From positions 3,268,876 to 3,332,875 of the forward strand of contig CBDEGZ010000003.1 of assembly GCA_965238175.1 (NCBI GenBank): a stretch of 64,000 nt of DNA, read 5' to 3'. Source of the DNA: Gammaproteobacteria bacterium (lineage in GTDB: Bacteria; Pseudomonadota; Gammaproteobacteria; CAJXQU01). The notes beneath the pieces are model-generated. The model was not told the DNA's origin, made no database searches, and saw only the letters and a list, made by a program, of their open reading frames with translations. Shown here piece by piece: positions 1 through 64,000 of the stretch (its first letter is position 1; each line of letters starts with the position of its first letter). The position numbers and the translations under genes were made by a program.

Positions 1-1015
1 GGATCAACTTGTTCATTTCACCAAGTACATTGGAAACACTACCCACGATTGGGATATCCACAGCAACATTTTTCGAGATTGAAGCAGGATCAATATCAAT
101 GTGAACTATTTTTGCATGTGGGCAAAATTCTTCGAGTTTTCCAGTGACACGATCATCAAAACGTACACCAATTGCGATCAAAACATCACATTGATGCATG
201 CCCATATTGGCTTCGTAAGTTCCATGCATTCCTAACATTTGGAGATTCTGAGGATCCGACGCCGGATATGCACCCAAACCCATCAAAGTTTGAGTAATCG
301 GATAACCCAATAAACGCGTGAATTCAATCAGTGAATCTGCCGCGTTATCCAAGACTACGCCACCGCCAGAATAGATCATCGGCTTTTTCGCAGCCAAAAT
401 CATATTAACTGCTCGTTTTATCTGTCCGGGGTGTCCTTTTGTTATCGGCTTATACGAACGCATTTCAACCGTATCAGGGTATGAATATTCCGTCACATCC
501 GCAGTAATATCTTTAGGTATATCAACCACAACTGGGCCAGGGCGACCGGTTGTCGCCACATGGAAAGCCTTTTTAATCGTAATCGCCAGATCCTTTACAT
601 CAGAAACCATAAAGTTGTGTTTTACACAAGGCCGTGTGATGCCGACATTATCCACTTCCTGGAAAGCATCATTCCCAATTAAATGACTGGGCACCTGACC
701 AGTAAGAACAACCATTGGAATTGAATCCATATATGCCGTCGCAATACCAGTAACGCAGTTTGTTGCGCCGGGGCCAGAAGTTACAAGTACAACTCCCGCC
801 TTACCTGTAGATCGCGCATATCCATCTGCAGCATGAGTAGCACCTTGTTCGTGACGTACAAGAATATGTTTGACTGCATCTTGTTTGAAGATCGCGTCAT
901 AAATATGCAGTACTGCTCCACCGGGATAACCAAAGACAAATTCAACGCCTTCATCATCCAGCGCTTTCAGTAATATCTCTGCTCCCCGTAATTTTTCACC
1001 CACTTGACTCACCAT
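1..1015 (-). CDS. ilvI: Acetolactate synthase large subunit (5' part; runs off window start)
   Basis: Manual translation from ATG at 1015 (alternative GTG at 1003): [41 protein letters not shown]...[22 protein letters not shown]...VTSGPGATN, the AHAS N-terminal motifs. Not in the ORF track because it is truncated. Confidence 0.93.
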
Positions 1016-1196
1016 TAAGTAAACGACTTTTCGCTGATTTTTGATCAACAGGAATAGTTCTTGCTTCCTAAATTCAACAATAGAAATACACCCCGCGAAC
1101 CCGATTCGCAGGCTAATCGCTTATCATGACTGAAACCTGGGCCTTAGGTCAACATATAAAAGCAAATTTAGTTGCTTTAAAAACGATAGAAATCTT

Positions 1197-1682
1197 ATGA
1201 AATATAGTTATCACCTTTATATCTTATCAACGCTTTATTTGATCTTCACCTTTACTACCCATTCCTTTTCGTTTTCGAATGCTGAAGCTAAAGGTATATA
1301 CAAGTGCGTAAAACCCAATGGTGAAGTTGAATACACGCAATCACGATCAAAAATGTGTCAGGATCACAACACTAAAAAGTTGAAGAATACCGGTGGTCGT
1401 GCTGATCCCGCTGCAATCGCAAAACAAAAAGCAGAAAAAGAAAATTCTTTAAAAACAGAAGAAAACCGTAAAATCAAAGAACTAAAACAACAAGATCAAG
1501 AACTCATCAATCAAGAAAAAAAGCATTATTGCGATAATGTGCAAAAAAACCTGGATCAAATTCAAACATCACCGCGGTTGTTTAAAACGGACGATCAGGG
1601 TAACCAAGTTATTCTCGGTGAGGAAGAACGGCAAAATAAAATTCAGACAAACAAAGAAAACCTCGCTATCCATTGTAGTTGA
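1197..1682 (+). CDS. Exported DUF4124-like protein
   Basis: Signal-peptide-like N-terminus, IYKCVKPNGEVEYTQ motif, charged coiled segment, and C-terminal 'C...DDQG.....EEERQ..I......HC' pattern typical of DUF4124 proteins. Confidence 0.7.
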   Translation: MKYSYHLYILSTLYLIFTFTTHSFSFSNAEAKGIYKCVKPNGEVEYTQSRSKMCQDHNTKKLKNTGGRADPAAIAKQKAEKENSLKTEENRKIKELKQQDQELINQEKKHYCDNVQKNLDQIQTSPRLFKTDDQGNQVILGEEERQNKIQTNKENLAIHCS

Positions 1683-1756
1683 TACTTTTGTTATTTCTTG
1701 TTGTAGAATCCCCCATTCTATAGTTCATAAATTAGAACCATACTCAAAAACTAGTA

Positions 1757-3463
1757 ATGCGATTATCAAACCTATTACTCCCCACTCTTAGAGAAGCTCC
1801 CGCCGATGCTGAAGTCATTAGCCATAAATTAATGTTACGGGCCGGGATGATCCGGCAAACGGCTTCTGGCGTCTATTCCTGGCTACCTTTAGGTTTAAAA
1901 GTTCTACGTAAGGTAGAAGCCATCGTCCGTGAAGAAATGGATCTTGCTGGTGCACAGGAATTATTAATGCCGTCAGTACAGCCGGCTGGCTTATGGGAAG
2001 AATCAGGTCGTTGGGAACAATACGGTCCCGAATTACTGAGGATAAATGATCGACATAATCGTGAATTTTGTTACGGGCCAACGGCTGAGGAAGTGATCAC
2101 ATCTTTAGTACGCAATGAGATCAGAAGCTACAAACAATTACCAGCTAACTTCTATCAAATACAAACCAAATTTCGTGATGAAATCCGCCCTCGTTTTGGT
2201 GTTATGCGGGCGCGTGAATTTCTGATGAAAGATGCTTATTCCTTTCATCTTGATCAAAAATCGCTAGAAGAAACCTACCTAATAATGCACGACAGCTACT
2301 GCCAGATCTTCACCCGTTTAGGTCTGAAATTTCGTGTGGTTGAAGCAGATACCGGTAATATTGGCGGTAGTGCTTCACATGAATTTCATATTCTGGCTGA
2401 CTCTGGCGAAGACGATATTGCCTTCAGTAGCGAAAGTAAATACGCATCAAATGTCGAGCTGACACCTGCTCCAATGCCTGCTAACAATAGAGCAACTGCA
2501 ACTCAAACGATGACAACAGTCGATACACCTGGACAGCAGAGTATTGAAGAGGTTTGTAATTTCCTAAAAATTGAACAATCTCAATGTCTAAAAACCTTAA
2601 TAGTCGAAGGCCAAGACGATTCATTGGTTGCATTAGTTTTGCGCGGTGATCATGAATTAAACACGATTAAGGCCGACAAGATCAATCAAGTTTCTTCACC
2701 TCTTCGCTTTGCTGAAAATGAAAAAGTCAAACAGATTCTCGGGTGCTCTGTAGGATCTATCGGCCCTGTCGGATTGAATATTCCAGTTATTTTTGATCAA
2801 TCCGCTATGGTAATTTCAGATTTCACCTGTGGTGCAAATGAGGATGGAAAACATCTTATCGGTGTTAATCTGGAACGCGATATAGCAGAACCACTAGTCG
2901 CCGATATTCGTAATATTCAAGAAGGTGAACCTAGCCCTGATGGAAAAGGCGTGATCAAAATTGCCAGGGGAATTGAAGTCGGTCATATCTTCCAATTAGG
3001 TGATAAATACAGCAAAAGTATGAAGGCAAATTGCCTCGACGAAAATGGCAAAGCAGTCGATATGCTGATGGGTTGTTATGGCATCGGTGTGTCCCGTATC
3101 GTTGCGTCAGCCATTGAGCAAAATCATGACGATTCGGGCATTATCTGGCCAGCAGCAATTGCCCCTTTTCAAGTATCAATTGTTCCCGTTAATGCACACA
3201 AATCTGTACGGGTAAAAGAGGCTGCTGAACTACTCTATTCTGAATTAGTCAATAGCGGAATTGACGTCCTGCTTTGCGATACAAAAGAACGCCCAGGCGT
3301 AATGTTTAATGACTTGGAACTAATCGGGATACCTCATCGATTAGTACTAAGTGACCGTAGTTTAGATGCTGATCAAATTGAATACAAAAGTCGACTAGAT
3401 AAAGAATCAACCAATGTCGAGGCAGGATTGGCTCTGGAATTTATTAGGGACAAACTCTATTGA
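1757..3463 (+). CDS. proS: Proline--tRNA ligase
   Basis: [66 protein letters not shown]; INS editing domain present. Confidence 0.98.
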
Positions 3464-4404
3464 GTTTCTAAATCAATCACAATGCGATGGTCAGATGTAG
3501 AAAACTCTGGGCACTTGATTAGAGCAAACACTTCATTACCACTTCCACGATACTCTATATTTACAAAACTGATCAGACTTGCCATAGCAATTCCACGCCC
3601 ATGACTATCCGTCAGTCGATCTGGCTGTATCTCCATGTATGGCTCCCAATCAAACCCTATACCCTGATCTTTAATGGTTATCTCAATATATCTACCGACA
3701 TGTTGGAACCCAACTGTTGCGAATTTATGTTTGTTCTCTTCAAATTTCAACCTTCTGTTTACTTCTGCTACCCATGAACCTCCCGTACTATTCAGTATAG
3801 ACTTTTCAGCATACGTAATGCCTAAGTTACCGTGCTCAACAGCATTCACCATCAACTCTGAAAGCCCAAGAACGACCTTTGCAGGATCGGGACAAGCTTT
3901 TGCCAAAAAAGAAGATAAAGACCGCGCTTGTTCTAAAGTTTGGAATCGAAAACTCGAAGAAACCATTAGTCCAAGTGAATCTTCCTCCTCATGAACCATT
4001 TCCTGTAGTTCTTTAAACTGCATTCGATCCTGAACAGCAGTGTCTATAATGGAAAGTAATTGCTCTTCTTCAAAAGGCTTAGTTAAATAGTAAAAAGCAC
4101 CAGCACGCATCCCTTCAAGTATTTCTTCATGATTATTCAGTGCTGTTTGTAAGATTACTGGGCAGTTTTTCAACTCCGGATGCGACTTAATTCTTCTCAA
4201 AACTTCCATACCATCCATTCTAGGCATTAATCGATCTAGCAGGATAACGTCATATTTTTCAGGCTCCTCTTCTAACCGTTCTAGCGCATCTTGACCATCA
4301 ACCGCCGTTTCAATTTTATAATTCTTATCCGACAGATTTTCCGTCAAGATCTCAAGATTAAAAGGCTCGTCATCAACAACAAGAATATGTGGTATAGAGT
4401 TCAT
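3457..4404 (-). CDS. Response regulator: REC domain fused to RsbW-like HATPase (anti-sigma/Ser kinase-like) domain
   Basis: N-terminal ILVVDDEP...[11 protein letters not shown]...YLTKPF; C-terminal [17 protein letters not shown] and HGRGI boxes without an H-box. Confidence 0.85.
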
Positions 4405-4528
4405 CGCGCTTACTCCACTTTATTATGATTTTTATAGGGGTATATCAATAGCAGAATAGTCTCAAACATATGGATACTTTATTTCTCCTCACTTACCAGA
4501 ATAATTTGTGCTAATAACAAAAATATCT

Positions 4529-4648
4529 TCAATACTTACTGAGAGGCTTAACAACAAAATCTTTTACACCTCTAGCATGTGCATCCATGGCGAATATTAA
4601 GTGCAGCACTTGCTGTAAACATGCTATCTCGGACGCCACCACAACCAT
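4529..4648 (-). other. 39-codon small ORF or receiver-domain remnant
   Basis: AGGGAG RBS immediately before ATG; MVVVASEIACLQQVLHLIFAMDAHARGVKDFVVKPLSKY*. The C-terminal half resembles the alpha4-beta5 'A...GA.DF..KP' segment of REC domains. Confidence 0.35.
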
Positions 4649-4696
4649 ACTCCCTAAACTCAAAGGCCAGCATCAACACTACTAGCCTAAGAATGC

Positions 4697-4712
4697 AGCA
4701 TATGGGGTACCA
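4697..4712 (-). promoter_or_regulatory. Putative sigma-54 (-24/-12) promoter
   Basis: Minus strand TGGTAC-CCCAT-ATGCT with exact GG-N10-GC spacing; AT-rich tract and palindromes upstream; divergent from an NtrC-family activator. Confidence 0.55.
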
Positions 4713-4970
4713 ATATCCACATATGTAAAATAAACCATTATCTATTTGAATATTATAGGTTTTATAGTATTTCTAACTTTAAGAACAAAAATTATCACAC
4801 TGTCAAAAAATGTCGCAGCATGGATGAAAAACCAACCATAATTGTTTAAAAACAAAAAGTTAGTAATTGCTAATAGCATGCTGTTAGCAACTAATGTTGC
4901 ATAGGTGGTTGGTGCCAAGTATCATCAGGTTTGGACAGCCAACTATCCACATTCCTTATGATTTTATGCA

Positions 4971-6401
4971 ATGCAAGAGATGAGTAAATCAATTTCATCA
5001 AAAATGCCGATCCTTATTGTCGACGATGATCAACATATTGTTCAGGGTACCTCTTTACTCCTTCGCTCAACCGGAATGCAGGAAGTTATATCTCTCACCG
5101 ATAGCCGAGAGGTCATGCCATTACTTCACCGCCAGGAAGTTGCAGTAATACTACTTGACCTTCAAATGCCTCACTTTTCTGGTTCTGAAATACTCGACAA
5201 AGTTAAAGAGGAATTCCCTGAGATCGCGATCATTATTATTACGGCACATGATGAGCTGGAAATTGCTATCAAATGTATGCAAGCAGGTGCATTTGACTAT
5301 CTAGTGAAACCGATTGAGAAAAGTCGACTCACCTCATCTATTCACCGTGCCATAGAAATCAGCTACTTAAAAGGTGAGTTATCTCTGCTAAAGAACCGTC
5401 TTTTAAACGATGATCTTGTAGATACATCAGCGTTTGATCACATCATCACGCGTGAAAAAAAGGTACAAGTACTTTTTCAGTATATCGAAGCAATTTCGAC
5501 TTCTGATCAGCCCGTTTTAATTACCGGACAAACTGGAACAGGCAAAGAACTATTTGCCAAAGCAGTACACTTAGCATCTAAAACAGAAGGTGATTTTATA
5601 GCCGTTAACGTCGCAGGTTTAGACGATACGACTTTCTCCGATACTTTATTCGGCCATGTAAAAGGCGCATTTACTGGTGCTGATCAAAAACGTGAAGGGT
5701 TAATATCACAAGCGGCTAATGGCACTCTGTTTCTTGATGAAATTGGGGATCTAGATCTTTCTTCTCAGATCAAGTTACTACGACTGTTACAAGATCGTAG
5801 TTATTATCCATTGGGTTCAGACGTCTTACAATACAGTGCTGCTCGAATCGTGGTCGCAACGAATAGCGATTTAAATGAAGCTATCCAAAATAATACTTTC
5901 CGCAAAGATCTCTATTTCCGCTTGCGCGCGCATCAGATTAACCTGCCAACACTACAAGAACGAAAAAATGATCTACCGCTCCTCTTAAACCATTTTGTCA
6001 AAATAGCCTGTCAAGCTCTGAAAAAGAAACAGCCGGTCATCCCACAAGAATTATACATACTTCTAAACACGTACTCATTCCCTGGTAATGTACGAGAGCT
6101 GGAAACCATGACATTTGATGCAGTTGCCAGAAATCAATCACATGTTTTATCTCTGCAGAGCTTCAAAAAAATCATTGGCGAAGAGATTTTACCGATAAGC
6201 GATTTACAAGATGGGATTATTGAAATCTTCTCAGAATTATTCCCTGAAAAACTCCCTTCGTTAAAACAAGCAGAACGTCTTTTTATCAGTGAATCTATGC
6301 GGCGTGCACAAAATAATCAGGGAATAGCTGCATCTATGTTGGGCATTTCTCGTCAGGCCTTAAACAAACGTCTAGTAAGAGAACGTAAAGGTCGAGAATA
6401 A
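4971..6401 (+). CDS. Sigma-54-dependent response regulator (NtrC/AtoC family)
   Basis: REC domain, GQTGTGKE Walker A, GAFTGA loop, LFLDEIG Walker B, FPGNVREL, C-terminal Fis-type HTH. Confidence 0.95.
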   Translation: MQEMSKSISSKMPILIVDDDQHIVQGTSLLLRSTGMQEVISLTDSREVMPLLHRQEVAVILLDLQMPHFSGSEILDKVKEEFPEIAIIIITAHDELEIAIKCMQAGAFDYLVKPIEKSRLTSSIHRAIEISYLKGELSLLKNRLLNDDLVDTSAFDHIITREKKVQVLFQYIEAISTSDQPVLITGQTGTGKELFAKAVHLASKTEGDFIAVNVAGLDDTTFSDTLFGHVKGAFTGADQKREGLISQAANGTLFLDEIGDLDLSSQIKLLRLLQDRSYYPLGSDVLQYSAARIVVATNSDLNEAIQNNTFRKDLYFRLRAHQINLPTLQERKNDLPLLLNHFVKIACQALKKKQPVIPQELYILLNTYSFPGNVRELETMTFDAVARNQSHVLSLQSFKKIIGEEILPISDLQDGIIEIFSELFPEKLPSLKQAERLFISESMRRAQNNQGIAASMLGISRQALNKRLVRERKGRE

Positions 6402-6421
6402 AAAATCTAAACAATTTCTGT

Positions 6422-7996
6422 TTAAAAAGCTTCTTCAGGTTGGCTTTCTTTTAGCCTGGTATTTTCTTTCTTTTTCTTAAATACTACTCTGGTGATCGGG
6501 ATCAAAAAACTAAAACAAGCACCATCACCACTACTACTCTCAACCCAAAGCTCACCTTGGTGTGCTTCAATAATTTCTTTACAGATCGACAATCCCAACC
6601 CTGTACCGCCAGCTTCTGTTTTAGTTTTACTGCTTTGTACAAATTTATCAAAAACAGCATTTAATTCCGTTTCAGGAATACCTACCCCTTGATCTCTAAT
6701 TCTAAATAAGAGTGCTGGAACAACAAAAACATCATCACCCTTCCTTCGACCTGGACAGATTTTATCTTGCTCTACAGAAAAAGTTATCGTCTTACCTTCA
6801 AGTGAAAATTTGATCGCATTTGAAAATAGATTAGTGATTACTTGTCCAATTCGAACAGGGTCAATTTCGGCAGTTGTTTCAAGCTGAGCTGGAGTAACTT
6901 CCACAGTGAGTTTCAGCTCTTGTAGTCTCGTTTCCTGCTCTGCAATACTCTGTTCAATAATGGTTGCTAGATCCGCCTTCTCAAAATGATACTCCATCTT
7001 CATGGCTTCCATTTTTGAGAGATCGAGTAGATTATCCACAAACGAAAGCAATCGCTGACCACTATTATTAATTTGAGTAAAAAAACGCTCGAAGATCTCC
7101 TCAGATGTGTTTTTTGTTTTATTTTTACCAAGCTTAGAAAAACTCAGAATTGCATGTATTGGTGTTCTCAATTCATGAGACATATTTGCCAGAAATTCAC
7201 TTTTTGAATCACTTGCTCGTTCTGCCGCTTCTTTTGAAAGTCGCATATCATGAAGCTGATCATCAACCAGTTCTTGTAAATGATCTCGATGTTTTCGCAA
7301 TTCAGTCTCTTTTTCTTCAACTAACTCAATAGCAAGCTTCAGATCAGAAGCTTCCTTCTCAAGCTTAATTTGCGCAACTTCTCCTCGCCAATATTCGTTC
7401 TCAACACATCTACCAATTAAAATAATGAATACAGGGTAGAGAGAACTGATTAAGGCTAAAAGGTAACCTTGGCCATCCCCAGTCATTCCATGGTAAAGAC
7501 AAGCAATCGCAATTGGTACAAAAATAGTACTGGTGTATAAAGTCCAAAAATGAAAATATAGAGTCATTGTCCCAACGGCAGCGCCCGTTATTCCTACAAC
7601 AACAACCATCATAATCATAAACTCATCTGACATACCTTTGTCGAAAGAGAGAAATGCCACAAAAGTGCCAACACATAGCGTATTAGTTAACGTCCACCAA
7701 CCATATGATTTCAAACGTTTCTCTGTTGTCATAATTGATGACTTAGCTAAACGATTACCTGAAAAAAATCGAAATATACTGATAACAGCTAATAGTCCTA
7801 TTATCCATTCCAGTAGATGAACATGGTGTTCGTGAGCCTTTGATAGAAAAATAACCCCCAGAATAGGGTATACAAAAACAAGAAACCTACCGCGCGTACC
7901 AAGTTCACATGCACCTCGGTTATTGACCACACACGCGTCATCATCCAGTAATTCCGAAAGTTGCGAATTCATCTTAAAAAGATCGATCATGATCAT
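6422..7996 (-). CDS. Membrane sensor histidine kinase
   Basis: Several TM helices, H-box FLANMSHELRTP, N-box NLFSNAIKF, DQGVGIP, GGTGLGLSI. Confidence 0.93.
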   Translation of the reverse strand: MIMIDLFKMNSQLSELLDDDACVVNNRGACELGTRGRFLVFVYPILGVIFLSKAHEHHVHLLEWIIGLLAVISIFRFFSGNRLAKSSIMTTEKRLKSYGWWTLTNTLCVGTFVAFLSFDKGMSDEFMIMMVVVVGITGAAVGTMTLYFHFWTLYTSTIFVPIAIACLYHGMTGDGQGYLLALISSLYPVFIILIGRCVENEYWRGEVAQIKLEKEASDLKLAIELVEEKETELRKHRDHLQELVDDQLHDMRLSKEAAERASDSKSEFLANMSHELRTPIHAILSFSKLGKNKTKNTSEEIFERFFTQINNSGQRLLSFVDNLLDLSKMEAMKMEYHFEKADLATIIEQSIAEQETRLQELKLTVEVTPAQLETTAEIDPVRIGQVITNLFSNAIKFSLEGKTITFSVEQDKICPGRRKGDDVFVVPALLFRIRDQGVGIPETELNAVFDKFVQSSKTKTEAGGTGLGLSICKEIIEAHQGELWVESSSGDGACFSFLIPITRVVFKKKKENTRLKESQPEEAF

Positions 7997-8048
7997 TTTT
8001 AGCGACGATTTAACCGAGAACTTTAAGTCGGTGATTTACAGAAAACCA

Positions 8049-9290
8049 TTATTGAAACAAAGAGTTCAATGGTGCCTTCATAGATCCTTTAAGGCTGCTA
8101 AATGCCTTCCCTAGCTCAGCAAAAAGTCGTTCATTCCAGATATCTTCCCGAATCAGATCGGAATCAGTCAATGGCAAACCTCCAGGCAAAGCACGATAAA
8201 GGCTTAAAAGTGTCTCCTCACCTAAATCACGCAATAATACCCAAGCACCATCTTCTGTTCTTTGTAGCCAAGCGGCTTCTCTTAGTGCACGTAAAATTTC
8301 ATAAATCCGTTCATCATTCATGTCAGGCTCGTAGACAATTAGATCAGATACCGTACATGGATTGCCCTGAATCTGATGCTTCCAAATTTGGCCAGTAATA
8401 CGGTAAGCATCCACAAATAAATTTCGTTTCCGATCGTCTACACGTCCAACATAACGATGATAAATCATATGACAACGTGTGATTTCAGCCCCAAGTAAAA
8501 TGATAAGCCAGGACAAATATATCCAAAGCAAAAAGATCGGGATGGTCGCAAATGCGCCATAAATTGCCTGCTGGCTTGGAAAGTTAACAACATAATAAGC
8601 AAACAATCGTTTTGCAATTTCAAAAAAGATGCCTGCGACCACAGCGCCTATCAAGGCACTTTTTGTTGTAACGGTCCTGTTGGGTAATAAACGGTAGATC
8701 AAATAAAAAGCCAATGTTGTGGTCAGCAATGGAAGCAAAACCAGAAACTTCCTTTTAATCCCAAGTGTCGCATCGACCTCACTAAATATCGGTAAAGAAA
8801 CCAGATACGAAGTTGCAATAAAACTCGTTCCTACCAGCAATGGCCCCAATGTCAAAACTGCCCAATAGATCATAAAGCGCGTTACCGGTTTTCGTTTCGA
8901 ACGAACTCGCCAGATGTCATTAAATGCCATCTCAATAGTGTTCATCATCGCTAATACTGTCACGAATAAAAAACCAACGCCCACAGCTCTCAGGCCGGCT
9001 GCCTTTTCACTAAATTCGTGCAAATAGGTTCTTACTGTTGAGCCAAGCGCAGGGACAAAATTATTGAACACAAAGGCTTCAATATCTTTTTCCATACCCT
9101 GGAAAACGGGAAATGCTGTTAGCGTTGAGAACATCACAGCCATCAAAGGCACCAGCGATAATAGTGAAGTATAAGATAATGAGGAAGCCGTTCGTATACA
9201 ATTATCACTCATAAAGTGCTTTTTAACGAAGATCAAAAAATCTCGCAATTCTTGAAATTTCGAAATAACCTGCGCTGGAATAGAATTCAT
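8049..9290 (-). CDS. yihY: YihY/virulence factor BrkB family membrane protein with C-terminal wHTH-like extension
   Basis: ASSLSYTSLLSLVPL, FNDIWRV, YWAVLTLGPLL, IYGAFATIPIFLLWIYLSWLIILLGAE. Confidence 0.9.
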   Translation of the reverse strand: MNSIPAQVISKFQELRDFLIFVKKHFMSDNCIRTASSLSYTSLLSLVPLMAVMFSTLTAFPVFQGMEKDIEAFVFNNFVPALGSTVRTYLHEFSEKAAGLRAVGVGFLFVTVLAMMNTIEMAFNDIWRVRSKRKPVTRFMIYWAVLTLGPLLVGTSFIATSYLVSLPIFSEVDATLGIKRKFLVLLPLLTTTLAFYLIYRLLPNRTVTTKSALIGAVVAGIFFEIAKRLFAYYVVNFPSQQAIYGAFATIPIFLLWIYLSWLIILLGAEITRCHMIYHRYVGRVDDRKRNLFVDAYRITGQIWKHQIQGNPCTVSDLIVYEPDMNDERIYEILRALREAAWLQRTEDGAWVLLRDLGEETLLSLYRALPGGLPLTDSDLIREDIWNERLFAELGKAFSSLKGSMKAPLNSLFQ

Positions 9291-9339
9291 ATTAGAATAA
9301 TCTCACTATTTCACACTTAAACCTACAGGAGCCCAACCG

Positions 9340-10298
<959 letters not shown>

Positions 10299-10314
10299 TG
10301 ATAAGGATAAACCT

Positions 10315-10698
10315 GTGACCAAGATCATTATAGCGCGAATAGCAACACTGATCGGATATTTCGGATTATTGATGTTAGTCGTTTACTGGGCGATAAACCC
10401 GACCCAGCTTAACCCAGAAAAACTCGGAGTTTCTGCAACAAGTGTGATTTTGTTATTTGGTGGCTTGCCGCTGATTTTGGGGATTTCTGGGATATTAAAA
10501 AAGAAACCCTACACACATGCATGGATTTGTATCATTTCCCTTTTCTATTTGATCCACGGAATCGTTGAGGTTTGGAGCCAGCCTGAAAATAGATTACTGG
10601 CTAGCATTGAAATAATTCTGAGTACCTTGCTATATCTTGGAGCTGGTTTTTATGCGCGCTATCGTGCTCGGGAATTAAAGGCAAAAGACAGGATCTGA
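10315..10698 (+). CDS. DUF2069-like membrane protein
   Basis: Four hydrophobic helices, PYTHAW...LFYLIHGI motif; follows wrbA. Confidence 0.78.
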   Translation: MTKIIIARIATLIGYFGLLMLVVYWAINPTQLNPEKLGVSATSVILLFGGLPLILGISGILKKKPYTHAWICIISLFYLIHGIVEVWSQPENRLLASIEIILSTLLYLGAGFYARYRARELKAKDRI

Positions 10699-10765
10699 TC
10701 CTGAGTGAGGGTTTCAAATTGTTAAACTGAACGAATAATACGACATGGAAAGACCTGAGGGTTCC

Positions 10766-11145
10766 TGAACTACCCCCATCCATAAAAACGGACAGGTTAA
10801 TTAAGCCGCATTCATTAATTCAAACTCATGTGGAGATAAATTATCCAATGTTTGATGAATACGTTGCCGATTATAAAAGATTTCTATGTAATCAAAGATA
10901 GCGGTCTTTGCTTCCTCCCTTGTTTGATAACGATAATGATAAATCAGTTCATTCTTCAGGTTATTAAAAAAGCTTTCAGCCACGGCATTATGACCAAAAC
11001 ACTTCGTGGGGCAGGCCTCCCAACAATCTCTCTTACGACTCATACTGGGTATCATGCCATGCTGTTTTAATAAATCACGATACTGCTTATAGTCGTGTAA
11101 TATTTTCCAAAGCAATACAGACACTCTACCAAACTTTTTTAACAC
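10766..11145 (-). mobile_element. IS3-family remnant (right end plus C-terminal OrfB fragment)
   Basis: SMSRKRDCW...NAVAESFFNNLKNE...IFDYIEIFYNRQRIHQTLDNLSP integrase-core tail; TGAACTACCCCCATCC...GGACA end sequence at 10766; N-terminus and left end absent. Confidence 0.85.
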
Positions 11146-11179
11146 GAAAGTGAAATCTATTAGTTTAAAATATAAAAAA

Positions 11180-11896
11180 CTAACCTGTTAGATTCTGCTC
11201 CAATAACTCCTTAACAAACGGCACGGTCAATTTTCGTTTTGCCGCAAGACTCGCGTGATCAAGTTTATCCAGAAAACCACACAAAGCGTGCATGTCTCGA
11301 GGCAATCTTTTGATCAGAAATTCACCTACATCATCAGGCAAAGCAAAACTTTTTTTGTCTGCCCTTTGTTGTAACACGGTCAACTTTTTATCATCCTCCA
11401 GGTCTTGCAACTGATAGATCAAACCCCAGTTCATCCGTGAAGCAAGATCTGGCAATTTAAACTCGATTGTCTTGGGTGCGGAGCCTGCCGACATAAGCAA
11501 TATGTGATCAAGTTCTTTTACTCGATTGAATAAATGAAAAATCGCTTTTTCCCATTCCTGATCGCCTGTGATTTGATCGACGTCATCCAAACAAATTACT
11601 GGTAGCTCTTCTAAACCTTCTAAAAATAAGGGTGTGAATTTCTGCCTGTGAGATAAGGGTAAATAAACTGATTGTTGATCAGATTCCGCAAGTGCTTTGC
11701 ATAATGCTTGTAGTAAGTGACTTTTACCTACACCTTTAGCACCCCAAATAAAAATAGACTCCTTCTGTAATTCAGGCTCTACAATTAAACGAAGTTTCTG
11801 TACAACTTCGGAATTAGATCCGTTTAAGAATTGATCAAAAGAGAAAGATTCAGTCTGGCCAAATGTTAGAGGAAGTTGATGGCCACTATTATTCAT
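11180..11896 (-). CDS. hda: DnaA regulatory inactivator Hda
   Basis: QLPL beta-clamp motif, GAKGVGKSHLL, LPDLASR, LTVPFVKE; AI-2E/purM neighbourhood. Confidence 0.95.
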   Translation of the reverse strand: MNNSGHQLPLTFGQTESFSFDQFLNGSNSEVVQKLRLIVEPELQKESIFIWGAKGVGKSHLLQALCKALAESDQQSVYLPLSHRQKFTPLFLEGLEELPVICLDDVDQITGDQEWEKAIFHLFNRVKELDHILLMSAGSAPKTIEFKLPDLASRMNWGLIYQLQDLEDDKKLTVLQQRADKKSFALPDDVGEFLIKRLPRDMHALCGFLDKLDHASLAAKRKLTVPFVKELLEQNLTG

Positions 11897-11905
11897 TCTG
11901 GTTCC

Positions 11906-12997
11906 TTACGGAGTATAAAAATCGCTCTCTTTATACAGCTCATGCCAGTGTCGCAAAATAACTACGATAACCGCAGCCACTGGAAGCGCCAGTAAAACAC
12001 CGACAAAGCCAAACAATTGTCCTCCAGCCATGACAGCGAAAATAACTGCGACAGGGTGAAGACCAATTCGATCGCCGACCAACAAAGGTGATAAAACCAT
12101 CCCTTCTAAGGCCTGTGCTATTCCAAACACAATCGCCACGTAGACGAGATGGATAACATCGTGAAATTGCATCAGTGCCGCAACACTTGCAGCAACGATC
12201 CCAACGATAAAGCCCAGATAAGGCACAAAACTAACTAATCCAGAAATTATGCCAATCAACAAGGCGACATCAAGCCCGACTAGCATTAATCCGACAGTAT
12301 AAATAAGGGTGAGAACCATCATCACTGACAGTTGGCCTCGGAAAAATTCAGCTAAAACTTGATCACATTCTTTGGCTAATCGCGTCACGGTATTCTCAAG
12401 ACGACGTGGCAGAAGATCATGAATTCTTTCTATCAATAAATCCCAATCACGTAATAAATAAAAGGTCACAACCGGGATCAAAACTAGAAAAGCAAGCCAG
12501 TTAAAAATCTTCAACCCTGAATGGGTTAGCTTGCCAAACACTCCGCCCATTGCACCACTTAGACTTTCCCAGTTTCCAATAATGGCGCGCTTGAAGGCAC
12601 TCGTATCCAATGTTGGCGTTTCAAAACCGGCAAATTCTGCAATTCTTGGAAGCAGGTTTTCTTGAAAGTAATCAATGCCTGCGGGGATTTTGACGATCAA
12701 AACTGAAATTTGTTTTTCCAACAATGGAATCATAACCAGTAGTAATATCACTGCAATCAGCGACATGACAAAGAAGACCACTACGACACCTAAGGTACGA
12801 GAAAACTTATGCGTTTCGAGTCGATCAACCAATGGATCACCCAAATAGGCTAATAAAGCGCTGATCAAAAATGGTGTCAAAACGGGTGCGAGCAAATAGA
12901 CCAACCAACCACTGAGGGCTAACACAGCCAACATAAACCATTTTTGTGAATCACTGAGTTTGCTTAACAAATTTCTTCCTCTGTAAAAAGCGATCAA
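11906..12997 (-). CDS. AI-2E family transporter (PerM-like)
   Basis: LTPFLISALLAYL.DPLV, FYLLRDW, GLHPVAVIFAVMAGG.LFGFVGVLLALP; true start may be a few codons downstream. Confidence 0.9.
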   Translation of the reverse strand: MIAFYRGRNLLSKLSDSQKWFMLAVLALSGWLVYLLAPVLTPFLISALLAYLGDPLVDRLETHKFSRTLGVVVVFFVMSLIAVILLLVMIPLLEKQISVLIVKIPAGIDYFQENLLPRIAEFAGFETPTLDTSAFKRAIIGNWESLSGAMGGVFGKLTHSGLKIFNWLAFLVLIPVVTFYLLRDWDLLIERIHDLLPRRLENTVTRLAKECDQVLAEFFRGQLSVMMVLTLIYTVGLMLVGLDVALLIGIISGLVSFVPYLGFIVGIVAASVAALMQFHDVIHLVYVAIVFGIAQALEGMVLSPLLVGDRIGLHPVAVIFAVMAGGQLFGFVGVLLALPVAAVIVVILRHWHELYKESDFYTP

Positions 12998-13139
12998 TAA
13001 TACGATAGGATAAAATAACTACAAATTGTAAATCATTTTCATCGATACAAACGCTATTTCATAATACTTATTCAAGTCAACCCTTGTTCAAAGCGACTAT
13101 AGTTTATAGAATTGCCTGTTTAGTGTACTGCAAAATACG

Positions 13140-14180
13140 ATGACACAAACTCCACCTCTCACCTACAAAGATGCTGGTGTCGATATCGACAGCGGTAACC
13201 AACTTGTTGATCAAATAAAACCATTAGTAAAACGAACTCATCGTAAAGGCGTGATGGGCAATGTTGGCGGGTTTGGAGCATTATTCAAATTAGCTGACAC
13301 CGGTTACAAAAATCCAGTGTTAGTTTCTGGAACCGATGGCGTTGGAACCAAGCTACGCCTTGCCATCGAAATGGCAAAACACGATACCATCGGCATTGAT
13401 CTAGTCGCTATGTGTGTCAATGATCTGATTGTCCAGGGTGCAGAACCTCTGTTCTTCCTTGATTACTATGCAACGTCTAAGCTAAGCGTCGATATTGCAA
13501 CCGATGTCATCAGCGGCATTGCTACTGGTTGTGAACAATCGGGTTGTGCACTCATTGGTGGTGAAACGGCAGAAATGCCGGACATGTATTCTGCTGGAGA
13601 TTACGATCTGGCTGGATTTTGTGTTGGTGTGGTGGAAGAAGATCAAATTATCGACGGCAGCCAGGTCAAAGCGGGTAACGCATTAATCGGAATTGCGTCG
13701 AACGGTCCTCATTCGAATGGCTATTCGCTAATCAGAAAAGTTCTGGAAGTATCCAACACCAACTTAGACGAAGACTTTAATAGTCGCCCTATTGGTGAAG
13801 TACTCCTGGAACCAACTCGGCTTTACGTCAAACCTCTGCTTAAAGTGATCGAGGAATTTTCTATTCATGCACTGGCACATATCACGGGGGGCGGTTTATT
13901 AGAAAACATCCCACGCGTCATGCCTGAAAATTGCACTGCTGTGATTGATCCTGACAGCTGGGAAACACCCGAAATTTTTAACTGGCTGAAAGAAAAGGGT
14001 AGTATTGATCAAACTGAAATGTATCGAACGTTCAATTGTGGTATAGGTATGGTTTTGATCGTTGATAATGATCAAACTGACTCCATTATTGAGCGGCTTT
14101 CAGAATTAGGGGAAAAAGCATTCAAGATCGGCCATATTGAAGAAAAACTCGGTAGTGAACAAGTCATCATTTCAGCATAA
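13140..14180 (+). CDS. purM: Phosphoribosylformylglycinamidine cyclo-ligase
   Basis: [38 protein letters not shown]. Confidence 0.98.
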
Positions 14181-14194
14181 ATGGGAGCAAACTA

Positions 14195-15058
14195 ATGGCA
14201 CATAGCATGACTGCTTTTGCACGACACAGCGCTTCAGGAAAATGGGGAAATGCAGTCTGGGAAATACGTTCAGTCAACAACCGCTATCTGGATATCAATT
14301 TACGCCTACCAGAAGAGCTACGCGGTTTAGAACATCAACTACGTGAGAGAATTTCCAATAAGCTAAAACGTGGCAAAGTTGATTGTACACTCAAATTTAA
14401 AACTGAATCTCAACAAACGTCACTCAAAATAAACTTGCCTCTAGTAAAGGAATTGGCGATCGCAACCAAACAAATAAAAAGTGTGGTTTATGAAACCACA
14501 GCATTAAGCCCAATTGATGTCCTTCTGTGGCCAGGCGTACTCAATAATCCTGAACTTGATGTTGAACAAACCGGGAAAGCCATAACTTCTTTGATGGATG
14601 AAACATTAGAGATCTTGATCGAAACACGCCAGCGAGAAGGGAAAGCTCTTGTAGATCTTATAGAAACCCGTTGTAACTCAGCCCAAACGCAAGTTACAAA
14701 AATCCGTCAACAAATGCCTACAATCGTCGGATCCTTAAATAAAAAATTGATCGACCGTGTCGAAGAAATCGTTGAACGAATGGATGAAACTCGCCTGGAA
14801 CAAGAAGTCGCGCTACTGGCACAAAAATTGGATGTAGATGAAGAGCTTGATCGCCTAAATGCACATATCAATGAAGTACTGCGAGTGATCAATCAAAAAG
14901 AACCCATTGGGCGAAGGTTAGATTTTCTAATGCAGGAAATGAATCGTGAAGCAAATACACTCGGTTCAAAATCGGCACATATGGAAAGCACAGAAGCATC
15001 TATAGAACTAAAAGTTTTGATCGAACAAATGCGTGAACAGATCCAAAATATAGAATGA
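14195..15058 (+). CDS. yicC: YicC family endoribonuclease
   Basis: SMTAFAR, EIRSVNNRYLD, GRRLDFLMQEMNREANTLGSK, IEQMREQIQNIE. Confidence 0.95.
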   Translation: MAHSMTAFARHSASGKWGNAVWEIRSVNNRYLDINLRLPEELRGLEHQLRERISNKLKRGKVDCTLKFKTESQQTSLKINLPLVKELAIATKQIKSVVYETTALSPIDVLLWPGVLNNPELDVEQTGKAITSLMDETLEILIETRQREGKALVDLIETRCNSAQTQVTKIRQQMPTIVGSLNKKLIDRVEEIVERMDETRLEQEVALLAQKLDVDEELDRLNAHINEVLRVINQKEPIGRRLDFLMQEMNREANTLGSKSAHMESTEASIELKVLIEQMREQIQNIE

Positions 15059-15666
15059 GCGGCCAACTTTACATTATCTCAGCTCCTTCAGGTGCGGGTA
15101 AAACCAGCCTTGTAAGTGCACTTGTTAGTGCAACAGCAGACATTTCAGTTTCAATTTCGCATACCACCAGAGAAAGGCGTTCTGGTGAGAATAGTGGTGT
15201 GGATTACCATTTCATCGATAAGGCAAAATTTGATCAGATGGTTGAAACAGACGATTTCCTCGAACATGCTCAAGTTTTTGATAATTATTACGGAACTTCA
15301 AATACCACAGTCGAAGCGCAGTTAGCAACCGGAACCGATGTTATTTTGGAAATTGACTGGCAGGGCGCTCAGCAGATCAGGAAACAAAAACCTGATTGCC
15401 GTAGTATTTTTATACTCCCTCCTTCATATCACGAACTGGAGCAACGACTATATCGCCGTGAAGAAGATAACAAAATTATCGAGAGGCGTATGCGTGATGC
15501 GATCGCTGAGATGTCCCATTATAAGGATTACGAATTTATTGTTGTTAATGACGATTTCCATACAGCACTAGCAGATTTACAATCAATTTTTAGAGCAACT
15601 CGACTTCGATCAAAAATTCAGCAACAAAGTTTAAAAACATTATTAAAGGACCTGTTTGATCAGTAA
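15055..15666 (+). CDS. gmk: Guanylate kinase
   Basis: SAPSGAGKTSL, SHTTR, LEIDWQGA, IFILPPS. Confidence 0.97.
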   Translation: MSGQLYIISAPSGAGKTSLVSALVSATADISVSISHTTRERRSGENSGVDYHFIDKAKFDQMVETDDFLEHAQVFDNYYGTSNTTVEAQLATGTDVILEIDWQGAQQIRKQKPDCRSIFILPPSYHELEQRLYRREEDNKIIERRMRDAIAEMSHYKDYEFIVVNDDFHTALADLQSIFRATRLRSKIQQQSLKTLLKDLFDQ

Positions 15667-15838
15667 CCAAATTCAGCAGCAAATTTAATTTTCAGTTTTT
15701 ATAGATATATACCCGTGCCACCTGGAAATGCAGATCGACGTCAGCACGCCTGTTGGTGATAAAAAACTCCTGCAAAAAATATATCTTCGTACTAAAACAG
15801 CGAATTTAGTCGTTATTTAAAATAATATGCACAAATTA

Positions 15839-15880
15839 TGTTGCGCCGCAACAATTTGTCTGCTATGCTGCATTGCAACA
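15839..15880. promoter_or_regulatory. Tandem PhaR-type operator boxes upstream of phasin
   Basis: TGTTGCGCCGCAACA (palindromic except the centre base) and TGCTGCATTGCAACA, both TGC-N3-GCA, overlapping a TATGCT -10-like hexamer. Confidence 0.7.
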
Positions 15881-15935
15881 ATCATTAAATGGTTGCTACT
15901 TTTTTATTTTTTCTCATTCAATAAAGGTGAATAAC

Positions 15936-16280
15936 ATGGCTAAAACAGAACAAGTTAAACAAATCGAAGAAACAATTGCTCCATTTACTGAATACAACAA
16001 ATTGGTTAGCGAAGTCGTAGAAAAATCTTTTGATCTGCAAATATCAACATTTGAAAAACTTGTGAAAGCAGGCTTCGACAATGTGAATTCTATTTTCAAT
16101 GTTAAATCAACAGAAGACATAAAAGCCTACGCAGAAAAACAACAGACTGTCGCTAAAAGCGTTGCGGAAATTATTGTGACAGATGCAACGGCTCAAGGTG
16201 AGTTAGGTAAAACTTTCGTTGAACACTCAACAAAATTGATCGAAAAAAATGTCAAAATGCCTAACTTAAAGGCGGCTTGA
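15936..16280 (+). CDS. phaP: Phasin family protein 1
   Basis: ATG at 15936 after AAGGTGA RBS (the ORF-track TTG start is likely too long); amphipathic Ala/Lys/Glu-rich helices; first gene of the PHA cluster behind PhaR-type boxes. Confidence 0.75.
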   Translation: MAKTEQVKQIEETIAPFTEYNKLVSEVVEKSFDLQISTFEKLVKAGFDNVNSIFNVKSTEDIKAYAEKQQTVAKSVAEIIVTDATAQGELGKTFVEHSTKLIEKNVKMPNLKAA

Positions 16281-16300
16281 TAAATAGCTTAAATTAAGAT

Positions 16301-16338
16301 AAACCTCGCTATCTCATACTTAAAGATAGCGGGGTTTT
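16301..16338 (+). terminator. Intrinsic terminator after phasin 1
   Basis: AAACCTCGCTATCT-loop-AGATAGCGGGGTTTT. Confidence 0.7.
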
Positions 16339-16585
16339 AGAATCCAGTATTTGTTGAGCAAACGTTGATTACCGTCCTAAATGGTCACACTGGATAATGG
16401 GTTTGTAACTACCCAGCTTATTAAGCCTAAACCCAACTACTTTTGATAAAGTAATATTAAGTAGAAAATGTAATGATAGGACAGAGTATAAAACATACAG
16501 ATCTACAGTATGCAATCACATAAGCATTTTGTGATTACAACATTAGAGTGTACATTAATTAGCGAACTTTTTAGGAGTCATACTT

Positions 16586-17047
16586 ATGAATAACCCTTTT
16601 GATTTTAGTCAGTTTTTTCCAAAATACGAACCTCAAGACATGATGCGTCAATTTCAAAATGCCTTCGCTCAATTTGCAACACCACAAACACCAAGCTTCG
16701 ATTTTTCGTCAATGACCGATGTTCAGCGTAAAAACATTGAAGCAATCGTCACGTCAAATAATAAGGCAATTGAATGTACTCAAGCGATTCTTACCATGCA
16801 AGCAGAGTTATTCCAGGAAGCTATAAAGGATGCTACTGATGCTGGTCAAGCATTTGCTGAAAATGCAAATGACAAGACCAAACTGAGTGAAAAACAAACC
16901 GAATTGATGCAAACAGCTTTCGATAAAGCCCTGAAGTCTTCTACAGAAATTAGTGAGCTTATCAGCAAAACACAAGAGGAAATGACAGAAACTATCTCAG
17001 CAAGAGTTAAAGAAGGATTAGATGAGATCCGGGAATCCGTTAAGTAA
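16586..17047 (+). CDS. phaP: Phasin family protein 2
   Basis: DFSSMTDVQRKNIEAIV..N..AIE...Q.EL...AF.KAL pattern of Phasin_2 proteins; AGGAG RBS; directly upstream of phaC. Confidence 0.82.
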   Translation: MNNPFDFSQFFPKYEPQDMMRQFQNAFAQFATPQTPSFDFSSMTDVQRKNIEAIVTSNNKAIECTQAILTMQAELFQEAIKDATDAGQAFAENANDKTKLSEKQTELMQTAFDKALKSSTEISELISKTQEEMTETISARVKEGLDEIRESVK

Positions 17048-17108
17048 AGACTTAATGCTTCATTTACTCAGCTAACTTGTCTTAAAGTAATTTCATAATA
17101 AAAAGAGA

Positions 17109-18938
17109 ATGAACACAGCTATGCCTACAGATAAAACACACGAAGCGATTGCTGCCCTCGGTTTTGGTCAGGCTGCGCAAGCACTTTCGGATAACTTCAA
17201 GCAATGCGAGACGATGCTTGAAGATTATTCAGAAAAACTAAAAAACAGTGATTTTGATCCGCTCAACTTAGAAAATCTTTTCGCTGATTTCACAAAAAAT
17301 CTGGCACAAGATCCATCTAAGCTGATGGAAGCAAATATGCGTTTTTTTGCTGACTCTATGAAACTGTACCAAGAAATGTCTTCTCAGATGGAAAGCATTA
17401 TTTCTGGAGAAGAACAATCTGCTGATACTAAAAAAGATGATGTGGCATTTACGATTGAACCCGCTCCTGATGACAAGCGCTTTCGTCATGAAGCTTGGGA
17501 AAATCATCCTGTATTCAAACATATTCGTGATACTTATTTATTAACCTCGAAATGGATGAGAACTATAATCAGTGAAACCGAGGGGATGGACAAGAACACA
17601 GCGAAGAAACTGGAGTTTTTCACTGAACGCTACCTCGACGCACTCTCACCAACCAATTTCGCAGCGACCAATCCTGCCGTACTAGAACGAATGCTTGAGA
17701 CCAAAGGTGCGAGTTTGGTTCGTGGTGCAAAAAATATGTTATCTGATATTGAGGCAGGTGAAGGCGAGCTAAAAATTAAAATGGCGGATGCAAATGCCTT
17801 TACGCTTGGGGAAAATATCGCAACAACGCCAGGAAAAGTTATTTTCCAAAATCATATCCACCAACTGATTCAATACACACCGAGTACAAAAACTGTTTAT
17901 AAAAAACCATTATTGATCGTTCCACCTTGGATCAATAAATATTATATTCTTGATTTACAAGCAAATAATTCATATCTCAAGTGGTTAGTTGATCAAGGAC
18001 ATACTGTGTTTGTCATTTCCTGGATTAACCCTGATGAATCTTATCGGAATACCGAGTTTTCAAACTATGTTGAAGAGGGTGTGCTGGCAGCACTTGATGC
18101 GATCAATAAGGCAACAGGAGAAACACAAGTCAACGCGATTGGTTACTGTATTGGTGGTACTTTGCTTGCGGCAACATTAGCATACATGCAAGAGAAAAAA
18201 GACGAAAGGATATCCAGCGCAACTTTTCTAACCACAATGCTCGATTTTGAAGAACCTGGTGATTTGGGTGTTTTTCTCGGTGAAGAAGAAATCTCTTCTC
18301 TGGAAACAAAAATGAACGACCGTGGTTATCTTGATGGTTCTGAAATGTCTGGTACTTTCAATATGCTGCGTGCAAATGATCTGATCTGGTCTTTCTATAT
18401 TAATAATTATCTTTTGGGAAATGATGTAAGACCTTTTGATCTACTCTACTGGAATTCTGATTCAACAAGAATGCCGGCCAAAATGCATAGTTGGTATTTA
18501 CGTAATATGTATTTGAATAATTTACTCAAACAACCTGGAGCACTTGAAATCAATGGTGTCTCTATCGACTTAAACAAAGTCACAGTACCTGTTTGTTTTG
18601 TTTCTACCGTTGAAGATCACATCGCTCCCTGGAAATCAACTTATGCAGGAACCACACTCTTTGGTGGATCAAAAAGATTTATACTCGGCGGATCAGGACA
18701 CATTGCCGGCATTATTAATCCCCCTGCCGCAAACAAATATGATTACCGCGTAAGCAGCAAACCACCCGTAGATCCAGACAAATGGTTTGAGAAAGCCGAA
18801 GTGCATGCCGGTTCATGGTGGCCAGAATGGGAAAAATGGGTCAAAGCGAAAGCGGGTAAAAAGGTCTCCGCCAGAACTCCGGGAGAAGGAGATCTTGGTA
18901 TCATTGAGGACGCACCTGGTACTTATGTTAGTCAATAA
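17109..18938 (+). CDS. phaC: Class I poly(R)-hydroxyalkanoate synthase
   Basis: PLLIVPPWINKYYILDL, lipase box GYCIGG, DLLYWNSD, EDHIAPW, SGHIAGIINPP, GSWWPEW, DAPGTYV. Confidence 0.97.
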   Translation: MNTAMPTDKTHEAIAALGFGQAAQALSDNFKQCETMLEDYSEKLKNSDFDPLNLENLFADFTKNLAQDPSKLMEANMRFFADSMKLYQEMSSQMESIISGEEQSADTKKDDVAFTIEPAPDDKRFRHEAWENHPVFKHIRDTYLLTSKWMRTIISETEGMDKNTAKKLEFFTERYLDALSPTNFAATNPAVLERMLETKGASLVRGAKNMLSDIEAGEGELKIKMADANAFTLGENIATTPGKVIFQNHIHQLIQYTPSTKTVYKKPLLIVPPWINKYYILDLQANNSYLKWLVDQGHTVFVISWINPDESYRNTEFSNYVEEGVLAALDAINKATGETQVNAIGYCIGGTLLAATLAYMQEKKDERISSATFLTTMLDFEEPGDLGVFLGEEEISSLETKMNDRGYLDGSEMSGTFNMLRANDLIWSFYINNYLLGNDVRPFDLLYWNSDSTRMPAKMHSWYLRNMYLNNLLKQPGALEINGVSIDLNKVTVPVCFVSTVEDHIAPWKSTYAGTTLFGGSKRFILGGSGHIAGIINPPAANKYDYRVSSKPPVDPDKWFEKAEVHAGSWWPEWEKWVKAKAGKKVSARTPGEGDLGIIEDAPGTYVSQ

Positions 18939-19123
18939 GCTCGCGAAATACATAACAAAAAATAAGTGTCTAAATTTAAATAGAGATTTTTAGCAATACC
19001 GACTTGCTATTAAACATAATTTCGATAACAAATAGTTGCTGCACTCCTAATATAAAACTGATATAAAGAACTTGTATTAATTTAATTCATGCAAGCTTTT
19101 TTCGTATTATAAGGAGAACAATT

Positions 19124-19846
19124 ATGTCTAGATGTGCGATTGTTACAGGAGGCACTCGAGGAATAGGGGAAGGTATTTCTACTGAACTTAAAAATCGAGG
19201 TTACAAGGTCGCTGCAACCTATGCAGGTAACGACGATGCTGCAAAAGAGTTTACTGATAGAACCGGAATAGCAACCTATAAGTTTGACGTTAGTAACTTT
19301 GATGCATGTGCAACGGCTGTTGAACAAATTGAAAATGATCTTGGATCTGTAGATGTACTAATCAACAATGCGGGAATTACACGCGATTCCACAATGCACA
19401 AAATGGACACCTCCAAGTGGGAAGATGTTATTAACACAAATCTGAGTTCATGTTTTAACATGTGTCGCACAGTGATCGAAGGAATGCGTGACAGGAAATT
19501 TGGACGTATCGTTAATATTGGTTCTGTCAATGGTCGTGCTGGACAATACGGTCAGGTCAATTATGCTGCCGCCAAATCAGGCATCCATGGCTTCACAAAA
19601 GCACTAGCAAGAGAAGGGGCTGCTGTAAATGTCACTGTCAATGCGATTGCACCGGGTTATGTTGAAACGGATATGGTTCGTGCTGTACCAGAAAAGGTAT
19701 TAGAGAAGATTATTACTACCATCCCTGTTGGTAGACTCGGACAGCCACAAGATATTTCACGTGCAGTGATGTTTCTTGTGGAGGATGAAGCTGGCTTCAT
19801 TACTGGATCGACTATAGATATTAATGGCGGTCAACACATGTTCTGA
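19124..19846 (+). CDS. phaB: Acetoacetyl-CoA reductase
   Basis: TGGTRGIG, NNAGITRD, GQYGQVNYAAAKSG, INGGQHM. Confidence 0.95.
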   Translation: MSRCAIVTGGTRGIGEGISTELKNRGYKVAATYAGNDDAAKEFTDRTGIATYKFDVSNFDACATAVEQIENDLGSVDVLINNAGITRDSTMHKMDTSKWEDVINTNLSSCFNMCRTVIEGMRDRKFGRIVNIGSVNGRAGQYGQVNYAAAKSGIHGFTKALAREGAAVNVTVNAIAPGYVETDMVRAVPEKVLEKIITTIPVGRLGQPQDISRAVMFLVEDEAGFITGSTIDINGGQHMF

Positions 19847-19965
19847 TCATCTTCACATTGTTTTATCTTTACAAAAACAATTTTTATTAATCGGCAATCC
19901 ATGCGGATTTTATGTAACGTCTAATTAAACTAAAACCTTGTTAATTTTAGCTATACGGAGGCAGC

Positions 19966-20433
19966 TTGAGAATAATTAAAAAGTATCCAAACCGGCGCTT
20001 ATACGATACTGAAGAGAGTAAATATATAACCTTGGCGCGCGTCGCCGAATATGCAAAAGCTGGAGAACAAATTAAAGTCATAGATACAGAGACAAAAGGT
20101 GATATAACTCGCGGCGTTTTACTTCAAATTATTCTAGAACAAGAAACTTCTGATCAAGCCATGTTTTCTGTTGACTCACTATCCGAAATAGTGGGTTATT
20201 ACGGTAATACTATGCCCAGCCTGTTCAATGAATATTTTCAACAAAGTCTCAAAGCATTTTCAGAAAGTCAAACTCAATTACAAAACCAGTTTAATGCAGA
20301 CTCGATGAAAATTTTTGAGGACATGGCAAAAGATAATTTGGACATGTGGACAAACGTTCAAGACAATTTTCTTAAAATGGCAGGGCTTAACCCAATCTCT
20401 CCAGACAAAGAAGCTGATGGAAAGGAGGATTAG
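19966..20433 (+). CDS. phaR: PHA synthesis repressor
   Basis: RIIKKYPNRRLYDTEESKYITL...DITRGVLLQIILEQE signature; TTG start after GGAGG. Confidence 0.95.
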   Translation: MRIIKKYPNRRLYDTEESKYITLARVAEYAKAGEQIKVIDTETKGDITRGVLLQIILEQETSDQAMFSVDSLSEIVGYYGNTMPSLFNEYFQQSLKAFSESQTQLQNQFNADSMKIFEDMAKDNLDMWTNVQDNFLKMAGLNPISPDKEADGKED

Positions 20434-20447
20434 CACCAAAAAAGTAC

Positions 20448-20502
20448 TTGACATAATTCCTTGAACTGCTATTGTGCAGTGCAGCATTTGTGCATTGCAC
20501 AA
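20448..20502 (+). promoter_or_regulatory. Sigma-70 promoter overlapped by two PhaR-type boxes
   Basis: TTGACA(20448)-16 nt-TATTGT(20470), then TGCAGTGCA (20475) and TGCATTGCA (20491). Confidence 0.68.
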
Positions 20503-20538
20503 TTTAATAGTGATACTAACTACAAGGAATTATGTTAC

Positions 20539-21288
20539 ATGACTAAACAGAGAATTGCCCTGATTACAGGTGGTGTTGGTGGTATTGGAACAGCAATTTG
20601 CTATCAACTAACACAACAAAATGTACACGTTTTTGCAAACTATTATCCCTCAGAAGCAGATCTGGCCAAGACCTGGCAAGAGGATCAAAAAAAGAGGGGA
20701 GTGAATATCGACCTGATAGGAGCAGATGTTGCTTCTTATACCGATTGCGAAAAAATGGTTGAGACTATTGAGGCCAAAATCGGCACTATTGATATACTAG
20801 TGAACGCAGCAGGTATAACGCGTGATAAAACCATACGCAAAATGGATCCTGTTGACTGGAATGCGGTTATCGACACGAATCTCAACAGCGTCTTCAACGT
20901 TTCAAAACAAATCTTTCCAGGCATGACAGAGCGTGGATTTGGTCGAATAATCAACATTTCGTCTGTAAATGGACAACGTGGCCAATTTGGCCAAACCAAC
21001 TATTCAGCTGCTAAAGCTGGTATGCATGGTTTTACAATGGCGCTTGCCCAAGAAGGTGCAGCAAAAGGCGTTTGTGTAAACACCATTTCACCAGGCTATA
21101 TCTCAACGCCGATGACTCAAGCGATGTCATCTAAAATCCGCGATCAAATTGTCTCAGGAATTCCAGCTCGTAAAATGGGTCAACCGGAAGATATTGCTAA
21201 TTTAGTATGCTTTTTAGCTAGCGACAATAGTAGTTACATCACAGGAGCGAATATACCCGTCAATGGTGGTCTATTCATGAGCTTCTAG
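20539..21288 (+). CDS. phaB: Second acetoacetyl-CoA reductase
   Basis: ATG at 20539 after AAGGA; TGGVGGIG, AGITRD, GQFGQTNYSAAKAGMHGFTMALAQE. Confidence 0.93.
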   Translation: MTKQRIALITGGVGGIGTAICYQLTQQNVHVFANYYPSEADLAKTWQEDQKKRGVNIDLIGADVASYTDCEKMVETIEAKIGTIDILVNAAGITRDKTIRKMDPVDWNAVIDTNLNSVFNVSKQIFPGMTERGFGRIINISSVNGQRGQFGQTNYSAAKAGMHGFTMALAQEGAAKGVCVNTISPGYISTPMTQAMSSKIRDQIVSGIPARKMGQPEDIANLVCFLASDNSSYITGANIPVNGGLFMSF

Positions 21289-21332
21289 TTTTAAATACCT
21301 TAAACTTATAAACAAAAAAAACGAGGCCAAAT

Positions 21333-22523
21333 ATGTCAAATTCAAGAGAAGTCGTTATTGTAAATGGAGTAAGAACTGCTATAGGAGGATTCGGAGGGTC
21401 ACTGAAGGATCAGGCTCCCGGCGATCTTGCTGCAAAAGTCATCGCTGAGGCAATCAGCAGATCTGATGTTGAATCAAAAGACGTTGGCGCATGTGTTTTA
21501 GGCAATGTAATACATACAGAAACGCGCGATATGTATATCTCAAGATATGCATCAATTAAAGGTGGTTTACCCCATTCAAGTCAAGCAATGACCTTAAACC
21601 GGCTTTGCGGTAGTGGACTACAGGCAATAGTATCAGCATCCCAACAAATCATGCTTGGTGATACCGATGCAGCCGTCGCCGGTGGTGTCGAGGTTATGAG
21701 TCGTGGTGGTTATTTATCACCATCCGCCCGTTGGGGACAAAAAATGGGTAATTTCGAAACAATGGACATGATGGTGGGTGCATTAACAGATCCCTTTGAC
21801 AGTGTTCACATGGGTATAACCGCAGAAAACATTGCAAGCAAATGGAATATAAGTCGTGAAGATCAAGATGCCCTCGCGGTTGAAAGCCATCAAAAAGCAG
21901 CTAAATCGACAGAAGCTGGCTATTTTAAGGATCAAATTTTACCTATCGAATTAAAGTCCCGTAAAGGAACCACAGTATTTGATACAGATGAACATATTCG
22001 TGGGGATGCTAGCGTTGAAGGTATGGCAAAACTTCGTGCCGTATTTAAATCCGATGGTTCAGTCACTGCAGGTAATGCATCCGGCATTAACGATGGTGCA
22101 GCTGCAGTTGTGCTTATGGACACCGACACCGCCGAACAAAAAGGTCTTGAACCAATGGCTCGATTGGTCGGTTACGCATTAGCAGGTGTTGACCCAGAGT
22201 ATATGGGGATAGGTCCGGTGCCGGCAATCAAAAATGTGCTAACCCGCACAGGTTTAAAAATTGAAGATATGGATATAATCGAATTAAATGAGGCATTTGC
22301 TGCACAAGCGATCGCATGTGTCCGAGATTTAGATCTTGATCCAACGAAAGTAAATCCAAATGGTTCAGGGATCGGGTTAGGTCATCCAATTGGAGCTACA
22401 GGTGCTATTCTGACAGTAAAACTAATCCATGAATTAAAACGAACAGGTGGTCAGTTTGGACTGGTAAGTATGTGCATTGGTGGTGGCCAGGGTATCGCTG
22501 CTATTTTTGAAAGAATGTCATAA
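21333..22523 (+). CDS. bktB: Beta-ketothiolase, BktB-like acetyl-CoA C-acyltransferase
   Basis: GNVIHTETRDMYISR, LNRLCGSGLQAIVSA, GALTDPF, NEAFAAQ, GHPIGATG, MCIGGGQG. The NRLCGSGLQ and VIHTE..DMY motifs are BktB-type. Confidence 0.85.
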   Translation: MSNSREVVIVNGVRTAIGGFGGSLKDQAPGDLAAKVIAEAISRSDVESKDVGACVLGNVIHTETRDMYISRYASIKGGLPHSSQAMTLNRLCGSGLQAIVSASQQIMLGDTDAAVAGGVEVMSRGGYLSPSARWGQKMGNFETMDMMVGALTDPFDSVHMGITAENIASKWNISREDQDALAVESHQKAAKSTEAGYFKDQILPIELKSRKGTTVFDTDEHIRGDASVEGMAKLRAVFKSDGSVTAGNASGINDGAAAVVLMDTDTAEQKGLEPMARLVGYALAGVDPEYMGIGPVPAIKNVLTRTGLKIEDMDIIELNEAFAAQAIACVRDLDLDPTKVNPNGSGIGLGHPIGATGAILTVKLIHELKRTGGQFGLVSMCIGGGQGIAAIFERMS

Positions 22524-22562
22524 ATTTGTTGACCTCGTTGGGTGTGGCCTACCCAGCATTAT

Positions 22563-22596
22563 GGGCGATAGTTGTCAATAACTATCGCTCTTTTTT
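22563..22596 (+). terminator. Intrinsic terminator ending the PHA cluster
   Basis: GGGCGATAGTT-loop-AACTATCGCTC-TTTTTT. Confidence 0.8.
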
Positions 22597-22733
22597 CATT
22601 ACATATTCCCTCTTACTAATCAATTGAAGGACGAGTGGTTTGACGAAAAACCCTCGAACTTGTAACTTGGATATAAAATAATATATTGGTATACTTATCT
22701 GCTGTTTTATGTCTTTTTCATGAGGAAACCCTA

Positions 22734-23021
22734 ATGGCTCGAGTTACTATTGAAGATTGTTTACCGCTTGTTGGCAACCGTTTTGACCTTGTTTTACTAG
22801 CCAGTAAACGCGCTCGACAGATCGCCATGGGTTCTCCCACTTTAATTGACGAAGAAAAGGATAAACCAACTGTTATCGCCTTGCGCGAAATTGCGGCTGG
22901 ATTGATCAACATGGAAAAAGTCGATGCTATCGATGCAAAAGAGAAACTAGACGAAGAAATGGAAGCTCTTGGAGAAGAAGCGGAAGCATTATTTCCTACC
23001 GAGGAAAATAATCCTCGTTGA
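22734..23021 (+). CDS. rpoZ: RNA polymerase omega subunit
   Basis: MARVTIEDC...[16 protein letters not shown]...[12 protein letters not shown]; ATG at 22734 after GAGGA. Confidence 0.97.
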
Positions 23022-23080
23022 TTTCCAAAAATCGAACATTGGATGTTCAGTAACACTCAACTCTAGGTTATGCTCTGGTC

Positions 23081-25204
23081 ATGTACGGAATCAATGACCT
23101 TTGCGAATTATCCGCAACTTATCTCAAACCTGAACAAGTAGAAACTATACGTCGCTCGTATGAATACGGGGCGGCTGCACATGAAGGCCAGGCACGTGCA
23201 AGTGGTGAGCCCTATATTCAACACCCTTTACATGTGTCGACGATACTCGCAAATATGCATATGGATCATGAAACATTGATCGCCGCAATATTGCATGATG
23301 TACTCGAAGATACCTCCATATCAAAAGAAGATTTAAGTACCGAGTTTGGATCAGAGGTTGCGGAAATTGTCGACGGTGTTAGCAAGTTAACCCATCTTGA
23401 ATTCGAAAGTCAGGCAGAAAAACAAGCTGAAAACTTCCGAAAAATGATGATGGCAATGTCGAGTGATATTCGCGTCATTTTAGTTAAGTTAGCTGATCGA
23501 ACACATAACATGCAGACGTTAAAAGCGTTGAGTTATGAAAAACGTCGTAGAATCGCCAAAGAAACACTAGATATCTATGCCCCAATCGCACAACGACTTG
23601 GAATGAACAACGTAAGGTTAGAGCTTGAAGAGCTTGGTTTTTCAACTCTCTACCCGAAGCGTTATGAGGTCCTCACTAAGGAGATAAAAAAAGCACGGGG
23701 TAATCGCAAAGAAATCGTCAAAAAAAATAAAAATGCCATACAGCGCCGCTTACGACAGGAAAAACTTTCAGGCGAAGTTTTGGGTCGAGAAAAGCATGTT
23801 TATAGTTTGTACAAAAAAATGCGCGATAACCATCTTTCCTTTAATGAAGTATTCGATGTTTATGGTTTTCGTATCATCGTTGATAGTGTTGATATGTGCT
23901 ATCGAATTTTAGGCGCAGTTCACAACTTATTTAAACCGGTTCCCGGAAAGTTTAAAGACTATATTGCCATTCCTAAATCTAATGGCTATCAATCTTTACA
24001 TACCGTTCTATTCGGCCCACACGCCGTTCCAATTGAAGTTCAAATCCGCACACAAGAAATGAATGATGTTGCCAAAGTCGGTATCGCTGCACATTGGCTA
24101 TACAAAACCAGTGGCAGTGCAGCAAACAATGCCAATAAACGTGCTCGTGACTGGTTAAAACGCATTTTAGAAATGCAACAGCAGGCTGGTGATTCAGAAG
24201 AGTTTCTCGAGAATGTGAAAGTTGATCTATTTCCAGACGAGATATATGTGTTTACACCTGCGGGGGAAATTCTTGAACTCCCACGCGGAGCCACAGCTGT
24301 AGATTTTGCTTATGCCATACATACTGATATTGGAGATGGTTGTGTAACAGCAAGAATCAACCGACGTTTGGCACCTTTGAAAGCCGAACTTGAAACAGGA
24401 CAAACAGTTGAGATTGTCACCGCTCCTGGAGCCAAACCAAACCCTGCCTGGCTAAACTTTGTTGTGACAGCAAAGGCACGTTCACAAATTCGTCATTTTT
24501 TGAAAAATCTCAAAGACGACGAAGCTAAATCACTTGGTCAACGCATGCTTAATCGTGAATTAGAGCGTTTCGATACTGAATTTGATCAAATTCCAAAAAC
24601 AAGACTAAACAATGTTTTAGAAGAATTTAGTTTAGAATTAACAGATGACTTATTAATCCAAATTGGCCTAGGAAATCGATTGGCTATAATTGTCGCACAA
24701 CACTTGGTTCCCGACAGTGCACCGAAAAAAACGAAAAGTGAAAAAGAAAATAAACTACCACTTGCCATCAAAGGTACTGAAGGCATGGTCCTTACTTTTC
24801 CGAAATGTTGTTACCCATTGCCCGGTGACGAAATCCTCGCTTATGTGTCAGCAGGTAGAGGGATCGTGATACATAGGAAAGCATGCAGCAATGTCGCTGA
24901 GTTCCGTAATCACCCAGAAAAATGGGTTGACGTTCATTGGGAAGATCAAGTCGATGGTGAGTATCGCGCTGAAATCCGGATCGAAAATTCAAATCAGCGA
25001 GGAGCCTTAGCGACCATCGCGTCTGCTATTTCTGGACAAAATGCAAGTATCGAAGATGTCACTATGTCAGACGGTGATGGAAAATACGTTGGAATTACAT
25101 TCATCATTACCGTTAAGGGCAGGCATCATCTTGCACAAGTGATCAAAGCAGTGCGCCCGCTTAAATCTGTTTCAAGAGTTTATCGCTCAGGTTGGTCAGG
25201 ATAG
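23081..25204 (+). CDS. spoT: Bifunctional (p)ppGpp synthetase/hydrolase
   Basis: AHEGQARASGEPYI.HP, intact HD motif (LHDVLED), KSNGYQSLHT, TGS and ACT domains; follows rpoZ. Confidence 0.97.
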   Translation: MYGINDLCELSATYLKPEQVETIRRSYEYGAAAHEGQARASGEPYIQHPLHVSTILANMHMDHETLIAAILHDVLEDTSISKEDLSTEFGSEVAEIVDGVSKLTHLEFESQAEKQAENFRKMMMAMSSDIRVILVKLADRTHNMQTLKALSYEKRRRIAKETLDIYAPIAQRLGMNNVRLELEELGFSTLYPKRYEVLTKEIKKARGNRKEIVKKNKNAIQRRLRQEKLSGEVLGREKHVYSLYKKMRDNHLSFNEVFDVYGFRIIVDSVDMCYRILGAVHNLFKPVPGKFKDYIAIPKSNGYQSLHTVLFGPHAVPIEVQIRTQEMNDVAKVGIAAHWLYKTSGSAANNANKRARDWLKRILEMQQQAGDSEEFLENVKVDLFPDEIYVFTPAGEILELPRGATAVDFAYAIHTDIGDGCVTARINRRLAPLKAELETGQTVEIVTAPGAKPNPAWLNFVVTAKARSQIRHFLKNLKDDEAKSLGQRMLNRELERFDTEFDQIPKTRLNNVLEEFSLELTDDLLIQIGLGNRLAIIVAQHLVPDSAPKKTKSEKENKLPLAIKGTEGMVLTFPKCCYPLPGDEILAYVSAGRGIVIHRKACSNVAEFRNHPEKWVDVHWEDQVDGEYRAEIRIENSNQRGALATIASAISGQNASIEDVTMSDGDGKYVGITFIITVKGRHHLAQVIKAVRPLKSVSRVYRSGWSG

Positions 25205-25215
25205 GAAAATACTGT

Positions 25216-25980
25216 TTATTGTTTTATCCCTGCCCCCTTGTTCAGAACCCACATTGCTATGTAAGTAAGCACCGTAATAAAAATTCCGATCACCACAAAA
25301 GCCGTTACGATTCCTATGTCGGAGCTACCAAGAATTCCGTAACGAAACGCGTTAACCATATACAAAATGGGATTAGCTAAAGAGGCCTGCCGCCAGAAAT
25401 CAGGTAATAAATTAATAGAGTAAAATACACCACCTAAATACGTCAGTGGTGTAAGGATAAAAACAGGAATGATTGATACATCATCAAAACTCTTAGCATA
25501 TGCCCCATTAATCAGCCCTCCTAATGCAAACAAAATTGAGGTGCAAAGGACGGTCAGGATGGTAATGAAAATAGAATGGATATGAAGTTGAGTGAAAAAT
25601 AAAGCAACGCAAGTGACGACTAAACCCACCATCAAACCGCGACTAACACCACCCGTAATATAACCCGCTAAAATGACCCAATTAGGCACGGGTGCGACCA
25701 ACATCTCTTCTAGATGTTTCTGAAATTTAGAACTGTAAAAAGATGAAACGACATTTGAGTAAGAATTCGTGATTACAGACATCATAATGATGCCAGGTGC
25801 GATGTATTGCATATAACTAACCCCGCCCATTTCACCAATACGCGCCCCGATCAAATTTCCAAAGATCAAAAAATACAACGTCATCGTGACTGCAGGTGGC
25901 AAGATCGTTTGAGGCCAAATCCGTAAAAATCGCGAAACTTCCTTATAAACAATCGTCTTGTAGGCAATCCAATATTTCAC
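25216..25980 (-). CDS. yadH: ABC-2 transporter permease (YadH-like)
   Basis: RIWPQTILPP, YSNVVSSF, TPLTYLGGVFYS, NPILYMVNAFRYG. Confidence 0.9.
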   Translation of the reverse strand: MKYWIAYKTIVYKEVSRFLRIWPQTILPPAVTMTLYFLIFGNLIGARIGEMGGVSYMQYIAPGIIMMSVITNSYSNVVSSFYSSKFQKHLEEMLVAPVPNWVILAGYITGGVSRGLMVGLVVTCVALFFTQLHIHSIFITILTVLCTSILFALGGLINGAYAKSFDDVSIIPVFILTPLTYLGGVFYSINLLPDFWRQASLANPILYMVNAFRYGILGSSDIGIVTAFVVIGIFITVLTYIAMWVLNKGAGIKQ

Positions 25981-25981
25981 G

Positions 25982-26893
25982 CTAGCCCTTCTCCAATAAA
26001 CGCAAAAACAATTCTTCGAGGCGATTCGATTTATTCCTCATACTGCTGATCTCAATTCCAAGATCTGTCAGGTGATAAAATAATTTGTTGATCGACTGAT
26101 GCTTTTCTATTTCCACTTCCATTGTGACCTCATCGCAGAGTTTAATTTGATAGCCTTCAATTTTGGGTAACTCCTTAAGCGCTGATACAACATCAAGTAC
26201 GATCGTTTCGACATGAAGTTGTCCGAGTAGCGACTTCATCGATGTGTTTTTAATAATCGAACCTTGATCAATAATTGCGATATTACGACAGAGGCTTTCC
26301 GCCTCCTCAAGATAATGAGTCGTCAAAATTATCGTAATTCCTTGAGCGTTAATTTCTTGCAAAAAATCCCACATTGAGCGACGCAACTCAATATCAACAC
26401 CAGCGGTTGGTTCATCAAGAATAAGTAATTTAGGCTTGTGGACTAGCGCTCTTGCGATCATTAATCGACGTTTCATACCGCCTGATAAAGTTCGAGCGGC
26501 ATCGTGGCGTTTTTCCCATAAACCGAGCTGTTTGAGATATTTTTCCGCACGTTGTAACGCAAGTGGACGCTCAATGCCATAAAAACCACCTTGATTAACC
26601 ACAATTTGTTCGGGCGTTTCAAACTGGGAAAAATTGATCTCCTGTGGGACAAGACCAATAAACGATTTAGCTGTCTCTATATCCTGATCAATTTTGATAC
26701 CGAAAATCTCTACCTCCCCTTCTGTCTTATTTACCAATGATGAAACTATTCCAATAAGGGTCGATTTACCTGCACCATTGGGACCTAAAAGCGCAAAAAA
26801 ATCGCCCTCTTCTACACTTAGGTCAATTCCCTTAAGTGCTTCAAAACCATTCATGTAGGTCTTTTTCAGATTAGTAAGCTTTAGTGCCTTCAT
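25982..26893 (-). CDS. yadG: ABC transporter ATP-binding protein (YadG-like)
   Basis: GPNGAGKST, LSGGMKRR, LILDEPTAGVD, SMRNKSNRLEELF. Confidence 0.92.
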   Translation of the reverse strand: MKALKLTNLKKTYMNGFEALKGIDLSVEEGDFFALLGPNGAGKSTLIGIVSSLVNKTEGEVEIFGIKIDQDIETAKSFIGLVPQEINFSQFETPEQIVVNQGGFYGIERPLALQRAEKYLKQLGLWEKRHDAARTLSGGMKRRLMIARALVHKPKLLILDEPTAGVDIELRRSMWDFLQEINAQGITIILTTHYLEEAESLCRNIAIIDQGSIIKNTSMKSLLGQLHVETIVLDVVSALKELPKIEGYQIKLCDEVTMEVEIEKHQSINKLFYHLTDLGIEISSMRNKSNRLEELFLRLLEKG

Positions 26894-26981
26894 TGATTTG
26901 AGGTTTAGTTTTCTCGTTCTGTCAAAACGTGGAATTGTACTATATGATCATCCCCCTCTCGCCAAAAAATAATTTTTATAA

Positions 26982-28781
26982 ATGGAACATAATCTCAATC
27001 TGCTACTGATATTGATTGCTGTGCTCGGTATCAGTGTTCAATGGATTGCATGGCGATTCAAAATTCCGGCAATTATTTTATTAACGATTGCGGGTTTAAT
27101 TGTTGGACCAGGTTTAGGTTTGTTGAATCCTTCAACTGATTTTGGTCACCTGTTGAATCCTATTATTCAGTTAGGCGTTGCCGTAATCTTGTTCGAAGGT
27201 GGGCTTAATCTACATCTGCACGAACTTAAAGAAGCCGGCTCAGGTGTTAAACGTATGTGCACGATTGGTGTTGTTCTCAGCTGGGCACTCGGTAGTCTGG
27301 GCGCTTATTACATAGGTGTTTTATCCTGGCCGGTGTCACTCATTTTCGGTGCTATCGTCGTAGTTACCGGGCCTACCGTTATTATTCCTTTGTTAAGACA
27401 AGCCAAATTACGTAGAAGTACAGCTTCATTATTGAAGTGGGAAGGAATTATTAATGACCCTACGGGTGCCCTGATAGCCGTTTTGGTGTTTGGATATTTC
27501 GTACATGCCGGAAGCGGAGAGGCAATTAACCAGGTCATTGCCGGCGTAACATGGACATTATTGGCAGGCGTTATTCTCGGTGCTGGTGTTGGATTCTTTC
27601 TCGGTTATGCATTCAAGCAAGCCTTTGTACCAGAATTCTTAAAAGCACCGGTGATCTTATCTGCCGTAATGTTGGTCTTTGGTGGCGCCAATCTTCTACA
27701 AGAAGAGGCAGGCTTATTATCTGCGACCGTTCTTGGTCTCGTCATGGGAAACCAAAATCTCCCCAGCATGAATGAAATGCGCCGACATAAAGAATATATC
27801 ACCATATTTCTGGTTTCCGGTCTTTTTATTCTCCTGACTGCCGATCTTGATCCCTATTTGCTAAAACAACTCAACTGGCGAAGTGCCGCCCTGATTGCAT
27901 TTGTTATTTTTATCGCTCGGCCCGTCACAGTACTTCTCTCTTTATGGGGATCAGATGTGGAATTAAAAGAAAGACTACTGGTCGCCTGGATTGCACCTCG
28001 AGGGATTGTGGCGGCAGCTGTCGCGGGTGCCTTCGCACCTGCATTGGTAGAAAAAGGGTTTTATGATGCAAATCAACTGGTTCCGTTGATCTTTTCTTTA
28101 ATCGTTTGTACCGTTGTTTTACATGGCCTAAGCATTGGTTGGTTAGCACGAAAACTTGATCTAGCTTTTGCTAAAAGTAATGGTTTGATGATTGTAGGGG
28201 CATCACCATGGAGTATTAATTTGGCGACGATACTACAAGAACTAGACCAGTCTGTGGTAATTGTCGACGCTTCCTGGCATCGCTTACGCCCAGCCCGCCT
28301 CGCCGGTGTTCCAGTTTATTTTGGGCAGATCCTTTCCGAAAGTGCCGAGCAATCCATCGAATTCAACCAAATTGCATATTTATTAGCAGCCACAGACAAT
28401 GATTCTTTTAATGCACTCGTTTGTACTCGCTTTGGCCCTGAACTTGGCCGTAGCCACGTTTTCCAACTTCCATCAATTGCCGATGTTGACCCAAATGGCT
28501 TTAGCCCTTCAATTCGTGGCCACATTTTAGGTGATGAAGTTTTTTATGAAGATTTGATCAGGAGATACTTTTTTGGTTGGCGCTTCAACAAGACACGCAT
28601 TACTGAAGAGTATGATTATGAAAGTTGTGTTGCTAACTACCATGATGACGCAATGGAAATTGCTATCATAAAACCCGATGGAACTCTAATCTTTAGAAGT
28701 GCTGAAAAGAAACATAAACCAAAGGCCGGGGATACGGTTATTGTTTTTCAGCCAGAAAAAGAAACCACAGAAAATGGTTGA
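26982..28781 (+). CDS. CPA1-family Na+(K+)/H+ antiporter with C-terminal TrkA-N-like domain
   Basis: LFEGGL, VTGPTVI.PLL, WEGIINDP, WIAPRGIVAAAV; C-terminal Rossmann-like MIVGAS...LLAATDND. Confidence 0.88.
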   Translation: MEHNLNLLLILIAVLGISVQWIAWRFKIPAIILLTIAGLIVGPGLGLLNPSTDFGHLLNPIIQLGVAVILFEGGLNLHLHELKEAGSGVKRMCTIGVVLSWALGSLGAYYIGVLSWPVSLIFGAIVVVTGPTVIIPLLRQAKLRRSTASLLKWEGIINDPTGALIAVLVFGYFVHAGSGEAINQVIAGVTWTLLAGVILGAGVGFFLGYAFKQAFVPEFLKAPVILSAVMLVFGGANLLQEEAGLLSATVLGLVMGNQNLPSMNEMRRHKEYITIFLVSGLFILLTADLDPYLLKQLNWRSAALIAFVIFIARPVTVLLSLWGSDVELKERLLVAWIAPRGIVAAAVAGAFAPALVEKGFYDANQLVPLIFSLIVCTVVLHGLSIGWLARKLDLAFAKSNGLMIVGASPWSINLATILQELDQSVVIVDASWHRLRPARLAGVPVYFGQILSESAEQSIEFNQIAYLLAATDNDSFNALVCTRFGPELGRSHVFQLPSIADVDPNGFSPSIRGHILGDEVFYEDLIRRYFFGWRFNKTRITEEYDYESCVANYHDDAMEIAIIKPDGTLIFRSAEKKHKPKAGDTVIVFQPEKETTENG

Positions 28782-28786
28782 TTATC

Positions 28787-30012
28787 TGTAGAAGTTTAGA
28801 CCCAATCTGACACATCACTAAATCAAGCGGAGCGTAGCGACGCTTGATTTAGTGAGAGTTACCCGCTTTGATGTAACTGCAACGTAAACATCAAAACACA
28901 AAGAGGTAACTCTCATGATTCATACTAATGACAAAGTTATAAAACATAAAGTTGGTCTACTCAATCTCGCTGAAGAACTCGGCAATGTCTCAAAAGCCTG
29001 CAAGATGATGGGTTTGTCCAGAGATACATTTTATCGCTACAAAGAAGCGGCTGATGAAGGCGGTGTAGAAGCCTTGTTTGATCGTAATCGGCGTACCCCA
29101 AATCTTAAAAACAGAATCGACCCGGCTATTGAAACCGTTGTGCTCGAGTATGCACTGGAAGAGCCCGCACATGGTCAAACGCGCACCAGTAACGAGCTGC
29201 GCAAACGGGGAACATTTGTCTCACCCAGTGGCGTTCGTTGTATCTGGCTTCGTCATGGTCTTGCTTGCTTTAAAGATCGCCTGAAGGCATTGTCTGATAA
29301 GGTAGCTGGTGAAGGCTTGATCCTCACTGAGTCTCAAGTCGCGGCGATGGAACGCAAGAAAGACGACGATGAGGCTTGTGGCGAGATAGAGACGGCACAC
29401 CCTGGTTATCTTGGCTCGCAAGATACTTACTATGTCGGTACTTTCAAAGGCATTGGTCGGGTTTATCAACAAACGTTTGTTGATACTTACAGCAAGGTCG
29501 CTCACGCGAAACTGTACCCGACTAAAACACCGATTACGGCAGCTGACATGCTCAATGACCGCGTCCTCCCATTCTACGAAGAACAACGTTTGCCTATGTT
29601 GCGCATTTTGACAGATAGAGGGACGGAGTATTGTGGGCGAGCTGACCAGCATGATTATCAGCTTTATATGGCGTTGAACAATATCGAACACACCAAAACC
29701 AAGGTCAAATCACCTCAGACGAATGGTATTTGTGAGCGATTCCATAAGACGATCCTCAATGAGTTTTATCAAGTCGCTTTGCGTAAGAAAATTTACCAAT
29801 CGATTGATGAACTGCAACTCGACCTTGACGAATGGTTGCTCAAATACAATACTCAACGAACTCACCAAGGCAAAATGTGCTGCGGGAGGACGCCGATGGA
29901 AACACTCATCGACGGACAAGCTATCTGGAAGGAAAAGTTTGTGAATTAAACTTAACCTGACAGTCGGTTACTGATAATTGGGTAACTGTCAGATCAAATC
30001 TGAATTTCTACA
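28787..30012 (+). mobile_element. IS481-family element, copy 1 (1226 bp, 7-bp TSD GATTATC)
   Basis: Ends TGTAGAAGTTTAGA...TCTGAATTTCTACA; GATTATC at 28780-28786 and 30013-30019. Confidence 0.95.
28915..29949 (+). CDS. IS481-family transposase
   Basis: N-terminal HTH (GNVSKACKMMGLSRDTFYR); DDE core SQDT...LTDRGTEY...PQTNGICERFH. Confidence 0.95.
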   Translation: MIHTNDKVIKHKVGLLNLAEELGNVSKACKMMGLSRDTFYRYKEAADEGGVEALFDRNRRTPNLKNRIDPAIETVVLEYALEEPAHGQTRTSNELRKRGTFVSPSGVRCIWLRHGLACFKDRLKALSDKVAGEGLILTESQVAAMERKKDDDEACGEIETAHPGYLGSQDTYYVGTFKGIGRVYQQTFVDTYSKVAHAKLYPTKTPITAADMLNDRVLPFYEEQRLPMLRILTDRGTEYCGRADQHDYQLYMALNNIEHTKTKVKSPQTNGICERFHKTILNEFYQVALRKKIYQSIDELQLDLDEWLLKYNTQRTHQGKMCCGRTPMETLIDGQAIWKEKFVN

Positions 30013-30021
30013 GATTATCGA

Positions 30022-31584
30022 TCACCTGGAGACTGTCTCAACCAGATCAGATTCGCTACGGCAAATATTCCTGCCCATATTTTTCGCTAAATACAGCGCT
30101 TCATCAGCTCTAGAAAAAACACTTTCCTCCTCATCATCATTATGAAATCCCGCAACACCTATCGAAATCGTCACAGGGACTTCTTTCCCTTGATATCGGA
30201 ATACACATTCTTCAACTTCGTGTCGTAATTTATCCGCAATCACCATAGCTTCTTCAAGAGAAGTTGCAGGCATAATCATTACGAATTCTTCTCCACCATA
30301 TCTTGCCAGGAAATCTGTCCGTCGGATCCCACGTTTAAAAGTGCCTGTGAGTCCTCGTAGAACTTTATCACCTACAACATGGCCATAATTGTCGTTAATC
30401 AACTTAAATTTATCCAGATCAAAAATCATTAAACTCAGTTGACCTCCATGTCGTCTCCAACGATCCATTTCTATACTAATTCTTTCTTCATAAGCACGTC
30501 TATTACCAATAGAGGTTAGTGCGTCAGTTAATGACCTTGCTTGTTCTTTCTCAACTGACTTTCTAAGTACTTTGGTTTCCATCTGAAGTTCATCTAGTTT
30601 CGAATTTAATATCCCTAGAGTTTTATCAGCATCACTCATACGCTCTTTTTCATTTTCCACATAATCAGCAATATTTTGATTGAGGAAATCAAGATGTGAC
30701 TCAATATTGTATTTTAATGCCTTTATCGATCCTATATTCTCCATGCCTTCACGTATTTCGACAAATTGCTCATTTAGGTTTTGGCTGAAAGTCAGAGAAT
30801 CGCTAAACTTATCACTATTAATTAAATCACTTTGATCAAGATAACCATGCAATTTTTCTAAACGTTCAGTGGTTCCCTTCAAAAAATCAGCAATTCCTTC
30901 CAAACTCGCATCGCGTGCTGTCGATTCATTGATCAAATCTGCAACTAACTCATGAGCTTCTTTCTTTTTCTCCGGTACAACCTTGCCTGTCAAAATTGAC
31001 TTAGTATGGTTCATCTTCGACAATTGCTCTTTTCCAAATGAAACTTTCTCAAGCAATCGGAGTAATTGATAATTACTTGATGCGGCTCCTGATGTAAGTT
31101 GGTTCGAAGTGAAATTACAATATTTAGAAATAAGTGATGAGGCTTCTTCTATAAGTTCATCAAACTCCTCTTCAGTATGCGTCTCTTTAGCCTTACCAAA
31201 AAGCACTTCTACTTCGGCTGGAATTTCAAACTCTGAAGAATCATTAGAGACTACTTCATTGCCAACACCCGATCTTTCAAAAATCGGACTCTCGGATTGA
31301 GAATTGTTTTTATCTAGTTTGGCGTTATCTATTACATTAAGCCGAGTAACCCAACTAATTACTTCAAGAAGAAGGTTATCTTCTACTAGAATATCTTTTT
31401 CATTATTACGAACGGTACTGGTGATCTGACGAAGCAACTTATCAAACTTGTCATTTCTGCCGATATAAGCAAGTGCCAATCGTAAGATGCCTTTTTGCAG
31501 GACAACAAGCTGCCTCTCAAGTCGTGTCTGCTCGACTTTACAGTTTTGATACAGTTGCTTCCAGTCAGTACTACTATCCAACAC
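30022..31584 (-). CDS. Diguanylate cyclase
   Basis: TDALTSIGNRR, DLDKFK.INDNYGH..GD, RxxD I-site (RRTD), ARYGGEEF; long helical N-terminus. Confidence 0.93.
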   Translation of the reverse strand: MLDSSTDWKQLYQNCKVEQTRLERQLVVLQKGILRLALAYIGRNDKFDKLLRQITSTVRNNEKDILVEDNLLLEVISWVTRLNVIDNAKLDKNNSQSESPIFERSGVGNEVVSNDSSEFEIPAEVEVLFGKAKETHTEEEFDELIEEASSLISKYCNFTSNQLTSGAASSNYQLLRLLEKVSFGKEQLSKMNHTKSILTGKVVPEKKKEAHELVADLINESTARDASLEGIADFLKGTTERLEKLHGYLDQSDLINSDKFSDSLTFSQNLNEQFVEIREGMENIGSIKALKYNIESHLDFLNQNIADYVENEKERMSDADKTLGILNSKLDELQMETKVLRKSVEKEQARSLTDALTSIGNRRAYEERISIEMDRWRRHGGQLSLMIFDLDKFKLINDNYGHVVGDKVLRGLTGTFKRGIRRTDFLARYGGEEFVMIMPATSLEEAMVIADKLRHEVEECVFRYQGKEVPVTISIGVAGFHNDDEEESVFSRADEALYLAKNMGRNICRSESDLVETVSR

Positions 31585-32622
31585 CTATATTTCCTATACT
31601 TCAAATTTGTTCTAAATTCAAAGTAGCAGAAAACATGATCATTTAATTTCCGGCTACTTTCTTCCTCTCTTTATCGACCAATGCATCAACAACCTTTAGA
31701 AGCTCAGGAAAAGATCCAACCAAACTGCCTGAAGTCTAATATTTGCCATTCACAGTAACTGCAAGGACACCGCGAATACCATAGGCTCTGCTCAAACGCA
31801 TCGACAAAATCAAGTATCGCTTCATCCGAAAATAGTTTTCGTTGATCCTGGTACATAACACCGAATAAGGGGTATGGATTTTATCTAAAACGCCGAGTTT
31901 TTGGGCTGTATAGAAAGCTTTTGTATGAGGTACCCAGTTTTGTCTGAACACTCCAGGCATGCAGATCAGGTTCAAAGTGATAACAATGTGGACAGCCGTA
32001 CCAAAAGATTTCCAACACTTCTACTTTATCGCCTGATTGAGTCGGCTGCGCTGGCGTCACCAACTCATAATTATGACTAGCGAGTAGAGTCACACCCTCT
32101 GCTCAACAGCGGAAGTGATGAGTGTTTTTCATCGATTACCCTCAATTTATTAAAAAAATACAACAACGTAGTACCAGCATGAAACCCAAACGTAAAATAG
32201 CATTGATGGATAAAAAGTTACTGTCCAAGATTATTGAGGGAATTTAAATGCTCTTGTTCTGCAAGATTTAAGTCTCCACAATCCCAAATTCTGGAGAATC
32301 TCAATGCTTCCGTGTACCTTATGGGGGAGTTCCATTTGCTTGGGGGGTAAATGACAAATCTGCTTAGTCCACTACTATTAGAAGCGCTAATGGTATTTCT
32401 ACTCGTTCTCATTCTTTGGCTGGTTTTTAGATCGATACAACAACTTCGCGATCATGATCGACTATTGCGTATCGACACCCATATGGATGACCTGCAAAAT
32501 CATCTCGATTCACTTGAACAATTAATGATCCGCCTGCAGACCGATCAAATTCAGGCCTCAAGCGTGACTCGAGAACAAATGATGGATCGCCTGGCCGATA
32601 GCAATGTAAGACTACAAGGATC
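31484..32622. repeat. Direct repeat copy A (DGC 5' end - dsbA pseudogene - rmuC 5' end)
   Basis: Aligns by eye with 34072-35321 from AAGATGCCTTTTTGCA to CTACAAGGATC. Confidence 0.92.
31736..32132 (-). pseudogene. dsbA: dsbA pseudogene, copy A
   Basis: Fragments [32 protein letters not shown] and YGIRGV...VNGKY lie in different frames; signal peptide destroyed; extra ~79-bp deletion relative to copy B. Confidence 0.85.
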
Positions 32623-32635
32623 TTTTCTGGGGTAA
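32351..32635 (+). pseudogene. rmuC: Truncated 5' duplicate of rmuC
   Basis: Protein identical to the N-terminus of 35050-36411 up to ...VRLQGS, then stops. Confidence 0.9.
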
Positions 32636-32681
32636 CTCGATAAAATGTCCTTTACTCGGTACTTACGTAAATCGGAGTTAC

Positions 32682-32712
32682 AAAAAAGAGCCAAGCGTCT
32701 CCGCTTGGCTCT
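32682..32712 (-). terminator. Intrinsic terminator of the LPMO gene
   Basis: AGAGCCAAGCG-loop-CGCTTGGCTCT followed by a T-run on the minus strand. Confidence 0.8.
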
Positions 32713-32766
32713 ATTCATCTGCAACAATTGAAGTTCAGATAAAATTAAGATAACCGTAAATATCTT

Positions 32767-34026
32767 CTAGTTTTTTATCCACGCATCTATCCATGCGATT
32801 CCTGTCCCTGGCGCGTAATACGTATCCCATCCATTACACCAACCTGAATTTGGAAAAGGGCGGCATTGATAGATACTGCCATCACTACCTAAAACTACCG
32901 TACCAGGTCCATAACTGCCCAAACCATTAGGATACACATACTCCACCTCAAGATTACCGCCGCCGCCAGGTCCAGGTCCATCTTCATCAGGTGTCTGCAC
33001 AATCAGTATGCTGGCTAGGTCTGTAGCATGTCCATTACTGACCTCAACCTCAAAACGATAGCGTGTTTCCTCTGCAACTGACGGTAGCGAAACTCGCGCA
33101 TACTCACTACTAGGGTTAACAATGCCTACTTGAGGGCCTTCAGTCTGGCTCCATTGGTAACTTAAACTTAAACCAGAATTATCATTCGGATCCGTCGAAC
33201 CACTGGCCGAGAGTGTCACTTCTACTGAACCTACAGGCTCTTTTGGTTGAGCATTTGCATGTGCTTCAGGAGTGAATTCCTCGCTAATAGTGGTTTCTCC
33301 ACCAAAGCTGACATCACTACAATTATAAAAACCCTCTCCTGCTGGATCTTTTCTTTGCCAACGCGTGTATACAATTGCGTCACCACTCACGCCTGCGGGC
33401 AAAGGTAAATCAATCAAAAAGTAGTTACCACTTGACTCAGTGGTTGGATATACATCATCTATTCGATAAAACATCTCCAGATCATCCCACCCAAGTACGT
33501 CTGTGGCTGGATTAAACTCTGGCTTCGAAACAAAAAACTCAAAGAAATTAGGATAGTGTGCTGCGGTTACACGGAATCGATATTGAATAGTGCTACCCGC
33601 TACCAAGTCTGTACGCTGCCAATGAGCCGAAGGTATATCTAACCCACTCTTCTGAGGATCGCCTCCCGCACAAAGTAAGCCGTCTTTTATATACTCTCGT
33701 ACTACACTATGTTCTTCGTAATCGGGTGCTGGAACCAACGTTGCTAGCTCATTCTTCTGTACAAAGGGGATAACTCCAGACTCTAGAAAAACATTTCGAC
33801 AAGCCCCATTGGAGATCCCGGCGCCATCACTGGGCCACCAATATCCACCTTGCTCGTCACAAATTACCTGCCTGGCTTTAGGATAAGTGACATATCCATG
33901 CGAAAATGCAGTTTTACTCCAAGATAATGTGACTAGTATAGTCACAACTACCAAACAAAATAATCGTGAAAACGCTAATCGATTATGGGTTGTTGCCAGT
34001 TTATTACTATTTTCATTACTGATCAT
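32767..34026 (-). CDS. Secreted AA10 lytic polysaccharide monooxygenase, GbpA-like (LPMO10 + PKD/Ig-like domain + CBM73-like module)
   Basis: Signal peptide ending TAFS|HGYVTYPKARQVIC (His1), TAAH second His, WQR.DPAGEGFYNCSDV; LSASGSTDP...YQWSQTEGP PKD-like domain; C-terminal YVYPNG...IYQCRPFPNSGWC...PGTGIAWIDAW. Confidence 0.92.
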   Translation of the reverse strand: MISNENSNKLATTHNRLAFSRLFCLVVVTILVTLSWSKTAFSHGYVTYPKARQVICDEQGGYWWPSDGAGISNGACRNVFLESGVIPFVQKNELATLVPAPDYEEHSVVREYIKDGLLCAGGDPQKSGLDIPSAHWQRTDLVAGSTIQYRFRVTAAHYPNFFEFFVSKPEFNPATDVLGWDDLEMFYRIDDVYPTTESSGNYFLIDLPLPAGVSGDAIVYTRWQRKDPAGEGFYNCSDVSFGGETTISEEFTPEAHANAQPKEPVGSVEVTLSASGSTDPNDNSGLSLSYQWSQTEGPQVGIVNPSSEYARVSLPSVAEETRYRFEVEVSNGHATDLASILIVQTPDEDGPGPGGGGNLEVEYVYPNGLGSYGPGTVVLGSDGSIYQCRPFPNSGWCNGWDTYYAPGTGIAWIDAWIKN

Positions 34027-34071
34027 GATGATATCCTTATCCTCATTTATAAATAAAATTATTAAACACCA

Positions 34072-35321
34072 AAGATGCCTTTTTGCAAAACAACAAATTG
34101 CCGCTCAAGTTGTGTCTGCTCGTCCTTACAGTGTTGATACAGTTACTTCTAGTCAGCACTACTACTTATCCAATATCCTTAGTTTTCTGTACTTCAAATT
34201 TGTTCTAAACTCAAAGCAACAGGAAACATGTACATTTAATTTTCGCTACTTTCTTCCTCCTTAACTCGACCAATGTTCAAACTTCATCTTTATCGACCAA
34301 TACTCAAAAAACTTTAGAAACTCAGAAAAAGATCCAACCAAACTGCCTGAAGTCTAATATTTGCCATTCACAATAACTGCAAGGACACCGCGAATACCAT
34401 AGGCTCTGCTCAAACGCATCGCCTGCTTGACTTTGACTTTCAACAGAAAATGTATTGTAGGCCTTACGAAATGCATCGCCATCAACCCGTCAACTCATCG
34501 ACAAAATCAAGTATCGCTTTATCCGAAGATATTTTTCGCCCATCCTGGTGCATAGCATTGAATAAGGGGATATGGATTTTATCTAAAACGCCGAGTTTTT
34601 GGGCTGTATAGAAAGCTTTTGCATGAGATACCCAGTTTTGCCTGAACACTCCAGGCATGCAGATCAGGTTCAAAGTGATAACAATGTGGGTAGCCATACC
34701 AAAAGATTTCCAACACTTCTACTTTATCGCCTGATTGAGTCGGCTGCGCTGGCGTCACCAACTCATAATTATGACTAGCGAGTAGAGTCACACCCTCTGC
34801 TCAACAGCGGAAGTGATGAGTGTTTTTCATCGATTACCCTCAATTTATTAAAAAAAATATAATAAGTAATACCCGCATGCAGCGCAAACGTAAAATAGCA
34901 TTGATGGATGAAAAGTTGCTGTCAGAGATTATTGAAGGTATTTAAAATGCTCTTGTCCTGCAAGATTTAAGTCTCCACAATCCCAAATTCTGGAGAATCT
35001 CAATGCTTCCGTGTACCTTATGGGGGAGTTCCATTTGCTTGGGGGGTAAATGACAAATCTGCTTAGTCCACTACTATTAGAAGCGCTAATGGTATTTCTA
35101 CTCGTTCTCATTCTTTGGCTGGTTTTTAGATCGATACAACAACTTCGCGATCATGATCGATTATTGCGTATCGACACCCATATGGACGACCTGCAAAATC
35201 ATCTCGATTCACTTGAACAATTAATGATCCGCCTGCAGACCGATCAAATTCAGGCCTCAAGCGTGACTCGAGAACAAATGATGGATCGCCTGGCCGATAG
35301 CAATGTAAGGCTACAAGGATC
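34072..35321. repeat. Direct repeat copy B
   Basis: Second copy of 31484-32622; carries a decayed DGC 5' fragment with stop codons and continues into intact rmuC. Confidence 0.92.
34354..34830 (-). pseudogene. dsbA: dsbA pseudogene, copy B
   Basis: Same shared lesions as copy A; active site mutated to YPHC; retains the AFRKAYNTFSV segment deleted in copy A. Confidence 0.85.
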
Positions 35322-36411
35322 ACTTTCAATGCTTCGAGAACAGATCGGCAAAAATTTCTCAAAACAACACACCCAATTTGAACAACGCCAAAACGAATCC
35401 AGCAATGTGCTCAATGAAAACTTGTGGAAAAACATGCAAACCGTACAAACTCAACTCACTGCGACACTCACCCAGAATACCCAAGAATTAGGGCAACGAT
35501 TTGAACATTTAACCAAGCAAACAGATCAGCGACTTGCCAACATTAGCGATCAAGTTGATAAGCGACTTGCGGATGGGTTCGAAAAAACCACCGCAACATT
35601 TTCTGACGTGATCAAACGTCTTGCACTGATCGATGAGGCACAAAAAAAGATCACCGAATTGTCTAGCAATGTCATCACCTTGCAGGAAATTCTCGCCGAC
35701 AAACGCAGTCGTGGAGCCTTTGGTGAGGTACAACTAAATTCTCTGATCAAAAATATCCTGCCCGAAAATAGCTTTTCACTACAACATACCCTGAGTAATG
35801 GTATGCGTGTTGATTGCTTGTTGCTACTACCGAAGCCGACAGGCAATGTCGCAGTAGATGCGAAATTCCCATTAGAATCGTTTCGTAAAATGACAGAAAT
35901 CGAGTCATCTAACAGCGATAGACAGCAAGCTTCAAAACAATTTAAACTCGACATTCGCAAGCATATTAAGGACATTTCTTCTAAATACATACTCGAAAAT
36001 GAAACCTCCAGTGGCGCGATGATGTTTATTCCCGCTGAAGCTGTTTTTGCCGAAATTCAGTCACGGCATCCTGATCTTGTGGAACTGGCACAGCATTCGC
36101 ATGTCTGGATGGTGTCACCAACCACTCTGTGGGCGATTTTAAATACCGCAAGGGCTGTACTGAAAGATGCAGCTACGCGGGAACAAGTCGATCTCATACA
36201 AGATCATTTAAGGTTGTTGGCTGAAGATTTTGATCGCTTCAAGAAACGAATGGATGGACTAGCAAGACATATTGAACAAGCCCACGAAGGTGTCCAACAA
36301 GTCAATACGTCAGCCCGGAAGATAACCGCACGATTTGATCAAATCGAACGTGTCGAGCTAGATGAACTTTCTACCGAACAAAATGATCAAACAAATGAAG
36401 ATGAAAAATAA
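35050..36411 (+). CDS. rmuC: DNA recombination protein RmuC
   Basis: N-terminal TM, coiled coil, RGAFGEVQL, VDAKFPL, MFIPAEAVF, VSPTTL. Confidence 0.95.
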   Translation: MTNLLSPLLLEALMVFLLVLILWLVFRSIQQLRDHDRLLRIDTHMDDLQNHLDSLEQLMIRLQTDQIQASSVTREQMMDRLADSNVRLQGSLSMLREQIGKNFSKQHTQFEQRQNESSNVLNENLWKNMQTVQTQLTATLTQNTQELGQRFEHLTKQTDQRLANISDQVDKRLADGFEKTTATFSDVIKRLALIDEAQKKITELSSNVITLQEILADKRSRGAFGEVQLNSLIKNILPENSFSLQHTLSNGMRVDCLLLLPKPTGNVAVDAKFPLESFRKMTEIESSNSDRQQASKQFKLDIRKHIKDISSKYILENETSSGAMMFIPAEAVFAEIQSRHPDLVELAQHSHVWMVSPTTLWAILNTARAVLKDAATREQVDLIQDHLRLLAEDFDRFKKRMDGLARHIEQAHEGVQQVNTSARKITARFDQIERVELDELSTEQNDQTNEDEK

Positions 36412-36518
36412 CTAATGTTTTTCATATAATTATATTACAATACTAAGAATTAAGACTAACTTTTAGATCACATGTCCTTCGAAGATAAAACATTCTTAGT
36501 ATCGGTGGAAACTGGGTA

Positions 36519-37340
36519 ATGAACGAATTAACCACTGTCATTTTTGATATGGACGGTACCTTAGCGGACACTGAAGAGGTTCATCGCCTGGCGTTCAACC
36601 TCGCCTTTGATGACTTCAGTCTTGACTGGCATTGGTCACGTCAAGAGTATGCCGAACTACTGGTTATCTCCGGTGGTAAAGAACGCATGCGCCAATACGC
36701 AATTGATCACAAAGATTTTAAAATGCCCCCTGATATTGATGAATATGTGGCCGGCATCCATAAACTAAAAACCCGTCATTACGCACGCATGTTAGTCGAA
36801 GGACATGTAACGTTGCGACCCGGCGTCAGACGTATTATCGACGAATGTCGAAATGCAGGGATCAGAATGGCCATTGCCACGTCTTCACAGCTCAGTAATG
36901 TAACGACCTTGTTAAACAACAATCTTCCTATTGACTGGCCTGACTGGTTCGAATTAATTGCAAGCTGCGATATTGTTGAAGCCAAAAAACCCTCACCGGC
37001 GGTTTATCAATACGTACTAGAAAAACTGAATGTATCTCCAAGAGAATGCCTAGCGCTTGAAGACACCCGGAATGGTTTTCTATCGGGTCAGGCGGCGTGT
37101 ATCAACACCGTTATCACAACGCATTATTTTACTCGAGATAACGATTTTGAAGGTGCCCCGCTAATCGTTGATAGTCTCGGTGATCCAAATACGGATGAAC
37201 CAATAGAAATTTCAGGTGGAAGCCCTGATCTCGTCGATCAATTATCACGCGCTGGAACAAGCTATATCGATCTAGATATATTCAAACAGATCGTTTCCGA
37301 CACCAACAACCATACTCTCGATGCGGAACAATACGTTTGA
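36519..37340 (+). CDS. HAD-IA hydrolase, CbbY-like
   Basis: FDMDGTLADTEEVHR.AFN.AF, WHWS...Y..LL...GGKERM, LRPGV, KKPSPAVY, EDTRNG. Confidence 0.85.
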   Translation: MNELTTVIFDMDGTLADTEEVHRLAFNLAFDDFSLDWHWSRQEYAELLVISGGKERMRQYAIDHKDFKMPPDIDEYVAGIHKLKTRHYARMLVEGHVTLRPGVRRIIDECRNAGIRMAIATSSQLSNVTTLLNNNLPIDWPDWFELIASCDIVEAKKPSPAVYQYVLEKLNVSPRECLALEDTRNGFLSGQAACINTVITTHYFTRDNDFEGAPLIVDSLGDPNTDEPIEISGGSPDLVDQLSRAGTSYIDLDIFKQIVSDTNNHTLDAEQYV

Positions 37341-37652
37341 GGGTCTGAGTAGTCAGAACGTTTTATTCTTAAGTTCGACTACTTTCATACTCATCAATTA
37401 GACGCTTTGCATAGTTCAAGGCTGTCCACTACATGATTTTCAGCTGCTTTCAGTTACTGAATCTACCCAACAAAATAAGAATTTTCTGAAACTATTAATA
37501 TAGCTATTAAAATAGCAACGTGAACACCTTGGATATATAATCGTCATGCTCAAAAGATGATCTATCTGATTGAAGTTAACACGAAATTCACCATGATTCA
37601 CTTTCATCATCTATAGCTGTATATTGGACAAGATGTCCCTTAGACCCTAGTT

Positions 37653-38087
37653 ATGTATAAAAACATTATGCATGAATTTAAAAATAAGGAAGTTGAAGAA
37701 GTATTTAATAATTACCCGCAAGAAATGCGAGAAAAATTAATGCTGCTTCGTAAACTCGTTATAGAAACTGCTTCAAAATCTGAAAGAATCTTTACTTTAG
37801 AGGAAACTCTAAAATGGGGAGAACCAAGCTATATCACAAAAAACGGCAGTACTATCAGAATGGATTGGAAAAAATCAAAACCAGATCAATATGCTCTATA
37901 TTTTAACTGCAAAACAAAGTTAGTAGATACATTTAAAGAACGATATGGAAATAAGTTCAAGTATGAAGATAACAGAGCTATAGTATTTAATAAAAATGAA
38001 GAAATACTCATTAGTGAATTACAAAACTGTATTTTATTGGCGCTCACTTATCATCGTAGAAAGTATCTCCCAATGTTGGGTATATGA
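37653..38087 (+). CDS. DUF1801 (YdhG-like) domain protein
   Basis: EETLKWGEPSY...GSTIRMDWK...YALYFNCKTKLVDTF...NRAI...ALTYH. Confidence 0.82.
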   Translation: MYKNIMHEFKNKEVEEVFNNYPQEMREKLMLLRKLVIETASKSERIFTLEETLKWGEPSYITKNGSTIRMDWKKSKPDQYALYFNCKTKLVDTFKERYGNKFKYEDNRAIVFNKNEEILISELQNCILLALTYHRRKYLPMLGI

Positions 38088-38095
38088 TAAAAAAT

Positions 38096-38158
38096 ACATA
38101 ACAAACAAGTCAAACACGATGCGCAAAAAGCGTGCCCATCTTACCTAAGTCGTTAATA
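38096..38158 (+). other. Degenerate attC site (63 bp)
   Basis: ACATAAC-AAACA-AGTCAAAC...CGCAAAAAGCG...CTTACCT-AAGTC-GTTAATA; R boxes clear, L boxes imperfect. Confidence 0.65.
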
Positions 38159-38160
38159 GG

Positions 38161-38727
38161 TCAATACTCAAACCTCGGATTACCATAAAAATATCTACCC
38201 CGCCAGTGTAAATCCCAATGAGGATCCCAGAATGGATCATAATAGCCTCTTCTGTAGTAAGGAGAGTGTGGGTAAAGATTCTGCGGTGGTTCCCGATACT
38301 CGGCCCATAAATAGGCCGTTTTTGAATTGACCAGAGGGTAAACATACGATTGGTCGCCGATCTTGCCATTTTGACTACCTGCAAGTTCTCCATAAATGGT
38401 GATCAATCTACCTTTGCTATAAATTTCCGAATCAAGAAATTGCTTTACTTTTGCGATAAATCTCCCGCTGGTATTATCATCCTTGATCGGCCTTCCACTA
38501 CTATCTAACGTGCGAGAAACAATCTCTACCCAAGTTTCACTTTCTTTATTTTTGATCGAGGCTATAGAACCACCCCATCGGATTTGTTCGTCTTGGTAGA
38601 CTTCAGGTTTTTGCAAAACATCCAACAACAGTGGGCTATCTTCAATAGGCATTTTAATTTCAACCGGTAAATTGCTGGCACAAGCAGATAAAAATGTCAG
38701 TACGATCAAAAATAATCCTTGTTTCAT
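38161..38727 (-). CDS. slp: Slp family outer-membrane lipoprotein
   Basis: Start MKQGLFLIVLTFLSAC (lipobox), IRWGGSI, GRFIA....FLD...Y..GR.IT..G, YVYPLV. Confidence 0.88.
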   Translation of the reverse strand: MKQGLFLIVLTFLSACASNLPVEIKMPIEDSPLLLDVLQKPEVYQDEQIRWGGSIASIKNKESETWVEIVSRTLDSSGRPIKDDNTSGRFIAKVKQFLDSEIYSKGRLITIYGELAGSQNGKIGDQSYVYPLVNSKTAYLWAEYREPPQNLYPHSPYYRRGYYDPFWDPHWDLHWRGRYFYGNPRFEY

Positions 38728-38832
38728 GTTTGTTTCCTCATATTTCACAACCATGCTTGTTGAGATCACCAGGTCGATTTTTTCGATACTCTGTTATAGT
38801 AACTGGGACTTCAACGAGAAACGTATGGTTCC

Positions 38833-39780
38833 ATGACACTCACAGAATTACGCTACATTGTTACTGTTGGTCGAACCCTTCATTTTGGGCGGGCAGCGGA
38901 AGCCTGTTTCGTCAGTCAACCAACCTTGAGTATTGCAATAAAAAAGCTTGAGGAAGAATTAGGCGTGATCTTGTTTGAACGTGGTATGAACGAAATCCGG
39001 CCAACACCTGTTGGATTTAAAGTTATAGATCAAGCTCAGCAAGTTCTTGCGCAAGCGGAGCAAATTCGCCAACTGGCTAATGAAGGGAAAGAGCAGCTTA
39101 ACGAACCACTCCGACTAGGTGTTATTTACACAATTGGCCCATATCTTCTACCACATTTGATTCCAGTTTTGAATCAACTAGCACCGGACATGCCATTAAT
39201 TATTCGTGAAGATTTTACTGAGAACTTACGTGTGTCTTTGAAAAATGGCGAGATTGATGTCGCTATCCTTTCATTACCGTTTACAGAGCCTGGCTTGAAA
39301 ACCCACTTGCTGTATCAAGAACCTTTCATGTTGGCGCTTCCTTCAAAACACCGCTGGGTGAAACGAAAGAACATCCACCCTGGAGAACTGAGCGAAGAAA
39401 CCTTATTACTGTTAGGCGCTGGTAACTGTTTCAGAGAGCAAGTGGTTGCTGCTTGCCCTGATTGTATTACTGCTTCTGATCCACAAAAAAATAGCATGCA
39501 AAAAACACTGGAAGGAAGCTCTTTGGAAACCATGCGGCAAATGGCGGCTTCCGGTGTAGGGATTACAGTTTTACCTTGCACCTCAGCAGCCAAAGGTATG
39601 GATTTAAATGGATTAATAAAGATCAAACCTTTTTCAGATCCTGTTCCCAGTCGTGATATCGTTCTGACTTGGCGAAATAGCTTTCCAAGAAAAGAAGCTA
39701 TCAACATACTCAATCAGGCCGTACAGAAAATGTCTCTCTCTGGAATAACAAAATCTGCTGAGAATCTTGGCGAAAATTGA
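38833..39780 (+). CDS. oxyR: Hydrogen-peroxide-inducible LysR regulator
   Basis: HFGRAAEACFVSQPTLS, IYTIGPYLLP, GNCFREQV..AC redox cysteine pair, SSLETMRQMAASG. Confidence 0.9.
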   Translation: MTLTELRYIVTVGRTLHFGRAAEACFVSQPTLSIAIKKLEEELGVILFERGMNEIRPTPVGFKVIDQAQQVLAQAEQIRQLANEGKEQLNEPLRLGVIYTIGPYLLPHLIPVLNQLAPDMPLIIREDFTENLRVSLKNGEIDVAILSLPFTEPGLKTHLLYQEPFMLALPSKHRWVKRKNIHPGELSEETLLLLGAGNCFREQVVAACPDCITASDPQKNSMQKTLEGSSLETMRQMAASGVGITVLPCTSAAKGMDLNGLIKIKPFSDPVPSRDIVLTWRNSFPRKEAINILNQAVQKMSLSGITKSAENLGEN

Positions 39781-39800
39781 TCATCCACCACAGAACACAT

Positions 39801-41270
39801 TTATTTAATAACTATATACGCCGCCTGATTTCCTCTACGAACCCTGAATAGCATCCGTTCATTATTCGCTGAATTAACAACCTGCAAAAAGCCGTCTAAA
39901 TCTTCAATTACTGTCCGATTTACCGAGGTAATGATATCTCCATCACGTAAGCCTGCAACCCAAAGTGGACTACTCTGTTCTACTTCGAACAATACAACGC
40001 CTTTGAGTCTTCCAAATACTGGTGAATTTTTTGGAATATCTCCAAAAGTCGCTCCTGCAAGACGCGGATTTTTCAGTGTGGATTTACTTCCAAGATCTTT
40101 AATATCTGCAACGGTCGCAAACAATTTAAGCTCCTTATTGTTTCGAACCACGGTGAATTCAACCTTTTCACCCACTCGCAATAAACCAATTCGCGTACGT
40201 ACATCACTCGAACTTTTTATCTGCTTACCATTGACTTTAGTTATGACATCTCCAGCTTGGAGATCTGCTTTTTCTGCAGGAGAACCGGGGGCAATATCCA
40301 CAACCACAGCACCAGTTCGTTGATCAATACCAAATGCATCGGCCAAATCTGGATCTAAGTCTTGTGTTTGTGCACCGATCAAACCTCGGTGCACTTCACC
40401 GTGCTCGACAAGTTGTTCGGTAACCATATTGACCATGTTGATTGGAATCGCAAATCCAATCCCGACATTACCACCACTTTGCGAAAAAATTGCTGTATTA
40501 ATCCCAACCAATTCTCCACGCAGATTAACTAACGCTCCACCAGAATTGCCTGGATTAATCGACGCGTCAGTTTGAATAAAGTCCTCATAACCTTCTATAC
40601 CCAACCCAGTTCGGCCCAATGCACTGACAATCCCCGAGGTTACGGTTTGCCCTAAACCAAATGGGTTTCCAATCGCAACAACAAAGTCACCAACGCGCAA
40701 CTCATCAGAATCGGCCCGCTTAACAGCGATTAAATGCTCCGCAGGTATTTTGATCACTGCGACATCGGTTTCTGGATCTGATCCAATAATCTCAGCTTGA
40801 AACTTCCGACCATCTCTGAGTTTCACCGTAATTTGGTGTGCATTTGCGATCACATGATTATTCGTCACGACAAGGCCTCGTTCGGCATCAATAATCACAC
40901 CTGTTCCGAGACTCTGTGTTTTACGTTCACGGGGTTGCTCTGGGATGTTGAAAAAACGTCTGAAAAAAGGGTCATTCAACAATGGGTTTTGTCTGATCTG
41001 TACCCTGCCTTCCGTTGCAATATTTACAACCGCAGGCGTAACACTTTCAACCATCGGCGCCAGACTTGGGAGCATTTGTCCACCCACCTCTGATGGCAAT
41101 CCAGCTGTTACTGCTGGAATAAACGTCATTACCAAAATGACTAAAAACACTATTCTTGACACAAAATAATCTACCCTTTGAGTTTTGAGTTCTAAAAACA
41201 TTAAATTCTCCGACATCTTATAAGCCCATAACCCGACCATTCTACCTTTATGAAGTTCCCTACGCACCAA
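39801..41270 (-). CDS. degQ: DegQ/DegP periplasmic serine protease
   Basis: LPSLAPM, TNNHV, DVAVI, GNSGGAL, two PDZ domains; real start probably downstream of 41270. Confidence 0.92.
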   Translation of the reverse strand: MVRRELHKGRMVGLWAYKMSENLMFLELKTQRVDYFVSRIVFLVILVMTFIPAVTAGLPSEVGGQMLPSLAPMVESVTPAVVNIATEGRVQIRQNPLLNDPFFRRFFNIPEQPRERKTQSLGTGVIIDAERGLVVTNNHVIANAHQITVKLRDGRKFQAEIIGSDPETDVAVIKIPAEHLIAVKRADSDELRVGDFVVAIGNPFGLGQTVTSGIVSALGRTGLGIEGYEDFIQTDASINPGNSGGALVNLRGELVGINTAIFSQSGGNVGIGFAIPINMVNMVTEQLVEHGEVHRGLIGAQTQDLDPDLADAFGIDQRTGAVVVDIAPGSPAEKADLQAGDVITKVNGKQIKSSSDVRTRIGLLRVGEKVEFTVVRNNKELKLFATVADIKDLGSKSTLKNPRLAGATFGDIPKNSPVFGRLKGVVLFEVEQSSPLWVAGLRDGDIITSVNRTVIEDLDGFLQVVNSANNERMLFRVRRGNQAAYIVIK

Positions 41271-41395
41271 TCTAAACCATTTAAGCTAAACATTTTACAT
41301 TATCGGCCGAAAAGACTAATTAAGCCCTATGAGGGTTGGATGCCAAACTTTTAACGAAGCAACTCATTCTTTAAAAATCAAGGACGATATAACTG

Positions 41396-43633
41396 ATGCT
41401 GAAACAACGAAATAACCATGATTTCAACGGTAACACGACTAGGGTTAATGACCTGCCTCTAAGTGAGTGGGAACCGATCAAAAATTTGCCAAGCCGACAT
41501 CAGGACGAGATCCTCAACCGAACTCAAATCATCGAATACAATACTGGCGATATTATTTTTATGATCAATGATGATGACGGTAACGATTACTACCTCCTCA
41601 GCGGTTCCATTGAGCTCATCGATCAACAAAATAATCAGGTTCAGTTATTACAACATTCTGGACAAAACGAACTTGAAACTATCGATCACAATAAGCCTCG
41701 AATTTTTTCAGCTAGAGTCAAACAAAACTGTAAGGTTTTCGTAACACGTCAAACGTTTTTCGGAACAATAAACTCTGGCAGACAGCAAATGCATGTACCC
41801 AAGTTAGAGGTTGACGAAGTTGATATGGAAAGCTCTAGCAACTGGATGTTGCGCATGTTGAACTCCAGTATTTTCTCAGGACTAACGCCAGCAAGCTTGC
41901 AACAAATTTTTGTTCAATTAGATACCATCCAAGTTACAGATGGAGAAAGAATCATTCAACAGGGTGAGAACGGTGAATTCTTCTACCTAATCCAACATGG
42001 AAATTGTGCGATCACCCGACGTTCCAAAGGTGGTGACACTAAGATCCTTACCCAGTTAGGTCCTGAGGGATTCTTCGGAGAGCGATCAATTTTATCTGGA
42101 ACACCTTCAGATGTAGGCATTGAAATGCTTTCAGACGGCATTTTAATGAGAGTACCTGCAGATGTTTTCAACAACACTATAAAAACCAACCTTAATCGAG
42201 TCAGTGTTGATAAAGCTAATGCATTAATTGCAGAAGGAGCCGATTGGTTAGATGTAAGAGATGCGAGTCTGTATCGACAAAAAAGGATCAAAAATAGTAC
42301 CAACCTGAATTTAGATAATCTTTATACAACCACAAAAGACCTCAATCCTAATAAGAAATTTGTTATTTGTGGAGAATCTGAATCCCATGCAATGGCAACT
42401 GCATTTCTACTTTCTAGTAAAGGTTTTACTGTTTGCTCATTGAAAACGAGTGTAGATGAGTATCTTAAACTAGAACCGGATAAAAGCGTCACTACAGAAC
42501 TGGTAGAAGAACTGAAAAAACCTGCTCCAGCGTTAGAAATTACGCCTAAAGAGAACGCAGGTGCGGTCTTGAAAGATACGAGAAGACCTCCGGAAAGAGC
42601 AGAGGCTCCTCAAGAAAGAAAGATTAATCCTGAAACAGTGAGTGAAAAACCTGCTCCAGCGTTAGAAATTACGCCTAAAGAGAACGCAGGTGCGGTCTTG
42701 AAAGATACGAGAAGACCTCCGGAAAGAGCAGAGGCTCCTCAAGAAAGAAAGATTAATCCTGAAACAGTGAGTGAAAAACCTGCTCCAACGTTAGAAATTA
42801 CGCCTAAAGAGAACGCAGGTGCGGTCTTGAAAGATACGAGAAGACCTCCGGAAAGAGCAGAGGCTCCTCAAGAAAGAAAGATCAATCCTGAAACAGTGAG
42901 TGAAAAACCTGCTCCAGCGTTAGAAATTACGCCTAAAGAGAACGCAGGTGCGGTCTTGAAAGATACGAGAAGACCTCCAGAAAGAGCAGAGGCTCCTCAA
43001 GAAAGAAAGATTAATCCTGAAACAGTGAGTGAAAAACCTGCTCCAACGTTAGAAATTACGCCTAAAGAGAACGCAGGTGCGGTCTTGAAAGATACGAGAA
43101 GACCTCCGGAAAGAGCAGAGGCTCCTCAAGAAAGAAAGATTAATCCTGAAACAGTGAGTGAAAAACCTGCTCCAGCGTTAGAAATTACGCCTAAAGAGAA
43201 CGCAGGTGCGGTCTTGAAAGATACGAGAAGACCTCCAGAAAGAGCAGAGGCTCCTCAAGAAAGAAAGATTAATCCTGAAACAGTGAGTGAAAAACCTGCT
43301 CCAGCGTTAGAAATTACGCCTAAAGAGAACGCAGGCGCGGTCTTGAAAGATACGAGAAGACCTCCGGAAAGAGCAGAGGCTCCTCAAGAAAGAAAGATTA
43401 ATCCTGAAACAGTGAGTGAAAAACCTGCTCCAGCTTTTAGTGATGAGCATGAAACTGCTGCGAAAGGGTTATTTCATAGTTTAGAAAAGAAAATTCAGAA
43501 TGAAATAAATACACTTTTTATTAAAAAACAAAAAGAACTCGACAATGAAATCAATTTAACATTTCAAAAATATCATCTAGCCACCGCTAAATTAATAAAG
43601 AAAAAACTCACGGATCTTGAATCCAAGTCCTAG
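41396..43633 (+). CDS. Tandem cyclic-nucleotide-binding + rhodanese-like protein with repeat-expanded C-terminal linker
   Basis: Two cNMP-like domains (second: IIQQGENGEFFYLIQHG...GFFGERSIL), rhodanese-like WLDVRD...FVIC, 7 x 43-aa repeats, short helical tail. Confidence 0.8.
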   Translation: MLKQRNNHDFNGNTTRVNDLPLSEWEPIKNLPSRHQDEILNRTQIIEYNTGDIIFMINDDDGNDYYLLSGSIELIDQQNNQVQLLQHSGQNELETIDHNKPRIFSARVKQNCKVFVTRQTFFGTINSGRQQMHVPKLEVDEVDMESSSNWMLRMLNSSIFSGLTPASLQQIFVQLDTIQVTDGERIIQQGENGEFFYLIQHGNCAITRRSKGGDTKILTQLGPEGFFGERSILSGTPSDVGIEMLSDGILMRVPADVFNNTIKTNLNRVSVDKANALIAEGADWLDVRDASLYRQKRIKNSTNLNLDNLYTTTKDLNPNKKFVICGESESHAMATAFLLSSKGFTVCSLKTSVDEYLKLEPDKSVTTELVEELKKPAPALEITPKENAGAVLKDTRRPPERAEAPQERKINPETVSEKPAPALEITPKENAGAVLKDTRRPPERAEAPQERKINPETVSEKPAPTLEITPKENAGAVLKDTRRPPERAEAPQERKINPETVSEKPAPALEITPKENAGAVLKDTRRPPERAEAPQERKINPETVSEKPAPTLEITPKENAGAVLKDTRRPPERAEAPQERKINPETVSEKPAPALEITPKENAGAVLKDTRRPPERAEAPQERKINPETVSEKPAPALEITPKENAGAVLKDTRRPPERAEAPQERKINPETVSEKPAPAFSDEHETAAKGLFHSLEKKIQNEINTLFIKKQKELDNEINLTFQKYHLATAKLIKKKLTDLESKS
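42518..43434 (+). repeat. Intragenic 129-bp tandem repeat, 7 full units plus a partial unit
   Basis: CCTGCTCC recurs at 42521, 42650, 42779, 42908, 43037, 43166, 43295 and 43424; unit KPAP(A/T)LEITPKENAGAVLKDTRRPPERAEAPQERKINPETVSE. Confidence 0.97.
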
Positions 43634-43641
43634 CCATAATA

Positions 43642-44867
43642 TGTAGAAATTCAGATTTGATCTGACAGTTACCCAATTATCAGTAACCGACTGTCAGGTT
43701 AAGTTTAATTCACAAACTTTTCCTTCCAGATAGCTTGTCCGTCGATGAGTGTTTCCATCGGCGTCCTCCCGCAGCACATTTTGCCTTGGTGAGTTCGTTG
43801 AGTATTGTATTTGAGCAACCATTCGTCAAGGTCGAGTTGCAGTTCATCAATCGATTGGTAAATTTTCTTACGCAAAGCGACTTGATAAAACTCATTGAGG
43901 ATCGTCTTATGGAATCGCTCACAAATACCATTCGTCTGAGGTGATTTGACCTTGGTTTTGGTGTGTTCGATATTGTTCAACGCCATATAAAGCTGATAAT
44001 CATGCTGGTCAGCTCGCCCACAATACTCCGTCCCTCTATCTGTCAAAATGCGCAACATAGGCAAACGTTGTTGTTCGTAGAATGGGAGGACGCGGTCATT
44101 GAGCATGTCAGCTGCCGTAATCGGTGTTTTAGTCGGGTACAGTTTCGCGTGAGCGACCTTGCTGTAAGTATCAACAAACGTTTGTTGATAAACCCGACCA
44201 ATGCCTTTGAAAGTACCGACATAGTAAGTATCTTGCGAGCCAAGATAACCAGGGTGTGCCGTTTCTATCTCGCCACAAGCCTCATCGTCGTCTTTTTTGC
44301 GTTCCATCGCCGCGACTTGAGACTCAGTGAGGATCAAGCCTTCACCAGCTACCTTATCAGACAATGCCTTCAGGCGATCTTTAAAGCAAGCAAGACCATG
44401 ACGAAGCCAGATACAACGAACGCCACTGGGTGAGACAAATGTTCCCCGTTTGCGCAGCTCGTTACTGGTGCGCGTTTGACCATGTGCGGGCTCTTCCAGT
44501 GCATACTCGAGCACAACGGTTTCAATAGCCGGGTCGATTCTGTTTTTAAGATTTGGGGTACGCCGATTACGATCAAACAAGGCTTCTACACCGCCTTCAT
44601 CAGCCGCTTCTTTGTAGCGATAAAATGTATCTCTGGACAAACCCATCATCTTGCAGGCTTTTGAGACATTGCCGAGTTCTTCAGCGAGATTGAGTAGACC
44701 AACTTTATGTTTTATAACTTTGTCATTAGTATGAATCATGAGAGTTACCTCTTTGTGTTTTGATGTTTACGTTGCAGTTACATCAAAGCGGGTAACTCTC
44801 ACTAAATCAAGCGTCGCTACGCTCCGCTTGATTTAGTGATGTGTCAGATTGGGTCTAAACTTCTACA
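43642..44867 (-). mobile_element. IS481-family element, copy 2 (1226 bp, 7-bp TSD CATAATA)
   Basis: Reverse complement of copy 1; CATAATA at 43635-43641 and 44868-44874. Confidence 0.95.
43705..44739 (-). CDS. IS481-family transposase
   Basis: 344 aa, one residue different from copy 1 (FYEQQ vs FYEEQ). Confidence 0.95.
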   Translation of the reverse strand: MIHTNDKVIKHKVGLLNLAEELGNVSKACKMMGLSRDTFYRYKEAADEGGVEALFDRNRRTPNLKNRIDPAIETVVLEYALEEPAHGQTRTSNELRKRGTFVSPSGVRCIWLRHGLACFKDRLKALSDKVAGEGLILTESQVAAMERKKDDDEACGEIETAHPGYLGSQDTYYVGTFKGIGRVYQQTFVDTYSKVAHAKLYPTKTPITAADMLNDRVLPFYEQQRLPMLRILTDRGTEYCGRADQHDYQLYMALNNIEHTKTKVKSPQTNGICERFHKTILNEFYQVALRKKIYQSIDELQLDLDEWLLKYNTQRTHQGKMCCGRTPMETLIDGQAIWKEKFVN

Positions 44868-44928
44868 CATAATAAAAAAAACTACCCAACGAACTAACTC
44901 CGCTGGGTAAGTTTCGGTATCTAAAGAT

Positions 44929-45378
44929 TTATGACTGAACGGTAATTTTCTGGGGTTGCACCTTTTCTTGTTTTGGGATCACAATCTCCAAAACGCCATT
45001 ACTACTTTTTGCCTCAACAAGACTTACATCAGCTGTTTCGGGCAAACTAAATTGGCGGTAAAAACGACCACAAATTCTTTCTCTGCGATGAAAACCATCG
45101 AGTTCTTCTTCGCTTTCCTGTTTGCGTTCACCTTTTAAAATCAAAATACCTTCATCCATTGTGATATCAATATCTTCAGCGGCAATACCAGGCAAATCCA
45201 CCGCCAAGAGATATTGACCTTTTGTTTCTTTAATATCGACAGAAGGTGACCAATGTCTCGTTACCGTTCTCGAATTACCGAGTTGCCTATTTTCTGCATC
45301 GTTTCCTTCTAACAAATTGTTTACATTGTCCTGGAGTTGTCCAAATAAACTTAGGGGTTGATAATGTGTTAGTAACAT
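44929..45378 (-). CDS. Small heat-shock protein (Hsp20/alpha-crystallin)
   Basis: WSPSVDIKE...DLPG....DIDI...ILKGER...RRER..GRFYRQFSLP...NGVLEIVIPK. Confidence 0.93.
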   Translation of the reverse strand: MLLTHYQPLSLFGQLQDNVNNLLEGNDAENRQLGNSRTVTRHWSPSVDIKETKGQYLLAVDLPGIAAEDIDITMDEGILILKGERKQESEEELDGFHRRERICGRFYRQFSLPETADVSLVEAKSSNGVLEIVIPKQEKVQPQKITVQS

Positions 45379-45414
45379 GTTTTTTCACCTCGTTAATTGT
45401 GTCTACAAAAAACA

Positions 45415-45442
45415 AGATGGCGATGTCTGATTAAATTTCAAG
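45415..45442 (-). promoter_or_regulatory. Sigma-32 heat-shock promoter for hsp20
   Basis: Minus strand CTTGAAA-N13-CGCCATCT versus consensus CTTGAA-N13/14-CCCCATnT. Confidence 0.7.
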
Positions 45443-45483
45443 AGCAGTAGTTTAGTTCAGAGAAATGATCTAAATCAGAAAAT

Positions 45484-46131
45484 TTAGATCCAGCAGGCAA
45501 GTGTGGTCATGACTTTCGATTGTAAGGTCATCAATTTTTTGATCGGAACAGGAAGCTCAGCGGCTCCTGATTCCAAAGCAACATTGGCGTGGTGTAACTC
45601 ATCTTTTTTCATCTGCTCTAGCACTGCACGCCCCTTTTGATCGGCGGGTGATAATTTTTCGAGATGTTCATCCAAATGTCGCACAACTTGATCTTCAGTT
45701 TCCACAACAAATCCCAAACTCCACTTATCTCCAGCTAACCCTGCAACAAGTCCTGTTGTGAATGAACCGAGATACCAGAAAGTATTAAGGTAGCTTTTAT
45801 GTCCACCTAAATCCGCCAATCTGGACTCACACCAAATAAGATGATCATTTTCTTCAATAGCGGATCGCATCATTCGTTCTCGAACTGATTTATCGCGGGC
45901 CACAAGAGCTTGTCCCTGATAAAGTGCCTGCGCACTAACTTCTCCAGCATGATTCACCCTGAAGAGCCTTTCGCTCTTACATCGGTCAAGTTCATTAAGC
46001 TCTTGTTTTTTATGGCTTTCGCCTGGGGTTTTTCGCCCTGTTGAAAGCGGTTCTCCGAACAGTGTCTGTAGTCCATTATCGAAACTGATAATCAACTGAT
46101 CAACTATTCCACTACTCAAGTTGTGACCCAT
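45484..46131 (-). CDS. coq7: Demethoxyubiquinone hydroxylase Coq7
   Basis: [42 protein letters not shown] di-iron motifs. Confidence 0.93.
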
Positions 46132-46153
46132 GATAAAATTCCTTCAGAAGCCA

Positions 46154-46182
46154 TTGACATGCCCTTCTGTAATCCGTAGTAT
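46154..46182 (+). promoter_or_regulatory. Sigma-70 promoter of rplM-rpsI
   Basis: TTGACA-17 nt-TAGTAT followed by GC-containing discriminator TTCGCC. Confidence 0.75.
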
Positions 46183-46219
46183 TTCGCCTCTTTTTAATTC
46201 GATCTGGAACGCCATAATA

Positions 46220-46648
46220 ATGGGAACGTTTACCGCAAAACCAGCAGAAGTTCAACGTGACTGGTTCGTCATCGATGCCACTGATAAAGTGCTCGGTAGA
46301 CTCGCCACGGAAGTCGCTAATCGATTACGTGGAAAACACAAACCTATATATACACCTCATGTGGATACGGGCGACTATATCATTATTATCAACGCAGAAA
46401 AAATCCGCGTAACTGGCAATAAAGCAAAGGATAAAATATATCACCACCACACAGGTTTCCCTGGTGGTATTAAATCAATCTCCTTTGATCAACAGATCGA
46501 TAAAGCGCCTGAAAGAGTTATCCAAAGTGCTGTGAAAGGCATGTTACCCAAAGGTCCTCTAGGACGTGACATGTTTCGCAAACTGAAAATCTATGCGGGC
46601 CCTGAGCATCAACACACAGCTCAACAACCACAACCTCTGGAAATTTAA
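46220..46648 (+). CDS. rplM: 50S ribosomal protein L13
   Basis: ATG at 46220 gives 142 aa; [33 protein letters not shown]. Confidence 0.98.
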
Positions 46649-46650
46649 AC

Positions 46651-47043
46651 ATGGCAGAACAAATTTATTACGGTACGGGTCGTCGCAAAAGCTCTACTGC
46701 ACGCGTTTTTATTAAAAAAGGTTCTGGCAGCATAACCATTAACAAACGAACTCTCGAAGAGTATTTTGGTCGTGACACTGCACGTATGATTGTTCGTCAG
46801 CCATTAGAAACTATCGAAATGGTGGAAGGGTTTGATATCAATTGTACTGTTGTTGGAGGTGGTATTTCAGGTCAAGCTGGTGCAATTCGACACGGTATCA
46901 CTCGCGCCTTGATGGCATATGAAGGCGAACTCCGGGTTCCCCTTCGTAAAGCGGGTTTCGTTACACGAGATGCACGCGCTGTAGAACGCAAAAAGGTTGG
47001 CCTACACAAAGCGCGTAAGCGTCCTCAATTCTCGAAACGTTAA
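46651..47043 (+). CDS. rpsI: 30S ribosomal protein S9
   Basis: [38 protein letters not shown]. Confidence 0.99.
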
Positions 47044-47340
47044 TCTATATCCCTACCTGAAGTTGCTGAATAACAACAGCAACCTCAGGTAGCGCCATTA
47101 CTCTGTTTCAATCTGTTCTCTAGTTAATCAAAATAAACCTCTGCAAAACAGAATGCCGACTGGCTAAACCTAATTCTCAGTAATCGCCAAAACTTGATCT
47201 TTATTAATCCAAACCACATATCTTTATCTGTCTTAGTCACAAACTACACTTACACTATGTAAATACTCATAGAAAATTTTAAACAAAAGTCGTAGGGTGT
47301 TAAACTTTCACCTATACATTGACGCTATATACTCAACAAA

Positions 47341-49506
47341 TTGGCTAGATTTAACTTAACTGTTGCACTAAAAATTATGAAGAGAATACTGACTGTATCG
47401 ACATTGTTTGCACTCGTTGTTTGGATTCAAACAAGTCACTCGCTGACCAAAGAGATTGAACTTGATGATCTAACACCGACACTTGCACATAAAAGAGCGA
47501 TAGATCTGATCACCTCTTTTATTAGTAATTATCATTACAAAAAGACTCCTCTTGATGATCAATTATCGGAGCAAATTCTCGACAGGTATCTGGAATCTCT
47601 TGATCCAAACCGCTCTTATTTTATCCTTGAAGATATTTCGAAGTTTGAAAAATATAGAGATCAGTTAGATGATTCACTTCGAAATGCAGATCTTCATCCA
47701 GCCTACGAGATTTTCAAAGTCTTCAGGAAACGAGTAGACCAGAGAGTCAATTTTGCTTTACAGCAGTTGGATAAAAAACAAGACTTCACTGTTGATGAAA
47801 GTTACATTTTTGATCGTAAAGATGCTCCTTGGGCCAGTGATCTAGCAATGCTGGACGAGTTATGGAGAAAACGTCTCAAAAACGATGTACTGAGCCTCAA
47901 ACTTTCAGATAAAAAACCGGATGAGCTTCATGATCTTTTGAAAAAACGTTATGAAAGCTTGACACGCCGTACACATCAAATTAATTCAGAAGATGTGTTT
48001 CAGTACTTCATGAATTCATATACCACCAGTATCGAACCTCATACATCCTACTTTTCTCCTAGAACATCAGAGAATTTTGATATTCAAATGCGGTTATCTT
48101 TGGAAGGGATAGGAGCCGTTTTACAATCCGAAGATGAACACACAATGATCAAAGAAATCATTGTTGGAGGGCCGGCCGATCTGGATAAAAAATTAAAAGC
48201 TGAAGATAAAATTGTTGGCGTAGGTCAAGGCATAGAAGGGCCTGTTGTTGATGTTGTCGGTTGGCGACTTGATGATGTCGTCGATTTGATCCGCGGTCCA
48301 AAAGGTAGTCATGTACGGCTCGAGATCATTCCAAAAACTGCGGGTGCAAGTGGTGCAAGAGAAGTCCTCACCCTAAAACGTAATAAGATTAATCTTGAAG
48401 AACAAGCGGCGAAAAGCTACTTGCTGGAGCTACCAGTCGCAAATTCAGACTCTGTTAAAAAAATCGGTATTATTGATCTTCCAACGTTCTATCTTGATTT
48501 TGCTGCTCTATCTCGAGGTGAAAGGGATTATCGCAGCAGCACACGAGACGTTAAGCTTTTAATTAATCAATTACGCAAAGAAAATATTGAAGGTTTAATC
48601 ATTGATCTTCGTAGTAACGGTGGCGGTTCGTTGCTGGAGGCAACAAGCTTAACCGGTTTATTTATTGAAACAGGCCCTGTTGTTCAAGTAAAAGACGCAA
48701 TTGGACGCATCGAAATAAACGATGATTCTGACCCAACAATTGCCTATACAGGACCATTGGCTGTATTAGTTGATCGTTACAGTGCCTCAGCCTCAGAAAT
48801 TTTTGCTGGAGCAATTCAAGATTACCAACGTGGCGTCATCATCGGCGAACCGACTTTTGGGAAAGGAACGGTTCAAAATCTAATCGATTTAAATAAATAT
48901 GATGACCGTTCTGAAAATACACTTGGCCATCTAAAAACAACCATTGCACAATTCTTCCGTGTCAGTGGCAACAGTACTCAGCATCGTGGCGTGGTACCCG
49001 ATTTTATCTACCCTACCGGACGTGAAAACGCTGATTATGGTGAAAGTGCTTATGAAAATGCACTTCCCTGGTCCAGTGTGAAACCCGCCACCTTCCGTGC
49101 AGCACTGGCACCTATCGAGGCTTTTGCTATTGTTCGAGGACAACACGAGCAAAGGATAGCAGAAGATCCCGCTTTCAAATTATTAATTGAAGAAATTGAA
49201 TCGATAAAAATTCTACAAGAAAGAGATACTGTCTCCTTAAGTGAAAAAATTCGCCGGTCTGAACTTGATGATAACGAGCAAAAAAGTAAGGAATTAGAGG
49301 AACGCCATAAAGTCATTGCTAAATCTCTACCGACATTAATCAAACATAAAAACCATAACAAAAAAGCTGAAGTAAAATCGGAAGATGATTCTGAAGCACC
49401 AGAAAAAGAAGATATTCTATTAATTGAAGCAGCCCGGATTCTACAAGATTTGATCAACGAACGGACGCAACCTTCAACTAAACCACAGCTTGTTAATAAG
49501 AATTAA
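47341..49506 (+). CDS. prc: Tail-specific (carboxy-terminal processing) protease
   Basis: HYKK..LDD..S, PHTSYFSP, PDZ (LEGIGAVL), DLRSNGGGSL, SASASEIFAG, FGKGTVQ; likely start ATG at 47377. Confidence 0.95.
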   Translation: MARFNLTVALKIMKRILTVSTLFALVVWIQTSHSLTKEIELDDLTPTLAHKRAIDLITSFISNYHYKKTPLDDQLSEQILDRYLESLDPNRSYFILEDISKFEKYRDQLDDSLRNADLHPAYEIFKVFRKRVDQRVNFALQQLDKKQDFTVDESYIFDRKDAPWASDLAMLDELWRKRLKNDVLSLKLSDKKPDELHDLLKKRYESLTRRTHQINSEDVFQYFMNSYTTSIEPHTSYFSPRTSENFDIQMRLSLEGIGAVLQSEDEHTMIKEIIVGGPADLDKKLKAEDKIVGVGQGIEGPVVDVVGWRLDDVVDLIRGPKGSHVRLEIIPKTAGASGAREVLTLKRNKINLEEQAAKSYLLELPVANSDSVKKIGIIDLPTFYLDFAALSRGERDYRSSTRDVKLLINQLRKENIEGLIIDLRSNGGGSLLEATSLTGLFIETGPVVQVKDAIGRIEINDDSDPTIAYTGPLAVLVDRYSASASEIFAGAIQDYQRGVIIGEPTFGKGTVQNLIDLNKYDDRSENTLGHLKTTIAQFFRVSGNSTQHRGVVPDFIYPTGRENADYGESAYENALPWSSVKPATFRAALAPIEAFAIVRGQHEQRIAEDPAFKLLIEEIESIKILQERDTVSLSEKIRRSELDDNEQKSKELEERHKVIAKSLPTLIKHKNHNKKAEVKSEDDSEAPEKEDILLIEAARILQDLINERTQPSTKPQLVNKN

Positions 49507-49513
49507 TTATTTT

Positions 49514-50674
49514 TTAAGAAAAAAGCTCCAGAAGATCATTTAAAAAAAGTCGACCCTTTTGTGTTGGTTTTATCCGTTGTTCATTTTTATCAATTAGACC
49601 TTTTTGATAAGCTTTTTCCATTTTTTGATCAAGATAAGATAATGGAAGTTCTGTCCTTGATTCAAATTCTTCTAACAAAAAACCATCATTTAAACGCAGT
49701 GCATTCATCATAAATTCTAAAACAATATCTTCTTTATTCAGAGTTCGGCATTCAATAAATTGCTTAGGTTCACTTAAATATTGTTTAGGATGTCGGGGTT
49801 TAGAAAATCGCTCAATTTTGTGAAAGTCCAGATTTGTTATTTTGCTGTGCGCACCTGCACCAATGCCTAAATAATCTCCAAATATCCAGTAATTAATATT
49901 GTGCTGACATTGATTTTTTTTTGTCGCATAAGCCGAGATTCTCATATTGCCGAAATCCTGCCTGCGCCAGTAATGATTGCCCAGCATCTTGCATCTCCCA
50001 AAATAAGATCATCGTTCGGTAAAAATTGGTCGTTGTCGATAAAATAAAGTGTTCGGCTCCATCGTCAACTGATACCAAGAAACATGTTCTGGTTTCAAAC
50101 TAAGTGCCTGTTCCAGATCAAACAAGCTTCCTTCAAGCGTATCCTTCGGTAATCCAAACATCAGATCAATATTGATATTTTTCAAAGCCAGCATCGCGAG
50201 CGATATTAAACGCAGTAATCACTTCACTGGATGCATGGATACGACCTAGTTCTTTTAATTGTGGATCACGAAAACTTTGCGCGCCGATCGAAAGTCGATT
50301 TATTCCTGATTTTATATACTGATAAAAAATGATCAGAATCGGACCGTTTCCTGGATTCGCTTCTAAGGTGATTTTCGGCTTCACTTGAAAACAGATATTC
50401 TTTGGTCAAGTTTAGTCAAGAATTGATCAATCCCTGCACCACTGATCAAACTCGGGGTTCCACCGCCAAAAAATATACTTTTGATCGATCGATCAAAATT
50501 TAAACTTGAAATATGTGCTATAGAATGATCAAGATCCTTTAATAAAGCATCAATATAATGTTGTTCAGGGATGGGATCTTCTTTTATCGCATGGGAATTA
50601 AAATCGCAATATGGACATTTTTTGAAACACACCAGGGAAAAATGCACATAGAGACTCAGTGGAATTTCAGACAT
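49514..50674 (-). CDS. hemW: Radical SAM heme chaperone HemW, split by several frameshifts (probably sequencing errors)
   Basis: Consecutive fragments: [87 protein letters not shown]. Confidence 0.85.
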
Positions 50675-51263
50675 TAAGTTTTTGCACTAACTCCCGCAAT
50701 GCTTTTTCCGCGATGACTAAGCTGATTTTTTTATTTCTGGTAACAACTGTGCTGAAGAACATCCTTGTTCGGGAACATAAAAAGACCGGATCATAACCAA
50801 ACCCATTTTCACCCGTAGGTTGCCGCAGTAAACGCCCTTCCCAACTCCCATGACAAATAAGCGGCGTCGGATCAGCTGCAAACCTCATTAGAACAATGAC
50901 ACAATGAAATCGGCATTGACGATTGTCATCATCAACTTCTCGCATTTCAAAAAGTAACTTATTTAAATTTTCTTTATCAGTCGCTTCTTCACCAGCATAA
51001 CGCGCCGAATAAATTCCTGGTTCACCATTTAATGCATCGACTTCGATTCCAGAATCATCTGCAATCGCAGGTAGGCCCGTTTTCTCAGTAACATAACGTG
51101 CTTTGAGAATGGCATTTTCGACGAATGTAAGACCCGTTTCTTCAGGTGTTTGCAGATCAAATTCTGATTGTGCAGCGATCTCAATTTTCTGATCCGCTAG
51201 CATTAACTTTAATTCTTTTAACTTACCTCGATTACCACTGGCTAATACAATTTTTTGCAGCAT
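50667..51263 (-). CDS. rdgB: dITP/XTP pyrophosphatase (C-terminus scrambled by three +1 homopolymer insertions)
   Basis: [45 protein letters not shown]; the conserved SHRG is present in a shifted frame. Confidence 0.9.
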
Positions 51264-51268
51264 CAGAC

Positions 51269-51995
51269 TTATTCAGCCAACACCTTACGCTGCAGATCAA
51301 TAATTGTACTGATACCATCTTTTGCCAGATCAAGCATCGCCTGTAGTTCATCCATCCGAAATGCATGACCTTCTGCCGTACCTTGAACTTCAATAAAAAC
51401 TTCCTGCCTCATTCATCACAACATTCATATCCGTCTCAGCATTTGAATCTTCAGCATAATCCAGATCAAGCACCGGTTGCCCTTCATAAATACCGACGGA
51501 AATCGAAGCAACCATTCCATGAGTTGGATCTGCTTTGATTAATTGTTTACTGATCAGTGTATTAATAGCATCCATCATCGCAACATAAGCACCGGTGATC
51601 GATGCCGTTCGAGTTCCGCCATCAGCCTGAATGACATCACAATCGATCAAAATTGTTCTTTCGCCTAAGGCATTAAGATCAACGATTGCACGCAACGAAC
51701 GACCAATTAAACGTTGTATCTCTAAAGTCCGACCTCCTTGCTTACCGACAGAAGCTTCGCGGCGCATACGGCTGTTTGTTGAACGCGGCAACATTCCATA
51801 TTCGGCGGTTACCCAGCCTTGGTCTTTACCACGTAAAAACGGCGGTACTTTTTCTTCGACCGTCGCATTACACAATACTTTTGTATCACCAAACTCGACC
51901 AACACAGAACCTTCGGCATGGCGGGTATAATTTCGCGTAAAAGAAATTGATCTTAATTCATCCTGACTTCTGCCACTTGGTCGCATATTGTGCAT
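51269..51995 (-). CDS. rph: Ribonuclease PH (one +1 frameshift near 51395)
   Basis: [35 protein letters not shown]. After removing one T the frame continues [13 protein letters not shown]...QRKVLAE* to 51269. Confidence 0.93.
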
Positions 51996-52033
51996 CCTTA
52001 TTTTGATTTGAATAAAAAAAACGTGATTATAGA

Positions 52034-52822
52034 CTAGGATCGATTTTTCTTCGCGGCTTTATCACCCGAGTTATTGGCCAACTTCCAAACCATCTTCTGA
52101 CTTGCGGTTAACAAACCACGCATAATCTGTACTTCACTTTGCTCCATTGAACATCGATTAAACAAACGTCGAAAACGATGCATTAAATGTTTTGGATTTT
52201 TCGGATCAAAAAATTCGATATCGATCATGGTTTTCTCAAGATGTTCGTAGAAGTTCTCCAGTTGTTCTGACGTTGCCAGTGATGCATGATCAACAACATT
52301 CATTTCATTTTGATCTACATCAAGATCAAGGATCGCCCGACGAATTTCGTAAACCAAAATCTGAACCGCAGCAGCCAGATTTAATGAACTAAAACCCTTC
52401 TCGGTTGGAATCATAACCGCTGCCTGGCAATGCGACAGCTCTTCATTGCTTAAGCCCGAGCGTTCGTGCCCAAACACCAGCGCACATTCATTTTCACTGG
52501 CAAGACCAACCACCTTCTCAGCCATTTCTGCTGGTTTCATAATCGGCCATTGCATCGAACGCGTTCTTGCAGTGGTCGCAACCACCATCCCACAACCCGT
52601 TAATGCTTCAGGCAAACTCGAACAAACCTGAGCGCTGGCTAAAATATCATCCGCCCCAGATGCTCTGGCAGTCGCTTCATGATCAGGAAACTTTTTCGGT
52701 AATACTAAAAACAAACGCGATAAACCCATCGTCTTCATCGCACGTGCAGCAGCCCCAATATTACCCGGGTGTGAGGTTCCAACAAGAACAATTCGAATAT
52801 TTAAAAAATAATTTTTATTCAT
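52034..52822 (-). CDS. trmJ: tRNA (cytidine/uridine-2'-O)-methyltransferase
   Basis: [46 protein letters not shown]; divergent from suhB. Confidence 0.95.
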
Positions 52823-52910
52823 TTGAATATAATACCGTGAATCCTGATCAAGATTAGATTAAAATTATCCATTCGACGTTCCAATGTTCTTTTCAAAATG
52901 AGATTTTGCT

Positions 52911-53711
52911 ATGCATCCGATGTTAACCATCGCCGTTCGTGCTGCCCGTAAAGCAGGCGATTTTATAAACCGGAATTTAGATCAAGTTGTGGACCTTTCT
53001 GTGACCGAAAAAGGCCACAACGACTTCGTCACCGAAGTGGATAAAAAAGCAGAGTCGATCATTATTAATACCATTCGTGATTCCTTCCCCGATCACTGTT
53101 TTCTCGCCGAAGAAAGCGGAATCACTGGCAACAATTCCGACACTAGCAACGAATATCAATGGATTATTGATCCGCTTGATGGCACCACCAATTTCCTGCA
53201 CACCTTCCCACAATATGCAGTCTCAATCGCACTGAAACATAAAGGCATTCTCGATCAAGCGGTGATTTACGATCCAAATCGATCAGAATTATTCACAGCA
53301 ACAAAAGGACGTGGAGCATTCCTCGACAATCGTCGCATCAGAGTGGGTAAGCGAATTGGTCTGAAAGGTTCATTAATCGGTACTGGATTCCCTGTCAGAG
53401 ATCACGCACAACTTGATGAATATCTGAAAACCTTCAAAGCCATTTTCAAAGACACTGCTGGAATTAGAAGAGCCGGTGCAGCATCACTCGACTTAGCCTA
53501 TGTTGCGTGTGGTCGCCTAGATGGATTCTGGGAGATGCAATTACAACCCTGGGATATGGCTGCCGGGATATTATTAATTCAAGAAGCTGGCGGACTGGTT
53601 GGTGATATGCAGGGTGGAAATGATCAAATGAAATCCGGCAGTATTGTTGCTGGAAACCCGAAGGTGTTTAAAGAGATTATTCAGCAGTTGAATAAAACTT
53701 CAGCACTGTAA
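52911..53711 (+). CDS. suhB: Inositol monophosphatase / Nus factor SuhB
   Basis: MHPMLTIAVRAARKAG, WIIDPLDGTTNF, RRAGAASLDL, WDMAAG. Confidence 0.97.
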   Translation: MHPMLTIAVRAARKAGDFINRNLDQVVDLSVTEKGHNDFVTEVDKKAESIIINTIRDSFPDHCFLAEESGITGNNSDTSNEYQWIIDPLDGTTNFLHTFPQYAVSIALKHKGILDQAVIYDPNRSELFTATKGRGAFLDNRRIRVGKRIGLKGSLIGTGFPVRDHAQLDEYLKTFKAIFKDTAGIRRAGAASLDLAYVACGRLDGFWEMQLQPWDMAAGILLIQEAGGLVGDMQGGNDQMKSGSIVAGNPKVFKEIIQQLNKTSAL

Positions 53712-53728
53712 CAACATATTAATTCCCA

Positions 53729-53814
53729 ACGATAACTTGAAGGCACGTACTTTGCTGCCAGAGTTCCTTTTGACCCAGCTTTTGTCGAACTTGCTGAATC
53801 ACATTAATTCTATC
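53729..53814 (-). pseudogene. Decayed fragment of a second pilin C-terminus (D-region)
   Basis: Minus strand reads DRI-[frameshift]-CDSASSTKAGSKGTLAAKYVPSSYR, parallel to Pil[23 protein letters not shown]. Confidence 0.6.
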
Positions 53815-53869
53815 AGTGTGAGAAGCCACATGATTTGTGACAAGAATATATAAGCTCTATTGTGCTATT

Positions 53870-53896
53870 AAAAAAGGCCTCTCATATAGAGAGGCC
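53870..53896 (-). terminator. Intrinsic terminator after pilA
   Basis: GGCCTCTC-TATAT-GAGAGGCC-TTTTTT on the minus strand. Confidence 0.8.
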
Positions 53897-53931
53897 CTTC
53901 CATCAATCTATATTTCTTCTTTCTAACTAAC

Positions 53932-54363
53932 TTATCGGCAATTACTAGGCTTATATTTATCAGCTAAAGTACCGCCTGTACAAGTCCATTCTATTCGATC
54001 TGAAGGGATTACACCTGCTTGCAAAGCTGTGTCTCCGGTACCATACTGAGGGTGTAAAATCATTGTTCCATTACCCGCTCTAGCGGTGTAAAATATAGAA
54101 ATATTTCCATTAGCCGCTACTTCAAGTCTTGTTACATTGTCTGTTGTGCTAGGAGGATTAAACCCTGTATTCAAAGCAACACCTGATGAAGCATTTTCAG
54201 TAACTAATATCTTGGTTGCAGAAGCTAATGACAAACCTTCAGTAACACGTGCACGCACGGTGTAATCCTGATAAGCAGGAATCGCCACTGCGGCTAAAAT
54301 ACCGATGATAGCAACTACGATCATCAGTTCGATAAGAGTAAATCCTTGTTGTGCTTTTTGCAT
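53932..54363 (-). CDS. pilA: Type IVa major pilin
   Basis: MQKAQQG|[27 protein letters not shown] prepilin motif; C-terminal disulfide loop WTC...NCR. Confidence 0.97.
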
Positions 54364-54541
54364 AATAAATATCTCCTTATGTTTATTTATCTTCTGGTGA
54401 CGCCAACATTTCTGATTGCGTCTCCAATCTAATTGGAATAATCAGTAGTACTTCCAGTTATTTCGTATCTTTTAGCTTGATCGCTAAAAACAACCTTGTT
54501 TACTGCTGATCATGAACCCACTACTGAGTTGTGAGAATAAT

Positions 54542-54557
54542 TGCAGGTTGTATGCCA
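54542..54557 (-). promoter_or_regulatory. Sigma-54 promoter of pilA
   Basis: Minus strand TGGCAT-ACAAC-CTGCA (GG-N10-GC); pilR adjacent. Confidence 0.82.
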
Positions 54558-54697
54558 GTTTGCTTAATGCGAGAGGATTTTTATTAAAATATTAACTATC
54601 TAACTGATTTTAATGAATATATTTAGACTTTATTGTAAGCTCGGCAATATTATTTTGATCTGTATGATGGGTTTCTAACAGTGAGGCTTCTTTTTTA

Positions 54698-54724
54698 CGT
54701 CAGAATGTGACGATAATTGTCACA
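54698..54724. promoter_or_regulatory. Putative PilR upstream activator sequence
   Basis: Overlapping inverted repeats CGTCA-N5-TGACG and TGTGAC-N7-GTCACA about 150 bp upstream of the sigma-54 promoter, with an AT-rich spacer between. Confidence 0.6.
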
Positions 54725-54744
54725 CCTGATGCCGAAATCCAAAC

Positions 54745-56058
54745 TCAATCTTCAAGGTCCAGTTTTTCAAGACGATAGCGTAAAGCACGAAAACTGATCC
54801 CTAACACTTTTGCAGCAGCTGTTTTATTCCACCGTGTTTGCTCTAATGCCGCAATAATGCGTTTTCGTTCAATAGAATCAAGGTAGGGTTCTAGTAGCAT
54901 TTCTTCTTTGGGAAGAATGTTTTCCACAGTCTGTCCTTCGGGCAATCTCAGATCATCTAATCCAATAACCTCACCCTCGCAAAGCGTCATTGCTCGTTCA
55001 AGAATGTTCTCTAACTCGCGAACGTTGCCTGGAAAACTATATTCATGAAGTGCTTTCTCTGCGACAGAAGAAAGCGAGAATTTCACGATCTGATCAGAAA
55101 GGTCATCCAATATGTGATCCACTAACAATAAAACGTCCTCGCCACGATTTCTCAAAGGTGGCACATTTAACTCGATCACATTGATTCGATAAAACAGATC
55201 TTGTCTAAAATCACCTGCGGCAACCATCTCCGCAAGATCTTTATGGGTGGCACATAGAATCCGAACATCGACAGTTTCTTCTTTATGCCCACCAACAGGT
55301 CGAATCGCTTTTTCCTGAATAGCGCGCAGTAATTTCACCTGCATGGCTAAAGGCAACTCAGCCACTTCATCAAGAAACAAGGTTCCACCATTAGCCACTT
55401 GAAATAGCCCTTGTTTATCGGTACTAGCACCGGTGAAACTACCCTTGATATGACCAAAGAATTCGCTTTCCATCAATTCAGCCGGAATTGCACCACAGTT
55501 AACCGGCACAAATGATTTATCCGCTCTGGAACCTTGCTCGTGGATCATTTTTGCAACGAGTTCTTTACCGGTGCCCGATTCACCACTGATATAAATAGGT
55601 GCCTGGCTGCGAGCAAGCTTTTTGATCGTACTACGCAATTTTATGATTTGATCAGATTCACCAATAATTGATGGATCTTTTAGTGATCGTTTTGCGGCAA
55701 GTTTTAATGCATTAGAAACCAAATTACGTAAATTTTCTAAATCTACCGGTTTAGTGACAAAATCAAATGCACCCGTCTTTAAGGCTTGAATTGCGGTTTC
55801 CATGCTTCCGTGAGCAGTGATCACAGCAACTGGAAGTTCTGGGTAAAACGCTTGTATATGCTCAACCAACTGTAAGCCGTCACCATCAGGCAAACGCATA
55901 TCGGTTAAGCAGAGATCAAAATCTTCCTGCTCGAGTAAGGCATGCGCTTCTTTGAGATCCGCTGCTGCCCGGCTAGGAATATCCATACGTTGCAAAGTAA
56001 TCGTCAGTAATTCTCGAATGTCAGGTTCGTCATCGACGATCAGTGTGTTTGAAACCAT
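54745..56058 (-). CDS. pilR: Sigma-54 response regulator PilR
   Basis: LIVDDEPDIRELL.ITL.RM, LCLTDMRLPDGDG, LARSQAP.YISGESGTGKE, GSFTGA, SFRALRYRL. Confidence 0.95.
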   Translation of the reverse strand: MVSNTLIVDDEPDIRELLTITLQRMDIPSRAAADLKEAHALLEQEDFDLCLTDMRLPDGDGLQLVEHIQAFYPELPVAVITAHGSMETAIQALKTGAFDFVTKPVDLENLRNLVSNALKLAAKRSLKDPSIIGESDQIIKLRSTIKKLARSQAPIYISGESGTGKELVAKMIHEQGSRADKSFVPVNCGAIPAELMESEFFGHIKGSFTGASTDKQGLFQVANGGTLFLDEVAELPLAMQVKLLRAIQEKAIRPVGGHKEETVDVRILCATHKDLAEMVAAGDFRQDLFYRINVIELNVPPLRNRGEDVLLLVDHILDDLSDQIVKFSLSSVAEKALHEYSFPGNVRELENILERAMTLCEGEVIGLDDLRLPEGQTVENILPKEEMLLEPYLDSIERKRIIAALEQTRWNKTAAAKVLGISFRALRYRLEKLDLED

Positions 56059-56061
56059 CTT

Positions 56062-57666
56062 TTATTCAATATGAATCTGTTTGTCTGGATGCGCGAAGGT
56101 AATTCTGAAACAACAGCCTTCGCTGGTGTTTTTTTCTAACGCCAACAATGCCTGGTTGGCTTCACATAATTCACTAGCAATATAAAGGCCAAGACCTGTA
56201 CCGCCACTGCGATCTGTAAAAAAAGGTTCGAATATTTGATCGGCATGCTCAGAGTCAATGCCAGGCCCTTGATCTATGACATCCATCTTTGGCCGTTCCG
56301 AGGGATCTTTTACATAACAATGTAACTCGATTTTAGGATCTGAATTACTATAACGTAAGGCATTTTCAGCTAAATTTGCGACAACCTGATGTAGTTGATT
56401 TTGATCCATCATCACACGCATATCACTCGGCTCTACGTGATATGAAATCTCCGTTTCTGATAGATCATGCTGCAATATAAAATCTGCAATAAACTTTTCC
56501 AACCATGCTTTGATCAGAAAGCTTTCCGGCATCGAATCATCACGACGACCGAGTCTAAGGGTGTCCTCAATGATCTGGTTCACGCGTAAGGAATGATTTT
56601 CGATAATCTCTAACAAGCGTTGATCGGAATCCTCCAATGCCGGTGATTCTGATAATAATTGACCGGCGTGGCTTATAGCACCCAGCGGATTGCGGATCTC
56701 ATGGGCGATACTGGCGGTCAATTGACCTAGTGATGCAAGTTTTAATTGCTGGGCTTTTTGCCTCAACGTTGCAGCATCTTCTAAAAATGCCAGAATATCA
56801 GAATCCTGATCTTCTCCAAGATAAGTGAAGGATACCTGGATATCTGTTGATCGGGATGCGGGTCGTATTATCCGTGTTGCTTGTTCTCCTTCTATCCATT
56901 CCCTCATGCACGTCTGTAGTTCTAGCGAAATCGATTGTAACGACTCCCCTTCAATATTTCCTTCTGTTTCCAATATGCTCTGCGCAGAAAGGTTTGCTAA
57001 TTGAATAATTCCTTCTTTGCTCAATACTATTAACCCTGAACGCATCCGTTGGACAATACGTTCATTCATACGTGAAAGATTAACCAGATCTTCACCACGT
57101 TGGGCGGCAAGTGTTTCACTTTCCCGGATGCGTACGGCTAGAAAATGTGCCAAGGTAGCCGTCGCGAATAAAACAGCTCCGAGTAATCCAGCCTGAGTAA
57201 AATTTGTGTTGTAGGTTCTTTCACCAAACAAAATGCATAATTCAACAATTAATACGGTGAGTGTTCCCGTTGCTGCAAATAAATAGGCTATCCGTCCTAT
57301 CAATAACAAGCTGCCAGCAGCAACACTCATTGCCAACATCAAACCAATACCACTGCTGACACCACCACTGCTATACATCATCACGCCAAAGACACCAAAA
57401 TCAATAATAATCTGAGCAAAAACCTGGTAACTGAAAGTCGGTCGACGATAGTGTGCCAGCAGGAAAAAAATAATAGCGATGATGAAATGAGTGACTACAC
57501 TGAGAGTAAATAACTGAGGGCTATAAACTCCAAAAGGATCGGGTAGAAATTTAAAAATAATCAGCCCAAACAAGAATCCGGACAAAATAATTCGGTATAA
57601 ACTAAACAGTCTTAGTGCGCGCCACCCAGTCTCTGCTTGAGAAATTGGCGTAACAATATTTGTCAC
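56062..57666 (-). CDS. pilS: Sensor kinase PilS
   Basis: LRLFSLYR, SGGVSSG.G.ML, QQLKLASLGQLTASIAHEIRNPLGAISHA, GLGLYIASELCEANQA. Confidence 0.93.
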   Translation of the reverse strand: MTNIVTPISQAETGWRALRLFSLYRIILSGFLFGLIIFKFLPDPFGVYSPQLFTLSVVTHFIIAIIFFLLAHYRRPTFSYQVFAQIIIDFGVFGVMMYSSGGVSSGIGLMLAMSVAAGSLLLIGRIAYLFAATGTLTVLIVELCILFGERTYNTNFTQAGLLGAVLFATATLAHFLAVRIRESETLAAQRGEDLVNLSRMNERIVQRMRSGLIVLSKEGIIQLANLSAQSILETEGNIEGESLQSISLELQTCMREWIEGEQATRIIRPASRSTDIQVSFTYLGEDQDSDILAFLEDAATLRQKAQQLKLASLGQLTASIAHEIRNPLGAISHAGQLLSESPALEDSDQRLLEIIENHSLRVNQIIEDTLRLGRRDDSMPESFLIKAWLEKFIADFILQHDLSETEISYHVEPSDMRVMMDQNQLHQVVANLAENALRYSNSDPKIELHCYVKDPSERPKMDVIDQGPGIDSEHADQIFEPFFTDRSGGTGLGLYIASELCEANQALLALEKNTSEGCCFRITFAHPDKQIHIE

Positions 57667-57911
57667 TGATCAAATTCCTCTTTGTGTTTTTGACAACAGA
57701 AGTTCTTTTTACCGTTACTCACCAATTCATCAACAGGAATGTAAATTCCACAATGATCGCATTGCACGGTTTTTTTAGAAGAGACGCTATCTTTTGATCG
57801 AGATGCATTTTTGGCATTTTGTTGTGCACGGTTTTGCTGGAATTTTCTTATCAGCTTGTAGACAAAACCAATCACTAAACCCAAAATAATCACACGGACT
57901 AATCCTGGCAC
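57663..57911 (-). CDS. PP0621-family small membrane protein with CxxC...C..H zinc motif
   Basis: TM helix then VQCDHCGIYIP...FCCQKH; typical neighbour of pilS. Confidence 0.8.
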   Translation of the reverse strand: MPGLVRVIILGLVIGFVYKLIRKFQQNRAQQNAKNASRSKDSVSSKKTVQCDHCGIYIPVDELVSNGKKNFCCQKHKEEFDQ

Positions 57912-58017
57912 TGCATTTCCCCCATAAGTAAGATAAAATTTGAGATAATTAATCTAACAGGTTCCATCAGCTAGACATAGCAAATTCCATGCAAACTATT
58001 TACAGGATTATTCGATC

Positions 58018-59187
58018 ATGAACCTGCACGAATATCAGGCAAAACAACTCTTCAGCGATTATGGGATCCCAGTACCTGAAGGCATCCCCACTCGCTCTGT
58101 TACAGAGGCTGTACAAGCTGCTAAGGCTCTAGGCGGCACTGGTTGGGTGATCAAAGCGCAAATTCATGCTGGTGGTCGTGGTAAAGGGGGCGGCGTAAAA
58201 CTGGCAGATAATTTAAATGAGGTTGAAAATTACACCCGCGAGATGCTAAGCAAAAATCTGATCACAAAACAAACTGGCCCCAAAGGACAACCCGTTCATT
58301 GTGTATTAGTGCAAAGCATGACTGATATTAAAGATGAGCTCTATTTAAGTATGTTAGTTGATCGCGTCTCCAAACGATTGGCTATCATGGTTTCATCTGA
58401 GGGCGGTGTAAATATCGAAGAAGTTGCAGAACAAACTCCAGAAAAGATATTAACCGTGACTATCGACCCAATTATGGGATTGCAAGCCTATCAGAGCCAT
58501 CAACTTGGTCATGCGCTAGGTTTAAGCAAAGATCAACGTTCGCAATTATATAAAATTTTAGAATCACTCTATAAACTGTTTATGGAAAAAGATCTCAGTC
58601 TTATTGAGATCAACCCATTAATCATCAATAACAGTGATCAACTTCTTGCCCTTGATGCAAAAGTAACTATTGACGAAAATGCCTTATTTCGCCAACCCGC
58701 ACTTGCTGAATGGCGCGATCCGGAACAAGAAGATCCCATCGAAAGCGAAGCCAAACGATTCAACCTAAGTTTCGTTAGTTTAGATGGAAATATCGGGTGC
58801 ATGGTCAATGGTGCTGGGCTGGCAATGGCAACAATGGACATCATAAAGTTGCATGGAGGTTCACCGGCTAATTTCCTTGATGTGGGAGGTGGAACGACTG
58901 CGGAGAAGGTAGCTGAAGCCTTTAAATTGATCCTGTCCGAAAAAAAGATAAAAGCAATTCTGGTTAATATTTTTGGAGGAATTGTTCGTTGCGATCTGAT
59001 CGCGGATGGCGTCATCAAAGCCGTGCAAGATGTGGGGATCAATATCCCGGTTATTGTCCGACTGGAAGGTACCAATGTTGAGCAAGGCAAAACGCTACTA
59101 CAAGAGAGTGGACTCGATATAATCTCTGCAGATGACTTTGATGATGCGGCAAAAAAGGTCGTCGTAGCTGCAAAGGGAGTACTCTAA
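58018..59187 (+). CDS. sucC: Succinyl-CoA synthetase beta subunit
   Basis: [48 protein letters not shown]. Confidence 0.98.
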
Positions 59188-60056
59188 TGTCCATTTTGAT
59201 CGATGAAAATACAAAAGTGATCTGCCAGGGTTTTACCGGACAACAAGGCACTTTCCATTCTAAACAAGCGCTGGATTACGGTACAAAAATTGTTGCTGGT
59301 GTCACACCAGGCCGGGGCGGTCAGATACATATTGATCTTCCCGTTTTTGATACCGTTGATAGATCGGTTAAAGAAACTGGCGCAGATGCCACAATGATCC
59401 TTGTCCCGCCCAGTTTTGCCGCTGAGGCGATCATTGAAGCCGCAGAAGCCGGAATTAAAGTAATTGTTTGCATTACAGAAGGCATACCTGTGCTTGATAT
59501 GATCAAGGTCAAAACCAGCTTGATGCAATACCCCGACACTGTTTTAATCGGCCCGAATTGCCCCGGCATTATTTCACCCGGAAAATGCAAAATTGGGATA
59601 ATGCCAGCAAGTATTCACACTCCCGGGAAAATAGGCATCGTGTCTCGATCCGGCACATTAACGTATGAAGCCGTACATCAAACCAGCTTAATGGGTTTGG
59701 GACAAAGTACCTGTATAGGCATTGGTGGCGATCCAATTAAGGGTATGGATTTTGTAGAGTGTCTGACGCTTTTTCAAAACGATCCGGACACCGATGGCAT
59801 TATTATGGTCGGTGAAATTGGTGGGAACTCAGAAGAGGAAGCAGCTAAATTTATCGCCGAAAATATCAGCAAACCGATCGTAACCTATATCGCGGGAGTC
59901 ACCGCCCCTCCGGGCAAACGCATGGGTCATGCAGGTGCAATAATCTCGGGTGGCAAAGGGACAGCGAAAGACAAATTTGCAGCGCTGGAGTCAGCAGGTG
60001 TTGTCACCACACACTCTCCTGCTGAACTTGGTAAAACCCTGGCAGGATTAATGTGA
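59187..60056 (+). CDS. sucD: Succinyl-CoA synthetase alpha subunit
   Basis: [35 protein letters not shown]. Confidence 0.98.
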
Positions 60057-61666
60057 TAAGAATAGCTTTAGCGCAACTGAACCTCCATGTAGGAAACATT
60101 CCAGCAAATACAGACAAAATAATTTCCGCCGCGATCACGGCGCGTGACGAATTAAAAGCAGATGTGATTGTATATCCGGAACTCACGATCACCGGCTATC
60201 CGCCGGAAGATTTATTGTTACGACCACATCTTTATCAACTGATTGAAGAATCGCTGACAAGCATTGGTAAGAAAGTTAAAGATATCGATCTGATCCTCGG
60301 CTATCCCCGACAAGTAGATAAAAAATTATTCAATAGCTGCTCATTGATCCGCGATGGAAAAATCATCGCCACCTATGATAAACAGCATTTACCTAATTAT
60401 AGCGTCTTCGATGAAAAACGTTATTTTACACCCGGTAAAAAAGCCCTTGTCGCCGACATAAAAGGAATGCCTGTTGCCCTTAGCATTTGCGAAGACATTT
60501 GGACCAAAGGAACAGGTAAACAAGCGAGAGAAGCTGGTGCAAACTTGATCATCAACCTTAACGCATCACCTTACAATAAGGATAAGTTTGGCGAGCGTAT
60601 TGCTGCCCTAGAAGCAAATATTCTTGAAGGACAAGTACCTGTGATCTACGTTAATCTGGTCGGTGGACAAGATCAGCTCGTCTTTGATGGCGGCTCATTG
60701 GTTCTAAATAACAAAGCTGAACAGCGCTTCCGCGCTCCCAATTTTGAAGAAGATATTTATGTTGTTGAAGTTTCTGATAAAGGCAAAATTTCACACACTC
60801 ATCCGGGACCGGATGAAGTAGAAATCGAAGAAAGTATCTATCAAGCATTGGTTCTTGGCGTAAAAGACTATGTAACAAAAAATGGTTTCAAAGGTGCGGT
60901 GCTTGGACTTTCCGGTGGAATTGATTCTGCGCTAACTGCAGCAATCGCTGTTGATGCATTAGGCAAAGAAAATGTCGAAGGCGTTTTGATGCCCTCTCGC
61001 TACACATCTGATATGAGTAATGAAGATGCAGTCATAGAAGCGGAAGCTCTCGGTATCGAATATCACGTCATTCCGATAAAAAAAACATTTGATGCATTTA
61101 CTGAAAGCCTTGCAGACGTTTTTGCGGACACTGAGCCTGATACCACAGAAGAGAATATACAAGCACGCTGTCGTGGTGTTTTATTAATGGCGATTTCCAA
61201 TAAAACAGGAAAACTATTACTCACCACAGGTAATAAAAGTGAATTGGCCGTTGGTTATGCAACGCTTTATGGTGATATGAATGGAGGCTTTGCACCAATA
61301 AAAGATATCTCAAAACTACTCGTATATAAACTTTCCACATGGCGGAATACTATCTCTCAGGTTATTCCACAACGTGTCATTAGCCGACCACCCTCGGCAG
61401 AACTAGCACCTGATCAAAAAGATTCTGACAGTTTGCCGCCTTACGAAATTCTTGATCCAATTCTTGAAGCCTACATAGAGCATGATCAATCACCGGCAAA
61501 AATTATTGCGCAAGGTTTTGATCGTGCAATTGTTGAGAGAATCGTGACACTCGTCGATCGGAACGAATACAAACGCCGGCAAGCGGCGCCTGGTGTTCGG
61601 GTCACAAAACGAGCTTTTGGACGTGATAGACGCTATCCAATTACATCAGGTTATAAAGGGTTTTGA
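60053..61666 (+). CDS. nadE: Glutamine-dependent NAD+ synthetase
   Basis: Nitrilase domain ([26 protein letters not shown]) plus [33 protein letters not shown]. Confidence 0.97.
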
Positions 61667-61801
61667 TTTTAGAGAATTCTGAGCTAATTCGATCGATGCT
61701 CTAAAGGTAATTAACCTGATGTGATGGTCTCCTCCCCCTAACGGCATCTAGGTGCCATGATTGAACTGACATACACACAATCAAAAGAGGAGAAGACCAA
61801 A

Positions 61802-62815
61802 ATGAAGACTACAACAATCGGGTTAGACATAGCAAAAAACGTATTTCATGCTGTCTGCTGTAATCAACAAGGGCGTATAATCAAAAAGAAAATGTTAAAG
61901 CGAGCGCAGGTACTCTCCTTTTTTCAATCTCAACCTCCTTGTTTAGTCGCAATAGAATCTTGTGCAACGTCACAGTATTGGGCCCGAGCGATACAACAAC
62001 AGGGACATCAGGTGAAATTACTACCACCTCAGCATGTTAACGCATTTCTAATCGGCAATAAGAATGATTATAACGATGCCTTGGCCATCGCCGTTGCTGC
62101 GAAACAACCTCATTTAAAAAGTGTGGGCATTAAATCAGTTGAGCAACAAGACAACCAGGCACAACATAAAGCAAGAGACTTAGCGGTCAGACAAAGAACC
62201 GCATTATGTAACCAAATGAGAGCGCTTGTTGCAGAATATGGCATTAGCCTTCGTCCCGGCCTAAATACCCTACGTCAATCTATCCCGTTGCTATTAAGTG
62301 ATGAGAACGAACGGTTGTCCGTTACTTTCAAAAGGATACTGCGCCAGCTAAAGGAACAATGGCAATCACTTGATGCCTGTATTGCGACATTTGACCAATT
62401 GATCATTCAATCGGCAAAAAACAATGCGATTTGCCAACGCTTACAAACTATTCCAGGGTTTGGGCCGATGGTCTCGAGCGCGTATTTTAATGAAGTGGGA
62501 AACGGCGCTCATTATCACAAAGGGCGCGATGTGTCCGCCTCATTAGGACTTGTTCCACGACAGTACAGTAGTGGTGGTAAAGAGGTGCTACTGGGGATCA
62601 GTAAACGCGGCAATAAATACCTTCGTTGTTTGTTAATTCTAGGCGCGAAGGCCGTGGTATCAAGAGCCAAAACGAAAGGCGATAAACTGAGTCAATGGAT
62701 TAATCGTTTAGTTGAGACGCGGGGGCATAATCGAGCGTGTGTGGCGTATGCCAACAAAATGGCAAGAATGGCCTGGGCTATAACGGTTTCTGGTGATGAC
62801 TACTCACCGGCCTAA
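61802..62815 (+). CDS. IS110-family DEDD recombinase/transposase
   Basis: IGLDIAK, AIES, KNDYNDA (DEDD); C-terminal LGLVPRQYSSGGK, ISKRGNKYLR, ANKMAR; ATG at 61802 after GAGGAG. Confidence 0.95.
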   Translation: MKTTTIGLDIAKNVFHAVCCNQQGRIIKKKMLKRAQVLSFFQSQPPCLVAIESCATSQYWARAIQQQGHQVKLLPPQHVNAFLIGNKNDYNDALAIAVAAKQPHLKSVGIKSVEQQDNQAQHKARDLAVRQRTALCNQMRALVAEYGISLRPGLNTLRQSIPLLLSDENERLSVTFKRILRQLKEQWQSLDACIATFDQLIIQSAKNNAICQRLQTIPGFGPMVSSAYFNEVGNGAHYHKGRDVSASLGLVPRQYSSGGKEVLLGISKRGNKYLRCLLILGAKAVVSRAKTKGDKLSQWINRLVETRGHNRACVAYANKMARMAWAITVSGDDYSPA

Positions 62816-63045
62816 ATAGAGAGAACAAATCATTTCAACGAATTGCGAAGGTAAAACTAAAGATGGCATAACAGGTCAAACCAGCCTATTGAAAACCTGT
62901 CGAGCTCAGGGGTAACTAATACCGATAACCTGATAAGGAAAATAGGCGCGTAATACATCCAGGTCAGAAGTTGAAAACTTCATTGAAGGCCGTATATATG
63001 ACAGCAATCCTGTCCCTGTTATCTGAATGTTTTATCTTGCAATAC
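62816..63045 (+). ncRNA. Putative bridge RNA/seekRNA of the IS1111 element (boundaries approximate)
   Basis: Stem GCCTATT/AATAGGC encloses CGAGCTCAGG and TAACCTGA (match the target); ACATC and ATATATGA (match the element's own end junction) follow. Confidence 0.75.
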
Positions 63046-63061
63046 GGGAGGAGACCATATA

Positions 63062-63262
63062 TGAACTCGGGATAAGAATGGCCATAAAAACATTAAAAGA
63101 CAATGAGTTAGATGAAATCGCTGTGACTGTTTTGTCCAGTGGACTTCTTTTAGTGGCTATTAAGGCGGAGTTGCGTAGCAATAGCAGGCTATTGGAAACA
63201 ACTCCAACGCACAGAGGCGCTAAAAGAAGTCGGCTGGATGGATATTTCTTATCCCGAGTTCA
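63062..63262. mobile_element. ~200-bp MITE with terminal inverted repeats and long internal hairpin
   Basis: TGAACTCGGGATAAGAA...TTCTTATCCCGAGTTCA; nested stems GACTTCTTTTAG/CTAAAAGAAGTC, GGAGTTG/CAACTCC, CAATAGC/GCTATTG. Confidence 0.8.
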
Positions 63263-63264
63263 TA

Positions 63265-64000
63265 TGTAGAAATTCAGATTTGATCTGACAGTTACCCAAT
63301 TATCAGTAACCGACTGTCAGGTTAAGTTTAATTCACAAACTTTTCCTTCCAGATAGCTTGTCCGTCGATGAGTGTTTCCATCGGCGTCCTCCCGCAGCAC
63401 ATTTTGCCTTGGTGAGTTCGTTGAGTATTGTATTTGAGCAACCATTCGTCAAGGTCGAGTTGCAGTTCATCAATCGATTGGTAAATTTTCTTACGCAAAG
63501 CGACTTGATAAAACTCATTGAGGATCGTCTTATGGAATCGCTCACAAATACCATTCGTCTGAGGTGATTTGACCTTGGTTTTGGTGTGTTCGATATTGTT
63601 CAACGCCATATAAAGCTGATAATCATGCTGGTCAGCTCGCCCACAATACTCCGTCCCTCTATCTGTCAAAATGCGCAACATAGGCAAACGTTGTTGTTCG
63701 TAGAATGGGAGGACGCGGTCATTGAGCATGTCAGCTGCCGTAATCGGTGTTTTAGTCGGGTACAGTTTCGCGTGAGCGACCTTGCTGTAAGTATCAACAA
63801 ACGTTTGTTGATAAACCCGACCAATGCCTTTGAAAGTACCGACATAGTAAGTATCTTGCGAGCCAAGATAACCAGGGTGTGCCGTTTCTATCTCGCCACA
63901 AGCCTCATCGTCGTCTTTTTTGCGTTCCATCGCCGCGACTTGAGACTCAGTGAGGATCAAGCCTTCACCAGCTACCTTATCAGACAATGCCTTCAGGCGA
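63265..64000 (-). mobile_element. IS481-family element, copy 3 (truncated by window end)
   Basis: TGTAGAAATTCAGA end at 63265; sequence matches copy 2, including its SNP alleles; transposase 3' part 63328-64000. Confidence 0.93.

Follow-up and report, generated by a model that had tools for sequence, protein, structure and literature searches.

The window, the whole 64,000-nucleotide stretch of DNA that was analyzed, harbors an intact, recently expanded insertion sequence (IS) of the IS1111 family whose DEDD recombinase very probably acts together with an RNA from the 246-nt region downstream of its gene. Covariation of putative guide segments with the flanks of homologous elements, and homology to known systems, argue for RNA guidance. 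The RNA is presumably transcribed and bound by the recombinase, and the insertion site would be chosen by base pairing rather than by protein contacts. As the original prediction proposed, the commonest target is the end of a MITE, namely the outermost 13 bp of its terminal repeat.

The insertion sequence and its surroundings

The IS comprises 1345 bp (window 61717-63061, plus strand). Its boundaries were set by comparing an empty with a filled version of one site, the only difference being the 1345-bp IS itself. The genome contains 25 copies, of which 22 are full-length and identical, two are 99.93% identical and one is cut by a contig start; judged from these sequences, the element has evidently been active recently. 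A megablast search with this element and the neighboring IS against plasmid records returned no matches. The element and its immediate surroundings are arranged as follows.

61712-61716, plus strand: left target flank TAACC, with which the MITE terminal repeat begins (its first 5 bp)
61717-61723, plus strand: left terminal extension TGATGTG, 7 bp, the first three bases of which equal the three target bases after the IS
61724-61736, plus strand: left subterminal inverted repeat ATGGTCTCCTCCC, 13 bp, the same repeat in most homologous loci examined
61802-62815, plus strand: recombinase gene, 337 aa, starting with the ATG behind GAGGAG
63046-63058, plus strand: right subterminal inverted repeat GGGAGGAGACCAT, 13 bp, the same repeat in most homologous loci examined
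63059-63061, plus strand: right terminal extension ATA, 3 bp
63062-63262, no strand assigned: rest of the ~215-bp MITE, in which the left repeat runs on as TGAACTCGGGATAAG
63265-64000, minus strand: end of an abundant integrase-core IS that adjoins the MITE (Pfam rve and rve_3; 68 ends in the genome)

The TGA at 61717-61719 is followed by TGTGATGG, and at the right junction the sequence reads CATATA-TGA-ACTCG, ending at 63069. Subterminal repeats of 11-13 bp, asymmetric extensions of 7 or 6 bp on the left and 3 bp on the right, and insertion into one specific target, in one orientation and without target duplication, are features of the IS1111 family that were all found here. In the family convention, the 7-bp left and 3-bp right extensions lie outside the repeats (PMC11187229, section 4). 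By this published convention the left TGA forms the first three bases of the IS and is thus not a duplicated core; furthermore, the junction dinucleotides, the first two TGA bases in both copies, are unlike each other in 17 of 50 homologues. The TGA core proposed originally therefore stands as a triplet that all 24 readable copies have behind the right end, but not as a duplication. Non-coding DNA is distributed unevenly, with 246 nt downstream of the gene (62816-63061) and only 85 nt upstream.

The recombinase carries the RuvC-like N-terminal DEDD domain and the C-terminal domain (Pfam PF01548, E = 3.6e-16; PF02371, E = 6.4e-20) and scores 302.9 bits against the NCBIfam model NF033542, "IS110 family RNA-guided transposase", for which the cut-off is 140. 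Residues D9, E52, D89, D92 and G258 are kept in at least 98% of the homologues (n = 72). The sequence GLVPRQYSSG (residues 249-258), in which G249, V251, P252 and G258 are conserved, fits the pattern GLxPxxxxSG, corresponding to the GL-P----S(t)G motif described for the C-terminal domain of the IS1111 family (PMC11187229, section 6). The length of 337 aa lies within the family range of 330-350 aa. A phmmer comparison with solved structures yielded distant matches, confined to the C-terminal domain, to IS621 (PDB 8wt6, E = 2e-4) and ISCro4. Since the domains, repeats, extensions and downstream non-coding region agree with the description of the IS1111 family in sections 4 and 6 of PMC11187229, the family assignment made originally, now backed by PF01548, PF02371 and NF033542, is correct.

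Fold of the non-coding region

Two internal-loop domains make up the fold of the non-coding region, with the following elements.

62874-62882, plus strand: small conserved hairpin GGU-CAA-ACC, located before the target loop (helix 1, 99.3% of cells paired)
62884-62947, plus strand: putative target-binding domain with basal stem, inner CCU/AGG pairs, two guide strands and apical hairpin
62901-62910, plus strand: 5' target guide CGAGCUCAGG, the complement of CC-TGA-(G)CTCG on the top strand of the target
62911-62923, plus strand: apical hairpin GGUA-acuaa-UACC separating the two target guides (4/4 pairs compensatory)
62926-62934, plus strand: 3' target guide UAACCUGA(U), with the same letters as the left flank and the first bases of the IS
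62948-63005, plus strand: putative donor-binding domain with GC/GC closing pairs, stem 62962-65/62988-91 and hairpin 62967-71/62977-81
62954-62960, plus strand: candidate 5' donor guide UACAUCC, in which ACAUC is the complement of GA-TGT at the left end of the IS
62994-63001, plus strand: candidate 3' donor guide AUAUAUGA, with the same sequence as the junction between the right and the left end of the IS
63000-63014, plus strand: terminator-like hairpin GACAG-caauc-CUGUC with a U-rich run behind it, the sequence being kept in close homologues
63037-63042, plus strand: TTGCAA, -35 half of a putative junction promoter, read from the sequence and kept in close homologues

The fold energy of 62816-63064 has a z score of -2.7 relative to shuffles. 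Comparison of 50 homologues yielded 29 consensus pairs, 21 of them with compensatory changes; 97.6% of the cells are paired versus 85.7% in shuffles, and none of 500 shuffles attains any observed measure. In a control with slid partners, 31-42% of the cells were paired. The basal stem (62884-91/62940-47), which includes GCCTATT (62884-90) and AATAGGC (62941-47), shows compensatory changes at all eight pairs in the 50 sequences, and helices 5-7 of the donor-binding domain show them in 5/5 hairpin pairs and 2/4 stem pairs. The folding test suggested together with the original prediction thus came out in its favor. The alignment constitutes a covariation-supported scaffold for this IS1111 subgroup, unrecognised by Rfam 15: a scan of 61500-63500 with E values up to 10 matched no bridge or seekRNA family. 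The only Rfam match, a sub-threshold partial one to psRNA2, lies at 63238-63297 on the minus strand, where the right tip of the MITE meets the end of the integrase-core IS. A promoter scan of the plus strand revealed no consensus promoter for the RNA, the 3' end of which is possibly formed by the terminator-like hairpin.

Putative target guides and their covariation with the flanks

Each motif of the original prediction, including the GCCTATT/AATAGGC stem, lies exactly where it had been placed. In DNA letters the 5' target guide reads CGAGCTCAGG (62901-10) and the 3' target guide TAACCTGA (62926-33). As the latter is identical to the left flank and the first IS bases, it is complementary to the bottom strand. 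The single mismatch in the predicted guide-target pairing was found as a fixed C in the 5' guide opposite an A of the commonest target. The match to the top strand precedes, in 5' to 3' direction, that to the bottom strand, and the two overlap in the target, which is the segment order reported for IS1111-type seekRNAs (PMC11187229, section 9). In 20000 mononucleotide shuffles of 62816-63045, TAACCTGA arose in 0.5% and a 10-mer complementary to CCTGAACTCG, with one mismatch allowed, in 0.3%; both together did not arise once.

The guide segments track the flanks, as had been predicted. The sample consisted of 80 loci, of which 17 were excluded (no readable repeat or flank, or N), leaving 62. A further 13 were set aside: three without a recognisable donor segment (L072, L101, L109), seven duplicates of kept rows, and three (L065, L083, L086) with a short extracted stretch of 101-120 nt versus ~145. 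The resulting set of 50 homologues has 46 distinct targets and proteins that are 49-78% identical. Guides were placed by alignment columns and a sliding best match, with the same procedure for own and cross pairings. Between the 7-mer of the 5' guide and the right flank of the same element, 25 of 50 homologues show a perfect match and 42 a match of at least six of seven bases, versus 0.41% and 3.1% of cross pairings. For the 3' guide 7-mer and its own left flank plus target dinucleotide, the matches are perfect in 30/50 and reach at least 6/7 in 41/50, versus 0.25% and 3.5% of cross pairings. At one locus with 77% protein identity the target has changed completely, to AGATC/TGAGGTTA, and both guides there are altered to match. 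REP-like GTAGG sequences are the targets of many homologues.

Candidate donor guides and putative junction promoter

The second domain offers two candidate strands for the joined IS ends. The 5' donor guide, with ACATC at 62955-59, pairs over only five contiguous bases; in homologues it tracks the left-end variants ATGTA, ATGAG and ATGAA. Its score against its own element averages 5.62/7 versus 5.01 for cross pairings, a comparison in which the IS ends barely vary. The 3' donor guide (ATATATGA in DNA letters, 62994-63001) matches in at least six of seven bases in all 50 homologues, and its TG/CG dinucleotide shifts with the element in most rows; with IS ends that barely vary, it scores 6.72/7 (own) versus 6.13 (cross). 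Covariation of the donor loop is weak because the IS ends vary little. Joined IS ends would give TTGCAA-17 nt-TATGAT, a promoter complete only after joining (TA + TGAT). Junction promoters of this kind are described for the IS1111 family in section 4 of PMC11187229, and a circular intermediate presumably forms here as well.

Target use in the host genome

The repeat into which the IS is inserted is present in ~10 copies, has terminal inverted repeats of ~20 bp and a constant length of ~215 bp, and contains no long ORF. Matching 2-bp flanks (CT, GT, TT, AC, TT) were found in five of the six copies with both flanks readable; the sixth is ambiguous. The repeat thus has the properties of a MITE, being short, non-coding and multicopy, with terminal inverted repeats and a 2-bp target-site duplication. 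No autonomous partner sharing its ends was identified. Ends without insertion read TAACCTGAACTCGGG, and the commonest IS target is the same as the 13 bp with which the terminal repeat starts. In the window the right repeat of the MITE (63248-63262) lacks the last 5 bp.

The expectation that all copies are flanked by TAACC, TGA and ACTCG was borne out in part. TAACC, always situated on the left side, flanks 24 of the 25 IS copies, the remaining one having AAACC, and TGA lies directly 3' of the right end wherever the right flank is readable (24/24), but ACTCG follows in only 8 of 24. Compared with the GCTCG predicted by the guide, these 24 right flanks contain at most one mismatch in ten cases, two in seven, and three to five in seven; reading of the right target half is loose. 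Seven of the ten TAACC-TGA-ACTCG sites in the genome are occupied; the eighth ACTCG insertion is the one with AAACC at its left. Of the MITE-type ends, 14 are occupied, and five with the exact TAACCTGA are empty; none is occupied among the ~13 ends that keep TGA behind a variant upstream 5-mer (TAATCTGA, GAACCTGA etc.), and the genome contains no occupied ends of the TAACCTAA/TAACCCCA type. The sole genomic site with a perfect guide match, TAACCTGAGCTCG (C3:393936), is empty. Since ~188 other TAACCTGA sites also stand empty, these eight bases alone are insufficient. At least five of the 25 copies are located at sites without a MITE-type repeat. One of these sites, TAACC-TGA-CAGTCGG within another IS, contains the element once, at C3:589238, and is found uninterrupted ~65 times, which substantiates the empty target reconstructed originally; one vacant copy (TAACC-TGA-CAGTC) lies in the window itself, at 63310-63324 of the minus strand inside the integrase-core IS. 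The host genome thereby provides a natural specificity experiment, with occupied, empty perfect and empty one-mismatch sites of one repeat family.

Proposed mechanism and alternative explanations

In the proposed mechanism, the 5' strand (62901-10) would pair with the target top strand across the crossover and the 3' strand (62926-34) with the left flank, on its bottom strand. Jointly, the two target guides would specify TAACC / TGA(G/A)CTCG, the outermost 13 bp of the terminal repeat in the ~215-bp MITE, and the IS would therefore land 5 bp inside the MITE end in a single orientation. The second domain would supply two equivalent strands for the joined IS ends CATATA-TGATGTG.

It could be argued that the recombinase alone reads TAACCTGA and that the matches in the non-coding region are coincidental or remnants of a target carried in. 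The near invariance of the left half plus TGA, combined with frequent mismatches in the right half predicted by the RNA, fits such a protein-only reading. Yet a carried-in target would be one contiguous single-strand string, whereas the two segments found here relate to the target differently, one by complementarity and the other by identity, and flank a covarying hairpin on opposite sides. Both segments change with the flanks over 46 distinct targets among proteins of 49-78% identity, and chance produced both strings in 0 of 20000 shuffles. Recognition by protein alone is accordingly highly improbable. An association by co-mobility, in which the IS and the ~200-bp repeat move as one unit and no targeting takes place, would account for the same-end IS in six of ~9 full-length repeat copies. 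Against it speak the identity of the IS copies, whose attached MITE copies have diverged by 1.5-17% from the copy in the window, the existence of MITE copies and ends that are uninterrupted and have 2-bp duplications of their own, and the IS copies, at least 5 of 25, without a MITE-type repeat, one at the site within another IS that is otherwise uninterrupted ~65 times. Joint movement is thus hardly credible. Both explanations were rejected, the composite on account of MITE divergence and MITE-free sites, the protein-only reading on account of guide covariation, fold and shuffles.

A third alternative retains the RNA-guided IS and disputes only the label of its target, which would be a REP-like structural repeat instead of a MITE. 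The low number of ~10 copies, the lack of an identified autonomous partner with the same ends and the REP-like GTAGG targets of many homologues point in this direction, but the ~20-bp terminal inverted repeats, the constant length of ~215 bp without a long ORF, and the matching 2-bp flanks in five of six copies readable at both sides (the sixth ambiguous) make it improbable.

Given RNA guidance, the two guides may differ in weight. The 3' guide is obeyed in 24 of 25 insertions, whereas the 5' guide contains the fixed mismatch and tolerates up to 5/5 mismatches. This suggests, though only tentatively and with the odds rather against it, that an IS1111-type guide in its natural host is mainly a half-site reader in which the 3' guide (left flank plus TGA) dominates. 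If so, the element would be able to move beyond the MITE tip, to similar-looking ends in other MITEs and in the IS that is most abundant in the genome. Small palindromic derivatives composed of two left ends would be a further product, and the genome would document how guide-strand asymmetry and off-target rules of IS1111-type bridge recombinases play out in nature.

Comparison with known systems

The closest parallels are ISEc11, ISPa11, ISKpn4 and ISPst6, which, according to Siddiquee et al. (2024, PMC11187229), likewise combine a ~340-aa DEDD recombinase with a downstream non-coding region, subterminal repeats of 11-13 bp and extensions of 7 bp and 3 bp. Their seekRNAs also have the top-strand match 5' of the bottom-strand match, with overlap in the target, and natural re-targeting among relatives with ~70-80% protein identity is described there as well. 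The present element differs from these four in its target sequence and in being known from sequence alone. With IS621 and the bridge RNA of the IS110 group, in which a target and a donor loop each address both strands (Durrant et al. 2024, PMC11208160), it shares the layout of two internal loops, the second of which is here a candidate donor loop; IS621, however, has its RNA in the left end and subterminal repeats of 2-3 bp. The same authors predict that 93.0% of IS1111-group elements carry a bridge RNA in their right end.

For IS1111 itself, the literature already documents insertion into a MITE. According to Wachter et al. (2018, PMC5896051), IS1111 of Coxiella burnetii prefers a site within the MITE QMITE2, with which 20 of the 21 copies of strain RSA 493 are associated. 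There, the target is a GTAG REP inside QMITE2 and not the outermost bases of the MITE, and host and MITE family are different. The idea of a hyperparasite of another mobile element, put forward in the original prediction, is consequently not new, since IS1111-family members that target MITEs and the terminal repeats of transposons have been published before. The present element resembles a family member that enters the terminal repeat of a different transposable element, where its position and orientation are fixed. In that case the target is the 38-bp repeat of large resistance transposons, here a ~215-bp non-coding element. The element leaves the understanding of the mechanism unchanged and represents a clearly delimited addition to the RNA-guided IS1111 recombinases, one in which the guide, target and donor segments can be read straight from the sequence.

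Structure of the element and its recombinase

All the motif strings on which the original prediction rested were found at their positions in the window sequence. The IS1111 convention, as set out in section 4 of PMC11187229, extends the inverted repeats by 7 bp on the left and by 3 bp on the right. On this basis the 1345-bp insertion sequence (IS) occupies 61717-63061, its left TGA belongs to the IS, and there is no duplication.

Parts of the element (window coordinates)
61712-61716: left flank TAACC, bounding the element on the left
61717-61723: 7-bp left extension TGATGTG, the start of the element
61724-61736: left 13-bp repeat ATGGTCTCCTCCC
63046-63058: right inverted repeat copy GGGAGGAGACCAT
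63059-63061: right 3-bp extension ATA, followed by TGAACTCGGGATAAG

The boundaries are fixed by the comparison of an empty with a filled site. An abundant integrase-core (rve) IS contains the sequence TAACC-TGA-CAGTCGG, which is uninterrupted about 65 times, including at window 63310-63324 (-), and in one case, at C3:589238, is split by precisely this element.

The sole long open reading frame (61757/61802-62815) has an ATG at 61802 that is preceded by GAGGAG and yields 337 amino acids. Its product matches Pfam DEDD_Tnp_IS110 and Transposase_20, and it scores 302.9 bits (cut-off 140) against the NCBIfam equivalog NF033542 ('IS110 family RNA-guided transposase'). Residues D9, E52, D89 and D92 and the closing glycine of GLVPRQYSSG are kept in at least 98% of 72 aligned homologues. 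The only solved structures found to be related by sequence are IS621 and ISCro4, whose similarity is confined to the C-terminal domain (E about 2e-4). Every defining IS1111 feature that is visible at the sequence level is present in the element. The integrated right end (63037-63064) reads TTGCAA-17 nt-TATGAA, which resembles a promoter directed outward and could cause transcription of the adjoining MITE.

Copies and site choice in the genome

The genome (3.35 Mb, three contigs, 40.4% G+C in the main contig) harbors 25 copies of the IS, of which 22 are full and identical, two have one difference and one is cut by a contig start. The note had proposed checking whether the copies are flanked by TAACC-TGA-ACTCG. 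The left half and the TGA were borne out, with TAACC to the left of 24 of 25 copies (AAACC at the other) and TGA directly 3' of the right end in all 24 copies with a readable right flank, but ACTCG follows in only 8 of the 24.

Five bases after TGA at the right end of the 24 readable copies
ACTCG: 8 copies
ATTCG: 3 copies
ACTGT: 3 copies
ACTCA: 2 copies
GATCG: 2 copies
ATTCT, ACTTG, ACCCA, CAGTC, TTTTC, GCTTT: 1 copy each

The sequence TAACCTGA occurs 244 times genome-wide: 28 occurrences precede an IS left end (25 copies and three fragments), 25 are the guide segment inside the IS, and 191 are empty. TAACC-TGA-ACTCG sites are occupied in 7 of 10 cases and the sites in the integrase-core IS, subterminal look-alikes of the tip of the target repeat, in 1 of about 66. 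From these counts of occupied and empty sites, insertion therefore requires the left half of the target and TGA, with a contribution from the right half.

Without the IS, the window sequence runs TAACCTGAACTCGGGATAAG..., and at 63248-63262 this repeat recurs as its inverse complement. The unit of about 205 bp has about nine full-length relatives in the genome (83-100% identity), and five pairs of repeats spaced 195-207 bp apart were found. After the IS was cut out, five of the six copies with both flanks readable had matching 2-bp flanks (CT, GT, TT, AC, TT); the match of the sixth is ambiguous. Being small and non-coding, with terminal repeats of about 20 bp and a 2-bp duplication, the target repeat is a MITE, and the claim that the programmed target is a MITE end holds. 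The first bases of the MITE terminal repeat are the bases required by the IS. In a census of MITE-type ends (ACTCGGGATAAG, up to two changes allowed), 14 carried the IS and five were empty despite reading TAACCTGA. The IS was present in none of about 13 ends in this census that keep TGA behind a variant 5-mer (TAATCTGA, GAACCTGA, CAACCTGA, TAAGCTGA, TAACTTGA and others), nor in any end of the types TAACCTAA, TAACCCCA and TAACTCCA.

The non-coding region and its putative guide RNA

The non-coding stretch 62816-63064 folds better than shuffled sequences (z = -2.7). Both target strings are enclosed by the stem GCCUAUU/AAUAGGC, one on each side of a small hairpin. When one genome per prokaryote species was scanned, 80 loci encoding relatives (49-78% identity) emerged, with marine gammaproteobacteria and Desulfuromonadales-type lineages contributing many. 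The homologous stretch from 49 of the 80 was aligned with that of the window (50 rows). RNAalifold predicted 29 pairs in seven helices, 21 of the pairs being maintained through two-sided changes. Paired cells amounted to 97.6%, against 85.7% in column shuffles, and none of 500 shuffles reached any of five measures, counts that are not probabilities since the sequences are related. When partners were shifted by one to three columns, pairing fell to 31-42%. Given this slide control and the variety of pair types within columns, the predicted, covariation-supported fold is convincing despite the relatedness. The predicted structure opens with a short hairpin, after which come two domains of identical plan, each with a basal stem, a 5' single strand, an apical hairpin and a 3' single strand. 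An Rfam scan matched no family to this region.

Among the 50 rows there are 46 distinct targets. In the close relatives the correspondence is already visible on inspection. A Halioglobus-type locus with the target AGATC/TGAGGTTA carries UAACCUCAG and GAUCUGA at the guide positions, a Colwellia-type locus with TAACC/TGAGATCG carries CGAUCUCAG and UAACCUGA, and two loci with TGGGTATA downstream carry UAUACCCAUC. The guides (5', 62901-62910; 3', 62926-62934) were compared with targets by alignment column as 7-mers, with about 2400 cross pairings as reference.

Agreement of guides with their own targets and with those of other loci
5' guide, reverse complement of right flank: perfect 25/50 (cross 0.41%); at least 6/7 42/50 (cross 3.1%)
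3' guide, left flank plus target dinucleotide: perfect 30/50 (cross 0.25%); at least 6/7 41/50 (cross 3.5%)

Both guides together reached at least 6/7 in 34 of 50 rows, and the 45 rows without the window's TAACC carry the signal (24 perfect 5' and 25 perfect 3' matches). The guide segments thus covary with the targets among homologues, as the original interpretation requires. The top-strand complement comes first and the two matches overlap within the target, the same order as in the IS1111-type seekRNAs described in section 9 of PMC11187229.

The putative donor domain (62948-63005) contains ACAUC, the complement of GA-TGT at the left end of the IS, as well as AUAUAUGA, which reads across the junction of the joined right and left ends. 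Its segments track the few end variants; for example, the locus with the left end TGATGTAAT carries AUUACAUCA. The ends vary very little, and own and cross means are accordingly close (5.62 vs 5.01 and 6.72 vs 6.13 of 7).

Several observations fit less well. The window's 5' guide predicts G after TGA, but A is present in 19 of 24 readable flanks; in a Shewanella relative this guide base is U and would match the A. The only genomic site that perfectly matches the guide is empty, and 7 of 24 right flanks have three to five mismatches to it. Across the group, donor and target share only part of the proposed TGA core: the left- and right-junction dinucleotides differ in 17 of 50 homologues and the third base in 36 of 50, so that the term overstates what is shared. 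With these corrections, the family features, the fold and the guide-flank covariation support the original interpretation, and the element is very probably an RNA-guided member of IS1111.

Related repeats in the genome

Two small palindromic elements, at C3:1393274-1393339 (about 66 bp) and C3:1154716-1154810 (about 95 bp), consist of the IS left end facing an inverted left end and lie between TAACC and GGTTA. They may be non-autonomous derivatives, or may have arisen by deletion from two insertions placed head to head. A degenerate relative with a broken frame (C3:2357911-2358383; 79% identity in the first 390 bases) lies behind an identical TAACC-TGA left junction. In three places the integrase-core IS (about 1.2 kb, 68 ends in the genome; window 63265-64000 (-) and about 28800-30020) directly adjoins the IS1111-type element at its right end, following TGAAC. 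A sub-threshold match to Rfam psRNA2 (63238-63297 (-); 30.3 bits against a gathering score of 65) extends over the MITE's right tip and the terminal hairpin of the integrase-core IS, which suggests that part of the psRNA2 family may derive from an IS end.

A second repeat family begins with TAACC(T/C)CA-GATCGGTTTAAGCC, has the pattern TAACC...TCGG...TAAG in common with the MITE tip, and was seen in the right flanks of C3:116798-118145 and C3:1170729-1172076. The IS is present at two of its copies, which read TGA, and absent from three relatives with CCA or TCA. Contig C1 (10967 bases) has 55.8% G+C, against 40.4% in the main contig, and may be foreign DNA or contamination.

Comparison with known systems

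Among the papers on IS1111 and MITE targets that were considered, mostly by title and opening abstract lines, none seemed to describe this element. Durrant et al. (PMC11208160) predicted that 93.0% of IS1111-group elements have a bridge RNA in their right end, and Siddiquee et al. (PMC11187229) showed for four IS1111 members that they depend on a seekRNA, are re-targeted in nature and can be reprogrammed. The element had been called a hyperparasite of another mobile element. Its target is indeed a MITE tip, but such a habit has been published: in the account in PMC5896051, IS1111 itself inserts into a MITE, QMITE2 (20 of 21 copies), and the terminal repeats of transposons as targets of IS4321/IS5075 appear in the literature as a cited reference. 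The mechanism and the habit of targeting MITEs were thus both known before; what stands out is unusually clean evidence and a genome that constitutes a natural record of specificity.
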